NCBI GenBank assembly: GCA_965228875.1
Contig: OZ245843.1
Span: 3,268,616-3,332,615, forward strand
Direction: 5' to 3'
Length of the DNA: 64,000 nucleotides
DNA from: Thalassobaculaceae bacterium
GTDB lineage: Bacteria; Pseudomonadota; Alphaproteobacteria; Thalassobaculales; Thalassobaculaceae
Part shown: positions 1 to 64,000 of the stretch, in pieces
Layout: each line of letters begins with the position of its first letter
How positions within the stretch are numbered: position 1 is the first letter of the stretch
Made by a program: the position numbers and the translations under genes
The notes under the pieces: generated by a model
Told to the model about the DNA's origin: nothing
The model's input: the letters and a program-made list of their open reading frames with translations, nothing else
Databases searched by the model: none

Positions 1-93
1 GCTCGCTCTGCTGGCGCCCGCCTGTCACCAGGCGGGCGAAGTCGGGATCGTGCTCGATTGACCTGTTTCGTCGCTAGAAATCCGGGCCACCCC

Positions 94-675
94 TCAGTCG
101 GCGCCGGAAGCCCCCGCCGGATCGACCCAGCCGACGTTGCCGTCGGGCCTCCGGTATATCATGTTCATGCCCCCGTGGCCCCGGTTTCGGAACATCAGGG
201 CCGGCGCCCCGGACAGGTCGAGACGCATGACCGCCTCGCCCACGGTCAGGGTGTCGACCGCCGTCTCCATTTCCGCGACCACGACGGGCGTCCACCCGGT
301 CGGCTCCTCCGCCTCCTCCGCCTCGGGCTCGGCGGCCAGGATATACTGTTGGGCGGCGATCGCATCCGGCGCATGCCCGCGATGATGGTCCCGCAGACGG
401 CGCTTGTAGCGTCGCAGACGCTTGTCCATGCGCTCGGCGGCGGCATCGAACGCCGCGTGGGCGTCGCCGGCCTTGCCTTCGCTCTGCACGGTGATGCCCT
501 TGCCGATATGCACGACGACGTCGGTGGCGAACTGGCCACCGGACTTCGCCATGGTCACGGTCGCCTCGATCGGGTCCGAGAAATACTTGCTGGCGATCGC
601 CTCGATCTCGGTCTCGATCCGCTCGCGCAGCGCATCACCCACGTCGAGCTGCTTGCCCTGGACAGATATCTGCAT
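94..675 (-). CDS. hpf: Ribosome hibernation promoting factor (long HPF / sigma-54 modulation protein)
   Basis: MQISVQGKQLDVGDALR..., AFDAAAERMDKRLRRYKRRL, C-terminal LTVGEAVMRLDL...VGWVDP domain; lies downstream of rpoN. Confidence 0.95.
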   Translation of the reverse strand: MQISVQGKQLDVGDALRERIETEIEAIASKYFSDPIEATVTMAKSGGQFATDVVVHIGKGITVQSEGKAGDAHAAFDAAAERMDKRLRRYKRRLRDHHRGHAPDAIAAQQYILAAEPEAEEAEEPTGWTPVVVAEMETAVDTLTVGEAVMRLDLSGAPALMFRNRGHGGMNMIYRRPDGNVGWVDPAGASGAD

Positions 676-886
676 TGCCTAATCCATTCGTTCGTCCGGC
701 CTTCGCTAAAGGTGGGCCTGGACACCGGGTTTCAAAGAGGCTCCAACGAGCCTGCGGCGCGTTTTCTACGTCGCGCCGGCGCCACCCGATCCGGTCCCGT
801 CTGAGCGAAGCGCCGGAACCTAAGTGTAGCGCGTTTCCAGGTCAACACGCGAGTCGGGAGGGGTGCGGCCGGGCCTTGTCGCGCCC

Positions 887-2497
887 CTATCGGCGGCCCG
901 CCATCGCCGCCCGGTCGGCCTTCTCGCGTCGGCGTTGCACGCTCGAGGGAATCCGCATGGCCTCCCGATACTTGGCCACCGTCCTGCGGGCGATGTCGAC
1001 GCCGTCCGCACGCAGCAGTTCGACGATCCGGTCGTCCGAAAGGATGGCGTTCGCCGCCTCGGCGTCGATCAGTCCCTTGATGCGGTGGCGCACCGCCTCG
1101 GCGGAATGGGCCTCGCCACCGCCGGCCGACGCGATCGCCGAGGTGAAGAAGTACTTCAGCTCGAAGATCCCGCGGGGAGTGGCCGCGAACTTGTTGCTCG
1201 TCACCCGGCTCACGGTGCTCTCGTGCATGCCGATGGCGTCGGCGATGTCGCGCAGCACCAGCGGGCGCAGGTGCTGGATGCCGCGCTCGAAGAACGCGTC
1301 CTGCTGGCGCACGATCTCGCTCGAGACCTTGAGGATCGTCGTCGCCCGCTGATGCAGCGACCGGGTGAGCCAGTTCGCCGACTGCAGGCACTCCGACAGG
1401 TATTCCTTGGCCTTGCGGTCCTTCGCCGCGACCTTCGACACCTCGGTGTAATAGGCGTTGTTGACCAGAACGCGGGGAAGCGTGTCGCTGTTCAGCTCAA
1501 CCAGCCAGTTGCCGTCCGCCCCCTTTCGGATCAGCACGTCTGGCACGACCGGTTGGTCCAGGGGCCGGTCGAAGGCCTCGCCCGGCTTCGGGTTCAGGGC
1601 GCGGATCTCGGCGATCATGTCGACGAGATCCTCGTCGTCGACGCCGCAGGTCTTCTTCAGCGCCGCGACCTCGCGGCGGGCCAGCATGTCGAGATTGTCG
1701 AGCAGCGCCTGCATGTAGGGGTCTAGGCGGTCGCGGTCCGCAAGCTGTAGGGCCAGGCACTCCTTCAGATCCCGGGCCAACACGCCCGGCGGATCCAGCG
1801 CCTGAACCCTGGTCAGCACCCGTTCCACCTCGGCGGTGTCGGTGCCGAGCTGATCGGCCAGCGCCGCCACATCCCCGGAGAGGTAGCCGGCGGCATCGAC
1901 CATGTCGATCAGATGGGCGGCGATCAGCCGGTCGCGCGGATCGTCGAACTCGATCGACATCTGGTCGAGCAGGTGGTCCCGCAGGGTCTTGCTGTCGGCG
2001 ACCGTCTGCTCCAGCCCGAACTCGTCATCGCCGGGAACGCTCCCGCCGCCGCCGCCGCCGGCGCTGCTCCAGCTCGACAGGTCGCCGGCACCGATCGCCG
2101 CGACGCCCTCGGTCTCCTCGATGCCGGCACTGCCCCAGTTGTTGTCGTAGTCGACATCGTTGGGGTCGTCGCCCGTCGCCGGAATGGTCTCGGTCGTGGT
2201 CCGGTCGACGGTGTCCCGCCCACCGTCGTCCGCCGCCTCGGAGAACCCGTCGCCTTCCGGCAGCGCGGCGGGCGCCTCGCCGTCGTGGCGCAGGAGATTG
2301 TCGGCCGCCACCGCCTCCAGGGAGGCCGGCCCCTCGCCGTCGTCGCGGTCGAGAAGGGGGTTCTGCGCCAGCTCGCCCTCGACATACTCGGCGAGTTCCA
2401 TGTTGTTCAGCTGCAGCAGCTTGATCGCCTGCTGCAGCTGCGGCGTCAGGACAAGCGACTGTCCCTGGCGTAGATCGAGGCGTTGCGACAGGGCCAT
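887..2497 (-). CDS. rpoN: RNA polymerase sigma-54 factor
   Basis: N-terminal QSLVLTPQLQQAIKLLQL, HTH HESTVSRVT, RpoN box ARRTVAKYRE. Confidence 0.99.
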   Translation of the reverse strand: MALSQRLDLRQGQSLVLTPQLQQAIKLLQLNNMELAEYVEGELAQNPLLDRDDGEGPASLEAVAADNLLRHDGEAPAALPEGDGFSEAADDGGRDTVDRTTTETIPATGDDPNDVDYDNNWGSAGIEETEGVAAIGAGDLSSWSSAGGGGGGSVPGDDEFGLEQTVADSKTLRDHLLDQMSIEFDDPRDRLIAAHLIDMVDAAGYLSGDVAALADQLGTDTAEVERVLTRVQALDPPGVLARDLKECLALQLADRDRLDPYMQALLDNLDMLARREVAALKKTCGVDDEDLVDMIAEIRALNPKPGEAFDRPLDQPVVPDVLIRKGADGNWLVELNSDTLPRVLVNNAYYTEVSKVAAKDRKAKEYLSECLQSANWLTRSLHQRATTILKVSSEIVRQQDAFFERGIQHLRPLVLRDIADAIGMHESTVSRVTSNKFAATPRGIFELKYFFTSAIASAGGGEAHSAEAVRHRIKGLIDAEAANAILSDDRIVELLRADGVDIARRTVAKYREAMRIPSSVQRRREKADRAAMAGRR

Positions 2498-2509
2498 GGG
2501 CGGACAGCG

Positions 2510-3307
2510 TCAGAGACTGAAACGTTCCCCGAGGTAGAACCGCCGGACATCGCGATTGCCGACGATGTCGTCCGGCGATCCTTCCATCAGGACCATGCCA
2601 TCATGGAGGATGTAGGCGCGATCGACGATCTCCAGCGTCTCACGAACGTTGTGATCGGTGATCAGCACGCCCAATCCGCGGTCGGTCAGGTGCGAGATCA
2701 GGTCGCGGATCTCGCCGACGGCGATCGGATCGATGCCCGCGAGCGGCTCGTCCAGCAGGATGAACTGCGGGCCGGAAGCCAGGGCGCGGGCGATCTCGAC
2801 GCGCCGACGCTCGCCACCGGACAGCGCCAGCGCCGGCGTCCGGCGCAGATGGCTGATCGAGAACTCCGCCAACAGGTCCTCGAGCATCGCGTCGCGCTGG
2901 CTCGGACTGGACTCCACCACCTCGAGCACGGCGGAGATGTTCTGCTCCACCGTCAGGCCGCGGAAGATCGACGCCTCCTGCGGCAGGTATCCGATGCCGA
3001 GGCGCGCCCGGCGATACATCGGCAGGTCGGTGATGTCCTGACCGTCGAGGCTGACCGAACCGGCGTCCGTCGCGATCAGCCCGGTGATGATGTAGAAGCA
3101 GGTGGTCTTCCCGGCGCCGTTCGGCCCGAGCAGTCCGACCGCCTCTCCCGGACGCACGTTGACCGAAACGTCGCGCAGGACCGGGCGCTTCTTGAAGCGC
3201 TTGCCGACATTGTGTGCCGCCAGGCCGCGACGCACGGTGCTCTGATGGACGAGACGCGGTGCGCCATCCTCGTGCCGTGTCGCTCGGAGCCCGTCGTTCG
3301 GTGCCAT
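2510..3307 (-). CDS. lptB: LPS export ABC transporter ATP-binding protein (start approximate)
   Basis: GPNGAGKTT, LPMYRRARLGIGYLPQEASIFR, LSGGERRRVEIARALA, GVLITDHNVRETL; lptCAB-rpoN synteny. Confidence 0.97.
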   Translation of the reverse strand: MAPNDGLRATRHEDGAPRLVHQSTVRRGLAAHNVGKRFKKRPVLRDVSVNVRPGEAVGLLGPNGAGKTTCFYIITGLIATDAGSVSLDGQDITDLPMYRRARLGIGYLPQEASIFRGLTVEQNISAVLEVVESSPSQRDAMLEDLLAEFSISHLRRTPALALSGGERRRVEIARALASGPQFILLDEPLAGIDPIAVGEIRDLISHLTDRGLGVLITDHNVRETLEIVDRAYILHDGMVLMEGSPDDIVGNRDVRRFYLGERFSL

Positions 3308-3410
3308 CCGTTCTCTCGTCCCCTGCTGCGCGGCGGTCCGCGCCCTGTTCACGCCCCCACGCGCCAAGTCTAGCACGCCGAGTCGAGAAGCGGCGGAAAT
3401 CCGCATCGCG

Positions 3411-4220
3411 TCAGTTGTCGTTCTTCTCCGGGGTGAACAGGCCCTTGACCCTGCCGCCGGACTTGCCGCCGGGCAGCATGCGGCTGACCCCGGTCTTCAG
3501 GTTGACCTCGGCGCGATTGCCGTTGAGCTGATTCTCGCCGCGCGTCACCCGCACGTCGCCGATCAGCGTGGCGACCTCGCGCAGGACATCGTAGACCCCT
3601 TCGTCGCCGTGCACGACCTCTTCCGGCGTGGTGATGACCACATTGCCGATGGCATCGACCCTTTCGATCCGGTTCTCGCCGTCCGGCCCGTCGCCGAAAT
3701 ACGCCGTCAGGACATCGGCGTCGATCCGCTGGTTCTCGCGCAGGGCCACGGCATCGCCCCGGGCGACGGCGAGCCGCCGGACCTCCCAGTACTCCAGGCT
3801 GTCGCGCGCGGTGATCGTGTCGACGCCGTTGCGGAAGCTCAGATTGTCGCCGAGCAGCACGATCACTTCCTGGTCGATGTCGTAGATCGCCCGGTCGCCC
3901 ACCGCACGGTCGTTGACCGAGAGGATCTCGACATTGCCCGTCGCCTCGAGCCGATAGACCTCGCTGCCGCCGGCGTCCTTGGGCCGGTAGGCGGCGCTCA
4001 GCGTGTCCGCCGACACCGTGAGCGTGCCGCGCACCGCCTTGGCGTTGCCGCGCGCGACATAGAGCTTGTCGTCGCGGACCCACTCGATGCCGTCGTCGGC
4101 TTCGATGGTGACCGGCTCGTCACCTTCGCTCTGCAGCAGCTGCGCCCGTGCGGGGACGACGGTCAGGGCGAGCGCGGCGAACAGGAAAGCGGCGAAAACG
4201 GCGCCGGCGCGTGTCGTCAT
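3411..4220 (-). CDS. lptA: LptA/OstA-family periplasmic LPS transport protein (two OstA-like repeats)
   Basis: Signal peptide, PVTIEADDG, repeated A.GNV.I beta-jellyroll motifs, C-terminal GRVKGLFTP; synteny. Confidence 0.9.
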   Translation of the reverse strand: MTTRAGAVFAAFLFAALALTVVPARAQLLQSEGDEPVTIEADDGIEWVRDDKLYVARGNAKAVRGTLTVSADTLSAAYRPKDAGGSEVYRLEATGNVEILSVNDRAVGDRAIYDIDQEVIVLLGDNLSFRNGVDTITARDSLEYWEVRRLAVARGDAVALRENQRIDADVLTAYFGDGPDGENRIERVDAIGNVVITTPEEVVHGDEGVYDVLREVATLIGDVRVTRGENQLNGNRAEVNLKTGVSRMLPGGKSGGRVKGLFTPEKNDN

Positions 4221-4244
4221 TGAACTGCCATCGTTGGTGAACCG

Positions 4245-4898
4245 TCACTCACCGGAACTGACGCTGTAGAGCACGGCCCGGGAACGCCCGGTGAAGATGA
4301 TCCGCGCCCCGCGTTCCATGCTCCGCATGCCCTCACCCTCAATCGTGCCACCCGGACTCTGGCCGAAGGTCGGCAGATCGCTGAACACGTTGCCCGGTCC
4401 CATGTCGATCATCGCCGCGTCGGTGTTCAGCTGGTGGCCGGCATCGTGGAACAGCGCGACACCGCCGGTGAGGTTCACCACCGACGCGTCCTTGTACCAG
4501 ATGCCGTCGTCGGCGTTCAGCGAGACCCAGCTGCCGTCCTCGTTGATCATGTCCGCCTGGGGCTGGTCGAGTTCGACGGCCTGGCCGTTCTCGCCGAGCT
4601 GGGTCGCCGATCGGGCGACGATCTCGAACGGCTGATCGTTCTCGTCGAGACCGACGAAGCGCGGGTTGGACATCCGCAGGGTGTCCACGTCCTCGAGGGT
4701 GACCGGCGCCTGGTCCATGGGGATGTCGGCGGCGTTGCGGCCGATCTGCGGCCAGATCAGCACCAGCGCAACCAGGGTGATCGCCAGCGCCGGCAACAGC
4801 ATCTTCATCGCCGCGACCGTCCGGCTGGCCCGCGCGATCGGTCGGATCCGCGCGATGCCGACCGGCGTTTCCTGGCTGGGATGTTGCGCGACTGCCAC
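4245..4898 (-). CDS. lptC: LPS export periplasmic protein LptC
   Basis: Single N-terminal TM helix (MKMLLPALAITLVALVLIWP), MSNPRFVG, C-terminal IIFTGRSR; synteny. Confidence 0.88.
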   Translation of the reverse strand: MAVAQHPSQETPVGIARIRPIARASRTVAAMKMLLPALAITLVALVLIWPQIGRNAADIPMDQAPVTLEDVDTLRMSNPRFVGLDENDQPFEIVARSATQLGENGQAVELDQPQADMINEDGSWVSLNADDGIWYKDASVVNLTGGVALFHDAGHQLNTDAAMIDMGPGNVFSDLPTFGQSPGGTIEGEGMRSMERGARIIFTGRSRAVLYSVSSGE

Positions 4899-5054
4899 GT
4901 CTGGTCCTGTTCCGGTGATCCTTATCCGACGGATTTATACCGTGCCGACGGGACGAGGCATAGGCGCCGGGCGGCAGAAATTCCGTGACGGACCTTCCCG
5001 CGTTGCCTGACCCATTGTGGCGCACCGGCGCCGCCGGGCACCGCGACGAACGCT

Positions 5055-5666
5055 TCAGTGGGCGAAGATGTCGTCTTCGCCGTAGCCGATCAGGTCGAGA
5101 TGGGCGCGGGTCGACAGGAAGTCGAAGCAGGCCTGGGCCATGGCGGTGCGCCCCTCGCGCTCCAGCATCATGTCCAGGCGCTCCTTGAGCGCGTGCAGGT
5201 GCAGCACGTCGGAGGCGGCATAGGCCACCTGCTCCGGCGTAAGTTCCGCCGCGCCCCAGTCGGAGGACTGCTGCTGCTTCGATACCTCGACGCCGATCAG
5301 TTCGCGGCACAGGTCCTTGAGACCGTGACGATCCGTGTAGGTGCGAACGAGCTTGGACGCGATCTTGGTGCAGTAGACCGGGGTGGTGACGACGCCGAGA
5401 TAGGCCTGCATCACGGCGACGTCGAACCGCGCGTAGTGGAACAGCTTCGTCACCGTCGGGTCGGTCAGCAGCCGGCACAGGTTCGGCGCGCGATAGACAC
5501 CTTTGGCGAACTGCACCAGATGGGCATCGCCGTCGCCCGAGGACAGCTGCACGACGCAGAGCCGGTCGCGCTCGGGGCGCAGACCCATGGTCTCGCTGTC
5601 GATGGCGACGATGGGGCCGAGATCCAGTCCGTCGGGAAGGTCGCCCTGGTGCACGGTCGCGGTCAT
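5055..5666 (-). CDS. rnd: Ribonuclease D-like 3'-5' exonuclease
   Basis: AIDSETMGL, RDRLCVVQLS, KLFHYARFD, SKQQQSSDWG, YAASDV. Confidence 0.93.
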   Translation of the reverse strand: MTATVHQGDLPDGLDLGPIVAIDSETMGLRPERDRLCVVQLSSGDGDAHLVQFAKGVYRAPNLCRLLTDPTVTKLFHYARFDVAVMQAYLGVVTTPVYCTKIASKLVRTYTDRHGLKDLCRELIGVEVSKQQQSSDWGAAELTPEQVAYAASDVLHLHALKERLDMMLEREGRTAMAQACFDFLSTRAHLDLIGYGEDDIFAH

Positions 5667-5704
5667 GGGTGCTGTCCCGGATCGGCGGTTCGGACGAGAG
5701 AGGA

Positions 5705-5791
5705 TGGTGCCCAGGAGAAGACTCGAACTTCCACGACCATACGGTCACTAGCACCTGAAGCTAGCGCGTCTACCAATTCCGCCACCTGGGC
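5705..5791 (-). tRNA. tRNA-Leu(CAG)
   Basis: Reverse complement GCCCAGGTGGCGGAATTGGTAGACGCGCTAGCTTCAGGTGCTAG...GTTCGAGTC...CCTGGGCACCA; anticodon CAG, long variable arm, encoded CCA. Confidence 0.98.
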
Positions 5792-5979
5792 AGGTGCGGA
5801 CGGTCCCGTGCGGAACCGTTCGGAGGGCCGTGTTATAAGCGCCGCGCCGGCAATGTCAAACGGGTTTTGTCGGAAAATCGATCGGCCGATCGCACTCCCA
5901 ACCCGGCCCCGCCTGTACTATATTCGCGGTACCGCATTTCCTCGGGGCGGAATTGGTGAGCGCAGGAGAGCAACAGGCC

Positions 5980-6933
5980 ATGCAAGGCAAGCTCGTTACC
6001 GTTTTCGGCGCATCCGGCTTCATCGGCCGCAACATCGTGCGCGAACTGGCCAAGCGCGGCGCGCGGGTCAATGCGGTCTGCCGCGACGTCGAGAAGGCCA
6101 AGTTCCTGAAGCCCATGGGCGTGGTCGGTCAGGTCACGCCGATGCGGGCCGACGTCACCGATCCCGCGGCCATCGCCCGCGCGGTCAAGGGTGCCTCGAT
6201 CGTGGTCAACCTGGTCGGCATCCTCCACCAGTCGGGCCGCAACACCTTCGACGCGGTGCAGGCCAGTGCCCCGGGCACCATCGCACAGGCGGCGAAGGAG
6301 GCCGGTGCCGAGGCCATGGTGCACATCTCAGCGATCGGTGCGGATAGCGGATCCGCCTCGGCCTATGCCCGCTCCAAGGCGGCCGGCGAAGACGCGGTGC
6401 GCGCCGTCTTCCCCGAGGCGGTGATCCTGCGTCCCTCCATTGTGTTCGGACCGAATGACAGCTTCTTCAACCAGTTCGCCGGCTACGCGCTGTTCGCGCC
6501 GGCGCTGCCGCTGATCGGCGGTGGCCATACCAGGTTCCAGCCGGTCTATGTCGACGACGTGGCCGACGCGGTGATCGCGGCGGTCGAGAGCCCGGCCGCC
6601 AAGGGCCAGACCTTTGAGCTCGGCGGGCCATCGGTCTACACCTTCCGCGAGCTGATGCGGATGATCCTGGACGAGACCAAGCGCCGCGCCCTGCTGGTCG
6701 AGGTGCCGTTCTGGGCGGCGTCGCTTAAGGCGACGTTCCTGGAGCTGCTGCCGAAGCCGCCGCTCACCCGCGACCAGGTCGAATTGCTGAAGACCGACAA
6801 CGTGGTGTCCGATGGGGCGAAGACCCTGGCCGATCTCGGCATCGAGGCGACCCCGGTCGAGGTGATCGTGCCGACCTACCTCGACAAGTTCCGCCCCGGC
6901 GGCCGCTACAGCACGGGCCGCCAGCCGGTCTGA
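5980..6933 (+). CDS. NDUFA9-like NAD-dependent epimerase/dehydratase (atypical SDR)
   Basis: VTVFGASGFIG Rossmann motif, HISAIGA, YARSK, RFQPVYVDDVA. Confidence 0.92.
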   Translation: MQGKLVTVFGASGFIGRNIVRELAKRGARVNAVCRDVEKAKFLKPMGVVGQVTPMRADVTDPAAIARAVKGASIVVNLVGILHQSGRNTFDAVQASAPGTIAQAAKEAGAEAMVHISAIGADSGSASAYARSKAAGEDAVRAVFPEAVILRPSIVFGPNDSFFNQFAGYALFAPALPLIGGGHTRFQPVYVDDVADAVIAAVESPAAKGQTFELGGPSVYTFRELMRMILDETKRRALLVEVPFWAASLKATFLELLPKPPLTRDQVELLKTDNVVSDGAKTLADLGIEATPVEVIVPTYLDKFRPGGRYSTGRQPV

Positions 6934-6952
6934 GACTTGGCGGTCGACATGC

Positions 6953-7645
6953 TCAGGCGACGGCCAGTTCCTTCCAGTCCTCCGCCAGGATAAGCGGCGG
7001 CTCGGTCATCTCCTGAAGCCGCTCCAGGGTCAGGCCCTGCACCATCTCGCGGACCACGAGACCGCTCGGCGTCACGTCGATCACCGCCAGGTCGGTGAAG
7101 ATCCGTTTGACCACCCCCCGGGCGGTGAGCGGCAGCGTGCAGGCGTTGACGATCTTCGGCTCGCCCTTCTTGGTGACGTGGTCGGTGAGCACCCAGATGC
7201 CCTTGGCCCCGGCCGCGAGGTCCATGGCCCCGCCGACGCCCGGCGGGAAACGGCGGTCGCCGGTGGTCCAGTTGGCGAGATCGCCGTTGCCGGCGACCTG
7301 GAAGGCGCCGAGCAGGGCGAGGTCCAGGTGGCCGCCGCGGATCATGGCGAAGGCGTCGCTGTGCACGAAGAACGACCCGCCGGGCAGCAGGGTCACGTAC
7401 TCCTTCGACGCGTTGATCAGGTCGCGGTCCCGGTCCGCCTCGGCCGGCGCCGGACCGACGCCGAGGATGCCGTTCTCGCTGTGCAGAACGATCTCCTTGC
7501 CTTCCGGCATGACGTTGGCGGCCAGCGTCGGGATGCCGATCCCGAGATTCACGAAGCTGCCGTCGGGGATCATCTCCGCGGCGCGGCGAGCGATCTGCAG
7601 GCGCGAGAGCCGGGCGAGGCCGGCGTCCTGAACGGCGGTGCTCAT
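6953..7645 (-). CDS. pcaJ: 3-oxoacid (3-oxoadipate-type) CoA-transferase subunit B
   Basis: VNLGIGIPT, catalytic SENG, GGAMDLA; overlaps subunit A stop (ATGA). Confidence 0.85.
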   Translation of the reverse strand: MSTAVQDAGLARLSRLQIARRAAEMIPDGSFVNLGIGIPTLAANVMPEGKEIVLHSENGILGVGPAPAEADRDRDLINASKEYVTLLPGGSFFVHSDAFAMIRGGHLDLALLGAFQVAGNGDLANWTTGDRRFPPGVGGAMDLAAGAKGIWVLTDHVTKKGEPKIVNACTLPLTARGVVKRIFTDLAVIDVTPSGLVVREMVQGLTLERLQEMTEPPLILAEDWKELAVA

Positions 7646-8328
7646 ATGTCCCACTCCCGATCGTTGTCGATATGGACCACCCGGTCGACGAAGATGCTCG
7701 GGGTGACGATGGCTTCGGGGTCCATCTCGCCGAGCGGCACGATCTCGCGGGCCTGGACGACGGTGACGTCTGCGGCCATGGCCATGACGGGGCCGAAGTT
7801 CCGCGCCGCCTTGCGGTAGGTCAGGTTGCCCCAGCGGTCGGCCCGCCAAGCCTGAACCAGCGCGAGATCCGCCCGCAGCGGCAGTTCCAGCACGTAGTCG
7901 CGGCCGTCGAAGGTCCGAACCTCCTTGCCCTCGGCCAGTTCGGTGCCGACACCGGTCGGGGTATAGAACCCGGCCACGCCCGCACCGGCGGCCCGCATCC
8001 GCTCCGACATCGTGCCCTGCGGCACCAGTTCGAGCTCGATCTCGCCGGCGGCGTAGCGCGCGTCGAACAGGTCGGAGCCCTTGGAGCGCGGGTAGCTGCA
8101 GATGATCCGCCGCACCCGTCCGCTGCCGATCAGCGCGGCGAGCCCCTCGGTGCCGGTGCCGGCGTTGTTGGAGATGACCGTCAGATCCTTGGCGCCGCTG
8201 TCCAGCACGCCGTGGATCAGGTCGTTCGGCACGCCGGCGAAGCCGAAGCCAGAGATCATGATGGTGTCGCCGTCCTTCACGCCGGCGACGGCCGCGGCGA
8301 CGTCGGGGACGATCTTGTCGATGGGCAT
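7642..8328 (-). CDS. pcaI: 3-oxoacid CoA-transferase subunit A
   Basis: DGDTIMISGFG, SNNAG, PQGTMSERMRAAGAG, GNLTYRKAARNFGP. Confidence 0.85.
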   Translation of the reverse strand: MPIDKIVPDVAAAVAGVKDGDTIMISGFGFAGVPNDLIHGVLDSGAKDLTVISNNAGTGTEGLAALIGSGRVRRIICSYPRSKGSDLFDARYAAGEIELELVPQGTMSERMRAAGAGVAGFYTPTGVGTELAEGKEVRTFDGRDYVLELPLRADLALVQAWRADRWGNLTYRKAARNFGPVMAMAADVTVVQAREIVPLGEMDPEAIVTPSIFVDRVVHIDNDREWDI

Positions 8329-8454
8329 GGGTCTGGGCGCTCCCCCGGATGGGCAGGTTCTTGTCGACCCATACGTAAGCCGATGCGGGGGACCGGTCCA
8401 GCCTCTACCGGCGGCTACGGTGGCGGCGCGGGCGACGGTGGCGGCGAGGGGCGG

Positions 8455-9930
8455 TCAGCCGCGGTCGATCACCGGGATCGCCGGCGCCGCCTCGCCCTCC
8501 TCCCCGTCGAACAGGAATTCCGGGAGCTGGAAGCCGACCAGGTTGTCCCAGTGGTCCTGCACATCCTCCTGGAACAGGTCGCGCACGATGCCGGAGGCCA
8601 GGTGCGGCACGGCGAACTTCATGGCGTTGATCGACGCGCCCGACGGCCCGAAGCTCATGGTCGACCCGAAGGTGAACAACCGGATGTGCCGGATCCACGG
8701 CGCCGAACCGGCCTCGCGCTCGAGCAGTTCGTAATGCGGGCCGAGATAGGGATAGCGGCCGAGGCGCGGGTTCGCCTCCTCCGCCGGCGGCGCGTAGCGG
8801 TCCGCCCACAGCGCCACGTGACCGGACACGCCGTCCAGTTCCGGGCGCAGGGTCAGATCCATGTCGAAACCGGTACCGACCAGAAGATAATCGGCCTCGA
8901 TCCGGCCGCCGGGCGTGTCGATCCGCACGGCGTCGCCGACGGGGGTGCAGCGCTCCCATCCGGCGTTCGTGCGCAACTCGAAGGTGTCGTGGCGCGCCAC
9001 CCGCTCCCAGGTCTCGCGCGGAAACGCTTCGCGCAGGGTCAGCAGGTAGTTCATGAAGCGCCAGCGCCAGACGTCGTCCAGCGTGTGGAAATGACCGAGG
9101 AACCCGGGGAAGCTCAACCAGCGGAAGGGCTGGATCCGCTGCAGGTCGTCGCGCCGGGAGCAGACGGTCACGCGCCCGGCCCCCGCCTCCAGCGCCGTGC
9201 CCGCGTTGTCGAACGCCGAGGCGCCGGCGCCCAGGACCGCGACACGCTTGCCGGCCAGGGCGGCGAAGTCGATGTCCTCGCAGGTGTGGGCCCAGAAGCG
9301 CTTGTCCAGCGCCTCGACCACCGGCGGCGTCCACCAGCGCCCGGAGGACTCGATGCCGGTGGCCAGCACCAGCTTGCGGGTGACGATCTCCTCCACGGTG
9401 TCGCTGGCAAGATCGCGCACCGTCGCCACGAGGTACGGGTCGGCCGGCCGGATCCGCTCCAGGCGCTTGCCGTTCTCCACCGTCAGGCCGAGGACCCGGC
9501 GCAGCCAGAGCAGGTAGGCGGCCCAGTCGCCCTTGTCGATCTTGTTCAGGCTCTGCCACGCGGCGGCATCGTGCTGCGCCTCGAACCAGGCCTGGAATGT
9601 CAGGGACGGGATGTCGAGATCGGGCCCGGTCACCGCCTTCGGCGAGCGCAGGGTCGCCATGCGGGCATAGGTGTTCCACGGGCCTTCGCGGCCCGGCTCG
9701 GACTGGTCGACGACGCGGATGTTCACCACCCGCTGGCGGGTCAGCGCGTGGGCGATGGCGGTGCCGCCCTGGCCGCCGCCGACGATCAGCACGTCCAGGA
9801 CCCGGTCTCCATCGGCGGTGTGATGCGGCGTCACCCAGCGACCGGACGGATAGGAGACCTTGGCCAGATCCTCGCCGATCCGCTGTTCCAGGACCGCCAA
9901 TCCGAGCCCCGCCGTATCCGTCACCGTCAT
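8455..9930 (-). CDS. FAD/NAD(P)-dependent flavin monooxygenase (HpyO urate-hydroxylase-like)
   Basis: C-terminal part of the 981-aa ORF: VLIVGGGQGG, EGPWNTYARMATLRSPK, VLGAGASAFDNA, GTGF. Confidence 0.8.
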   Translation of the reverse strand: MTVTDTAGLGLAVLEQRIGEDLAKVSYPSGRWVTPHHTADGDRVLDVLIVGGGQGGTAIAHALTRQRVVNIRVVDQSEPGREGPWNTYARMATLRSPKAVTGPDLDIPSLTFQAWFEAQHDAAAWQSLNKIDKGDWAAYLLWLRRVLGLTVENGKRLERIRPADPYLVATVRDLASDTVEEIVTRKLVLATGIESSGRWWTPPVVEALDKRFWAHTCEDIDFAALAGKRVAVLGAGASAFDNAGTALEAGAGRVTVCSRRDDLQRIQPFRWLSFPGFLGHFHTLDDVWRWRFMNYLLTLREAFPRETWERVARHDTFELRTNAGWERCTPVGDAVRIDTPGGRIEADYLLVGTGFDMDLTLRPELDGVSGHVALWADRYAPPAEEANPRLGRYPYLGPHYELLEREAGSAPWIRHIRLFTFGSTMSFGPSGASINAMKFAVPHLASGIVRDLFQEDVQDHWDNLVGFQLPEFLFDGEEGEAAPAIPVIDRG

Positions 9931-9977
9931 CGTCCCGCCTTCCCCCGTCGCCGCCTTGTCCCATTCCCGCGGGACCA

Positions 9978-11222
9978 TCATGCGTCCCGGTCGACCGCCG
10001 CCGAGATGGCATGACGCCGCATCCAGATCGCCGCGATCACCACCAAGGCCACCGCCCCACCGACCACGACCGGCGGGCGCAGACCGACGGCATCGCCGGC
10101 CGCCCCCATGGCGAGCGCGCCGATCGCAGGGCCGCCGCGAAAAATGATTCCGTGCAGACTGAGCACCCGCCCGCGCATCGCCGGGGCCACGGCGAGCTGG
10201 ACGATGGTCTGGGTCCCGACGCCGGCCGCCACCATCGCGGCGCCGTAGAGGCCGAGCGCCGGATAGGCAACCCACAGCGTCCCGGACAGCGCCACCGCCA
10301 GCACTGAGGCAGCGACCAGCACCGAAGCCGCGAGAACGATCGGCACTAGGCCGCGCTGATCGGGCCGCCCGGCCAGCAGCCAGCCGCCGGCGATCGCCCC
10401 GGCCCCGGTCACCGACGTCATGATCGCCAGCGTGTCGGCGCCGCCGCCGAACACCCGGTCGGCGAAGCCGGGCAGCAGTTCGACGACCGCCCGGACCGAG
10501 ATCGCGGTGACCAGGTGCAGCAGCAGGATCGGCCCCAGGCCGGGGTCGCGGGCGGCATAGCGCATCCCCTCGCCGATCTCGGCGACGAGTCCGCGTCGGG
10601 CGCCGGACACCCCGTCGTCGCGGCCGATCGACGGATTGCGCGCCCGGATCGTCGAAAGGGCCGCGAGCAGGCAGAGGTAGCTGAGCGCGTTGACGACGAA
10701 GGCCCAGCCGAGATCGGCCCAGACGATGACGAGCCCCGCGACCGCCGGACCGATGAAGCGCGCGGTGTTGAAGACCATGGAATTGATGGCGACGGCGGTG
10801 GAGATCCGCTCGCGCGGGACCAGACGCGGCGCCAGCGCCAGACGGGAAGGCTGGTTGAAGCCGATCACCATGCCGTTGGCGAAGGCCATGGCGACAACGA
10901 TCTCGACGGTGATCGCGTCGGTCAACGTCAGCGCGCCCAGGACGAACGCGAGCAGCATGGAAAGGGTCTGACAGCTCAGGATCACCAGCGTGCGGTCCAT
11001 CCGGTCGGCCGCGACGCCGCCGACAAGGCCGATCAGGACCGATGGGAAGAGGTCGGCGAAGGCGACCGCACCGAGCCAGGTCGCCGAATGGGTCAGTTCC
11101 CAGGTGAGCCAGCCGATGGCGACCCGCTGCACCCACATGCCGATGAGCGAGATGCCGTTGCCGAGCGTGTACAGCCCGTAGTCGCGGTGCGCCAGGGTGC
11201 GCAGGATCGGATGGTCGATCAT
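9978..11222 (-). CDS. MFS transporter
   Basis: About 12 hydrophobic helices, GGVAADRMDR, MRGRVLS motifs. Confidence 0.92.
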   Translation of the reverse strand: MIDHPILRTLAHRDYGLYTLGNGISLIGMWVQRVAIGWLTWELTHSATWLGAVAFADLFPSVLIGLVGGVAADRMDRTLVILSCQTLSMLLAFVLGALTLTDAITVEIVVAMAFANGMVIGFNQPSRLALAPRLVPRERISTAVAINSMVFNTARFIGPAVAGLVIVWADLGWAFVVNALSYLCLLAALSTIRARNPSIGRDDGVSGARRGLVAEIGEGMRYAARDPGLGPILLLHLVTAISVRAVVELLPGFADRVFGGGADTLAIMTSVTGAGAIAGGWLLAGRPDQRGLVPIVLAASVLVAASVLAVALSGTLWVAYPALGLYGAAMVAAGVGTQTIVQLAVAPAMRGRVLSLHGIIFRGGPAIGALAMGAAGDAVGLRPPVVVGGAVALVVIAAIWMRRHAISAAVDRDA

Positions 11223-11485
11223 CTGTCGGATGCCCGATGGTGCCGCCGGCGGAGTTCGACGGCCAGGGGAGCGCGGATTGGAACGCTATCTTAACCCGAA
11301 TCGTCCACTGTCCGACCGGGTTTGGCAACACGGCCGGTCGGCGACGCGGCCGGCCCGGCGCAGCTTCCGGCGAGACAATCCGTTCGGATAATGAAATCAA
11401 CCACCAACCTTCCGATTGAAATGTTGAACCCTATGGATTATATATTTTTGGAAGGTGAACGCTTGCTGGAACGTGTGACCAGGAC

Positions 11486-12214
11486 ATGTCGGACATGACG
11501 CTTGAGACCGACATTCTCGACGACGACGGTCCGGCCCCCATCGTTCGGGTGCCGCCCCCGTCCGTCCCCAAGGCCGCGCCGCGCGCGTCGGCCCGCGGCG
11601 AACTGGTCGACGTCCCCTACATGCTCTGGCTGGTGACGACCGCGACGGCCCTCATGGGAGCCCTGTCGCTGACCCTGGCGCTGGTGATCTACCTGATCGA
11701 CAACGCGCTGGCGTTCTCCGGCGGGGCGCCGATGTTCAAGCCGGGCGACTACCGCAGCGTGCTCGAACTGTCGGTGATCTTCGCCCTGCTGGCCATCGCG
11801 GCGCACTTCCTGCGGGTCCGCCTGGAGGCCGCGCGCCAGGCGGCCATCGTCATCCCGCTGCCGTTCCGAATCGCGGTCGAACCGCCGATCGGCGACCTGC
11901 GCTCCCGGTTCGAGGCCTCGTGCAACATATCGATCGCGCTCGACAACGAGGGGCCGATCCCGATCCTGACCAGCCAGCCGGTCGTGCTGAAGCGCGCCCT
12001 GGAGAACGCCTTCATCGTCGCCGTGACCGACCCGGTGATCCGCTTCTCCAAGCAGAAGATGGAACAGACGCTCAAGGTCGCCGCCGTCAGCGTGCTGGGT
12101 GCCGGCGTCTCCTACATCGAGATGAGCGAGGTGCGTCAGCGGCGCCTGCCGCCGCGCCCGCGGCCGGTCGACACGGCCGGCGACGCCGACTCCACGCCTG
12201 TCCCGGCCTGCTGA
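11486..12214 (+). CDS. Hypothetical membrane protein (2 TM helices)
   Basis: GC3-rich ORF with two hydrophobic segments; AT-rich upstream region; family not recognised. Confidence 0.7.
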   Translation: MSDMTLETDILDDDGPAPIVRVPPPSVPKAAPRASARGELVDVPYMLWLVTTATALMGALSLTLALVIYLIDNALAFSGGAPMFKPGDYRSVLELSVIFALLAIAAHFLRVRLEAARQAAIVIPLPFRIAVEPPIGDLRSRFEASCNISIALDNEGPIPILTSQPVVLKRALENAFIVAVTDPVIRFSKQKMEQTLKVAAVSVLGAGVSYIEMSEVRQRRLPPRPRPVDTAGDADSTPVPAC

Positions 12215-12238
12215 CGCCGACGACCGAGAGCGCGTGCT

Positions 12239-13387
12239 TCAGGCCGCCCGGCGCAGGTGACGGTCGAGCGCCGCGAACAGCGTGTCGACCTCCTGCGGAC
12301 GGTTGAACAGGTACGGCGCGACCCGGATCCGGCCGCCCCGCAGACTCACATGAATGTTCTCCGCCGCCAGCCGGTCCGCCAGGTCGGGCGCCGACGGTTC
12401 CGGCAGGCGCAGACCGATGAAATGCGGGGACCGGTGCGCCTTCGGCGGCACCGACCAGCCGCGCTCCTCCGCCGCATCGGCGATCCTGTCGACGATCGGC
12501 TCGATGCCCGCGGCCACGGCGTCGAGGCCCCAGGCGGCGATCTGCTCCATCGCCGAAACCGCCATCGGCAGATGGATCATGGCGTCGGCCGCGCCCTGGT
12601 CGAACCGCTGGGCGCCCGGTTTGAAGCGCGCGCCATAGCCGGGCGACAGGGTCATTGGCCCTTCGCCGATGCGCGCCGCGTGATTGTGCTCCACCGGTTC
12701 GCCGTTCTGGCGTCGGGGAGCGACGTAGAGGTAGCCGGACTGGTCCGGAGACAGCAGCCATTTGTACGCCGAGCAGGCCACGTAGTCGGGGTCGATGCGG
12801 GCGACATCCAGCGGCATCACGCCGATTGACTGGGTGGCGTCGATGAACAGTGCTGCGCCCTGGGCATGGGCGACGTCGGCGATCGGCGCCAGGTCAAGAA
12901 CTCCGCCATCGACCCAATGGACGTTCGGCAGGGTGACCAGCCCGGTCTCCGGCCCGAGGCGCTCCAGCACGGCGCTTGTCCAGTCGCCGTCGCCGGGCCG
13001 CGGCACCACGACGACCGAGGCGCCATCGCGTTCCGCGAGCCGCTGCCAGGCATAGAGGTTGGACGGGAACTGCGCCTCCAGGACGACGACCGTCTGGCCG
13101 GCCTCGAGCGTAAGGTTGCGGGCGGCGATGGCGACGGCATAGCTGGTCGCCGTGGTCAGCGCGACGTCCTCCTCGCGGGCACCGACGAACCCGGCGTAGA
13201 GCGCGCGGGCCCGGGCCATTTCGGCGCCGAGATTGCCGCGCTCCGGCTCCCACGGCCGCGCCTTGCGGTCGACCGCCCGCCGGCCGGCTTCCGCCGCCGC
13301 GCGGGGCGCGGGTCCCTGTGCGGCGCAGTTCATGTAGACGATGTCTTCGGGCAGATCGAAGAGCGGGCGGATGATATCGGGGGTCAC
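12239..13387 (-). CDS. Class V PLP-dependent aminotransferase (cysteine desulfurase/kynureninase-like)
   Basis: YMNCAAQGP, QFPSN, DATQSIG, SAYKWLL (PLP lysine), IRVAPYLFN; GTG start inferred. Confidence 0.88.
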   Translation of the reverse strand: MTPDIIRPLFDLPEDIVYMNCAAQGPAPRAAAEAGRRAVDRKARPWEPERGNLGAEMARARALYAGFVGAREEDVALTTATSYAVAIAARNLTLEAGQTVVVLEAQFPSNLYAWQRLAERDGASVVVVPRPGDGDWTSAVLERLGPETGLVTLPNVHWVDGGVLDLAPIADVAHAQGAALFIDATQSIGVMPLDVARIDPDYVACSAYKWLLSPDQSGYLYVAPRRQNGEPVEHNHAARIGEGPMTLSPGYGARFKPGAQRFDQGAADAMIHLPMAVSAMEQIAAWGLDAVAAGIEPIVDRIADAAEERGWSVPPKAHRSPHFIGLRLPEPSAPDLADRLAAENIHVSLRGGRIRVAPYLFNRPQEVDTLFAALDRHLRRAA

Positions 13388-13481
13388 GGCCGGGCCTCGC
13401 GTGGTTGCAGCGCCAACCAGCCTAGACCCGACGCGGGCCGGCGTTAAGGGTTGTTGCCAGACCGTTCGGCCGTCGGGTCCG

Positions 13482-14693
13482 TCAGCCGTCCGACCGCCGG
13501 CGCTTGGGCGGCACGCCCTCAAGCCGGGCGTCGTCCAGCGTCACCCCGTCGAGGACGGCGCCGGTCAGGTTGGCGCCGTTGAGTCGGGTTTCCTGCTTGC
13601 GGCCGACATTCTCGCCATGGCTGGACAGCAAGGGGGCCGCCGACAGGATCGCATCGGTCAGATCGGCGCGCGACAGGTTGGCGCCCGACAGGATCGCCCC
13701 CGACAGGTTGCAGCGCGCCAGCGAGGCCAGCGACAGATCGGCGCCGGACAGGTCGGCCAGGACCAGGAGCGCGTCCGTCAGCAGGGCCCGGTGCATGATG
13801 ACGCCGCGCAGATCGGCGCCCGACAGGTTCAGGCCCCGAAGATCCGCGTCGGTCAGGTCGACCCCGTCGAGCGACGCCCGCGAGCCGCGCCGCCCGTCGC
13901 TGCGCACCCAGCGGTCGTGCTCGACCAGCGTGCGCTGCACCTCGGCGGCGACGATGTCGGCCGGCGGCGCCAACCGGGCGTTCGAGGTGTCCACCTTGCT
14001 CAGGTCGACATCGCGCAGCCGCGCCCCGATCAGGTTGGCGCGGTCGATCGTCGCGCCGTCCAGTTGGGCTCCCGAGAGGTCGGCGCCGGTGGCCAGCGAA
14101 TCACTCAGATCCGCGTCGCTCAGATCGGCGGAGACGAGATTGGCGTTGCGCAGGATGACGCCGGACATCGACGCGCGTCGCAACGTCGCGCGCTCCAGAT
14201 TGGCCCCGGTCAGGTCCGTCTGGGCCATGCGCGCCCGGTCGAGCTTCGCGCCCTTGAGGTTGGCCCGGTGCATGCGCGCGCCGGCGAAGTTCACGCCCTC
14301 GCCGCCGAATGCCTTCTGGCTGCTGTCCTCCGGCAGTCCGCTGGCGCCGCGCAGCGACACGCCGCGCAGATCCGCCCCCTCGAACACCGTCCCGACGAGC
14401 TGCGTGCCCGTCAGGTCCGCCTCTTCCAGCGTGGCGTCGCGGAACGACGCGCCGCAGAGATCGGCGCCGGCGAAGATCGCGCGGGTGAGGTTGCAGCCGA
14501 TGAAACGCACGCCCTGGAGGTCGCAGCCGCCGAAATCCACCTCCCGCAGATCCTGACCCGAGAAGTCGGTTCCGAACAGGTTGGACTGGGCGAACGACGC
14601 GGGCTGGCCGTCAGCCGCCCCCTCCAGCCACAGCCGGTGGCTCGCCAATTTCCGCTCGACGGTGTCGTGCGATATGTGACCCTGGATGCTCAT
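13482..14693 (-). CDS. Pentapeptide repeat protein
   Basis: Long runs of A(D/N)LxG repeats in two blocks, each starting with an H..WL/WV...G cap. Confidence 0.95.
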   Translation of the reverse strand: MSIQGHISHDTVERKLASHRLWLEGAADGQPASFAQSNLFGTDFSGQDLREVDFGGCDLQGVRFIGCNLTRAIFAGADLCGASFRDATLEEADLTGTQLVGTVFEGADLRGVSLRGASGLPEDSSQKAFGGEGVNFAGARMHRANLKGAKLDRARMAQTDLTGANLERATLRRASMSGVILRNANLVSADLSDADLSDSLATGADLSGAQLDGATIDRANLIGARLRDVDLSKVDTSNARLAPPADIVAAEVQRTLVEHDRWVRSDGRRGSRASLDGVDLTDADLRGLNLSGADLRGVIMHRALLTDALLVLADLSGADLSLASLARCNLSGAILSGANLSRADLTDAILSAAPLLSSHGENVGRKQETRLNGANLTGAVLDGVTLDDARLEGVPPKRRRSDG

Positions 14694-14709
14694 ACGTCCA
14701 CAGTCGCAT

Positions 14710-16143
14710 CTATCCGCTTAAAGTTTGGTTAACCCTTACCCTGCGAAGGGCCGAAAGTTCGGCTTCTGCCTGGGTGAACGTCTTCTCCAAGCGGTCGCAA
14801 ATCTCGTCGAGTTCACCATCGCTGGTGACCAACGGGGGAGAGATCATGACCCAATCTCCATCCCGACCGCCGTTCGTTCGCCGCGTGTACACTATCAAAC
14901 CGTTTTGCATTGCGATACGGGTGACGATCGCCGGCACCATCGCGTCTATGGCGAAGGGTCGCTTGTCGGCACGATCCTCGACGAACTCCACCGCCATCAG
15001 CAGCCCCTTGCCGCGCACGTCGCCGATGAACGGGTGGCGTTCCGCCATGTCCCCGAGCCGGGCCGTCAGCGCCTCGCCGAGCACGCGGGCGCGCTCCACC
15101 AGGCCGCGCTCCAGCGTCTCCTCGAGCACCGCCAGGCCGACGGCGCAGGACAGCGGATTGCCGAACGAGGTATGGCCGTGGACGAAACCGCCGTCGCCGG
15201 CGACCTGCGCCACCAGGTCGCGTGGCGCCAGCACCAGGCCGAGGGGCAGGTATCCGGCGCCCACGCCCTTGGCCATGACGATCAGGTCGGCCCGGCAGTC
15301 GGGCCAGAATTCGTGGGACAGGAACCGCCCGGTCCGCCCGCCGCCGCTCATCACCTCGTCGTGGATCAGCAGCACGCCGTAGCGGTCGCAGATCTCGCGC
15401 ACCCGCCGCATGTAGGCGGCATGCGGCACCAGCGCCCCGGTGGCCACGCCGCCGACCGGTTCCTGCATGAAGGCCAGCACGCTGTCCGGTCCTTCGGCGA
15501 CGATCGTATCCTCAAGGACCTGCGCGCATTTCAGCGCCCAGGCCTCCGCATCGTGGCCGGCGGGAATGCGGTAGGTGACCGGTGCCGGAACCTTCGGCAT
15601 GGCCTGCATCATCGGCCCGAACATCTCATGGGCCAGCGGATCGCCGGTGACCGACAGCGCGCCCAGGGTGCTCCCGTGATAGGAGGGCTGGCGCGAGATC
15701 ACCTTCCACCGCGTTCCCTCGCCGCGCGACAACGCGATCTGCCGCGCCAGCTTCAGCGCCGCCTCGTTCGCTTCGGAGCCGCCGGAGACCACGAACACCC
15801 GCTCGTAGCCGGGGCCCGCCGCCTCCGCCAGCCGTTCGGCGAAGTCCCGGTTTGCCCGGCTTTCGAAATGCGACACGTTGGCGAAGGCCGCCGCCTCCGC
15901 CTGGGTGTGCAGGGCGTCGAGCACGCGGCGGTTGCCGTAGCCCAGGTTGCAGGCCACCGGACCGGAACTGACGTCGAGGTAGCGGTTGCCGGCCGTGTCC
16001 CACATCTCGATGCCCATCGCCCGCGCGATCTGCGGCTTCGCGGGGGTCCCCGGTGGGGCGGCGAACACCTGGACCGGCTCGCCCCGCGCCAGGGTGCCGA
16101 GCGGAGGCAGGGTGTCGAGGTCGTTGCGGAGCACGGTGGACAT
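14710..16143 (-). CDS. Class III PLP-dependent aminotransferase
   Basis: YLDVSSG, SGGSEANE, SYHGST, LIHDEVMSGGGRTG, MAKG, HGHTS. Confidence 0.92.
   Translation of the reverse strand: MSTVLRNDLDTLPPLGTLARGEPVQVFAAPPGTPAKPQIARAMGIEMWDTAGNRYLDVSSGPVACNLGYGNRRVLDALHTQAEAAAFANVSHFESRANRDFAERLAEAAGPGYERVFVVSGGSEANEAALKLARQIALSRGEGTRWKVISRQPSYHGSTLGALSVTGDPLAHEMFGPMMQAMPKVPAPVTYRIPAGHDAEAWALKCAQVLEDTIVAEGPDSVLAFMQEPVGGVATGALVPHAAYMRRVREICDRYGVLLIHDEVMSGGGRTGRFLSHEFWPDCRADLIVMAKGVGAGYLPLGLVLAPRDLVAQVAGDGGFVHGHTSFGNPLSCAVGLAVLEETLERGLVERARVLGEALTARLGDMAERHPFIGDVRGKGLLMAVEFVEDRADKRPFAIDAMVPAIVTRIAMQNGLIVYTRRTNGGRDGDWVMISPPLVTSDGELDEICDRLEKTFTQAEAELSALRRVRVNQTLSG
14718..14733. promoter_or_regulatory. 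CtrA-box-like site TTAA-N7-TTAAC
   Basis: TTAA AGTTTGG TTAAC, about 25 bp upstream of the pentapeptide gene start. Confidence 0.6.
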
Positions 16144-16309
16144 GGCGGCCCTCTCTGGGATCGATCCCCGATACTGGCCCGCCGGTTCGGACACGCCAAG
16201 CCCCGGCCTTCACCGGCACGGTCTCGGATTGAGATCTGAAGGCGCCAAATGAATATATATTGTGTTTATCGGCAAATTCTGATACTAAATATAACGAATC
16301 GAAATTGAT

Positions 16310-16502
16310 TCGCGCCCCGATCTTTCAAAGGAGCGGGTCGGCCGGCGCTCACGGTTCCGTCGCTTCCCCGGCGGCGGAAGCGGGAGAGGGGAAGCCCCCC
16401 TTCGTCTCTCCCTCCACCCTGTGAAGCTCCTTAAGGACGGCACGCCGTCCAGCCTGACGGGTGCGCCCGCACGCGACATCGGCGCACCCGCCCTTTTTTT
16501 TT
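16310..16502 (+). ncRNA. Candidate sRNA with C-rich hairpin loops and intrinsic terminator
   Basis: AT-rich upstream region, consecutive hairpins (TTCCCC and CCCC loops), terminator CGGGTGCGCC...GGCGCACCCG-CCC-T9; 5' end estimated. Confidence 0.45.
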
Positions 16503-16673
16503 CGACGAGACCGAGGCCCGCCTTTCCGCGACCGGCCCCTGATGGCGCCCCATCCACGGGCTGACGCCGGCGCCGACAGCCGCTTCCGCAAAGCAGCTCT
16601 GGCCGGCGGTGCCGTCGCCCGTTAGGCTCCCGCCGTCAGACCTACCCGTCCCATTTCCCGAAGGAGACCCGCC

Positions 16674-17141
16674 ATGGCCGGCACCATCGACGCCCGCTTG
16701 GCCGAACTCGGCATCGAGATCCCGACCCCGGCCGCACCCGCCGCGAACTACGTACCGTTCGTGCGCTCCGGCAACCTGCTCTTCGTTTCCGGACAGATCC
16801 CGATGGTCGACGGCAAGATCGAGGGCATCGGCGTGGTCGGCAGCGACCTGACCACCGACGACGCCCGGAAGATCGCCGAGATCTGCGCCATCAACCTGAT
16901 CGCCCAGGCCAAGTCCGCCTGCGGCGGCGACCTCGACAAGGTCGAACGGGTCGTCAAGCTCGGCGGATTCGTGCGATGCACCCCGGACTTCACCGAACAG
17001 CCCGAGGTGGTCAACGGCGCCTCCGACCTGATGGTCGCGGTGTTCGGCGACAAGGGCCGCCATTCGCGTTTCGCGGTCGGCACCAACGCCCTGCCCCGCG
17101 GCGTCGCCGTCGAGGTCGAAGCGGTCTTCGAGCTGTCCTGA
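16674..17141 (+). CDS. RidA/YjgF family protein
   Basis: PAANYVPF, FVSGQIP, VVNGASDL, GRHSRFAVG..LP..VAVEVE. Confidence 0.93.
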   Translation: MAGTIDARLAELGIEIPTPAAPAANYVPFVRSGNLLFVSGQIPMVDGKIEGIGVVGSDLTTDDARKIAEICAINLIAQAKSACGGDLDKVERVVKLGGFVRCTPDFTEQPEVVNGASDLMVAVFGDKGRHSRFAVGTNALPRGVAVEVEAVFELS

Positions 17142-17255
17142 TCCGGCGCGTCCCCGCGCCCACGGCCCGGACGCACCCGATCGGGGTGGCGCGCTCTTGC
17201 CGACAGGCGGGAGCGCCCCACCTCGACTCCGGAATGCAGCGCAACGGACCCGGCG

Positions 17256-18425
17256 ATGCCTGACGGCACCGACATTAATCTGGCCGAGGAAGTCTCGGTC
17301 CTGCCCGCGATCGCCGCGGTGACGGCGGCGGAGTGGGACGCCTGCGCCGGGGCGGACAACCCGTTCCTGTCGCACGACTTCCTCCACGCCCTGGAGGAGA
17401 GCGGGTCGGTCCGCACCGAGACCGGCTGGCTGCCGCGCCACCTTGCCGTGACCGACCGCGACGGTCGCCTGGCGGCGGCCATGCCGCTGTATCTCAAGGG
17501 CCATTCCCGCGGCGAGTACGTGTTCGACTGGGGCTGGGCCGACGCCTACGAGCGCGCCGGCGGTCGCTACTACCCAAAGCTGCTCTCGGCGGTGCCGTTC
17601 ACCCCGGTGACCGGCCCGCGCATGCTGGTCCGCCCGGACATCGACCGGACCCGGGCGGAGGAGGTCCTCGCCGGCGGCATCGTGGCGCTGATGAACCAGC
17701 TCAACGTCGCCACCGCGCATGTCAATTTCCTGACAGCCTCCGAATGGGAGCGCCTCGGCTCCTTCGGCTTCCTGCAGCGCACCGGCCTGCAGTACCACTG
17801 GCGCAACGACGGTTACGCCACGTTCGACGACTTCCTCGCGGCGCTGTCCTCGCGCAAACGCAAGGCGATCCGCAAGGAACGCCGGCAGGTGGCGGACAGC
17901 GACCTGACGATCCGCCGGCTGGTCGGGCGCGAGATCGAGGAGCGGCACTGGGATGCGTTCTTCCATTTCTATATGGACACGTCCGACCGCAAGTGGGGCT
18001 CGCCCTATCTGAATCGAACGTTCTTCTCGCTGCTGGGCGAGCGGATGGCGGAGCGGGTGATGCTGGTGGTCGCCGAGCGCGACGGCCGACCGGTCGCCGG
18101 TGCCCTGAACCTGATCGGAACCGACACCCTGTTCGGCCGCAACTGGGGCTGCATCGAGGACTATCGCTTCCTGCATTTCGAGGCCTGCTACTACCAGGCC
18201 ATCGACTTCGCCATCGAGCGCGGCCTGACCACCGTCGAGGCCGGCGCCCAGGGCCAGCACAAGATCCAGCGCGGCTACCTGCCGGTCGAGACCTACAGCG
18301 CCCACCTGATCCTGGACGACGGGTTCCGCGACGCGGTCGACGATTTTTTGCAACGCGAGAAGCGGCAGGTCGCCCACGAAAAGGCGCTGCTGCTGGAGGA
18401 ATCGCCGTTTCGTCAGGGCGGTTAA
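17256..18425 (+). CDS. FemAB-like GNAT family protein (DUF482 type)
   Basis: NPFLSHDFL, HSRGEYVFDWGWA, VPFTPVTG, LHFEACYYQAI, EAGAQGQHK. Confidence 0.92.
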   Translation: MPDGTDINLAEEVSVLPAIAAVTAAEWDACAGADNPFLSHDFLHALEESGSVRTETGWLPRHLAVTDRDGRLAAAMPLYLKGHSRGEYVFDWGWADAYERAGGRYYPKLLSAVPFTPVTGPRMLVRPDIDRTRAEEVLAGGIVALMNQLNVATAHVNFLTASEWERLGSFGFLQRTGLQYHWRNDGYATFDDFLAALSSRKRKAIRKERRQVADSDLTIRRLVGREIEERHWDAFFHFYMDTSDRKWGSPYLNRTFFSLLGERMAERVMLVVAERDGRPVAGALNLIGTDTLFGRNWGCIEDYRFLHFEACYYQAIDFAIERGLTTVEAGAQGQHKIQRGYLPVETYSAHLILDDGFRDAVDDFLQREKRQVAHEKALLLEESPFRQGG

Positions 18426-18502
18426 CGGTTTGTTTGGGAATTGTTGCTGCAATGCCACAGGACAGGGCTTTCGCAAGAAAAATGTCACGACCCCCTTGCG
18501 AC

Positions 18503-18528
18503 TGATCCGGCCCGTCATAAAGTGCGTA
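18503..18528 (+). promoter_or_regulatory. RpoE (ChrR-controlled ECF) promoter TGATCC-N15-GCGTA
   Basis: Matches the Rhodobacter sigmaE consensus; same boxes and spacing as the site upstream of rpoE at 50735-50760. Confidence 0.75.
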
Positions 18529-18618
18529 TCAATGGCTGGTGAGCGCGCGTCCATGCGAGCGCAGGTCTCGCCGAGCTGAGCATTCGATCCATCGATGACA
18601 CGAGAAGGAGGTCGCCCG

Positions 18619-18798
18619 ATGCGCGATTCCTATGTGCTGACGCCGCTCGAAGCGGCTGAGCAGACCGGCCTGGAACTCGACACCGTCCTGACCCTGGCCG
18701 CCAACACCGATTCGGTTGCCGAGACCAACGGCGAGACCCTGCGGATCGATCCGTGGGCCCTGGCCGCTGCTGCCGGACAGCTTAAGCAGGCTGCCTGA
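18619..18798 (+). CDS. Small 59-aa protein, possibly a degenerate excisionase/MerR-like HTH
   Basis: Strong RBS GAAGGAGGT; YVLTPLEAAEQTGLELDTV...GETLRID; own promoter and terminator. Confidence 0.7.
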   Translation: MRDSYVLTPLEAAEQTGLELDTVLTLAANTDSVAETNGETLRIDPWALAAAAGQLKQAA

Positions 18799-18828
18799 TC
18801 CCCAACGGGATCCCACAATCCTGATCGC

Positions 18829-18859
18829 AGGCCCCGCTTCGGCGGGGCTTTCGATTTTT
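18829..18859 (+). terminator. Intrinsic terminator
   Basis: AGGCCCCGC-TTCG-GCGGGGCTT followed by TCGATTTTT. Confidence 0.7.
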
Positions 18860-18940
18860 CGGGCCGGAGCCGTGCCCCTTCCCTCCGTCCCCGCGCCGCC
18901 TTACATTGCGGGTCATCCGACCAACCGGAATTGCCCGCTG

Positions 18941-19780
18941 ATGCCGTCGCTCCACTCCATCGTCACGAGACCCGTCACCCTTCGCCTGGCCGCCGCCGTC
19001 CTGCTGGCCGGCCTCGCCGCGTGCGGCTCCACCGACGAGGGGCCGCAATACGTCGAACGGCCGGTGGAGGAGCTGTACAACGACGCGTACAACGCCGCCC
19101 TGGCCGGCGAGTTCAAGGCGGCGGCGCCGCTGTTCGACGAGGTCGAGCGCCAGCATCCCTATTCGGTGTGGGCGACCCAGGCGCAGCTCATGGCCGCCTA
19201 TTCCCAGTACCAGTCGAACGAATACGACGACGCGGTCTCGGCGCTGGACCGGTTCATCCAGCTCAATCCCGGCAACCCGAACGTCGACTACGCCTATTAT
19301 CTGAAGGGGCTGTGCTACTATGAGCGGATCGTGGACGTGGGACGCGACCAGAAGCTGACCCGCGAGGCGCTGTCCTCCTTCGAGGAGGTCGTGCAGCGGT
19401 TCCCCAACTCGAAATACGCCCGCGACGCCCGGCTCAAGATCGACCTCGCCCGCAACCACCTTGCCGGCAAGGAGATGAGCATCGGCCGCTGGTACATGCG
19501 CCAGGGCCAGTACCTCGCCGCCATCAACCGCTTCCAGCGGGTCGTCTCCGAGTTCGACACGACGGAACAGGTGCCGGAAGCCCTGCTGCGCATGACCGAA
19601 TCCTACGTCTCCCTCGGTCTGATCGAGGAGGCGAGGCGGACCGCCGCCGTGCTCGGCCACAACTATCCGGGCTCCGATTGGTACCAGGACGCCTTCGTGC
19701 TGGCGACCGAAGGCCGGGCGCGCACCACCGCGGAGTCCCAGGACGACGGGTGGTTCGGCTGGGGCCTCGGCCCGTTCTAG
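18941..19780 (+). CDS. bamD: Outer membrane protein assembly factor BamD
   Basis: Lipobox LAAC, EVERQHPYSVWA, GRDQ, HLAGKEM.IGRWY, LGHNYPGSDWY. Confidence 0.96.
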   Translation: MPSLHSIVTRPVTLRLAAAVLLAGLAACGSTDEGPQYVERPVEELYNDAYNAALAGEFKAAAPLFDEVERQHPYSVWATQAQLMAAYSQYQSNEYDDAVSALDRFIQLNPGNPNVDYAYYLKGLCYYERIVDVGRDQKLTREALSSFEEVVQRFPNSKYARDARLKIDLARNHLAGKEMSIGRWYMRQGQYLAAINRFQRVVSEFDTTEQVPEALLRMTESYVSLGLIEEARRTAAVLGHNYPGSDWYQDAFVLATEGRARTTAESQDDGWFGWGLGPF

Positions 19781-23560
<3,780 letters not shown>

Positions 23561-23605
23561 TCCGCTGCTGACGGCGACCGGCCGCCCGCTGGATTCCAAA
23601 ATCCC

Positions 23606-23653
23606 CCCGGCCTCGAAAAAACCCGGCCTCGAAAAAACCCGGCCTCGAAAAAA
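23606..23653. repeat. Tandem repeat, 3 x 16 bp (CCCGGCCTCGAAAAAA)
   Basis: Three perfect head-to-tail copies. Confidence 0.95.
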
Positions 23654-23694
23654 CATCGTTTGAACTTTCGCTCGGAGTTCCCACATCATGGGTG

Positions 23695-23810
23695 CTGGTA
23701 CGGTCGCGCGAGCTTTATCTCGTCGCCGACCGTCCGAATGAGCGTCAGTCGTAACCCCTCTCCCAGGGTTTCGAGCGTGTGCGGGCCCCTCTTCGGAGGG
23801 GCCTTTTCTT
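23695..23810 (+). ncRNA. Candidate AbcR-like sRNA (anti-SD loop CUCUCCCA)
   Basis: Three hairpins, the last GGCCCCTC-TTCG-GAGGGGCC-TTTTCTT; RpoH-like TTGAAC...CCCACAT upstream. Confidence 0.5.
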
Positions 23811-24011
23811 GTTCGCCCCGGGCACTCCGAGAGCGGTCCCAACCCGGACAATCGGGCTCCATCCCCAGCCACGCATATCTCGCAGAGCGAGGCATGCGCG
23901 ACATGCAATGCTGCAGCGCAAAAATCCAAGTGGTGGCGGCGGGAATTATCCCCAGATTGGGGCCATCACAGTCGGGGCCGTCCCGACATGGAAGTTCCAA
24001 GGAGAAACCCG

Positions 24012-24398
24012 ATGTCCACCCAGAACGATATCCTGCGCGTGCCGTCGGCCCTGCCGGAGGACCCGAACGCGCTGGTCGCTCGGGCCCGGGCCATGCGGAG
24101 TGCCTACATGCGAGACCTGACCGCCCAGGCTTTCAAGGGCCTGCGCACCTGGCTCGCCAATCGCCGGACGATGGCTGCGATCGAGGATCTCAGCCCGCGC
24201 ATGCTGGCCGATATCGGCCTCGACATGACCGCCCTGCGGGCCGGCGTCATCCGCCGCGTCGACGTCGAAGTCGTCGGCACGCCGAGCCAGGGCTTCGCGA
24301 CCGCCACGGCGCCGAAGACCGCCAACCCCGCCGAGCCGCATCTGCGTCCGGTGACGGTCGGCACCGCGGCCAACACCGACGTGCGTCACGCCGCCTGA
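24012..24398 (+). CDS. DUF1127 domain protein (long type)
   Basis: WLANRRTMAAIEDLSPRMLADIGL motif; RBS AAGGAG. Confidence 0.8.
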   Translation: MSTQNDILRVPSALPEDPNALVARARAMRSAYMRDLTAQAFKGLRTWLANRRTMAAIEDLSPRMLADIGLDMTALRAGVIRRVDVEVVGTPSQGFATATAPKTANPAEPHLRPVTVGTAANTDVRHAA

Positions 24399-24430
24399 CC
24401 CCCCTCCCCCTGTAGGGCGACGCGATGCGC

Positions 24431-24465
24431 AACGGCCGGCACCCAGGTGCCGGCCGTTCTGTTTC
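24431..24465 (+). terminator. Intrinsic terminator
   Basis: AACGGCCGGCAC-CCAG-GTGCCGGCCGTT-CTGTTTC. Confidence 0.65.
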
Positions 24466-24479
24466 GAGGACCGATACGA

Positions 24480-25388
24480 TCAGACCGACGGGCGGGAGGA
24501 GCCTCGGGTGAAGACGAGCGCGCTCCAGCCATCGCGACGATAGCGACGGATCAGCCGCAGTCCCTGCGCCCGGTGCACCGAGACGACCCAGCGCTCCTGT
24601 TGATTCAGCAGCCCCGACAGGATGGCGACCCCGCCCGGCGCCAGGCCGTGGCGAAGATCCGGCGCCATTTCCGCCAGCGGCCCTGCCAGGATGTTCGCGA
24701 CCACCAGGTCGAACGGCGCGGCCCGCCGTACAACCGGCGCCCGCCAGCCGTTGGATATCCGGGTGGCGATGCGGCCCGCCAGACGGTTGGCCCGGACGTT
24801 CGCCCGCGCCGTCGCCACGGAGACCGGGTCCAGATCGACCGCCAGCAGGCGCGCCGACGGAACCAACCGTGCCTGCGCCATGGCCAGGATCCCCGAGCCG
24901 CAGCCGAGATCGAGCACATTGCGCGGTTGCCGGCGCTTCGCCAGGTCCTGCATCGCCCGCAGGCAGAGTGCGGTGGTCGCGTGGCTTCCGGAACCGAAGG
25001 CGCGGGCCGCATCGACCAGCAGCTCGATGCTCGCCGCCGGCGCCGGCTCCTCCACGTGCGAGCCCCGGATCCACACCCGACCCTCGCGGATCGGCGGAAA
25101 GGACTGCCGATTGAGCGCCAGCCAGTCGATCTCCGGCAACGGCTCGATCACCGTGTCAGGCGGCGGCGTTCCGACCGTCGCGGCGGCCAGCGCCAGGGCG
25201 GCGGTCACCGCCGGGCGCTGTGGTTCGTCCTCGGCGATCCCCTCCACCGTCCAGTTCCCGCCGGGGGTATCCTCCAGCGCGGTGACTGCGGAGACGAAGG
25301 GGGACAGGGCGTCGGCCACGACCTCGGAGGCCCTGGCCGGCACGGTGAGAGCGATGCGCCAGAGCGCGGATTTTCCCGGAGCTGTCAT
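24480..25388 (-). CDS. prmA: 50S ribosomal protein L11 methyltransferase
   Basis: DWLALN...FPP, AFGSGSHATT, LDLGCGSGILA, ANILAGPL, ILSGLL. Confidence 0.92.
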   Translation of the reverse strand: MTAPGKSALWRIALTVPARASEVVADALSPFVSAVTALEDTPGGNWTVEGIAEDEPQRPAVTAALALAAATVGTPPPDTVIEPLPEIDWLALNRQSFPPIREGRVWIRGSHVEEPAPAASIELLVDAARAFGSGSHATTALCLRAMQDLAKRRQPRNVLDLGCGSGILAMAQARLVPSARLLAVDLDPVSVATARANVRANRLAGRIATRISNGWRAPVVRRAAPFDLVVANILAGPLAEMAPDLRHGLAPGGVAILSGLLNQQERWVVSVHRAQGLRLIRRYRRDGWSALVFTRGSSRPSV

Positions 25389-25399
25389 GGTCGCCGGAT

Positions 25400-27844
25400 T
25401 TACGGCTTGGAGACGAAGGTGTCGACCACGTTCTTGACGCCGGCATGGTCGAACGCGACCTCCAGCTTGTCGCCGTCGACCTTGGTGACCGTGCCCATGC
25501 CGAACTTCTGGTGGAACACCCGCTCGTCGACGGCGTACTTGGCCGGCTTGGAGCGGTTGACGGTGTAGCCCTCGCCGTCGATGACCGGGGCGCGGGTCCG
25601 GATCGAGCCACCGCCGCGCCGCATATAGCCCGGACCACGACCGGCCACCCGACCGCCCTGCCCGGCGCTGTCCCAGGCCGGCAACCGACTCTCCTCGTCG
25701 CGGCCGTAGCTCGGACCGTCCCGCCCGTAGCCGCGACCGCCGTAGCCGCTTCCCCCGTAGCCGGAGCCGCCATAGCCGGAGCCGCCGGAACCGTACAGGC
25801 CGGCCTCGCTGATCATCTCCACATGCTCGTCCGGCAGTTCGGAGACGAAGCGCGAGGGAATCGCGCTCTGCCACAGGCCGTGGACCCGGCGGTTCGCGGC
25901 GAACAGGATCTCGACCTTCCTGCGCGCGCGGGTCAGGCCGACATAGGCGAGCCTCCGCTCTTCCTCCAGTCCGGCCGCGCCGTTCTCGTCCAGCGCCCGC
26001 TGGTTCGGGAACATCCCCTCCTCCCAGCCCGGCAGGAACACGACGTCGAACTCCAGCCCCTTGGCCGCATGCAGGGTCATCAGGCTGACCTGCTCGCCGT
26101 CGGCGGCCTCGGCGTTCTCCATGACCAGGGAGATATGCTCCAGGAACCCGCCCAGGCTCTCGAATTCCTCGAGGGCCGTGACCAGTTCCTTGAGGTTCTC
26201 CAGGCGTCCCGGCGCCTCGGGCGACTTGTCCTTCTGCAGCGCGGCGGTATAGCCGCTCTCGTCGAGGACCATCCGCGCCAAGTCGGAGGGATCCTCGGCC
26301 TGGGCCGCTTCCCGCCAGCGGGCGAAATCGGCGATCAGTCGCCCGACCGCCCGGCGCGCCGCCGGTTTCAACTCGTCCGACTGCACCATCTGCGTCGCCG
26401 CCGCCGTAAGCGACAGACCGGCGGCGCGGGCGTACTGGACGATCACCGCCTCCGTGGTCTTGCCGATGCCCCGCGCCGGCTTGTTGACGATGCGTTCGAA
26501 CGCAAGGTCGTCCTCCGGCTGGTTGATGACCCGCAGGTAGGCGATCGCATCGCGGATCTCGGCGCGCTCGTAGAACCGCGCGCCGCCGACCACCCGGTAG
26601 GGCACGCCGAGCGTGATGAGACGTTCCTCGAACTCGCGAGTCTGGAACCCGGCGCGGACCAGAACCGCCATCTCGCGAAGCGGCACCTTGGCCCGCTGGT
26701 AATCCTCGATCCGGTCGCCGACGACTCGGGCCTCCTCCTCGCCGTCCCACACGCCGCGCACGACGATGTGGTCGCCGTCGTCCCCCTCGGTCCAGAGCGT
26801 CTTGCCGAGCCGGCCCTCGTTGTTGGCGATCAGTCCCGAGGCCGCGGCCAGGATGCGCGAGGTCGAACGGTAGTTCTGCTCCAGCCGGATGACCGTCGCG
26901 CCGGGGAAGTCCTTCTCGAACTTCAGGATGTTCCCGATCTCGGCGCCGCGCCAGCCGTAGATCGACTGGTCGTCGTCGCCGACGCAGCAGATGTTCCTGT
27001 GGCTCTGGGCAAGCAAGCGCAGCCAGAGATACTGGGCCACGTTGGTGTCCTGGTACTCGTCGACCAGGATGTAGCGGAACTGCTGCTGGTACTGCGCCAG
27101 CACCTCGGGCCGGGTCTGGAACAGGGTCAGGCACAGCAGGAGCAGGTCGCCGAAATCGGCGGCGTTGAGGGTGACCAACCGCTCCTGATACTGGCGGTAG
27201 ATCTCCTGGAGCTTGCCGCCGGCCATGTCGCCGGCCTCTGCCACGCCGATCCTGTCGGGGGTGAGACCGCGGTCCTTCCAGCGCTGCAGCACGCCCATGA
27301 CGACCCGCGCCGGCCAGCGCTTGTCGTCGACGTTCTCGGCCTGCAGCACCTGCTTCAGCAGCCGGATCTGATCGTCGGTGTCGAGAATCGTGAAATTGGA
27401 CTTCAGCCCGACCAGTTCGGCATGGCGGCGCAGGATGCGGGCGCACAGCGCGTGGAAGGTGCCGAGCCAGACCTGCTCGGCGGCGGGGCCGACGATCGCC
27501 GCCACCCGCTCCTTCATCTCGCGCGCCGCCTTGTTGGTGAAGGTGACCGCCAGGACGTTCCAGGGTCGCGCCTTGCCGAGGGTCAGCAGGTGGGACAGCC
27601 GGGTGGTGAGCGCCCGGGTCTTGCCGGTACCGGCGCCGGCGAGAACCAGAACCGGCCCGTCCAGTGCCTCGACCGCCGCCCGCTGCCCCTCGTTCAGGCC
27701 GTCGAGATAGCCCCCGCGCGGCGAGATGGCGCGACCCGGTGTGGCATTGCCCGGCGCGGGATAGGCCGGCGCCGGGCCGGAGGGGGGTCGGTATTCCGTC
27801 GGATCGATGCCGCCGGGACCGTCATTGGAAAACAGATCCGCCAT
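25400..27844 (-). CDS. uvrD: ATP-dependent DNA helicase UvrD/PcrA
   Basis: AGAGTGKT, DEYQD, VGDDDQSIY, TLHAAKGLEF, EERRLAYVGLTRA, C-terminal Tudor RVFHQKFG. Confidence 0.97.
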   Translation of the reverse strand: MADLFSNDGPGGIDPTEYRPPSGPAPAYPAPGNATPGRAISPRGGYLDGLNEGQRAAVEALDGPVLVLAGAGTGKTRALTTRLSHLLTLGKARPWNVLAVTFTNKAAREMKERVAAIVGPAAEQVWLGTFHALCARILRRHAELVGLKSNFTILDTDDQIRLLKQVLQAENVDDKRWPARVVMGVLQRWKDRGLTPDRIGVAEAGDMAGGKLQEIYRQYQERLVTLNAADFGDLLLLCLTLFQTRPEVLAQYQQQFRYILVDEYQDTNVAQYLWLRLLAQSHRNICCVGDDDQSIYGWRGAEIGNILKFEKDFPGATVIRLEQNYRSTSRILAAASGLIANNEGRLGKTLWTEGDDGDHIVVRGVWDGEEEARVVGDRIEDYQRAKVPLREMAVLVRAGFQTREFEERLITLGVPYRVVGGARFYERAEIRDAIAYLRVINQPEDDLAFERIVNKPARGIGKTTEAVIVQYARAAGLSLTAAATQMVQSDELKPAARRAVGRLIADFARWREAAQAEDPSDLARMVLDESGYTAALQKDKSPEAPGRLENLKELVTALEEFESLGGFLEHISLVMENAEAADGEQVSLMTLHAAKGLEFDVVFLPGWEEGMFPNQRALDENGAAGLEEERRLAYVGLTRARRKVEILFAANRRVHGLWQSAIPSRFVSELPDEHVEMISEAGLYGSGGSGYGGSGYGGSGYGGRGYGRDGPSYGRDEESRLPAWDSAGQGGRVAGRGPGYMRRGGGSIRTRAPVIDGEGYTVNRSKPAKYAVDERVFHQKFGMGTVTKVDGDKLEVAFDHAGVKNVVDTFVSKP

Positions 27845-28131
27845 GGCCCGACCATATAGCATCCGACCGCCACGACCCCAGGTATTAAGTGCCATCGGAG
27901 ATCCGCTGGATCCCCACCGTAGATCCGCAGGAGGCCCGCGGAACCGCAAATCCGAATTTATCTGTTGGATTTATCACTTTGTTAATTTGTTTTCATAATA
28001 ATCCGACCGCGCCTCGACGGCGTAAACGACCGTGATACCGGCTGGACATCGCCGGAACGGACAAGTTCGGGAATCCCCGGATCGCTCGGCGCACTCTTGA
28101 GCCGGTCCCATGTGCCTGCGGTTTTGGGGTA

Positions 28132-28166
28132 ACGGGGGGTGCTTCGGCACCCCCCGTGCTTGTTTC
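28132..28166 (+). terminator. Strong hairpin, probable terminator
   Basis: ACGGGGGGTGC-TTCG-GCACCCCCCGT followed by GCTTGTTTC; strand uncertain. Confidence 0.55.
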
Positions 28167-28187
28167 GCGGCCGGCGAGCCCGCGGCG

Positions 28188-29951
28188 TCAGATCGTCTCG
28201 CCGTGTTCCTCGGCCTGCTGGCGGATCAGCGCCTGATTGTAGGCCCGCATCACGTCGCGCTCGTGCAGGCAGCCGATCAGCCGCATGCGTTCCGCCGAAT
28301 CGACCACCGCCAACAGCCCTTCCTCCGCCTCCGAGAATCGGCTGATCGCGCGCTGCAGGTCGTTGCCGGTCTCCAGAAACGGCGGGTGCTTGCGGGCGAG
28401 ATCGACGGCCGTGTACTCGCGGTCCTTGGAGGAATCGAACGCCACCTCGCCAAGGTCGGCCAATGTGATGGTGCCGATCAGCCGGTCGTCCGCATCGACG
28501 ACGAAGAGCTCGTTCATCGGCGCCAGCCGCAACCGGCTGCGCAGACTGTCGAGCCCGGTCTCCGCGCTCACGGTAACGTGATCCTGGCGCATCAGGTCGT
28601 GCACCCTCTGACTGCGCAGCGCGGCGACGTCGTGGCCGCCCTGGATGTGCACCCCGCGCCGGCGCAGCTGGTCGGCGAAGAAGGACGGGCTGTGCCAGAC
28701 CCGGGTAATCAGCGACGCGATCACCACCGCAACCATCACGCCGACCGTCAGCTTGTAGTCGCCGGTCAGCTCGAAGATGATCAGGATGGTCGAGATCGGC
28801 GCCCCCAGCGTCGCCGCCGAAACCGCCCCCATGGCGATCAGGGTGTACGCCCCGTGGCCCGAGGACAGGTGCGGGAACGGCATGCTGGCGATGATGCCGT
28901 AGGCGCCGCCGATCATGGCGCCGATGAAGAGCGACGGCGAGAACACCCCGCCGCCGAACCCGGCGCCGAGACACAGCGCGGTCATCAGGATCTTCAACGC
29001 GGCCAGGGTGATGAGCAGGTACAGGCCGTAGGCTTCGTTCAGCGCCCCGTCCATACCCTCGTAGCCGACGCCGAGAATCTCGGGAAACTCCAGCGCAACG
29101 ATGCCGACGACGAGGCCCGCCGCCGCCGGATGCAGCCAGCGCGGGAGCGGCAGCCGCCGGCGCTGCAGGTCGACGAACTCGGTCGCCCGCATCAGGGCGA
29201 TCGCCGCCACCGCGCAGACCACGCCCAGGATCATGAACGCCGGGAACTCGAGGAACGAGGTGATCGGATGCGACGGCACGATGAAGGCCGGGTAGTCGCC
29301 GAACCAGGCGCGCGACAGCACCGTGCCGAACACCGAGGCGATGACGATCGGCGCGAAGGCCGACAGCGCGTAGTGGCCGATCACCACCTCCAGCGCGAAG
29401 AACACGCCGGCGATCGGCGCGTTGAACGACGCGGCGACCGCGCTGGCCACGCCGCAGCCGAGCAGCGTCCGCGCCTGACTGCGCGACAGGTTGAGCGGGC
29501 GGCCGAGGAAGCTGGCAAGCGCCGCGCCGAGATGCACCGCCGGCCCCTCGCGGCCGACCGACGCACCGCAGCCGATCGACGTGGCGCTGATCACCGCCGC
29601 GCCGAGCCCCTGGCGCATCGACATGCGCCCGACGCGCAGCGCGCTGGACTCGATCACGTCCGCCACCGCCTGCGGCCGGCCGCCCGGCATGACGTACTTG
29701 CAGAACAGTCCGATCAGCAGCCCGCCGGCGGTCGGCGCCAAAATCAGCCGCCACCACTCGAGCTGCGCCGCGTTGGTCGCCACCAGTTCGGACCGGAACC
29801 CCAGAAACAGCAGTTGGAGGAAGTCGATCGACTCGCGGAAGGCGATGGCACCACCCGCCCCCGCCCCGCCGACCACGACGGCGACCACGCTCATCACGAT
29901 CTGGTCGTTGCCGACCAGCCGTTTGAGTTCGTGGAAATATCGGCTCGGCAT
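28188..29951 (-). CDS. CLC chloride channel/transporter with CBS domains
   Basis: GASVGREGP, FNAPIAG, GGGVFSPSL, C-terminal CBS pair. Confidence 0.93.
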   Translation of the reverse strand: MPSRYFHELKRLVGNDQIVMSVVAVVVGGAGAGGAIAFRESIDFLQLLFLGFRSELVATNAAQLEWWRLILAPTAGGLLIGLFCKYVMPGGRPQAVADVIESSALRVGRMSMRQGLGAAVISATSIGCGASVGREGPAVHLGAALASFLGRPLNLSRSQARTLLGCGVASAVAASFNAPIAGVFFALEVVIGHYALSAFAPIVIASVFGTVLSRAWFGDYPAFIVPSHPITSFLEFPAFMILGVVCAVAAIALMRATEFVDLQRRRLPLPRWLHPAAAGLVVGIVALEFPEILGVGYEGMDGALNEAYGLYLLITLAALKILMTALCLGAGFGGGVFSPSLFIGAMIGGAYGIIASMPFPHLSSGHGAYTLIAMGAVSAATLGAPISTILIIFELTGDYKLTVGVMVAVVIASLITRVWHSPSFFADQLRRRGVHIQGGHDVAALRSQRVHDLMRQDHVTVSAETGLDSLRSRLRLAPMNELFVVDADDRLIGTITLADLGEVAFDSSKDREYTAVDLARKHPPFLETGNDLQRAISRFSEAEEGLLAVVDSAERMRLIGCLHERDVMRAYNQALIRQQAEEHGETI

Positions 29952-30085
29952 GACTGCGGGGGTCCGGTGAGAAATCCAAGAACGACGGTAGCTTAGCGAC
30001 GTTCCTTACATCGTGAAAGGGAGAGTCGGCGCGAAGCGTCGAAACCGTTTGATGTGACGGGCCGCGGACGCCTAGCATCGCTGCC

Positions 30086-30628
30086 ATGGACATCGCAATC
30101 AGACCGGCGCGTTTCAGGCGCCCCGAGGAACAACCCGAGGAGCATCCTGAGGAGTCCACCGGGGAGACCGCCACGGACGATGCCGAGACCGTCCGCCGGC
30201 TGGTCCGCGCCCTGGCGGAGGTTCAGGAGGCCGCCGATTACGTCACCGGAACGGCCGACGACCTGCGCCGCGACGGCAGCGGCGAGCATCCGTATTTCCG
30301 CGCCATGCTGGCGGAGCGCGCGGACGGCACCGCCGTCGGTCTCGCGCTCTACTACTACGTCTACTCCACCTGGTCCGGCCGGCCGAAGCTCTACGTCGAG
30401 GACCTCTACGTGGATGCCGATCTGCGCGGCTCTGGGCTCGGCCGCCGGCTGATGGCCGCCCTGGCCCGCGAGGCGGTGGCAAAGAACTGCGTGAAACTGG
30501 ATCTGTCGGTGAAGACCGACAACAAGGCCCGCGACTTCTACGAGCGCCTGGGCCTGACCCGCAGCGGGACCTGGCTGCCCTATACGGTCGGCGGCGCCGA
30601 CCTGGAGGCGCTGGCCGCCAGCGGGTGA
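30086..30628 (+). CDS. GNAT N-acetyltransferase (SSAT-like)
   Basis: YSTWSG, LYVEDLYV, RGSGLG, N.KARDFYERLG. Confidence 0.88.
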   Translation: MDIAIRPARFRRPEEQPEEHPEESTGETATDDAETVRRLVRALAEVQEAADYVTGTADDLRRDGSGEHPYFRAMLAERADGTAVGLALYYYVYSTWSGRPKLYVEDLYVDADLRGSGLGRRLMAALAREAVAKNCVKLDLSVKTDNKARDFYERLGLTRSGTWLPYTVGGADLEALAASG

Positions 30629-30698
30629 CCGCGGGCACCGGTCCGGCGGGCGGCGGATCCGCATTGCCCCCGGCCCTGCGCCGCGCTAACTGTTTGCC

Positions 30699-32390
30699 AT
30701 GACCGATCAGCTCACCATCACGCTGGCGCAGCTCAATCCCCGCGTCGGCGACATCGACGGCAATATGACCAAGCTCCGCAAGGTCCGCGCCCGCGCCGCG
30801 GACGAGGGGGCGGATCTGGTGCTGACCGCCGAGCTCTACGCCTGCGGCTATCCGCCGGAGGATCTGGTGCTGAAGCCGATGTTCGTCGCCGAGGTGCGCG
30901 ACGCCGTCGAGGCGCTGGCGGCGGAGACGGCGGATGGCGGCCCGGCAGTGCTGATCGGCGCCCCCTGGGCCGAGGGCGACAGGCTCTACAACGCCATGCT
31001 GCTGCTGGACGGCGGCTCGGTGCAGGCGTCGCGCTACAAGGTCGACCTGCCGAACTACGGGGTGTTCGACGAGAAGCGGGTGTTCGATGTCGGGCCGATG
31101 CCGGGGCCGGTCGACGTGCGCGGCGTGCGCATCGGCCTGCCGATCTGCGAGGACATCTGGACCCCGGACGTGGTCGAGTGCGTGAGCGAGACCGGCGGCG
31201 AGATCCTGCTGGTCGCCAACGGCTCGCCCTTCGACAGCCAGAAACTGGACAACCGCCTGCAGCACGCCACCTCGCGCGTGGTCGAGAGCGGCCTGCCGCT
31301 GGTCTATCTCAACCAGGTCGGCGGCCAGGACGAACTGGTGTTCGACGGCGCCTCCTTCGTGCTCAACGCGGACCGGTCGGTCGCCGCCCAGATGCCGGCC
31401 TGGGAGGAGGCGGTGCTGACCACCACCTGGACCCGCGGCCCCGACGGCTGGACCTGCGCCCCGTCGGCGACGGTGGAACCGAAGACCGGGCTGGAGGCGA
31501 CCTACCGCGCCATGGTCGTCGGCCTGCGCGACTACGTCACGAAGAACGGCTTTCCCGGGGTGATCCTCGGCATGTCGGGCGGCATCGACAGCGCGCTGTC
31601 GGCGGCGGTGGCGGTCGACGCCCTCGGCCCCGACAAGGTGCGCTGCGTGATGATGCCCTCGCCCTATACCAGCGAACACAGCCTGGAGGACGCCGCGGCG
31701 GCGGCGACCCTGCTGGGCGTCGACTACACCTCGATCAATATCGGCCCGGCGATGCAGGCCTTCGAATCCATGCTGGCCGATCAGTTCGCCGGCACGACGC
31801 CCGACATCACCGAGGAGAACATCCAGGCGCGCTCGCGCGGCATCACCCTGATGGCCCTGTCCAACAAGTTCGGCCACATGGTGCTGTCGACCGGCAACAA
31901 GTCCGAGATGTCGGTCGGCTACGCCACGCTGTACGGCGACATGTGCGGCGGCTACTCGGTGCTCAAGGACGTCTACAAGACGACCGTGTTCGCGCTCTGC
32001 CGATGGCGCAACGCCCACCGGCCGGCCGACTGCCTCGGCCCCGACGGCCCGGTGATGCCGGAGCGGATCATCACCAAGCCGCCCTCCGCCGAGCTGCGCC
32101 CGGACCAGAAGGACGAGGACAGCCTGCCGCCCTATCCGGTGCTGGACGCCATTCTGGCCGAGTTGATCGAGAACGAGACCCCGGTGGCCGACATCGTCGC
32201 CAAGGGCTTCGACAGCGAGACGGTGCTGCGGGTCTGGCGTCTCCTCGACCGGGCGGAGTACAAGCGCCGCCAGGCACCGCCCGGCGTCAAGCTGACCAGC
32301 CGGTCGTTCGGCAAGGAGCGGCGCTATCCCATCACCAACGCCTTCGTCGGCGTCTACCGGCCGAAGAAGGCGCGCGCGGCGGCCGAATAG
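30699..32390 (+). CDS. nadE: Glutamine-dependent NAD+ synthetase
   Basis: Nitrilase domain (GYPPEDL, LPNYGVFDE, ICEDIW) plus SGGIDS, TGNKSE, PSAELR. Confidence 0.97.
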   Translation: MTDQLTITLAQLNPRVGDIDGNMTKLRKVRARAADEGADLVLTAELYACGYPPEDLVLKPMFVAEVRDAVEALAAETADGGPAVLIGAPWAEGDRLYNAMLLLDGGSVQASRYKVDLPNYGVFDEKRVFDVGPMPGPVDVRGVRIGLPICEDIWTPDVVECVSETGGEILLVANGSPFDSQKLDNRLQHATSRVVESGLPLVYLNQVGGQDELVFDGASFVLNADRSVAAQMPAWEEAVLTTTWTRGPDGWTCAPSATVEPKTGLEATYRAMVVGLRDYVTKNGFPGVILGMSGGIDSALSAAVAVDALGPDKVRCVMMPSPYTSEHSLEDAAAAATLLGVDYTSINIGPAMQAFESMLADQFAGTTPDITEENIQARSRGITLMALSNKFGHMVLSTGNKSEMSVGYATLYGDMCGGYSVLKDVYKTTVFALCRWRNAHRPADCLGPDGPVMPERIITKPPSAELRPDQKDEDSLPPYPVLDAILAELIENETPVADIVAKGFDSETVLRVWRLLDRAEYKRRQAPPGVKLTSRSFGKERRYPITNAFVGVYRPKKARAAAE

Positions 32391-32420
32391 CGCCCGCCGA
32401 ACCAGCCAACGGGATCCCCG

Positions 32421-33764
32421 ATGACCCTCACCGTCCGTTTCGCGCCGAGTCCGACGGGGCTTCTGCACGTCGGCAACGCCCGCCAGGCGCTGATCAACTG
32501 GCTCTACGCCCGAGCCCATGGCGGGCGGTTCCTGCTGCGCTCGGACGACACCGACACCGAGCGTTCGACCGCCGAGTTCGCGGCGAAGATCGAACGGGAC
32601 CTCGCCTGGCTCGGCCTGGAATGGGACCTGTTCGCCCGCCAGTCCGACCGGCTGGAGCGGTACGCCGCCGCGGTCGAGCGGCTGAAGGCAATGGGTCGGC
32701 TCTACCCCTGCTACGAGACCGCCGAGGAACTGTCCCTCAAGCGCAAGCAGCAGCTCTCCGCCGGCAAGCCTCCCGTCTACGACCGTGCCGCCCTGGCGCT
32801 GACGGACGCGGAGCGGGCGGCGAAGGAAGCCGATGGTATCCGCCCGCACTGGCGCTTCATGCTGGAGCACGAGACCGTCGCCTGGGACGACCTGGTGCGC
32901 GGCGAGAGCCGACAGGACATGGGCTCGCAGTCCGACCCGGTGCTGCTGCGCGCCGACGGGCGGCCGATCTACACGCTGGCTTCGGTGGTCGACGACATCG
33001 AGCTCGGCGTCACCCACATCATCCGCGGCGAGGATCACGTCACCAACTCCGCCGCCCAGATCCAACTGTTCCGCGCGCTCGGCTCCGAGCCGCCGGTGCT
33101 TGGTCACACCTCGCTCATCGTGGCAGCGGATGGCTCCGGCCTGTCCAAGCGGCTCGGCAGCCTCAGCCTGGAGGACCTGCGCGAGACCGAGGGGCTGGAG
33201 GCGATGGCGGTGAACTCCCTGCTCGCCGGCCTCGGGACCAACGAGGTCGTCGCCGCGACCTCCCTGGAACGGCTCGTCGAAAGCTTCGACATCGCGCGCT
33301 ACGGGCGCGCCGCGCCGCGGTTCGATCCGGCGGAGCTGACGCAGATCAACGCCCGGATCCTGCACGAGACCGAGTTCGCGGCCGTCGCCGAGCGGCTGGC
33401 CGGCCTCGGAGTGGACGGCGGCGAGGCGTTCTGGACCGCGATCCGAGGCAACATCGCCAAGCTCGCCGACGCCGTCGAGTGGTGGCGGGTGGTGAACGCG
33501 CCCACGGCGCCGGTTATCTCGGGGGAAGACGCCGGGTTCTGCGCCGCCGCCGCCGACCTGCTGCCGGAGGGAGAACCGACCGCCGAGACCTGGGGCATAT
33601 GGACCGGTGCGGTGAAGGCCGAGACCGGACGCAAGGGCAAGAGCCTGTTCATGCCGCTGCGCAAGGCGCTGACGGCACGCGAGCGTGGACCGGAACTGGG
33701 CGATCTGTTACCACTCCTCGGCCGCGACCGGATCGTTTCCCGGCTGCGCGGCGAAACCGCCTGA
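32421..33764 (+). CDS. gltX: Glutamate--tRNA ligase
   Basis: [22 protein letters not shown]. Confidence 0.95.
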
Positions 33765-33778
33765 GGAAAGAGGACCCC

Positions 33779-33847
33779 ATGTTCGCGCGCCGCCCGCTCA
33801 CTTCGATCGGCACCGCGTTCTACACGACGGCCGAGGTCTGTCGCTGA
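33779..33847 (+). CDS. Putative 22-aa leader peptide upstream of cysS (MFARRPLTSIGTAFYTTAEVCR)
   Basis: RBS GAAAGAGGA 4 nt before ATG; single Cys (TGT) at penultimate codon; pairs with sequence reaching the cysS SD. Confidence 0.5.
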   Translation: MFARRPLTSIGTAFYTTAEVCR

Positions 33848-33907
33848 TCGCGCCTGCGCATTCCGCGCCCGTGACAGCCTGAAACAGACCTTTCGGAGTC
33901 CCCGACC

Positions 33908-35305
<1,398 letters not shown>

Positions 35306-35356
35306 CGCCCACTCCCCCGTCCGCCCGCCGTCCCGCCCCGGATGACGGCGGGAGGG

Positions 35357-37078
35357 TCAGGCGAGCGTCGTCGCGTCTGCCACCGTATGCACCGCCATGG
35401 GCTCGTCGCGACCACGAATCCCGATATCGCAGGTCGGCTGGCCGGAGAAGTCGATCCCCGACGCCTCCGCCAGCGCCTGCGAGACGATGAGCTGCACGCC
35501 GTGCTCCTTGGTCAGGGCCTCCAGCCGGCTGGCCGTGTTGACCGTGTCGCCGACGGCGGTCACGCCGCGCACCCGGCCGTAGCCCATCTCCCCGACGATC
35601 GCCGGGCCGACATGCAGGCCGATGCCGATGCGCAGCGGCGCGTCCAGGTCTCCGGACAGGGACTCGTTCAGATCGACCAGTCTGCGCGCCATCTCCCGCG
35701 CCGCCGCGACCGCCTGTCGGGCGCCCGCCTCGGGGCCTGCGTCGACACCGAACAGCGCCATGATGCCGTCGCCGACGAACTTGTCGAGGCGCCCGCCGGC
35801 GCCCTCGATCGCCGCCCCCATCTCGGCGAAATACCGGTTGAGGATGAACACCACGTCATAGGGCAGACGCGCCTCGGACAGCGACGTGAAGCCGCGGATG
35901 TCGGCGAACATCACGACGATTTCCAGCTCCCGGCCCTGCAGATAGCTCGGTCCGCCCCGGGTTTCGGCCATCCCGGTATTGTGCGGCGGCAGCAGCGGCG
36001 TGACCTCCAGCCCGTCGACCGCCCGGGTCTGGCAGGCCAGCCTGACGTTCGGCGGCGCGGAGATGCGGCGCAGCACCTTGGCCTCGGCGTCGCCCGGTGT
36101 CGGCAACCCGTTCAGCCCGCGCGAGATCCGCACCCGGCAGGTCGAGCACCGCCCGCGGCCGCCGCAGACCGAGGCGTGCGGGATGCCGTGCATGCGGCTG
36201 ACATCGAGCAGGGTCATGCCCCGGATCGCCGACACCGACCGCCCACCGCCATAGGCGACCCGCAGGCCCCGGCGCCGGCGATGCAGGGCGATCCGGACCC
36301 AGCGGGCGGCGAAGGCGAGAGCGATCACGCCCACGTAGGCGAGCTTGATGCGGTCGAACAGCACCAGCGAGGCGGCGATGGTTTCGCGGTCCGGCAGGTT
36401 GGCCTCACGGGTCGCCAGCTCGATCCAGCCCGGTGTCGCCGCGAGGGCCGCAACCTGCTGGCCGGCGGCCACGAAGCCGGCCAGTGACAGGGCGGGAAGC
36501 AGCACCGCGAACGACAGCAGCCAGGGTCGCGCCCGGTCGTACCAGGGCGCGTAGCGTAGCCACAGGTGCAGGCCGACGCATCCGTGCGCCCAGGCGACCA
36601 GAACGCCCGCCGACTGGTTCACCGCCCCCAGCGGGTCGAAGACCCAGAGATTGACCAGCACCCAGGTATGGTCGTCCTCCAGGCCGTAGAGCTCGTGCAT
36701 CAGCCTGTTGGCCAGCACGTGCTGCAGCAGGAGCAGCGGAATCGCCAGGCCAAGCGCGAGCTGCGCCATCTCGGCGGGCGTCATCGCCCTCAGCGAGTCC
36801 CGGTAGTAGATCGCCCGCAGCGCGATCAGCAGGTGGACGGTCAGGCTGCCATACAGGACGACGGTACCGACCTCGTCGCGCACGACCGACGCAAGAATCT
36901 CGAGCCCGCGGTCCAGCGTCTCGATCGACCACAATCCCGCCACATGATTGGACAAGTGTGCGACGACATAGGCGAACAGAACGAGACCGGAGTACAGCCG
37001 TGCATGCGCCACTGCCGCGGTCCAAGAGACCCGACGACCCGGGCGGTCGCCCGGTCGCTGTACATCGATTGCCGTCAT
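35357..37078 (-). CDS. Membrane-bound class III adenylate cyclase with heme-type TM domain and 2Fe-2S ferredoxin (CyaC-like)
   Basis: His-containing TM helices, CGGRGRCSTC...RLAC ferredoxin, FADIRGFT, DKFVGDG, GDTVNTASRLE. Confidence 0.9.
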   Translation of the reverse strand: MTAIDVQRPGDRPGRRVSWTAAVAHARLYSGLVLFAYVVAHLSNHVAGLWSIETLDRGLEILASVVRDEVGTVVLYGSLTVHLLIALRAIYYRDSLRAMTPAEMAQLALGLAIPLLLLQHVLANRLMHELYGLEDDHTWVLVNLWVFDPLGAVNQSAGVLVAWAHGCVGLHLWLRYAPWYDRARPWLLSFAVLLPALSLAGFVAAGQQVAALAATPGWIELATREANLPDRETIAASLVLFDRIKLAYVGVIALAFAARWVRIALHRRRRGLRVAYGGGRSVSAIRGMTLLDVSRMHGIPHASVCGGRGRCSTCRVRISRGLNGLPTPGDAEAKVLRRISAPPNVRLACQTRAVDGLEVTPLLPPHNTGMAETRGGPSYLQGRELEIVVMFADIRGFTSLSEARLPYDVVFILNRYFAEMGAAIEGAGGRLDKFVGDGIMALFGVDAGPEAGARQAVAAAREMARRLVDLNESLSGDLDAPLRIGIGLHVGPAIVGEMGYGRVRGVTAVGDTVNTASRLEALTKEHGVQLIVSQALAEASGIDFSGQPTCDIGIRGRDEPMAVHTVADATTLA

Positions 37079-37190
37079 GCGCGCTCCCGTTGCTCCTCAA
37101 GTCTAGCCTAATGTCTTGAATTTCGCTGCTGTTTCGGTAAATGACGGGCACCTCTACCGGTTACGTCGCGAGCATCAGATGGACGTCCCC

Positions 37191-37928
37191 ATGACGACAG
37201 CGTTGTCCGTGCGCGGACTGAAAAAGAGTTTCGGGCCCGCGAACGCGCGGAAGACCGCGGTCGACGGCCTCAGTTTCGAGCTGGATCAGGGCGAGGTGCT
37301 CGGCTTTCTCGGCCCGAACGGCGCCGGCAAGTCGACCACGATGAAGATGATCTGCGGTTTCCTGGCGCCGGATGCCGGCACCGCGGTGGTCTGCGGCCAC
37401 GACGTGCTGTCCGACCCGATCGCCGTGAAGAGCGCCATCGGCTACCTGCCGGAGGGGGCGCCGGCGTATCCCGACATGACGGTGCTGGCCTTTCTGGAGT
37501 TCATCGCCGGGATCCGCGGCCATGACGGTGCCGACCGGCACGCCCACGTGGCCGACGCCATGGCCAAGACCCAACTCGAGGACGTCGCCCACCAGCCGAT
37601 CGAGACCCTGTCCAAGGGCTTCAAGCGCCGGGTCGGTCTGGCCCAGGCGCTGCTGCACAATCCGCCGGTGCTGATCCTGGATGAGCCGACCGACGGCCTC
37701 GACCCCAACCAGAAGTTCGAGGTCCGCCGGCTGATCAAGGAGATGGCCGCGACCAAGGCGATCGTGATCTCGACCCATATCCTGGAGGAGGTGGACGCGG
37801 TCTGCACCCGCGCGGTGATCATCGCCCGCGGCCGCATCGTGGCCGACGGCACGCCGGCCGAGCTGCGGTCACGCTCCGCCAGCGGCAATCTCGACGACGT
37901 GTTCCGCGAGGTGACGGCCAATGTCTAA
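37191..37928 (+). CDS. ABC transporter ATP-binding protein (GldA-like)
   Basis: GPNGAGKST, LSKGFKRRVGLAQA, LDEPTDGLDP. Confidence 0.93.
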   Translation: MTTALSVRGLKKSFGPANARKTAVDGLSFELDQGEVLGFLGPNGAGKSTTMKMICGFLAPDAGTAVVCGHDVLSDPIAVKSAIGYLPEGAPAYPDMTVLAFLEFIAGIRGHDGADRHAHVADAMAKTQLEDVAHQPIETLSKGFKRRVGLAQALLHNPPVLILDEPTDGLDPNQKFEVRRLIKEMAATKAIVISTHILEEVDAVCTRAVIIARGRIVADGTPAELRSRSASGNLDDVFREVTANV

Positions 37929-38667
37929 GACCGGGCGCAATGTCTGGCTGGTGACGGTGCGGGAGTTGAAGGCCTATTTCGCCACGCCCCTAGCCTACAT
38001 CTTCATCGTGATCTTCCTGATCCTGGCCGGGACGCTGACTTTCTTCGTCGGCGGCTGGCTCGGCCGCGGACAGGCCGACCTGCAGCCGTTCTTCACCTTC
38101 CACCCCTGGCTCTACCTGTTCCTGGTGCCCGCGCTGTCGATGCGGTTGTGGGCCGAGGAGCGGCGCACCGGCACGATCGAGCTGTTCCTGACCCTGCCGA
38201 TCACCATGATCCAGGCCGTGGTCGCCAAGTTCCTGGCTGCCTGGATCTTCACCGCCATCGCCCTCGGGCTCACCTTCCCGCTGTGGATCACCGTCAATCA
38301 GCTCGGCGACCCGGACAACGGCGTGATCCTCGCCTCCTATATCGGCAGCCTGCTGATGGCCGGCGCCTTCCTGGCGGTCGGGTCGATGATCTCGGCGACG
38401 ACCAAGAATCAGGTGATCGCCTTCGTCGTCACCACGGCGGTGCTGTTCGTCTTCACGCTCGCCGGCTCCAACGTCGTGCTCGACGCGATCCGGGCGTTCC
38501 TGCCCGGCACCGTCGTCGACATCGTCTCCGGCTTCGGCTTCCTGTCCCACTTCCAGTCCATCGCCCGCGGCGTGATCGACCTGCGCGACGCGATCTTCTT
38601 CTCCTCCGTGATCGTGCTGGCGCTGGCCGCCAACGCCCTGATCGTCGACCTGAAGAAGGCGGAGTGA
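37921..38667 (+). CDS. ABC-2 permease (GldF-like)
   Basis: YFATPLAY, MRLWAEERRTGTIE, TKNQVIAF, RGVIDLRD. Confidence 0.9.
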   Translation: MSKTGRNVWLVTVRELKAYFATPLAYIFIVIFLILAGTLTFFVGGWLGRGQADLQPFFTFHPWLYLFLVPALSMRLWAEERRTGTIELFLTLPITMIQAVVAKFLAAWIFTAIALGLTFPLWITVNQLGDPDNGVILASYIGSLLMAGAFLAVGSMISATTKNQVIAFVVTTAVLFVFTLAGSNVVLDAIRAFLPGTVVDIVSGFGFLSHFQSIARGVIDLRDAIFFSSVIVLALAANALIVDLKKAE

Positions 38668-38669
38668 CC

Positions 38670-40643
38670 ATGGCAACCGTCGACACCCCCGCAACCGCTC
38701 CCCGGACCGAGAGCAGTGCCAACCCGGCCGCCCAGGGTCGGCTGACCGGCATCGCGCTGGCGCTGCTGGCCGTCCTGTTCGTGGCGGTCAACGTGCTCGC
38801 GGCCTTCTCGCTCACCAGCTTCCGCATCGACCTCACCCAGGACCGGCTCTACTCGCTGTCGCCGGCGACCATGCGGGTTCTCGAGGCCGTCGAGGAACCG
38901 GTGACCCTGCGGTTCTACTATTCCAAGCGGCTCGGCGCGCAGTACCCGGCCTATGGCGTCTACGCCGACCGGGTCCGCGACATGCTGCAGGAGTACGCCG
39001 ACCGTTCGACCGGCAAGGTGCTGCTGGAGATCTACGATCCCGAGCCCTTCACGCCGGTTGAGGACCGGGCGGTCTCCTTCGGCCTGCAGTCGGTGGCGTT
39101 GGAAGGCGTCGACGGCAACGTGTTCTTCGGCCTGGTCGGCACCAACACCACGGACGACGTCGAAACCGTGGCGTTCTTCCAGCCGGACCGCGAAGCGTTG
39201 CTGGAATACGACATCACAAAGATGATCTACGCCCTGTCGCAGGGCACCCGAGGCAAGGTCGGCCTGATCGGCGACAAGAAGATCACCGCCGACGTGCGCG
39301 TCGGCCAGGGCGGTCGCGCCGAGACCCTGCCGCCGGCGCTGGTGACCCAGCGGATCGAGGAGGTGCTGGAGGTCGAGGAACTCGACAGCGAGATCGAGGT
39401 CATCCCCGACGACATCTCGATCCTGATGGTCGTCCACCCCAAGCGCCTGTCCGAGCGCGCCCGCTTCGCCATCGACCAGTTCATCCTCGGCGGCGGCAAG
39501 GCGGTGATCTTCGTCGATCCCTATTCCGAGACCGATGGCTGGCAGGCGGCCCAGGGTCCGTCCAACGCGGCCGCCAGCGCGCTCAAGGAGATGTTCGCCG
39601 CCTGGGGCCTGGAGACGCCGACCGACAAGGTGGTCGGCGACCGCTTCGCCGGACGCCGGGTCGGCAACGCCACCGGCACCGGCTATGTCACGTACGTGCC
39701 CTGGCTGCTGCTGCGCGGACCGAACCTCGACAAGCAGTCGCCGATCACCGCCCAGGTCGACAGCGTCGCCGTGGCCACGGCCGGTTACCTCAGGCTTGCC
39801 GACGACTCGCCGCTCACCCTCACCCCGCTGCTGACCTCCAGCCCCGGCTCGGCGCTGTTCGACGTCAAGCAGGTGGCGACCCAGCGCCCGGACCCCCAGT
39901 CCCTGCTGAACGCCTACCGCGCGGGCTCGGAGCGGTTCGTCATCGCCGGGATGCTGTCCGGGATCGCGCCGACCGGCTTCCCCGATGGCCAGCCCGAAGC
40001 GGTCGAGGACGGCGACCCGGCCCTGCGTCACGACTTCGAGACGGTGCTGACGGAATCGCGCGGACCGATCGACGTGCTGGTGGTCGCCGACACCGATATC
40101 CTCGACGATCGCTTCTGGGTAACGTTCCAGAACTTCCAGGGCCAGCGGGTGGCCATTCCCGGAGCCGGCAACGGCGATTTCGTGGCCAACGCGCTGGACG
40201 CGATGACCGGCTCCTCGGCGCTGCTGGACCTGCGCGGCCAGGGCACCGCCTACCGGCCGTTCGAAGTCATGGAGAAGCTGAAGCGCGAGGCCGACCGGAC
40301 CTTCCAGGCCAAGGAGGTCGAGCTGCGCCAGACGCTGGAGGACACCCAGAAGAAGCTGCGCGGCCTGCGCGAGCGCGATGCCGTCACCGGCGGGCCGGTG
40401 GCGTTGAGCGACGAGGAGCAGGCGACCATGCGGGACCTGCAGGGTCAGCTCCTGAAGGTGCGCAGCGAACTGCGCGCGGTTCAGGCGTCGCTTCGCGCCG
40501 ATGTGGAGACGCTCGAGCGCGAGCTGCAGTTCGTCAACATCGCCCTGATGCCCATCCTGGTGGCGCTGTTCGCGCTCGGTCTGTCGGTGGTTCGCGCGCG
40601 ACGCCGGCGCCGCCGGTTCGAGACCGCCGATATCGGCGCGTGA
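38670..40643 (+). CDS. GldG-family ABC auxiliary component
   Basis: RIDLTQDRLYSLS, LEYDITKMI, IDQFILGGG..VIFVDP, C-terminal coiled coil and TM helix. Confidence 0.88.
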   Translation: MATVDTPATAPRTESSANPAAQGRLTGIALALLAVLFVAVNVLAAFSLTSFRIDLTQDRLYSLSPATMRVLEAVEEPVTLRFYYSKRLGAQYPAYGVYADRVRDMLQEYADRSTGKVLLEIYDPEPFTPVEDRAVSFGLQSVALEGVDGNVFFGLVGTNTTDDVETVAFFQPDREALLEYDITKMIYALSQGTRGKVGLIGDKKITADVRVGQGGRAETLPPALVTQRIEEVLEVEELDSEIEVIPDDISILMVVHPKRLSERARFAIDQFILGGGKAVIFVDPYSETDGWQAAQGPSNAAASALKEMFAAWGLETPTDKVVGDRFAGRRVGNATGTGYVTYVPWLLLRGPNLDKQSPITAQVDSVAVATAGYLRLADDSPLTLTPLLTSSPGSALFDVKQVATQRPDPQSLLNAYRAGSERFVIAGMLSGIAPTGFPDGQPEAVEDGDPALRHDFETVLTESRGPIDVLVVADTDILDDRFWVTFQNFQGQRVAIPGAGNGDFVANALDAMTGSSALLDLRGQGTAYRPFEVMEKLKREADRTFQAKEVELRQTLEDTQKKLRGLRERDAVTGGPVALSDEEQATMRDLQGQLLKVRSELRAVQASLRADVETLERELQFVNIALMPILVALFALGLSVVRARRRRRRFETADIGA

Positions 40644-40653
40644 GGAGGCCGGC

Positions 40654-41721
40654 ATGATCACCCAACGGACCGTCACCCTTCTCGGAACCCTGACCCTGGT
40701 CACCGCGCTCGGCGCCGGCGTCGCCATGATCGACCGGCTGTCGGAGATCCGCACCGAGGTCGAGGCCGAGACCCTCTATCCCGATTTCGACCGCCGCGCC
40801 GGCGAGGTCCACCAGATCGAGGTCATCCGGGCGGAGGACAACGCGGACGGCACGATCTCCATCGTGCGCACCGGCGACGGCTGGATCCTGCAGCAGCGCG
40901 ACGGCTTCCCGGCGCGTACCGATACGATGCGCAAGCTGCTGTTCGACATCGGACAGCTCGAGCTGATCGAGCGCAAGACCGCCGATCCCGGGCGCTTCGA
41001 CCGGCTGAACCTGCGCGACGTGGCGCAACTCGGGTCCAGATCCACCCGCCTGGTGCTGACCACCGGCGACGGCGAGAAACTGGTCGATCTGCACGTCGGC
41101 AAGCGCCGCGACAGCCTGTCCGGCGGCGACCCCATGGTCTATGTCCGGCGCACCGACGAGACCCAGACCTACCTCGCCGAGGGTGCCCTGGAGATCAAGG
41201 GCAAGGCGCCGCTCTGGCTGTTCCGCGAAATCGTCGACGTGCCCCAGGCGTCGATCCGGCGGGCGACCGTGGCCGTCGGAGACGGCGCGCGCCTCGAGCT
41301 GGAGCGGGTGGCCGACGACCAGCGCGATTTCCGTATCATCAACCTTCCAGAAGGCCGGCGCATCGACTCCCAGTACTCGGTGAACAATGCCGCGACGGTG
41401 TTGGACAAGATGCTGTTCGACGACGTCCGGACGGCCGACGGTCTGACCTTCGACCCGGCCCTGGGCCATGGCGAGTACGTGACCGCCGACGGCGTGATCT
41501 ACACGGTCGAGTTCGCCGAGGACGGCGCGGCCGGCGGCGATCCGGTGCGCTGGATCCGCGTGCGGGTCACCATTCCGGAAGGGGCGCCCGACGCGGTGCG
41601 GGCGCTGGCGGTCCGGCACCGCGACCAGACCGAGGGATGGGCCTACCGGATCTCCGACTGGGAGATGGACCGGCTGACCGCGACTGTCGACGGCCTGACC
41701 AAGCCGGCCGAGGCAAGCTGA
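40654..41721 (+). CDS. DUF4340-like protein
   Basis: N-terminal TM helix, GFPA, RKTADP, YVRRTDETQTY; usual fourth gene of Gld-like ABC operons. Confidence 0.75.
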   Translation: MITQRTVTLLGTLTLVTALGAGVAMIDRLSEIRTEVEAETLYPDFDRRAGEVHQIEVIRAEDNADGTISIVRTGDGWILQQRDGFPARTDTMRKLLFDIGQLELIERKTADPGRFDRLNLRDVAQLGSRSTRLVLTTGDGEKLVDLHVGKRRDSLSGGDPMVYVRRTDETQTYLAEGALEIKGKAPLWLFREIVDVPQASIRRATVAVGDGARLELERVADDQRDFRIINLPEGRRIDSQYSVNNAATVLDKMLFDDVRTADGLTFDPALGHGEYVTADGVIYTVEFAEDGAAGGDPVRWIRVRVTIPEGAPDAVRALAVRHRDQTEGWAYRISDWEMDRLTATVDGLTKPAEAS

Positions 41722-41855
41722 CCGGAGTGAGTTGACCGGAGTGAGCTGACAGGGGCGGGCTTACCTGGGCCGACAAACCGAGCGCCCCGTTGACGCGGTA
41801 TGCGCCGGCCGTTACCTGTGCCGACCAGGATCCGTAGCCTGGATGGCGCCGTCTC

Positions 41856-43874
41856 ATGCTGATTGTCGGACTGAACCTCGCCCACGATGCGGGCGTCTGC
41901 ATCGTGGACGGTGGGCGCGTTCTCGGCCTGTATCAGCGCGAGCGCTTCACCCGGGTCAAGCGCCAGGCCTTCGTGCCGGCGGAGTTCCTGCGGTTCTGCC
42001 TGGGCCGCGCCGGCGTCTCCTGGGCCGATGTCGACGGTGTCGCGGTGACCAGTTCGCAGTCCTGGCCGCTGCTGCTGCTGCAGCCGGACGCGTTCGGCCT
42101 GCGCCACGATCCCACCGCGCTCGAGACCTTCGCGCTGAAGGGGATGACCCCGCGGACAGCCGGCGCGCTGGCCCAGGCGTTCGCCCGGCGGCAGGCCTTC
42201 GCCGACCGGCGCCATAGGGCGTTTCTGGAGGCGTCGCATTCCTATCAGGAATATGTCGGCGACGACCTGGCCGACGACGACGGCCGCTCCGCCGCCATTC
42301 CGTCGATCGACTGGGCGGTCGCCCCGCATAGATGGCAGGACGCCGGGACGACTGCCACGATCCGGACCTTCTGCCGATCGATCCCGCAGACGCTGGACCG
42401 GCACTACGGCTATGCACCGCTGGTCGCCACCCTCGACGGGATCAAGAAACCCGGCCTGTTGGTGACGCACCACCTCAGTCATGCCGCCGCCGCGTTCTAC
42501 CCGAGCGGGCGAGAGACGGCGGCGATCTACACCTTGGACAATGGCGACGGCGCCGATAAGGCCCAAGGCTACAAGGGCGGAATCGTCGCCTACGGCTCCG
42601 GCCGGCGGATCGCGCCGATCGCTCCGACCTACGACTATCACGGACATTTCTACCAGCGCGTCGGCGAGCGGCTGAAGCTCGGTCATGGCGGCGCCGCCGG
42701 CAAGCTGATGGGCCTCGCTCCCTACGGGCGGGCCCGGTTCTTCAGCGACGAGATGGTCGGCACCGGCGCCGAAGTGTTCGGCCACGCCTTCTCGCGCGGC
42801 ACCAAGCGCGACCTGTTTCACGTGCTCGAGAAGCTCGAGACGGTGTTCCTGCACCGCCGTGGCGCCGCCTACCGGGGCACCGCCGCGGTATCGCCGCACC
42901 ACGTCGCCGGCGCCTTCGGGGCGGAGAACGTGACGCTTCCGGGCATCGACCTCGCGATGACCGCCCAGCGGGTGTTCGAAGAGAATTCGCTGCGGTCGCT
43001 GCGGGCCCTGCGCGACGGATTGCTGGATGCCGGGCTCGAAACCCGTGACCTGCTGCTTTCCGGGGGCGGGGCGCTGAACTGTCCGGCGAACAGTCGGATC
43101 TGGGGCGAGGGCCTGTTCGAGAACGTGTTCGTGCCGCCGTACTGCGACGATTCCGGGCTGGCGCTCGGGGCGGCGCTGGCGCTGGCTCACGATATCCTCG
43201 ACCTGCCGCGCCAGCCGATGCCCGCCGACCGGGGCGAGGGCGCCTATCTCGGCCTCGCCTACGACGCCGCCGCCACCGACGCCGCCCTTGCCGCCCGCCG
43301 CGACGCCGTGACCGAGACGCCGGCCGACGGTTCGCCCGCCGAAGCCGCGGCCCGGGACGTCGCCGCCGGCCGCATCGTCGCCTGGTTCGAGGGCCGCAGC
43401 GAGGTCGGACCGCGGGCGCTCGGCCACCGCTCGATCCTGGCCGATCCGCGCGACGCCGCCAAATGGCGCGAGGTCAACCGGGTCAAGAAGCGCGAGTACT
43501 GGCGGCCCTTCGCCCCGGCCGTCCTGGCCGAGAAGGCCAGCCACTGGTTCGCCGGCGCCCCGACCCCCTCGCCCTTCATGCTGTTCAACGCCCAGGTCCG
43601 TTCCCGCGGCCTGCCGGCCATCACCCATGTCGACGGGTCCGCCCGCATTCAGACCGTCGACCCCAGCTGCGGCGGCTTCCGAAAGGTGCTCGAGGCGTTC
43701 GACGCCCTCACCGGCGTGCCGGTGGTGATGAACACCTCCTTCAACGGCCCGGGCGAGCCCATCGTCGAGACCCCGGACGAGGCCCTCGCCTTCCTCGCCA
43801 CCTCCGAAATCGACGCCATCTACATCGACGGCAGACGCTTCACCAGACACGGCGGTTTGACCGGCCCCCGATAG
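41856..43874 (+). CDS. Carbamoyltransferase (NodU/CmcH family), copy 1
   Basis: HDAG, ERFTRVK, HHLSHA, GKLMGLAPYG, SGGGALNC, GRSEVGPRALGHRS, KKREYWRPFAP, HVDGSARIQTV, NTSFN. Confidence 0.95.
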   Translation: MLIVGLNLAHDAGVCIVDGGRVLGLYQRERFTRVKRQAFVPAEFLRFCLGRAGVSWADVDGVAVTSSQSWPLLLLQPDAFGLRHDPTALETFALKGMTPRTAGALAQAFARRQAFADRRHRAFLEASHSYQEYVGDDLADDDGRSAAIPSIDWAVAPHRWQDAGTTATIRTFCRSIPQTLDRHYGYAPLVATLDGIKKPGLLVTHHLSHAAAAFYPSGRETAAIYTLDNGDGADKAQGYKGGIVAYGSGRRIAPIAPTYDYHGHFYQRVGERLKLGHGGAAGKLMGLAPYGRARFFSDEMVGTGAEVFGHAFSRGTKRDLFHVLEKLETVFLHRRGAAYRGTAAVSPHHVAGAFGAENVTLPGIDLAMTAQRVFEENSLRSLRALRDGLLDAGLETRDLLLSGGGALNCPANSRIWGEGLFENVFVPPYCDDSGLALGAALALAHDILDLPRQPMPADRGEGAYLGLAYDAAATDAALAARRDAVTETPADGSPAEAAARDVAAGRIVAWFEGRSEVGPRALGHRSILADPRDAAKWREVNRVKKREYWRPFAPAVLAEKASHWFAGAPTPSPFMLFNAQVRSRGLPAITHVDGSARIQTVDPSCGGFRKVLEAFDALTGVPVVMNTSFNGPGEPIVETPDEALAFLATSEIDAIYIDGRRFTRHGGLTGPR

Positions 43875-45913
43875 CACGGTAGTCGTCACCGCGCGCCCCA
43901 GATGTACGGACCGCTTCACCGATGATCGTTCTCGGACTGAATTTCGCTCACGACGCGGGCGTCTGCATCGTGGACGCCAGCCGGGTCGTGGGACTGTTCC
44001 AGCGCGAACGGGTCACCCGCGTGAAGCGCCAGGCCTTTCTGACTCCGGATTTTCTGGCGTTCTGCCTGAGCTCCGCCGGCCTCGACTGGCGCGATGTGGA
44101 TCGCGTCGCCGTTTCCAGCGCCCAGTCCTGGCCGATGGTGCTGCTCGAACCCGAGCGCCTCCGGCTGGACTACGACATCGACGCCCTGGAGCACGTGCCG
44201 CTGAAGGGGTGCTCGACCGACCAGGCCGCCGCCGTCGTCAAGGCGATCCGCAGCCGCAAGCGCTTCGCCGAGCAGCGGTACGAACGTTTCCGCAGCGCCG
44301 AGGACGCGCCGCACCGGGAGTATGTCGGCAGGGATGCGCTGCCGGAGGATGTCGGTGCGTCGGTACAGCCGTCGATGGACTGGCCGACGATGAGCCCGTG
44401 GTGGCGCGATCCGCCAACGGCGGAGAGCGTGGCGGCGTGGTGCTCCGAGATTCCAGCGCTGGAGCGGGCGCATACCGGCTATGCGCCGGTCACGGTGACC
44501 TTCGAGGGTGTCCGCAAGCCGGGGGTCCTCGTTCCCCATCACATGAGCCATGCCGCCGCCGCCTACTACCCCAGCGACAGCGACCACACGGCGGTCTATT
44601 CGCTGGACAACGGCGACGGGTACGACCCCACGCTCGGGTACAAGGGCGGCATCTTCGCGCTCGGCACCGGCAACCGGCTGCTGCCGATCGGTCCGACCTA
44701 CGACTATCACGGCAATCTGTATCAGCGCGTGGGCGAGCGGCTCGACCTCGGACACGGCGGAGCCGCGGGAAAACTGATGGGCCTCGCCTCCTATGGCGCG
44801 CCATTGTTCTTCGACGACGCGCTGGTCGGCAACGGTCCGGCGGTTCTGGGCCAGGATTTCGCCCTCGGCCGAAAGACCGGCGTCTTTCAAGTCCTCGAAC
44901 CGCTGATGGACGTCTTCGACCGTCGCAGGCAGACGGTTTATGCTGACAGGAACGCGCGGACCGAGCATTTCCTCGAGGGCGCACTCGGGTGCGATAACGT
45001 GGTTCGGCCGGGTGTCGACCTGGCGATGACGGCGCAGAAGGTGTTCGAGGAGAACGCGTCGCGGTCGATGCGCTGGCTGTTCGACGGGCTGGCCGGGAGC
45101 GGGTATGCGTCGACGGGCCTGGCGCTTTCCGGTGGCGGGGCGCTGAACTGTCCGGCGAACAGTCGGATCTGGGGCGAGGGCCTGTTCGAGAACGTTTTCG
45201 TGCCGCCGTACTGCGACGATTCCGGTCTGGCGCTCGGGGCGGCGCTGGCGCTGGCCCACGATGTCCTCGATCTGCCGCGCCAGCCGATGCCCGCCGACCG
45301 TGGCGAGGGCGCCTATCTCGGCCTCGCCTACGACGCCGCCGCCACCGACGCTGCCCTTGCCGCCCGCCGTGACGCCGTGACCGAGACGCCGGCCGACGGT
45401 TCGCCCGCCGAAGCCGCCGCCCGGGACGTCGCCGCCGGCCGCATCGTCGCCTGGTTCGAGGGCCGCAGCGAGGTCGGACCGCGGGCGCTCGGCCACCGCT
45501 CGATCCTGGCCGACCCGCGCGACGCCGCCAAATGGCGCGAGGTCAACCGGGTCAAGAAGCGCGAGTACTGGCGGCCCTTCGCCCCGGCCGTCCTGGCCGA
45601 GAAGGCCAGCCACTGGTTCGCCGGCGCCCCGACCCCCTCGCCCTTCATGCTGTTCAACGCCCAGGTCCGTTCCCGCGGCCTGCCGGCCATCACCCATGTC
45701 GACGGGTCCGCCCGCATTCAGACCGTCGACCCCAGCTGCGGCGGCTTCCGACAGGTGCTCGAGGCATTCGACGCCCTCACCGGCGTGCCGGTGGTGATGA
45801 ACACCTCCTTCAACGGCCCGGGCGAGCCCATCGTCGAGACCCCGGACGAGGCCCTCGCCTTCCTCGCCACCTCCGAAATCGACGCCGTCTACATCGACGG
45901 CAGACGCTTCACC
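43055..45913 (+). repeat. Direct repeat of ~790 bp (43055-43844 and 45124-45913, offset 2069)
   Basis: About 14 mismatches by manual comparison, mostly synonymous. Confidence 0.95.
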
Positions 45914-45925
45914 CGCAAGGCCTGA
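43922..45925 (+). CDS. Carbamoyltransferase (NodU/CmcH family), copy 2
   Basis: Same motif set as copy 1; 3' ~790 bp nearly identical to copy 1. Confidence 0.95.
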   Translation: MIVLGLNFAHDAGVCIVDASRVVGLFQRERVTRVKRQAFLTPDFLAFCLSSAGLDWRDVDRVAVSSAQSWPMVLLEPERLRLDYDIDALEHVPLKGCSTDQAAAVVKAIRSRKRFAEQRYERFRSAEDAPHREYVGRDALPEDVGASVQPSMDWPTMSPWWRDPPTAESVAAWCSEIPALERAHTGYAPVTVTFEGVRKPGVLVPHHMSHAAAAYYPSDSDHTAVYSLDNGDGYDPTLGYKGGIFALGTGNRLLPIGPTYDYHGNLYQRVGERLDLGHGGAAGKLMGLASYGAPLFFDDALVGNGPAVLGQDFALGRKTGVFQVLEPLMDVFDRRRQTVYADRNARTEHFLEGALGCDNVVRPGVDLAMTAQKVFEENASRSMRWLFDGLAGSGYASTGLALSGGGALNCPANSRIWGEGLFENVFVPPYCDDSGLALGAALALAHDVLDLPRQPMPADRGEGAYLGLAYDAAATDAALAARRDAVTETPADGSPAEAAARDVAAGRIVAWFEGRSEVGPRALGHRSILADPRDAAKWREVNRVKKREYWRPFAPAVLAEKASHWFAGAPTPSPFMLFNAQVRSRGLPAITHVDGSARIQTVDPSCGGFRQVLEAFDALTGVPVVMNTSFNGPGEPIVETPDEALAFLATSEIDAVYIDGRRFTRKA

Positions 45926-46035
45926 CCCGCGCGGCCGCCGGCATCCGCCCGGGGAGGCCGACCGGGACAGCCGGGCGATTGAGCGAGCCGGACCGCCGGA
46001 CTACCATGACCGCGACCGACGAGGGAGGAAGGATC

Positions 46036-46395
46036 GTGCCACGCTATACACCCGGCCCGTGGAAGATGCGCCCGAACGGGGAGCTGTGGTCCTATCAGCG
46101 CGGCGGCAACCCGTCGCAGATCGGCACCATGTACTGGTCCGGCAAGTCAGAGGAGCGTGACGGCAACGCCCGGATCATCGCCGGGGCCGCCGATCTCAGC
46201 GAGAGCATGGACGAGCTCATGCTGATCATCTGTCAGCCGGAAGTGGTTGCAGCGATCCAGGGCTGCGACCGGATCGCCGCCAAGTCGCGGATGATCATCG
46301 AGAACGCCCGCACGACACTGGAGGAGGTCACCGGCAAGAAGCTTCCGGAATGGCCGAAGCGGGATCCGCACGACACGCGCCTCGAGTCGACCTGA
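46036..46395 (+). CDS. Hypothetical protein with phage-like TPGPW...NARIIA motif
   Basis: GTG start after GGAGG (alternative ATG at 46006); YTPGPW and DGNARIIAGAADL. Confidence 0.7.
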   Translation: MPRYTPGPWKMRPNGELWSYQRGGNPSQIGTMYWSGKSEERDGNARIIAGAADLSESMDELMLIICQPEVVAAIQGCDRIAAKSRMIIENARTTLEEVTGKKLPEWPKRDPHDTRLEST

Positions 46396-46410
46396 CCCGA
46401 TCGGCCGACC

Positions 46411-46914
46411 ATGAGGATGCAGCTTCGAGAGATTCTGGCGACGGTGGCGTCGAGCAAGGTCCGGGACTGGGCGATCATCTTCCGCCCAACCCTGCGGCAC
46501 CGGGTGACGGAGATCCTGAACGACGAGGGCGAGCGCGAACGGCTGCTGGTGGACGAGCACCTGGTGGCGTTCTCGTACAGGCCCGACATCGCCGTCACCA
46601 TGGCGTACGGGCTCGTCGACCAGTCGTCCTACGAGTTGCCGGCGGACCACCCGTTTGCCAGGGAGAACGCGCGCTCGCTGTTCCTGGACATCTTCCACGA
46701 CGGACAACTGATCCACCGCGAAACCGTCGTGAGCGTCGACCGGCAGCGCTGCCTGCTGCCCCTGCCCCAGGACTGGGAACCGCCGATCAGCGTTCCGACC
46801 GCCCAGTTCAGCCTGGTGAGGCTGATCCACGCGCTGGCCGGGCCGCCGACCGACTACGAATCCTACTTCAAGGAGAGCGGCATGGTCCGCTCCGACCGGG
46901 TGCCCTGGCCCTGA
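46411..46914 (+). CDS. Hypothetical protein
   Basis: GC3-rich ORF 15 bp after the previous gene; family not recognised. Confidence 0.7.
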   Translation: MRMQLREILATVASSKVRDWAIIFRPTLRHRVTEILNDEGERERLLVDEHLVAFSYRPDIAVTMAYGLVDQSSYELPADHPFARENARSLFLDIFHDGQLIHRETVVSVDRQRCLLPLPQDWEPPISVPTAQFSLVRLIHALAGPPTDYESYFKESGMVRSDRVPWP

Positions 46915-46957
46915 CCGCTAGCTGGCCCTGAACCCTGGCCCAGGTCGAGCGGCAGGC

Positions 46958-47392
46958 TCAGAACGCGCGGGAGAACAGGGCACCGGCCTTGTTGATGAGG
47001 AACAGCACGCCCAGGCCGCCGATCACGATGGCCAGCAGCCATCCCGTCGCCTTGAGCGCGACGGAGACGTCCTTGTTGGGACCCTTCTTCCTGCGCGCGG
47101 CCGGCGACGCGGCGGGCGCAGCGGCGGCACTCGGCGCCTCGTTGCGCGCGGCGGCGGCTGGCGGAGGGGACGGTCGGTCCTTCGGCGCTTTCGAGGTGTC
47201 GAAGACGACCAGTTCCTTGCCCTGTCCGGTGCGCGGATCGAAGGTGTCCTTGATGACCTTGATGCCTTCGAAGCGCTTCTCGCCATGAAGCTGCTTGGCG
47301 ACTTCGATGGAGGTGTCCTTATCCGGGTAGGTCGAATCGATCACCCAGTTACCGCCCTTGAGCGTGTGGACCTCGTACAGTGACTGCGCCAT
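46958..47392 (-). CDS. Hypothetical protein with C-terminal membrane anchor
   Basis: YEVHTLKGGNWVIDS N-domain, Pro/Ala linker, terminal TM helix; RBS GAGGGG. Confidence 0.72.
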   Translation of the reverse strand: MAQSLYEVHTLKGGNWVIDSTYPDKDTSIEVAKQLHGEKRFEGIKVIKDTFDPRTGQGKELVVFDTSKAPKDRPSPPPAAAARNEAPSAAAAPAASPAARRKKGPNKDVSVALKATGWLLAIVIGGLGVLFLINKAGALFSRAF

Positions 47393-47495
47393 GTCTCCCC
47401 TCACGGCAGTTCTAGCCGAGACCGCGCGATACTAAGCGATGCCGCGGGCAAAGTCAGCCGCATGCTCAGCAAATTGCGCCTTTTCGGACCGGCAG

Positions 47496-47527
47496 AAAAA
47501 AACGGCCCCGTCAGGCGACGGGGCCGT
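47496..47527 (-). terminator. Intrinsic terminator after the BI-1/YccA gene
   Basis: ACGGCCCCGTC-GCCT-GACGGGGCCGT followed by a T-run on the minus strand. Confidence 0.8.
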
Positions 47528-47550
47528 CACAACCGGGATCTTCCGAACGG

Positions 47551-48282
47551 TTACTCGCGGTTGCCGAGCAGCTGCAGCAGGAAGATGAACAGGTTGATGA
47601 AGTCGAGATACAGGGTCAGCGCGCCCATGATCGCCTTCTTGCCGGCGACGTCGGTGCCGTCGATCTCGTTGTACATCTCCTTGACGCGCTGCGTGTCGTA
47701 GGCGGTCAGCGCGGAGAAGGCGAGCACGCCGCCGACCGAAATCATGAACTGCAGCATCGTCGATGCCAGGAAGATGTTCACGATGCTGGCGATCAGAATG
47801 CCGAACACGCCCATGATGGCGAACGAGCCGAGACCGGACAGGTCCTTCTTCGTCGTGTAGCCGAACAGGCTCAGACCGGCGAAGGCGGCGGAGGTGATGA
47901 AGAACACCCGCGCGATGCTCTCGCCCGTGTAGACCAGGAAGACCGACGACAGCGACAGGCCCATCAGGGCGGCGAAGACGTAGAACGACACCCGCGCCGT
48001 GGCGAGCGACATGTGCGCCACGCGAGCCGAGATCAGGAACACCATCCCGATCGGCGCGAGCATCACAACCCACTTCAGCGGCGACAGGTAGATCGCCTGT
48101 CCGAAGCCGGTGAGCTGGCCGTCCTGCACGGCGAGCAGCGTGCTGCCGAAGGCGACAAGGCCGGTGAACGCGAGCGCGACAACCATGTGGTTGTACACAC
48201 CCAGCATGTACTGGCGCAGACCGACGTCGTATTGGGCGACATCGGCCTGTGACCGCGACATCGTCTGACGATCGTAATCCAT
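47551..48282 (-). CDS. Bax inhibitor-1/YccA family membrane protein
   Basis: GLRQYMLGVYNHM, GYTTKKDLS, TAYDTQ, GALTLYLDFINLF. Confidence 0.95.
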   Translation of the reverse strand: MDYDRQTMSRSQADVAQYDVGLRQYMLGVYNHMVVALAFTGLVAFGSTLLAVQDGQLTGFGQAIYLSPLKWVVMLAPIGMVFLISARVAHMSLATARVSFYVFAALMGLSLSSVFLVYTGESIARVFFITSAAFAGLSLFGYTTKKDLSGLGSFAIMGVFGILIASIVNIFLASTMLQFMISVGGVLAFSALTAYDTQRVKEMYNEIDGTDVAGKKAIMGALTLYLDFINLFIFLLQLLGNRE

Positions 48283-48505
48283 GGATACCTCATCATCTGC
48301 GCCGGCACCGCGCCAGCCGTCGGCGTTAACGTAAGGTCGATTGCCTTAACCTTCAACTGCTCTGGAGGGTCGAGAGCATCGAAATCGGCGTATCGTCACG
48401 CGATCGGACGCGCGGCCCGAATCCGGTTGTCGCGGGCGTGGCGACCGGCTATCCGCAGTGGCGGAGCACCCGCGACAGGAACCACCCGCGACAAGGACTG
48501 CGGCC

Positions 48506-48847
48506 ATGAACGAGGAACGTCTGCTCGACGGCCTGACAGCCGGCCCCGACGACGCCGAGTACCACCTGGACCTGGACGGGCTCGACGGCCCGCACGCAAC
48601 GGAGTCGGTCCGGCGGATGCTGGAACGCAACCGCTTCCGGCAGCCGCGCACGATCCTCGTGACCGTCGGCGCACCGGCGCCGGGCGGGACCGACAATCTG
48701 TTCCAGCCGGTCGGCCGCCAGCTGCTGGAGGCGCGGCGCGGCGGACTGATCGATGCGATGAAGCCGATCACCAGCGATCACGGCCCCGGTTACTGGATCC
48801 GCACGGTCGGCAAGGAGGACGCGCCAGCCGAGGCCCTCGAGGACTGA
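48506..48847 (+). CDS. Small Smr-domain-like protein
   Basis: HLDLDGLDGPHA resembles the Smr LDLHG motif; ILVTVG; weak similarity. Confidence 0.5.
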   Translation: MNEERLLDGLTAGPDDAEYHLDLDGLDGPHATESVRRMLERNRFRQPRTILVTVGAPAPGGTDNLFQPVGRQLLEARRGGLIDAMKPITSDHGPGYWIRTVGKEDAPAEALED

Positions 48848-48851
48848 GCGT

Positions 48852-50027
48852 CTACTCCGCCGCCTCGGCCCTTAGCTCCCGGCGGGTCTGCTTGCGGCTC
48901 TCGCTCTTGAGCTGACCGCAAGCGGCGAGGATGTCGCGGCCGCGCGGGGTGCGGACCGGCGAGGCGTATCCCGCCTTCAGAACCACCTGGGCGAACCGCT
49001 CGATCTGCTCGTCGCTGGAGCAGACATAGTTCGAGCCGGGCCAGGGATTGAAGGGAATCAGGTTGATCTTCGCCGGAATGCCCCGGATCAGTTCGACCAA
49101 CCGCCTGGCATCCTCGACGCTGTCGTTGATGCCTTCGAGCATCACGTACTCGAAGGTGATGCGCCGGGCGTTGTTGACTCCGGGATAGGCCCGGCAGGCG
49201 TCGAGCAGATCCTTGATCGGCCACTTCCTGTTGATCGGCACCAGGATGTCGCGGGTGTCGTCGGTCGTCGCGTGCAGGGAGATCGCCAGATTGACGCCGA
49301 TCTCGGCGCCGCACCGCTCCATCATCGGAACGACCCCCGATGTCGACAGGGTGATCCGCCGGCGCGACAGCGCCACGCCCTCGTTGTCCATGACAATGCG
49401 GAGGGCGGTGGCGACATTGTCGAAATTGTACAGCGGCTCGCCCATCCCCATGAGCACGATGTTGGTCAGCCGACGCTCCGTCCCGCCGGTCGGGAAGCCG
49501 CCGAGTTCGTCCAGTGCCAGCAGCACCTGGCCGACGATCTCCGCCGCGGTCAGGTTGCGCACCAGGCGCTGCGTCCCGGTGTGGCAGAACGAACAGGTGA
49601 GCGTGCATCCGACCTGGGAGGAGACGCAGAGGGTGCCCCGATCCTCCTCCGGGATGAACACCATCTCCGCCTCGTTGCCGTCGGCGAAGCGCAGCAGCCA
49701 CTTGATCGTGCCGTCGACGCTGTCCTGGCGGGTGGCGACGCGCGGCCGCGAGATCTGGAAGCGCCGGCCCAGCTCGGCGCGCAGCGGCTTGGCCAGGTTG
49801 GTCATGCCGTCGAAGGCGCTCGCGCCCTTGTGGTAGATCCACTGCCAGACCTGATTGGCCCGGAACTTCGGCAGCCCCGCCTCAGTGAACAGCGCGGCAA
49901 GCTCGGCGCGGTCCAGCCCCACCAGATCGGTGCGCGCATCCGCCACGCCCGGCCCGCGCGCCGCGAAGGCCCGCAGGTCCGCGGCAGCCTGCTCGGCCGA
50001 TACGGGCATGGTGTCGGTTTGTGTCAT
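48852..50027 (-). CDS. rlmN: Dual-specificity rRNA/tRNA methyltransferase RlmN
   Basis: [46 protein letters not shown]. Confidence 0.97.
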
Positions 50028-50082
50028 GCGCCGCAAAATGGCGCCGCCGCGGGCTTCGCGCAAGTGCGCTGTGCGCCGCCGC

Positions 50083-50607
50083 TTACGGGCAGGCGCCGTC
50101 GATCAGCTTCTTCGTGGCGGTGAAACCGGACAGAGAGTAGGTGTCGGTCGTCTGCGTACCGCGCGACGACACCCCCGTCACCACCATGTCCGCGCCCTTG
50201 ACCATCGCCTGAACCAGCGGGGCGTCCTCCTCCGGGCCCTGGGTCCAGGCCCGGTCGCCGCTGGTGAACATGTCGAAGGTGGCACCGCCGATCCGCACCG
50301 TGACCTTACTGTCTTTGCGGTAGGTGTAGCCCGTGACGACGCTGACCTCGCCCTCGATGCCGCCGGCCGGATCGTTGGTCACCAGCGCGAAGATCTCGCC
50401 GCGCTGGGAATAGTCGCCCTCCGCCTTCTTCGGCGAGGAGGCCATGTAGCAGATCTTGCTTCCGCCACGGTCCAGGGTGAACGCGGTCCAATCCCCGTTC
50501 CGCCCGATCCGTTCCGGCTCGGCCGCCGCCGCGGGCGCCGCAAGCCCGACCGCCAGGGCCGCCGTCACCGTCAGGGCCGTCAGGGACGCCCGGAAACTCC
50601 AGTTCAT
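50083..50607 (-). CDS. Invasion-associated locus B (IalB) family protein
   Basis: Signal peptide, [23 protein letters not shown], terminal Cys; upstream of rlmN as commonly seen. Confidence 0.85.
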
Positions 50608-50734
50608 GGTTCACTTCCCTTCGCAACAGGCAGGTCTTCGATGCCATCACCGCACGGCAATTTCAATTCCCGAGCGCCATCGGCCACTCAACACTATGGA
50701 TGTGGCAGGGAAATGGCGGGCGCCGCCGATCCTG

Positions 50735-50760
50735 TGATCCGGAACCGATCCGGTCGCGTA
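50735..50760 (+). promoter_or_regulatory. Autoregulatory RpoE promoter TGATCC-N15-GCGTA
   Basis: Consensus match directly upstream of rpoE-chrR. Confidence 0.8.
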
Positions 50761-50870
50761 CACGACGCATGGACGCGAGAACATGGGTCGAAGCCGAATC
50801 GACGCAGGCGGGTCAGCATGACGCCGCCGACGCTGTTGCGCTGCGCCGGAAGCTTCCGTTACATGGCGGA

Positions 50871-51443
50871 ATGACAACCGCCCAAGGTATCGCCGGCGAA
50901 CCGGTATCCCACGATCTCCTGATCGAGGCCGTGGCCCGAGATCGCGACAAGGCGGCGTTCGCGGCGCTGTTCGGTCACTTCGCCCCGCGTCTCAAATCGT
51001 ACCTCATGCGTCTCGGTACCGAGGGCTCGGCGGCCGAGGAGGTCGTGCAGGAAGCCATGGTCATGGTCTGGCGCAAGGCGGAGAGTTTCGACCGCCGCCA
51101 AGCCAGCGCCAGCACTTGGATCTTCACCATCGCCCGCAACAAGCGGATCGATCGTCTGCGCCGGGAGCGACGGCCCGAACTCGATCCGAACGACCCGGCC
51201 CTGGTGCCGGACCCCGACCAGGCGGCCGACCGCACGGTCGAGGCACGTCAGGCGCGCGAACGCGTCCTGTCGGCGATGGAAAAATTGCCGGTCGAGCAAT
51301 CCGAACTGATCCGGCTGGCGTATTTCGACGACAAATCCCACGCGGAGATCGCCGCGGAAAAGGAACTGCCACTTGGAACCGTCAAATCGAGAATACGGCT
51401 GGCGCTCGGGCGCATGCGACGGGAGGTCGGCGACCTTGTCTGA
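50871..51443 (+). CDS. rpoE: ECF sigma factor RpoE (ChrR-associated); alternative start at 50769
   Basis: FAPRLKSYL, STWIFTIARNKRID, LPLGTVKSRIRLAL; followed by chrR. Confidence 0.93.
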   Translation: MTTAQGIAGEPVSHDLLIEAVARDRDKAAFAALFGHFAPRLKSYLMRLGTEGSAAEEVVQEAMVMVWRKAESFDRRQASASTWIFTIARNKRIDRLRRERRPELDPNDPALVPDPDQAADRTVEARQARERVLSAMEKLPVEQSELIRLAYFDDKSHAEIAAEKELPLGTVKSRIRLALGRMRREVGDLV

Positions 51444-52125
51444 CCGCTCGCCACATCACCACCCCGACGCCGAGCTTCTGCTGGACTACGCCGCCGGGAA
51501 GACGACGGAGGCCATGTCGGTGCTCGTCGCCACCCATCTGGCGCTGTGTCCGGCGTGCCGCGCGGAGGTACGCCGGTACGAGGCGCTCGGCGGCGCCCTT
51601 GTCGAGTCGGAGACGCCGGTTGCCGTCGCGGAAGACGCGCTCGCCGCTGTTCTCGCGCGCCTGACCGACGACCGGGACGACGAGGGGCCAGCGGTGGTCG
51701 GGCCGACCGCGCTCGCCGTCGAGAGCGATCCCGAAACGCGGATGCTCATTCCGAGGCCGTTGCGCGACTACCTTGGCGGCGGACTGAACGCTCTGACCTG
51801 GCGCGCCCGCGGCATCGGCATTCGCGAGGCGTCGCTGGAGATCGGGCCGGGCGGTGTGCGCACCTCTCTGATCCGGATCGCGCCGGGCCGCGCAGTGCCG
51901 TCGCACACCCATGACGGCATCGAGACGACCATGGTGCTGAAGGGCGCGTTCAACGACGCCACGGGGCGCTATGCGCGCGGTGACGTGGCAACGGGAACCG
52001 AAGAGCTCGACCACACGCCAGTGGCCGAGCCCGGCGAGGAATGCATCTGCTTCATCGTGGTCGACGGCAGCCTGCATCTGACGGGCCGGTTCGGCCGGCT
52101 GCTGAACCCGTTCATTCGAGCGTAG
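51436..52125 (+). CDS. chrR: Anti-sigma factor ChrR
   Basis: HHP..ELL..YAAG, HLALCPAC zinc site, cupin HTHDGIETTMVLKG, HTP; TTG start inferred. Confidence 0.93.
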   Translation: MSDRSPHHHPDAELLLDYAAGKTTEAMSVLVATHLALCPACRAEVRRYEALGGALVESETPVAVAEDALAAVLARLTDDRDDEGPAVVGPTALAVESDPETRMLIPRPLRDYLGGGLNALTWRARGIGIREASLEIGPGGVRTSLIRIAPGRAVPSHTHDGIETTMVLKGAFNDATGRYARGDVATGTEELDHTPVAEPGEECICFIVVDGSLHLTGRFGRLLNPFIRA

Positions 52126-52350
52126 AGCGCATACACACGACCGGATGAGTCAACCGGTCGTGACCTGCTCAATCTTTAATGGCTTAAACGGCGATTCACG
52201 CTTCAGATCGAATCGATCTGAAGCGATCGCGCTGTAGAGCAAATCACAATCAGATGGAAACATCTGATCGAGTGGATTTACTCTATTTTTAATGGCTTAG
52301 AGGGCGATTCACGCATCAGATCGGATCGATCTGATGCGATCGCACTCTAG
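52123..52350. repeat. Palindromic intergenic repeat cluster (RIME/MITE-like), dimer of ~113 bp
   Basis: Alternating TAGAGC...CTCTA palindromes and TTTAATGGCTTA...GATCG palindromes. Confidence 0.75.
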
Positions 52351-52931
52351 CTTTCCAACTCTGCCCGAGCCGCCGCCTCCGCCGCCTTGCGGTCGCGGCG
52401 GCGCTGCTTGCGCACCCACAGCGGCGTGCCGAACTGTGGCACGGACGCCGGTTCGGTCGGCGCACCGGGGCGGTGCGGGCGAGGCGCGAACAGCCCCATG
52501 GACAGCATCCGATCGTACATCACCAGCCCGCCCGCCAGGCTCACGTTGATCGAGAACCGGGTCGGGATCTTCACCACGTGGTCGCACCGCGCCACCAGGT
52601 CCGGATCCAGCGCCCCGCGCTCCGGCCCCATGATGTAGGCCGCGTTCTTCGGATGGTGGAAGCTCGGCAGCTCAATAGCGTCGTCGGTGATCTCCACCCC
52701 GATCAGCGAACAGCCCTGCGGCAACAGCATCTCGTCGGGGCTCTCGAACCGGTAGTAGGGCAGGTTGCCGGTGGTCCCGGAGGTGTCGGCCTGCTTCAGG
52801 TCCCGGCGCTTGTAGGTCTCACCGACGGTGAAGACGAAACTCGCCCCGAAGGCGTGGGCCGTCCGCATCAATGCACCGACGTTCTGCGCCTTGCTGATCC
52901 GGTCGGCGCCTATCCCGAAATATCCTCGCAT
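52347..52931 (-). CDS. TrmH/SpoU family RNA methyltransferase
   Basis: NVGALMRTAHAFGA, YIMGPERG, SINVSLAG. Confidence 0.9.
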   Translation of the reverse strand: MRGYFGIGADRISKAQNVGALMRTAHAFGASFVFTVGETYKRRDLKQADTSGTTGNLPYYRFESPDEMLLPQGCSLIGVEITDDAIELPSFHHPKNAAYIMGPERGALDPDLVARCDHVVKIPTRFSINVSLAGGLVMYDRMLSMGLFAPRPHRPGAPTEPASVPQFGTPLWVRKQRRRDRKAAEAAARAELES

Positions 52932-53014
52932 GGTGCTCCTCATCTGGGCGGCGGACCTTGCCCCACGGCGGACGCGGAGGCAAGCTGCCTTGCCCCCCGA
53001 ACCGGAGACCGGAC

Positions 53015-54085
53015 ATGAACGACCCCGCCCCCATCGCCGCCCCGGATGGCGCCGTCCTGCGCGTCCACGCCGGGCGTGCCGCCGCACCGATCGTCGTCGA
53101 GGTCACCCGCGGCACCATGGTCGAGAGCGTGCACAGAGTCGTCGCCGCGGTCACCGATGCCGACGGCAAGCCGGTCCTGGCCTGGGGCGACATCGACCGC
53201 TTGGTCTACGGCCGCTCGGCCATCAAGCCCATCCAGGCCCTGCCGGTGCTGGAAAGCGGTGCCGCGGACGCCTTCGGTCTCGGCGAGGACGAGGTGACGC
53301 TCTGCTGCGCCAGCCATTCCGGCGAACCGATGCATGTGGAGCGGGTCACCGCCTGGCTCGGCCGGATCGGCCTCTCGGCCGACGACCTGGAATGCGGACC
53401 CCAGTTGCCGATCCACGAACCGTCGGCCCACGCCATGATCCGCGCCGGCCAGACGCCGACCCGCGCCCACAACAACTGCTCGGGCAAGCATTCCGGCATG
53501 CTGACCACGGCCGTCCATCTCGGCGAGCCGACCAAGGGCTACATCCGCGAGGAACACCCGGTGCAGCGGCGCCTGCGCGCCACCATGGAGGAGATGAGCG
53601 GCTGCGATCTGGCCGGCGTGCCGACCGGCTACGACGGCTGCGGCATTCCGGTCTACGGCGTGCCGCTGCGGGGCATGGCGACGGCGATGGCGCAGTTCGC
53701 CGATCCGTCGCTCCTCACCCCGACGCGGGCCGAGGCCGCCCGCCGCATCGTCGCCGCCTGCGCCAGACACCCGCTGCTCATCGGCGGGACCGGCCGGTTC
53801 AACAGCGCCCTTCTGGCGGAAACCGGCGAGACCTGTCTGCTCAAGAGCGGCGCGGAAGGCGTGTTCGCCGGGGCGGCGCCGGGCCGCGGCGTGGGCATCT
53901 GCCTGAAGGCCGACGACGGCAACGGCCGCGCCGCCAGCGCGGCCATGGGCGCGATCCTGCGCCACCTCGGCGTGATCGACGACGCCATGGCGGCGCGCCT
54001 TTCCGACACCCTGGTGCCATCGGTCCGAAACTGGGAAGGCCGCCTGGTCGGCCAGATCCGCCCGGCGCCGGACCTGACGTTCTGA
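53015..54085 (+). CDS. L-asparaginase II (Rhizobium AnsA type)
   Basis: RSAIKPIQA, SHSGE, NNCSGKHSGM, DGCG, KSGAEG. Confidence 0.92.
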   Translation: MNDPAPIAAPDGAVLRVHAGRAAAPIVVEVTRGTMVESVHRVVAAVTDADGKPVLAWGDIDRLVYGRSAIKPIQALPVLESGAADAFGLGEDEVTLCCASHSGEPMHVERVTAWLGRIGLSADDLECGPQLPIHEPSAHAMIRAGQTPTRAHNNCSGKHSGMLTTAVHLGEPTKGYIREEHPVQRRLRATMEEMSGCDLAGVPTGYDGCGIPVYGVPLRGMATAMAQFADPSLLTPTRAEAARRIVAACARHPLLIGGTGRFNSALLAETGETCLLKSGAEGVFAGAAPGRGVGICLKADDGNGRAASAAMGAILRHLGVIDDAMAARLSDTLVPSVRNWEGRLVGQIRPAPDLTF

Positions 54086-54093
54086 GCCGGCGG

Positions 54094-55329
54094 GTGAGCG
54101 CCACCGACGGGATGGTCCGGGCCCAGTACGAGGCCTATCCCTATCCGGCGCGCGATCCGCGCGACGAGGCCACACGCCTGATCACCGGGTCGCCGAGCCA
54201 CTTGGACGAGATCCGCCACCATGTCTTCGCCGGTCGCCTGGACCTGACCCGGCCGTTCCGCGCCCTGGTCGCCGGCGGCGGTACCGGGGACGCGGCGATC
54301 ATGCTGGCACAGCAGCTTGCCGATGCCGGTGCCACGGATGCCGAAGTCACCCACCTGGACATCTCCTCGGCATCGCGGGCGATCGCCATGAAACGGGCCG
54401 AGGCGCGGGGCCTGACCAACCTGCGCTTCGCCGACGGGCCGATCGAGCGGGTCGCCGAGGTCGCCGCCGGCCCCTACGACTACATCGACTGCTGCGGCGT
54501 GCTGCACCATCTGGACAGCCCCGAAGCCGGACTGAAGGCGCTCGCGGGCGTGCTCAAGCCCGACGGCGGGATCGGCCTCATGGTGTACGGCACGCTGGGG
54601 CGCACCGGCGTGTATCCGGTCCAGGAGGCGCTGCGCCAGCTTGCCGGCGATGCCGGAGACGGGGAACGGGTGGCACTGGCGAAGCGCCTGATAGCCGGAC
54701 TGCCGAAGACCCATTGGCTGAAGCGCAATCCGTTCGTCGGCGATCACCTGACCGGCGGCGACGCCGGACTGTATGACCTGCTGCTGCATCCCCGCGACCG
54801 GGCCTACCGGGTGGTGGAGGTGGCGGCGCTGGTCGCCTCGGCGGAACTGGCGATCCGCGAGTGGATCGAGCCGGCGCGCTACGACCCGGACACCTACCTG
54901 GCGGATCCGGGCCTGCGCAAAGCGGCGGCCGGCCTCGGACCGCTGGACCGGGCGGCCCTGGCGGAGCGGCTGTCGGGCGCCATGGCCAAGCACATCGTCT
55001 ACGCCCTGCCCGCTGCCCACGCCGACCGGCCCGCTCCGGATCCCGGCAGTGACGGCGCCGTCCTGGTGCTGCGCGACCTCGACCCGGTCGCCGTGTCGAG
55101 GGGCCTGTCCGGCGGTGCGTTGAAGGCCGATCTCGGCGGCGCGCCCTGGCAGGCACCGCTGCCGGCGATCGCGCCCGCCATCGTTGCCCGGATCGACGGG
55201 TCGCGGACCGTCGCCGACATCCGCGATGCCCTGAAACCCGGCGACCCGGCGCGCTTCGCCGACCACGTCCGCGCCACCTTCGCCGCCTTCCACGCGATCA
55301 ACCGGATGCTGGTGCGGACTGTCCGCTGA
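54094..55329 (+). CDS. Class I SAM-dependent methyltransferase
   Basis: QYEAYPYP, LVAGGGTGD, DYIDCCGVLHHL, DLLLHPRDR. Confidence 0.88.
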   Translation: MSATDGMVRAQYEAYPYPARDPRDEATRLITGSPSHLDEIRHHVFAGRLDLTRPFRALVAGGGTGDAAIMLAQQLADAGATDAEVTHLDISSASRAIAMKRAEARGLTNLRFADGPIERVAEVAAGPYDYIDCCGVLHHLDSPEAGLKALAGVLKPDGGIGLMVYGTLGRTGVYPVQEALRQLAGDAGDGERVALAKRLIAGLPKTHWLKRNPFVGDHLTGGDAGLYDLLLHPRDRAYRVVEVAALVASAELAIREWIEPARYDPDTYLADPGLRKAAAGLGPLDRAALAERLSGAMAKHIVYALPAAHADRPAPDPGSDGAVLVLRDLDPVAVSRGLSGGALKADLGGAPWQAPLPAIAPAIVARIDGSRTVADIRDALKPGDPARFADHVRATFAAFHAINRMLVRTVR

Positions 55330-55354
55330 GGGCGGGGCCGGGCCGGCCGGCCGT

Positions 55355-55969
55355 CTACATCGCCTTGAACGCCTTCCTGTTGGCGTCCCAGGCGGTGGCG
55401 TATTCGAGGATGCGCGCCGTCTCCGCCGCCACCTCACCGCCGCAGGTGCGCTCGATCAGGTGCAGCGTCATGTCGATGCCGAGCGACACGCCGCCGCCCG
55501 TCAGCACCCTCCCCTCGTCGACCAGCCGGGCCTCGACCACATCGACCGTCGGATGCCGTTCGGCCAGCAGGTCGAGCGGCCGGGCTTCGCCGGCGACGAT
55601 CTCGCGCTTGGTGGTCGCCCGCCGGCCGTCGAGCAGGCCCGAGGCGCCGACGATCATCCCGCCGGTGCAGACCGCCGCCACGGTGCCTTCGTACGACCGG
55701 ATGTAGTCGAGGATTGCGGCATTCTCGCTGGCCTCGGTCCAGCCGGGTCCGCCGAGCACCATCAGGATATCGGCCGGCGGCGCATCGGCGAAGGAACGGT
55801 CGGCGATCAGCCTGAGGCCGTTGGCCATGACCACCTCGCCGTCGGTCGCGGACACCACGAAGAACGAGAGGTCCGGCGCGATCCGCTTCGCCATGGACAG
55901 CACGCCGTAGGTCGCGCCGATGTCGATCGGCTCGATCCCGTCATAGGCGAGGATGGCGAAGGCGGTCAT
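55355..55969 (-). CDS. DJ-1/PfpI family protein
   Basis: [28 protein letters not shown]. Confidence 0.88.
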
Positions 55970-56595
55970 CAGTACAGCCCGCGCTCGGCCATGACCTTGC
56001 CCTGGCGCTCCGACTCTTCCGCTGTCAGCCCTTCCACATGGTCGATCAGCATCTGCGAGTAGGAGGCGAGCTGTTTGCGGTCTATGTGTTTTTCCGGGTT
56101 CCACAGATCGGAGCGCACCAGCGCCTTGGAGCAGTGGACGAAGGCCTCCTCGACCGAGATCAGCACGCCGATCTTCGGCGCCCGGTCGCGGATGGCGCAG
56201 GGCTCCAGAAGCCGGGCGTCGTCGGTGATCCGCGCCGTACCGTTGATCCGCAGGGTCTCGCCCATGCCCGGCACCAGGACCAGCATGGCGATGCGCGGGT
56301 TCGCGAGCAGGTTGGCGTAATTGTCGAGCCGGTTGTTGCCGACCCGGTCGGGCAGCAGGATGTGGGTGTCGTCGAGCACCCGCAGGAAGCCCGGCGGATC
56401 GCCGCGTGGAGACGCGTCGGCGCCGCCCGGCCCCTGGGTGGCGATCACGCAGAACGGCGCCAGGGCGAGAATGTCACGGCAGTGCTTGTCGAGCCGGCGG
56501 ATGACCTTGTCGCTGGAGCGACTCATCATCCTGTGGTGCATCGCCCGAAGCGCGGCCTCGTCGGTCACGAAGGAGATGTCGTCGGGGAGCGCCAT
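55969..56595 (-). CDS. PNPOx-like FMN-binding protein (MSMEG_1061 type)
   Basis: [40 protein letters not shown]. Confidence 0.9.
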
Positions 56596-58217
56596 GGCCG
56601 GTCCTTTGCATCTTCCAGGATCATCGCCGCGCCTTTCTCGGCGATCATGATGGTCGGCGCGTTGGTGTTGCCGCTGGTGATCTCCGGCATCACCGAGGCG
56701 TCGATCACCCGCAGCCCCGCCATGCCATGCACCCGCAGCCGGCTGTCGACCACCGAGCCCGGATCCTCGCCCATGCGACAGGTGCCGACCGGGTGATAGA
56801 TCGTGGTGCCATGCTTGCGGGCGAACTCGCGCACCCCGTCACGATCGACCGCGCCGCCATCGCCCGGCACCTTCTCGCCCAAGCTGACCTCGGCCAGGGA
56901 CGGCGCGGCGTAGATCGCCCTGGTCTGGCGGATGCCGGCCTCCAGCACGCGCACGTCGTCGTCATCCTCCAGGTAGTTCGGCCGGATCGCCGGCTTGGCG
57001 AAGGGATCGGACGAGGTCGCCAGGATCGTGCCGCGCGAGCGCGGGCGCACCGGGCAGACGGCGACGGCCATACCCGGATCCTTGTCGAGGAAGCCGACCT
57101 GATCGACGGAGTAGCTCGCCGGGGTGAACAGGAGCTGGATGTCCGGCGCCGCCAGCCCCTCGCGGCTGTGGCTGAAGACCTGGGCGCTGGTGATGCCGAA
57201 GGTCAGGGCCCCGTCGCCGGCGGTGGCGTAGCGCGCCATCTCCCGCAGCAGGCGCCAGCCCCGGGCGAGTTGGTTGATCGAGATTTCGTTGCGGATCCGA
57301 TGAGCGACACGGACCACGTAGTGGTCGTGCAGGTTGCGGCCGACCCCGGGCAGATCGTGGACGACCTCGACGCCGATGGATTTCAGGTGCTCGGGCGTGC
57401 CGATGCCGGAGATTTGCAGGAGGTGCGGCGAGTTCACAGCACCACCGCAGACGATCACCTCGCGCCGGGCGGAGATAGCGCGGTCGACGCCGCCCTGGCG
57501 GAACCGCACGCCGGTGCATCGCCTGCCGTCGAGAATCAGGCCGCTGGCCATCGCCTCGGTCTCGACCCGCAGGTTCTTGCGGTGCCGGGCGCCGGCCAGG
57601 TAGGTCTGGGCGGTCGACCCGCGGCGGCGGCCGATCCGCGTCATCTGCGAATAGCCGACCCCCTCCGGCCGGGCGCCGTTGAGATCGGGGCTGAACGGGT
57701 GTCCCGCCTCCTGGGCGGCCTTCACGAAACGGTGGGTCAGCGGCAGGACGGTGTCATAATCGCGAACCTGCAGCGGCCCGCCGCCGCCGCGATACTCGGG
57801 ATCGCCGCCATTGGCATAGGTCTCGGCGTCCCTGAAATAGGGCAGCACCTCCGAGAACGACCAACCGCGGCAGCCGCGCTGGGCCCAGCCGTCGAAATCG
57901 GCGGGCTGGCCGCGGACATAGAGCATGCCGTTGATCGAGGACGTGCCGCCCAGCACCTTGCCGCGCGGCCAGGCGATCGCCCGCCCGGCGGTCCCGGTTT
58001 CGCCTTCGCTGGCATATCCCCAGTTCACCCAGCCGTTGCGCATGATGTAGAGCACGCCGGCCGGGATGTGGATGAACGGGTTCCAGTCCTTCGGCCCTGC
58101 CTCGAGCAGGACGACGCTGGCTCCGCTCTCGCTCAGGCGCGCGGCGACGACACATCCGGCCGACCCGGCGCCGACGACGACGTAGTCCGCCGTCTGGCTG
58201 TCTGTTGTTTCCTCCAT
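56565..58217 (-). CDS. GMC family oxidoreductase
   Basis: [43 protein letters not shown]. Confidence 0.95.
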
Positions 58218-58326
58218 TCCGGCATTCGAGCGCAGCCGGCGGAACCTGTGAAGAGGGAGAGTTCCGCCGCCGAGCCGACGCCCACACGTAGAGGGCAGAA
58301 AATCCGGCAACCTCGAGCCTGGGAGC

Positions 58327-59196
58327 CTAAAGAGCCACCGCCCGCATGATCCAGCTGCGGAACGCCTGGAAGCACGGATCGGCGGCGCGGTCCGGACGGA
58401 CGATCAGATACCAGCTGTGGCCCTTCGGCACGGTCTGCTTGAAGGGTGCCACCAACCGGCCGGCGGCGAGGTCGTCGTCGATATAAGGTCGGATGCCCAT
58501 CGCCACGCCGGCGCCATCGGCGGCCGCCTGCAGCGCGTGGCCGTAGTAAGCGAGGGTGAGGCCGCTGGCCGGCGGTGTCGCCATGCCCACCGCGGCCTGC
58601 CAGCGCGCCCAGTCACCGGCCGCATGCTCAACATGCAGGAGCCTGACACCGGACAGGTCGCGCGGATGCAGCAGGTTGCGGGCGAGTTGAGGCGCGCAGA
58701 CCGGGGTCAGTTCCGCCCGGATCAGTTCCTCCGCCCGAAGGTCGGGCCAGCGCCCGTCGCCGAGCGAGATGCCGCAGCTCCAGTCGGCGCCGAAGCCCGC
58801 CGTCGCCCCCCCGGTCGTCAGGCGAACCTCGACGTCGGGCGCAAGCCGGGAGAAATCCGCCAGGCGCGGGATCAGCCAGCGGATCGCGAAGGTCGGGCCG
58901 ACCCCGACGGTCAGCACCGCCGGTCGCGCCATGGCGGAGACCGCCTCCGTCGCCGCCGCGATCTGGTCCAGCGCCGGCGTCAGGCCGTCGCGGTACCGCC
59001 GACCCGCCGCGGTCAGGGCCAGACGGTTAGGCGTGCGCTCGAACAGCGCGATCCCGAGACGTTCCTCCAGGAGCCGGACCAGACGACTTACGGCCGCCGG
59101 GGTGACATTCAGTTCCTCAGCGGCCTTCGCGAAACTCTCGAACCGGGCGGCCGATTCAAAGGCCTTGACGCCATTCAGGGAAGGAAGGGGGCGCAA
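58327..59196 (-). CDS. LysR family regulator (GcvA-like)
   Basis: LPSLNGVKAFESAARFESFAKAAEELNVTPAAVS; WLIPRL; TTG start. Confidence 0.92.
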   Translation of the reverse strand: MRPLPSLNGVKAFESAARFESFAKAAEELNVTPAAVSRLVRLLEERLGIALFERTPNRLALTAAGRRYRDGLTPALDQIAAATEAVSAMARPAVLTVGVGPTFAIRWLIPRLADFSRLAPDVEVRLTTGGATAGFGADWSCGISLGDGRWPDLRAEELIRAELTPVCAPQLARNLLHPRDLSGVRLLHVEHAAGDWARWQAAVGMATPPASGLTLAYYGHALQAAADGAGVAMGIRPYIDDDLAAGRLVAPFKQTVPKGHSWYLIVRPDRAADPCFQAFRSWIMRAVAL

Positions 59197-59293
59197 TCGA
59201 GCCTCAGGAAATCTGTTGCTATCGCAAGATAACGCTGTTTGCGCTCACCCGGCAAGCGGCGCACACAGGCGGCGACACCAGAAGAGGCCCGCC

Positions 59294-60067
59294 ATGACCC
59301 CCGTCCTGATCGCCTTCGTCGCCGCCGTGATGGTCGCCACCTCGTTCCTGTCGGGCATCTTCGGCATGGCGGGCGGCATGGTGCTGGTCGGTGTCCTGCT
59401 GGCGATCCTGCCGGTGCCGACGGCGATGGCCCTGCACGCAATCACCCAGATGGCGTCGAACGGATGGCGGGCGTTGCTGTGGCGCCGGCATGTGCGCTGG
59501 CGCATCGTGGCTGCCTACATGATCGGCTGCGCCATCGCGGTCGCGGTGTGGGGGCTCTGGCTCTACGTGCCGAGCAAGGCGCTGGCGCTCCTCGGCCTCG
59601 GCGTTCTGCCCCTGGCGGTGCGTCTCGCCCCGACACGGCTGCACCTGCGGCCGGACCGTTTCGGCCACGGTATCGGCCAGGGCACGCTCTCGATGATGCT
59701 GATGCTGCTGACCGGCGTGGCCGGCCCGCAACTCGACCAGTTCTTTCTCGGCAAAAAGGAGGGCGGCCGGGAAGGCGCACTCGACCGGCGCGAGATCATC
59801 GCCACGAAGGGCATGTGTCAGTTGTTCGGCCACACGCTCAAGCTGCTGTACTTCGGCGTCCTGATCGACGAGGCCGCGACGGTCGACCCGACGCTGGCCG
59901 CGGTCGCCGTCACCGCATCGATGATCGGCACCGGACTGTCGAAAAGAGTGCTGGAGGCGTTGAGCGACGCCCAGTACCGACAGTGGGCCGACCGGATCAT
60001 CACCGGCATCTCGGTGTACTACATCGCCTATGGCGGCTACCTGCTGGCGGCGCCGATACACGCGTGA
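59294..60067 (+). CDS. TauE/SafE family permease
   Basis: TSFLSGIFGMAGG, HAITQMASNGWRA, multiple TM helices. Confidence 0.85.
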   Translation: MTPVLIAFVAAVMVATSFLSGIFGMAGGMVLVGVLLAILPVPTAMALHAITQMASNGWRALLWRRHVRWRIVAAYMIGCAIAVAVWGLWLYVPSKALALLGLGVLPLAVRLAPTRLHLRPDRFGHGIGQGTLSMMLMLLTGVAGPQLDQFFLGKKEGGREGALDRREIIATKGMCQLFGHTLKLLYFGVLIDEAATVDPTLAAVAVTASMIGTGLSKRVLEALSDAQYRQWADRIITGISVYYIAYGGYLLAAPIHA

Positions 60068-60160
60068 TCGGGTTTGCCTGTCGGCTTTCCTCGTCGGTGC
60101 TGGCGACATCCCGACATTCGTCCGGACGACCCGACCTCCCGGCGAGGCCGCCGCGCAAAC

Positions 60161-60190
60161 AAAAAACGGCCTGACACGCGGTCAGGCCGT
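60161..60190 (-). terminator. Intrinsic terminator
   Basis: ACGGCCTGAC-CGCGT-GTCAGGCCGT-TTTTT on the minus strand. Confidence 0.8.
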
Positions 60191-60290
60191 GAGTGTGCCT
60201 CGATCGTTCCGGTGCGGGGGGCGGGGGAACGTCGGGCAGGGAGCGGGACCGGAGCCTGGGTGGGGCCTCCGGTCCCGGGTCGGCACGCGA

Positions 60291-60530
60291 TCAGGCGGAC
60301 CAGAACGGCTTGGCGGCCTCGTAGGAGGCCTGATCGCCGGAAACGCCGATGTCGGCCAGCAGGCGACGGTCCATCTCGGCAAGCGACTCGCGGTCCTTGA
60401 TGCGGGTGCTCCACAGCGCCAGCGTTCCGAAAACGGCATCGAAGATCCGATCGGCGAACGAGGACTGGGCTCCGCGCGAAGCGGAGGCCCCGAACATCGG
60501 GCGAGCGGTCTGGGTCAGGGTCCGGCTCAT
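60291..60530 (-). CDS. DUF1127 family small protein
   Basis: WSTRIKDRESLAEMDRRLLADIGV...EAAKPFW; RBS AAGGAGG. Confidence 0.9.
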   Translation of the reverse strand: MSRTLTQTARPMFGASASRGAQSSFADRIFDAVFGTLALWSTRIKDRESLAEMDRRLLADIGVSGDQASYEAAKPFWSA

Positions 60531-60693
60531 GGGAACCTCCTTCACAAATAGTTAAAATTCCGGGTAACGATCGAGAGCGTCTCGCCCCCGTAACTCGTTG
60601 TCTGCGAGTGTATTTACGGATTGAGTTGAACGCTTACAAACGATAGTTTCTCATCAAATCTATTAGTATTTCTTATCCGTTAAGGGAGTGTTC

Positions 60694-61623
60694 ATGCGCC
60701 GTCTTCCGCCGCTGAACGCGCTTCGTGCCTTCGAGGCCGCGGCCCGTCACCTGAGCTTCACCAAGGCCGCCGGCGAGCTGAACGTCACCCAGGCGGCGAT
60801 CAGCCATCAGATCCGCGCGCTGGAAGATTGGCTCGGCATGCCGCTGTTCCGCCGCCAGAACCGCGCGCTGCTTCTGACCGACGCCGGACAGGCCTACCTG
60901 CCGGCCATGCGCGAGGCGTTCGACATCATGCATCAGGCGACCGCCAAGCTGCATCAGCGCGACCGCAGCGGGGCGTTGAACGTCTCGACCTTCACAAGCT
61001 TCGCGGCCAAGTGGCTGATGCCCAGGCTCGGCCGCTTCACCTCCGCCCACCCGGAAATCGAGATCCGGCTCGGCATCAACGACAGTCTGCTCGACTTCTC
61101 GACCGACGACGTCGACGTCGGCGTGCGCTACGGCCGCGGCGCCTGGAAAGGCGTGCATATCGATCTGCTCATGACCGAGGAGGTGTTCGTCGTCTGCAGC
61201 CCGAAGCTGCTGGAGGGCGATCACCCGCTGCGGGAACCGGCCGACCTGCGCTTCCACACCCTGCTCCACGACGACCTGCCGGAGGACTGGAGCACCTGGC
61301 TGGACGCCGCCGGGGTCGACCAGGCGGTGAAGGACCGCGCCCGCGGCGACCTTGTGTTCAATCACTCGGAAATGGTGCTGCAGGCGGCCGCGGACGGCCT
61401 CGGCGTGGCGCTCGGCCGCAGCGCGCTGGTGGCCGACGACCTCGCCGCCGGACGGCTGGTCAAGCCCTTCGACCTGCAGCTTCCGACCCAGTCGGCCTAC
61501 TACGTGGTGCATTCGGAGAATGCCGGCGACCGCCCGAAGATCAAGGCGTTCCGCGACTGGCTGCACGACGAGGTGGCGAGAAGTCGGGGACCGGCCGACG
61601 GCGACCGGGCCGAGACGGCTTGA
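60694..61623 (+). CDS. gcvA: GcvA-type LysR regulator
   Basis: MRRLPPLNALRAFEAAARHLSFTKAA.EL.VTQAAISHQI, KIKAFRDWL. Confidence 0.85.
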   Translation: MRRLPPLNALRAFEAAARHLSFTKAAGELNVTQAAISHQIRALEDWLGMPLFRRQNRALLLTDAGQAYLPAMREAFDIMHQATAKLHQRDRSGALNVSTFTSFAAKWLMPRLGRFTSAHPEIEIRLGINDSLLDFSTDDVDVGVRYGRGAWKGVHIDLLMTEEVFVVCSPKLLEGDHPLREPADLRFHTLLHDDLPEDWSTWLDAAGVDQAVKDRARGDLVFNHSEMVLQAAADGLGVALGRSALVADDLAAGRLVKPFDLQLPTQSAYYVVHSENAGDRPKIKAFRDWLHDEVARSRGPADGDRAETA

Positions 61624-61647
61624 GGCGTCGGCTCGGGGCCGGGCGCG

Positions 61648-61935
61648 CTACTCGCTCGCCGACAGCGACTGCGGTGGGGCGCCGAACACCTTCTCGAAGG
61701 CGGTGTTGAGCCGCTCGATATCGTCGCCGGTGAGCTTCACCCCGTCCTCGACGAAATCCTGGCCGTGCTGGAGGTTGCGTCTGCTGGCGTCGACATAGAC
61801 GTCCATCACCTCGCGGAACGCCTCGAACGCATGATTGCCGACGGTGCCGGACCTGACCTCGAAGACCGACACGATGGCGCCCATCCGACGCACCATGCCG
61901 TCGAGTTCCTTCATGCGCATCGCATCGATCGTCAC
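61648..61935 (-). CDS. Hypothetical protein
   Basis: GTG start after GGAG; GNHAFEAFREVMDVY; family not recognised. Confidence 0.6.
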   Translation of the reverse strand: MTIDAMRMKELDGMVRRMGAIVSVFEVRSGTVGNHAFEAFREVMDVYVDASRRNLQHGQDFVEDGVKLTGDDIERLNTAFEKVFGAPPQSLSASE

Positions 61936-62036
61936 AACGTCACTCCAATACTGTGGTCCCCGGACCGCGACGGTCCGAGCGTTCGGCGCGACTCCCCGCG
62001 CGTGATTTAGACGCAATCCACTCTAATTCAAAGCGT

Positions 62037-62972
62037 CTATCGCGGGGTGTCGGGGGTCGGCGCCGGATCCGACCTCTCCGCCCGCCAGACCTCCACCCGG
62101 TTGCGGCCGCTGTTCTTCGCGAGATAGAGCGCCCGGTCGGCGCGCTCCACCATCTCGGGGATCGGCCGCCGGGGGTTCAGCAGGGTGACGCCGAAGGACA
62201 CGGTCACCGAGACCTCGGAGCCGTCGTCGGCCGCGAAGACGTCCTTGGCGATGCGGGCGCGCACCCGGTCGAGCACCCGCCGCGCCTCCTCCGGTCCGGT
62301 CTCCGGCAGGCAGATCAGGAACTCCTCGCCGCCATAGCGGTAGACGCTGTCATAGGGCCGCAGGTTGTCGATCAGCGACGTCGATACGCCGGCCAGGACC
62401 TGGTCGCCGACGCCATGGCCATGGGTGTCGTTGATCGACTTGAAATGATCGATGTCGGCCAGGGCGACGCAGGCCGGCGTGCCGGAGCGCCGGGCCCGAA
62501 CCATCTCCCGCTTCAGGTCGCGTTGCATCACCTGGCGGGTCTGCGCCCCGGTCAGGGGGTCGATGTCGCTGATCGCCGCCTGGAACGCCTTCGCCAGCCG
62601 CTGCGCCTGGTCGCGGAAGGCGGACACCTTCTCGAGCAGGGCGTCGTATTCCTCGACCGGTACCTTGTCGGATTTCCAGGCTCGCTCGGCCAGCAGCGCG
62701 AGATGGTTCAGCAGCGCCTCGTGCAGGGCGACGAGGGTCTCGAACGCCGGCTGGTCCAGCGGCGGCGTCTCCCGCCGCTCCTCGTACCAGGAGCCGAACT
62801 CCGAATTGCCGTGCCCGCCGAGGCCGAGCAGATCGTCGTCCGGCCGAACCTTGGCGACCGCCGAACGGTGGAAGCGGACCAGCCGGTCGTCGATCTGCCG
62901 AAGCGCCTTCTCGATCGCCGTCACGATCGCCTCGTGGCGACTGCGGTGCGAGGCGGCGTCCGGGATCAGCAT
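62037..62972 (-). CDS. Diguanylate cyclase with CZB-like N-terminal domain (DgcZ-like)
   Basis: DPLTG, DIDHFKSINDTHGH, RPYD I-site, RYGGEEF; N-terminal EFGSWY. Confidence 0.9.
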   Translation of the reverse strand: MLIPDAASHRSRHEAIVTAIEKALRQIDDRLVRFHRSAVAKVRPDDDLLGLGGHGNSEFGSWYEERRETPPLDQPAFETLVALHEALLNHLALLAERAWKSDKVPVEEYDALLEKVSAFRDQAQRLAKAFQAAISDIDPLTGAQTRQVMQRDLKREMVRARRSGTPACVALADIDHFKSINDTHGHGVGDQVLAGVSTSLIDNLRPYDSVYRYGGEEFLICLPETGPEEARRVLDRVRARIAKDVFAADDGSEVSVTVSFGVTLLNPRRPIPEMVERADRALYLAKNSGRNRVEVWRAERSDPAPTPDTPR

Positions 62973-62987
62973 GGCGCGGCGCCGCCC

Positions 62988-64000
62988 CTACTCCGCCAGC
63001 TCGGGGCGGTCGCGGTACTGGTCCAGCGCCTCGGGATTGGCCAGTGCCTCGACGTTCTTCACCGCCCGGCCGTGCACCACGTTGCGCACGGCGAGCTCGA
63101 CGATCTTCCCCGACTTGGTGCGCGGGATGTCGGTCACGGCCAGCACCTTCGCCGGCACGTGGCGCGGGGTGCAGCCGGTGCGGATCTTCGTGCGGATCGC
63201 CTTTGTCAGGTCGTCGTCCAGGGAGACCCCCTCGGCAAGGCGGACGAACAGGACCACGCGGACGTCGTTGTCCCAGTCCTGACCGATGACCAGGGCCTCC
63301 ATGATCTGCGGCATCTGCTCGACCTGACGGTAGATCTCCGCCGTGCCGATGCGCACCCCGCCGGGATTCAGCACCGCGTCGGAGCGCCCGTAGATCACCA
63401 TGCCGCCGCGCTCGCTGAGCTCGACATAATCGCCGTGGCACCACACGCCCGGCCACGCCTCGAAGTACGCGGCACGGAACTTCTCCCCGTCGGGGTCGTT
63501 CCAGAAATAGATCGGCATGCAGGGGAACGGCTTGGTGCAGACCAGTTCGCCCTTCTCGCCGACCACCGGCTTGCCGTCGTCGTTCCACACCTCGACCGCC
63601 ATGCCGAGGCCGCGCTTCTGGATCTCGCCGCGCCAGACCGGGCTGATCGGACTGCCCAGAACGAAGCAGGAGACGATATCGGTGCCGCCGGAGATCGAGG
63701 CGAGCTGGATATCGGCCTTGATCTCGGCATAGACGTAGTCGAACCCCTCCGGCACCAGCGGCGAGCCGGTGGAGGTCATGGTGCGGACCGTGTCCAGACT
63801 GTGGGTGCCGCGCGGCGAGCGCTCGATCTTCTTCAGGTGGTCGATGTACTTGGCCGAGGTGCCGAACAGGGTCATGCCCTCGGCGTCGGCGTAGTCGAAC
63901 AGGATGTCCGGGTGCGGGTGGAACGGCGAGCCGTCGTACAGCAGCAGGGTCGCCTCCGCCGCCAGGCCGGACACCAGCCAGTTCCACATCATCCAGCCGC
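62988..64000 (-). CDS. Acetoacetate--CoA ligase (partial; 5' end lies outside the window)
   Basis: [49 protein letters not shown]. Confidence 0.93.

Follow-up and report, generated by a model that had tools for sequence, protein, structure and literature searches.

A conserved one-cysteine leader ORF as a candidate Cys-tRNA sensor upstream of cysS in Thalassobaculaceae

Introduction

Control of aminoacyl-tRNA synthetase (aaRS) genes by leader ORFs is known mainly as trp-style attenuation of transcription, with runs of regulatory codons. A different solution is found in the gltX-cysE-cysS operon of Bacillus, where a T-box leader binds uncharged tRNA-Cys directly through RNA and contains no ORF. 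In the 64,000-nt stretch of Thalassobaculaceae DNA considered here (hereafter the window), the spacer between gltX and cysS contains a short upstream ORF (uORF) with a single Cys codon, at the same place in the gltX...cysS order as the T-box and with the same proposed signal, uncharged tRNA-Cys. Does this spacer sense the charging of tRNA-Cys and, if so, at which level does it act on cysS? The reading that we prefer, and to which we give roughly even chances, is that of a Cys-tRNA-sensing leader ORF controlling cysS, probably at translation. Here, we describe the uORF, its conservation and the predicted structure of the leader RNA, and then weigh the alternatives and compare the element with known leaders.

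The gltX-cysS spacer and its leader ORF

All features described lie on the + strand. The upstream gene, gltX (glutamate--tRNA ligase; 32421..33764), was assigned with NCBIfam TIGR00464 (310 bits vs a cutoff of 290), and cysS (cysteine--tRNA ligase; 33908..35305), the controlled gene in the proposed reading, with TIGR00435 (508 bits vs a cutoff of 340). The gltX stop codon TGA occupies 33762-64 and the cysS ATG begins at 33908, leaving a spacer of 143 nt. A first-pass annotation had described a strong RBS and a 22-codon ORF after gltX, with one Cys codon in the penultimate position. This was confirmed: the Shine-Dalgarno (SD) region of the uORF reads GAAAGAGGA (33766..33774), the uORF itself consists of 22 codons plus TGA (33779..33847) and encodes MFARRPLTSIGTAFYTTAEVCR, and its sole Cys codon, TGT, is codon 21 of 22 (33839..33841); all coordinates given in that annotation between the gltX stop and the cysS ATG were correct. 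The strand CCGAGGTCTGT (33831-41) includes the Cys codon, and the SD of cysS reads GGAG (33895..33898), kept as (T/C)CGGAG in clades A and B.

An open frame is unremarkable here by itself, since the window has a GC content of 68.8% and the frame holding the uORF stays open far beyond it, from 31178 to 33847 (889 codons). It is the conservation of start, length, Cys position and stop, not the openness of the frame, that exceeds chance. A sequence search of the same genome revealed no second copy of the uORF (best other match E 0.027), and the 22-residue peptide matches no protein family, its exact sequence being absent from a 15-billion-protein collection. Inspected by eye, the peptide lacks a lipobox ahead of the Cys as well as any hydrophobic run of 18 residues, and readings as a lipoprotein signal peptide or a transmembrane segment were dropped. 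Two contigs assembled from RNA runs, apparently from relatives and with carry-over of DNA possible, cover the uORF: one from an RNA-Seq run (X7, record 15) spans 33777-33863 with no differences, and the other (X2, record 10) spans 33777-33956 with 9 differences and 3 gaps; such contigs show presence only, not transcript starts, ends or levels.

Conservation in the family

The family is marine, and the relatives compared include Thalassobaculum, Nisaea and BAL199; other genera are referred to by number, g1 being the genus of the window. The uORF was found 5' of cysS in 34 of 58 evaluable Thalassobaculaceae genomes, representing 8 of 17 genera, with 35 loci in total. The expectation in the first-pass annotation that the ORF and its Cys codon would recur in relatives was thus borne out, and the Cys codon is TGT at all 35 loci. 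In the remaining 24 genomes the uORF is absent without replacement, and in two reduced genomes (1.5 Mb) of the window's genus it is lost and the RBS of cysS retained. An independent pattern search of 63 genomes gave 27 matches in 26 genomes, and none with a reversed-pattern control; the matches were always at cysS and one per genome, except for two in G070, which carries two cysS copies. A wider pattern search of the genome contigs recovered at least 11 real cysS leaders among the 119 matches listed, the other listed matches being due to chance. gltX adjoins cysS at 21 of 30 loci of relatives, and likewise in 23 of 40 families sampled elsewhere in the Alphaproteobacteria, and the uORF is kept where gltX is not adjacent, namely in g3 (6 genomes), g11 (2) and g13 (4). 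By its distribution, the uORF is linked to cysS, not to gltX.

At all 35 loci the uORF lies directly 5' of cysS, ends 54-95 nt before the cysS start and is 22-25 codons long, with its stop 0-4 codons after the Cys codon. The Cys is at codon 21 in 32 loci and at codon 22 in three, and a second Cys follows immediately at only one (L011). TGT is a rare choice in this genome: in the window's high-GC3 ORFs it accounts for 14 of 136 Cys codons (approximately 10%; TGC, 122), and gltX and cysS together use TGC six times and TGT never. Most of the 35 loci have, by eye, an SD-like GGAG, GAGG or AGGA 5-13 nt before the uORF start, which is weak in three g13 loci.

The uORF frame is free of indels between genera, whereas the downstream spacer varies between 54 and 95 nt. 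Conservation peaks at second codon positions, and the BLOSUM62 score per residue is 2.51 in the uORF frame vs 1.47 and 1.17 in the other two; the pN/pS ratio is only 0.53-0.69, hardly better than that of one shifted frame. Several peptide features are kept at a fixed distance from Cys21 across genera that use different nucleotides: basic residues at positions 4-5, a Gly at around 11, aromatic or hydrophobic residues at 14-15, an acidic residue at 19 and a hydrophobic one at 20. Examples of this shared spacing are MFSRKLHDVINVPAFLAGDLCRA in Nisaea and MFSRRNFVILGLPAFMAVEICRR in a member of g13, and three other g13 peptides diverge strongly (MIYPANIK..., MRIRREIG... and MQSRRESE...).

Predicted structure of the leader RNA

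The minimum-energy (MFE) fold of 33765-33925 has a free energy of -59.4 kcal/mol (z -2.31), and 3 of 200 shuffled sequences fold as well. It contains a long irregular hairpin (33831..33896) made up of the helices P1 (33831-41/33884-96), P1b (33843-52/33870-78) and P2 (33856-59/33865-68), to which a pairing of 33826-28 with 33898-900 is added. The 3' strand of P1 consists of ACAGACC (33884-90), TT (33891-92) and TCGG (33893-96) and contains the first two G of the cysS SD; G33895 and G33896 are paired in the window's MFE fold, and the UGU lies within the opposite strand, 33831-41. In a duplex test of the 3' end of the uORF against positions -32 to -5 of cysS, the window gave -20.5 kcal/mol (z -3.2), and the z-scores by genus were -3.0 in g1 (n=9), -3.0 in g3 (n=7), -2.3 in g4, -1.9 in g9 and -2.0 in g11 (n=2). 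Elsewhere they were -0.8 in both Nisaea (n=10) and g13 (n=4), and +1.05 in g10. Similarly, the Cys codon is predicted to be paired with the downstream spacer with a probability of 0.55-0.97 in g1, g4, g9, g11 and g3, and in Nisaea it is predicted to pair upstream, within the uORF. The pairing between the Cys-codon strand and the SD region of cysS proposed in the first-pass annotation is part of the window's MFE fold and is supported in five genera (g1, g3, g4, g9 and g11), but was not detected in Nisaea (10 genomes), g10 or g13. A P2-like hairpin, differing in sequence, follows the uORF stop in every clade.

The Cys-codon strand has three alternative partners, at 33825-30, 33871-77 and 33884-90, the second of which is the competing partner GTGACAG that had been noted at this position before. 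The first forms a local hairpin inside the uORF (33825..33843), in which CGACGG (33825-30) is paired with CUGUCG (33838-43), the strand containing the Cys codon; it is the RNAalifold consensus of 18 leaders from clades A and B, with six pairs, none of them changed on both sides. More generally, RNAalifold on joint MAFFT alignments, of clades A and B or of clade A, yielded only such a local hairpin of 6-7 pairs with no pair changed on both sides, and a covariance model was for this reason built from g3, on which RNAalifold predicts a 27-pair hairpin extending to G2 and G4 of GGAG. The model, built from g3 alone, finds 11 of 12 clade-A leaders, each at its exact coordinates, and misses L158. Between g3 and clade A, two pairs beside the Cys codon are changed on both strands (C-G to G-C and A-U to G-C, each in 10 of 11 clade-A rows), as counted on the structure-fitted alignment produced with the g3 model, from which 8 of 26 aligned rows had been dropped because they matched at other coordinates; this covariation corresponds to one or two events between two clades. 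The first-pass annotation had named covarying anti-SD pairing as a check, and these two compensatory pairs speak for it, but the pairing was undetected in Nisaea, g10 and g13. A further long-range helix, P0, would connect the RBS of the uORF with the cysS start (33770-73/33913-16 and 33777-85/33903-11 in the MFE fold; GAUCCAUG/CAUGGAUC in g3); it is not claimed, its mean duplex z-score being -1.5 in g1 and approximately 0 or positive elsewhere.

Terminators were also looked for. No terminator-like site was found within 33300-34100, and none of 20 leaders of clades A and B has five or more T in any 8-nt window. A T-rich patch is present in 8 of 10 Nisaea leaders, where by eye it is not beside a stem, and in 3 of 4 g13 leaders. 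Translational control is the natural reading of the element since no terminator is present. A search of 33400-34300 against Rfam at E-values up to 10 returned nothing near a gathering score, only five chance-level matches, and a T-box riboswitch, for which no covariance-model match was among them, was rejected for this interval.

Proposed mechanism

In the preferred reading, the gltX-cysS spacer would be a cysS leader that encodes a translated 22-codon ORF, whose lone Cys codon, a rare, wobble-read UGU placed 0-4 codons before the stop, would let the translating ribosome gauge the level of charged tRNA-Cys. In the window's genus, with no ribosome on the RNA, the last seven codons of the uORF (33826-33852) would form the 5' arm of the long irregular hairpin, the 3' arm of which (33870-33900) would run into the cysS SD. 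With Cys-tRNA in supply, ribosomes would read through and terminate, and initiation at cysS would be low because the hairpin re-forms. A ribosome waiting at UGU for Cys-tRNA would instead cover the 5' arm and leave the 3' arm single-stranded, resulting in more CysRS. Such logic would amount to translational attenuation of the erm, cat, SecM or MifM type, driven by an aminoacyl-tRNA signal and working without a terminator. We infer each of its steps: translation of the uORF, stalling at UGU, release of the SD and the response of cysS.

The release step has been modelled with modest results. The predicted unpaired probability of the cysS SD is 0.23 in the free leader of the window; masking a ribosome footprint at the Cys codon raises it to 0.28, and from 0.31 to 0.36 for the mean of g1. 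The masking check put forward in the first-pass annotation gave its model little support, accessibility of the SD being barely increased. When the downstream RNA is folded alone, only a wider window around the RBS opens (0.25 to 0.49), and a scan of SD accessibility over A-site positions gave no peak at the Cys codon (30 of 35 loci). The computation was repeated on 32 of the 35 leaders, all unique, the three left out having no SD recognised by the regular expression used.

Two further points weigh against the preferred reading. A single codon is a weak sensor in comparison with classical leaders, and the invariant TGT could reflect the base pair U33841-A33884, not decoding speed. A bolder version, which we consider unlikely, combines the 22-residue nascent peptide with the rare codon-21 UGU in a high-gain single-codon sensor whose output is the translational opening of the cysS RBS. 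Here, with its RR, G, aromatic and acidic residues at fixed spacing from the Cys, the peptide in the exit tunnel would delay the decoding of UGU or the formation of the peptide bond there or, alternatively, would bind free cysteine as TnaC binds tryptophan. If true, one codon would replace the codon runs of classical leaders, and the element would be an arrest-peptide-type sensor of aminoacyl-tRNA or amino acid for an aaRS gene.

Alternative readings

An alternative that we regard as unlikely does without cysteine sensing: the translated uORF and the hairpin would constitutively set, or couple, cysS translation, each passing ribosome unfolding P1, and the Cys codon would be kept as part of the helix. 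The weak SD release predicted for a ribosome on the Cys codon fits this reading, as do the unusual use of a single regulatory codon, the position of UGU inside P1 (U33841 pairs with A33884) and the nucleotides around the Cys codon, (T/C)CTGT(C/T)G, which are nearly invariant. However, Nisaea, g10 and g13 retain the Cys codon despite differing partner strands or an undetected P1, and the unrelated uORFs that precede cysS in other families, both those seen here and the published one (PMC8632094), likewise contain Cys codons, frequently more than one. A Cys codon ahead of the gene for Cys-tRNA ligase is, moreover, hard to credit to coincidence.

A second alternative, rather more doubtful, retains the Cys-sensing leader ORF and gives it a transcriptional output of the tna type, through Rho-dependent termination or polarity: a ribosome at the end of the uORF would hinder the loading of Rho on the C-rich spacer, which free termination would expose. 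From the uORF stop to cysS, the sequence is indeed C-rich and G-poor in every clade (C 0.33-0.46 vs G 0.26-0.33), with a nearly G-free stretch in Nisaea. A mechanism that needs a ribosome positioned at the end of the uORF would also account for the distance of 0-4 codons that separates the Cys codon from the stop at every locus, and clades without a detected anti-SD helix would be explained. On the other hand, the spacer measures only 54-95 nt, which would make a short rut site, and most of it is predicted to fold; its C-richness in clades A and B is explained by its complementarity to the G-rich 5' arm of P1.

It is very unlikely, in our view, that the uORF is primarily a nascent-peptide arrest element, in which the 22-residue peptide would stall the ribosome from within the exit tunnel, at or near the Cys codon or stop, in response to a small molecule such as free cysteine, as TnaC does for tryptophan, or would sharpen the response to Cys-tRNA. 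Conservation at the peptide level does exceed that of typical leader peptides, with residues at fixed distances from Cys21, and the length from AUG to Cys is fixed, such that the whole chain would still sit in the tunnel. Yet the three divergent g13 peptides and a pN/pS ratio that is only moderately low speak against it, the RNA structure may account for part of the conservation, and no known arrest motif of RAPP, SecM or TnaC type was recognised. In a further reading, the uORF would encode an independent small protein acting alongside CysRS or in sulfur metabolism, its co-transcription with cysS being incidental. This reading would share the arguments of peptide-level conservation, fixed length and constant linkage to cysS; it is highly improbable, given 22 residues without a family match or an entry in the protein collection, conservation that is strongest at the Cys codon and stop, beside the RNA helices, and the loss of the ORF without replacement in 24 of 58 genomes. 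Equally hard to believe is an untranslated structured RNA (a processing or stability element, or a protein site, e.g. for CysRS as in thrS autoregulation) in which the ORF is a high-GC accident: open frames are common at 68.8% GC, this one running for 889 codons, and the fold is more stable than shuffled sequences, but start, SD, exact length and stop are kept across eight genera without indels, second codon positions and the in-frame translation are the best conserved between genera, no hairpin loop presents a conserved GCA anticodon mimic (by eye) and Rfam has no match.

Comparison with known leaders

Translational attenuation without a terminator is well established. In the ermC and cat leaders, in SecM-secA and in MifM-yidC2, a ribosome stalled on the leader ORF opens a hairpin that hides the next SD, and stalling is triggered via the nascent chain, by an antibiotic or by how secretion or membrane insertion is proceeding. 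The window's leader has in common with these systems a short leader ORF, the lack of a terminator and a conserved peptide. In its MFE fold the proposed stall codon lies in the 5' arm and the 3' arm pairs with SD bases, an arrangement supported in five genera and undetected in Nisaea, g10 and g13, and for which the predicted opening of the SD is small. The leader differs in its proposed trigger, the shortage of one aminoacyl-tRNA at one codon. Classical attenuators (trpL, hisL, pheL, and pheM of pheST) contain 2-7 regulatory codons, and the proteobacterial ones have a terminator/antiterminator pair. Like these, the element places a short ORF, equipped with an RBS, ahead of the cognate aaRS gene, and the ribosome would sense the cognate charged tRNA through it, but it has one Cys codon, not a cluster, and alternative helices without a terminator and U-tract.

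Cysteine versions of leader-peptide attenuation have been proposed before. The polycysteine leaderless sORFs of mycobacteria are presented as such attenuators (bioRxiv 10.1101/834739), and Deinococcus deserti cysS has a 10-aa leader with two Cys (PMC4007540); as these accounts describe them, both have several Cys codons, in contrast to the single one found here. The closest known system is the uORFC-8-2 motif, a cysS uORF attenuator predicted in Rhodobacterales by bioinformatics only (Brewer et al. 2021, RNA Biol 18:2417; PMC8632094). The published motif, which occurs exclusively upstream of cysS, has a conserved AUG, two tandem Cys codons, usually at positions 14-15 and mostly UGC, located in a stem, and a 3' U-run with an intrinsic terminator, and is interpreted as ribosome-mediated attenuation responding to Cys-tRNA; the U-run and terminator place its action at transcription. 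The statement in the first-pass annotation that leader-peptide control of cysS had not been described in alphaproteobacteria was consequently mistaken, given this prediction from 2021. Like uORFC-8-2, the Thalassobaculaceae element is an alphaproteobacterial uORF directly before cysS, predicted from sequence, with its Cys codon in a predicted stem. It is set apart from the published motif, described there for Rhodobacterales only, by its one Cys codon at position 21-22, always UGU, by the lack of a U-run and terminator, by a predicted helix reaching the SD and by a conserved peptide. Our literature search found no description of the one-Cys cysS leader of Thalassobaculaceae, and a uRBS survey of S. 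meliloti mentions neither cysS nor gltX (PMC13285730).

What is new here is the one-Cys, terminator-less form with a conserved peptide; uORF attenuation of cysS as such had already been predicted, and the element is a variant of a known switch and not a new principle. If the preferred reading is true, one rare codon, set at a fixed position within a conserved peptide, suffices and acts on translation instead of a terminator, providing a compact, easily mutated system for asking what minimum number of codons a ribosome-based sensor requires. In other families of Alphaproteobacteria, different Cys-codon uORFs precede cysS, with peptides ending in ...WCCA, ...CCCRSKICA, ...RRCICGICA or ...ATRC at the stop or beginning with MTCRSCRK.... 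Their presence in five further families suggests that gltX-cysS spacers of Alphaproteobacteria may have repeatedly evolved Cys-sensing leaders, which genome annotation has missed.

A candidate promoter within gltX

From the sequence and its recurrence in relatives, we infer a candidate promoter inside the 3' end of gltX, from which transcription would start near 33720. The promoter-like motif (33686..33714) consists of TGGACC (33686-91), a 17-nt spacer, TG (33706-07) and TACCAC (33709-14); a scan with the sigma-70 consensus gave no promoter-like site, the motif itself failing that consensus. A corresponding motif, GTGGACC, N13-15, TCTG, N, TA, recurs 60-90 nt 5' of the uORF at loci without gltX (g3, g11 and g13) and is also present 5' of cysS in g12 and g15. 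Within gltX, the motif includes two rare codons, TTA at 33708-10 (3 of 1458 Leu codons in the window's high-GC3 ORFs) and CCA at 33711-13 (1 of 43 Pro codons in gltX and cysS).

The leader ORF and its locus

In the window, gltX (32421-33764, forward strand; stop TGA at 33762-64) is followed on the same strand by cysS (start at 33908, preceded by GGAG at 33895-98), both matching their NCBIfam families above the curated cutoff. Between them lies a 22-codon ORF, here referred to as the uORF (forward strand; ATG at 33779, TGA at 33845-47), which follows the Shine-Dalgarno (SD) region GAAAGAGGA (33766-74), encodes the peptide MFARRPLTSIGTAFYTTAEVCR and contains a sole Cys codon, TGT, at 33839-41. 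The first-pass annotation, which proposed a Cys-sensing attenuator here, had all of its coordinates right when the window sequence was re-read. An open frame is unremarkable per se, because the window is GC-rich (68.8%) and the frame of the uORF stays open over 889 codons. No Rfam family matches the gltX-cysS region, a search of the genome itself found no second copy of the leader, and the exact peptide is absent from every protein collection searched, as is expected at 22 codons. In our view, the most likely function of the element, held with about even confidence, is that of a terminator-less, ribosome-mediated and Cys-tRNA-responsive leader of cysS, and its output in the window's clade is most likely the SD-masking hairpin originally proposed. 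This kind of system is already known; the unusual points are that the peptide is conserved and that its one Cys codon, always UGU, does not shift in position.

Distribution in the family

Searches at the DNA level in 41 relatives and for cysS in the whole family of 63 genomes (the order comprises the same 63) located cysS in 60, and its upstream DNA was read in 58, leaving out a contig that ends 46 nt upstream and a gene that starts at a contig end. The uORF is present in 34 of these 58 genomes, at 35 loci, and is real and conserved in relatives: it occurs in the window's genus g1 (9 of 11 genomes), in g4 (1/1), g9 (1/1), g11 (2/2), g3 (6/6), g2 or Nisaea (10/10), g13 (4/4 read) and, tentatively, since it is more divergent there, g10 (1/1). 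Element-bearing public records are titled Thalassobaculum, Nisaea, 'Alpha proteobacterium BAL199' and Thalassobaculaceae. An independent pattern search of the 63 genomes gave 27 matches in 26 of them, every one at cysS, compared with zero for the reversed control. One g3 assembly (G070; completeness 88%, contamination 3%) carries cysS on two contigs (C32 and C33; loci L150 and L152), each copy with a uORF and a promoter-like motif, perhaps because the gene is truly duplicated, perhaps because the assembly mixes two strains.

The uORF was not found in the other 24 genomes read, namely two of g1, seven of g5, five of g14, four of g32 and one each of g6, g7, g8, g12, g15 and g33, and in most of them another gene closely precedes cysS. 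The two g1 genomes (G002 and G010; about 1.5 Mb, AT-rich) have kept the gltX-cysS arrangement and the cysS ribosome-binding site (RBS), CGGAATCCAAGAC-ATG, at loci L025 and L026 and lost the uORF, as though regulation had decayed in this reduced and possibly symbiotic lineage. At g6 and g32 loci without the uORF, the product of the upstream gene, close to cysS, ends in ...HPTAAEEFVTMR and is presumably a disulfide reductase of the glutathione or dihydrolipoamide type; a gene of this kind also precedes cysS in g12, at a distance of about 160 nt, with a promoter-like motif between them (L016, L177, L181 and L030 across the three genera).

The leader peptide and its cysteine codon

Besides the g1 peptide, the uORFs encode those of g4 (MFARRPLTSIGIALYTTAEVCR), g9 (MFARRTIASIGIALYPTAEVCC), g11 (M/V-VARR(T/N)PTAQGLAHYTAAELCR, starting with TTG or GTG), g3 (MFARR(P/T)IA(S/T)LGIALYPTADICR), Nisaea (MFSRKL(H/Q)DVI(N/S/G)(V/I)PAF(L/I)AGDLCR(A/I)), g13 (MFSRRNFVILGLPAFMAVEICRR and three others, ending ...PESC, ...PESC and ...SKLC) and g10 (VVWTKTTSGRPLPAFTAAERCRRHV). 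The uORF also lies 54-95 nt before cysS in g3, g11 and g13, where gltX is not upstream, and therefore belongs to cysS. Its frame is free of indels over five genera, and the spacer 3' of it changes length. The 18 unique uORFs of g1, g4, g9, g11 and g3 vary in 13 columns at first, 5 at second and 16 at third codon positions, and pN/pS is 0.53-0.69 in frame versus 0.66-0.80 and about 2.5 in the shifted frames, a modest signal. For seven genus representatives, the BLOSUM62 score per residue is 2.51 in frame versus 1.47 and 1.17 shifted (codons 2-16: 1.97 versus 0.87 and 0.71), and second codon positions are conserved most (0.68 versus 0.52 and 0.52). By eye, GGAG, GAGG or AGGA stands 5-13 nt 5' of the start in most loci, three g13 loci being without it. 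Judged from these sequence patterns, the uORF is probably translated.

The Cys codon is codon 21 in 32 loci and codon 22 in three, with the stop 0-4 codons beyond, and is TGT in 35/35 loci, which are mutually related and hence not 35 independent trials; the sole extra Cys (in g9) is TGC. By comparison, Cys usage is 122 TGC versus 14 TGT in the 33 high-GC3 ORFs of the window (15,140 codons), and six TGC versus no TGT in gltX plus cysS. TGT is constant while the flanking codons differ by genus (GAG GTC, GAG CTC, GAC ATC, GAT CTC, GAA ATC, GAG TCC, AAA CTC and GAG CGC). What matters is the wobble-read codon, the pairing of its U, or both.

RNA folding and access to the cysS Shine-Dalgarno

The minimum free energy (MFE) of 33765-33925 is -59.4 kcal/mol (z -2.31; 3 of 200 shuffles as stable), and the fold contains the proposed helix 33831-41/33884-96 as 11 pairs with a 2-nt bulge, together with helices pairing 33843-52 with 33870-78 and 33826-28 with 33898-900 and a short hairpin at the apex, 33856-59/33865-68; only one of the four SD bases is left unpaired. 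The strand holding the Cys codon has three possible partners (33825-30, 33871-77 and 33884-90). In every clade a GC-rich hairpin of clade-specific sequence immediately follows the uORF stop.

When the last eight uORF codons plus stop were paired with cysS -32 to -5, using 300 dinucleotide shuffles each, the mean duplex z was -3.0 in g1 (n=9), -2.3 in g4, -1.9 in g9, -2.0 in g11 (n=2) and -3.0 in g3 (n=7), and -0.8 in Nisaea (n=10), -0.8 in g13 (n=4) and +1.05 in g10. Mixed-clade MAFFT alignments lose register, recovering only a local hairpin (33825-30/33838-43). RNAalifold of the seven g3 leaders gives a single 27-pair hairpin, from uORF codons ACG-GCC to GGAG and the bases behind it, whose apical stem includes one compensatory pair and whose outer helix survives a 26-nt insertion in one leader (L156). 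Built solely from g3, a covariance model found 11 of 12 clade-A leaders, the group contrasted with g3, at exactly the expected coordinates (E 2e-4 to 0.38); 18 true leaders were aligned and eight matches at other coordinates left out. Beside the Cys codon, g3 has C-G and A-U at two paired positions that 10 of 11 clade-A rows fill with G-C and G-C (GAC AUC...GAUG versus GAG GUC...GACC), and standard pairs fill 212 of 297 clade-A cells versus 98.5 ± 7.5 with shuffled partners in this structure-fitted alignment. The expected covarying anti-SD pairing was recovered in part, as two two-sided changes between g3 and clade A; the duplex scores do not support the pairing in Nisaea, g13 and g10. Because the alignment is structure-fitted and these differences probably arose in one or two events, the anti-SD helix is supported, not proven.

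No terminator-like site was found in a scan of the window leader, and a T-rich octamer occurs in none of 20 leaders of g1, g4, g9, g11 and g3; it occurs in eight Nisaea and three g13 leaders, those of Nisaea not beside a stem by eye. The claim that a ribosome stalled at the Cys codon frees the SD fared weakly in silico: masking a 28-nt footprint raised the probability that the SD is unpaired from 0.31 to 0.36 in g1 and from 0.23 to 0.28 in the window. When only RNA downstream of the footprint was folded, the SD value was 0.33; the value for the wider RBS region from SD to AUG rose from 0.25 to 0.49, and SD accessibility has no peak at the Cys codon in a scan of all A-site positions. For Nisaea, folding predicts a Cys codon paired within the uORF and an SD that the uORF end does not sequester. 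Given this weak release and the Nisaea fold, the anti-SD mechanism is therefore one that we infer, and on these models it may be valid for only part of the family.

Two further pairings were seen. The uORF ribosome-binding region (33770-33785) is complementary to the cysS start region (33903-33916; 12 pairs in the MFE fold), in g3 as GATCCATG / CATGGATC, a perfect 8-mer in most leaders; against shuffles it is not significant except in g1 and g9, and the palindrome CCATGG accounts for part of it. At the four g13 loci (L029, L167, L168 and L179), some 20 nt separate the cysS SD (GGAGG or AGAGGG) from the ATG and accommodate a small hairpin whose stem varies by species (GCCCCG/CGGGGC, GTCCC/GGGAC or GGCCC/GGGCC), as if to bring SD and AUG together.

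A promoter-like motif

Loci without gltX carry a motif, GTGGACC, 13-15 nt and TCTG-N-TA, at 60-90 nt 5' of the uORF; it also precedes cysS in g12 and g15 and recurs inside the gltX 3' end wherever gltX adjoins (window, 33686-33714, forward strand; further loci L012, L013, L022, L029, L030, L150-L152, L156-L159, L167, L168 and L179 across both arrangements). Its sequence in the window requires gltX to use TTA, a very rare codon (3 of 1458 Leu in the high-GC3 ORFs), and CCA, likewise very rare. This conservation of sequence suggests an internal cysS promoter over the region encoding the GluRS C terminus, the reading we favour, or, in rearranged loci, a gltX remnant; a promoter consensus scan did not list 33686-33714 among its sites. 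In relatives, the stretch from the uORF to the cysS 5' end is covered by contigs from the RNA libraries of two studies, an observation that fits transcription and proves no more.

Published and candidate cysteine leaders elsewhere

Our literature searches found no description of the Thalassobaculaceae one-Cys cysS leader. In print, uORFC-8-2 (Brewer et al. 2021, PMC8632094), with 145 examples at cysS in Rhodobacterales only, has tandem Cys at positions 14-15 and a terminator, Deinococcus deserti cysS has a leaderless leader of 10 residues with two Cys (de Groot et al. 2014, PMC4007540), and mycobacteria are reported to have polycysteine attenuators (10.1101/834739). Among 40 further families, sampled as one genome each from the best cysS matches, gltX is directly upstream of cysS in 23, and at least four have an intergenic short ORF with Cys codons within its last six codons. 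Cys-bearing ORFs before cysS in such families, unrelated to the uORF, end ...GGPRWCCA (L209), ...NTCCCRSKICA (L235), ...RRCICGICA (L204) and ...IATRC (L206), or read MTCRSCRKNTVKTPA (MTCRSCRK...; L028), and by sequence candidate Cys leaders of cysS would seem to be common and varied across the Alphaproteobacteria. The Cys codons of these ORFs are mostly TGT, several of the ORFs end Cys-Ala-stop, and at one further locus (L221) the uORF is followed by a clear stem and a U-run.
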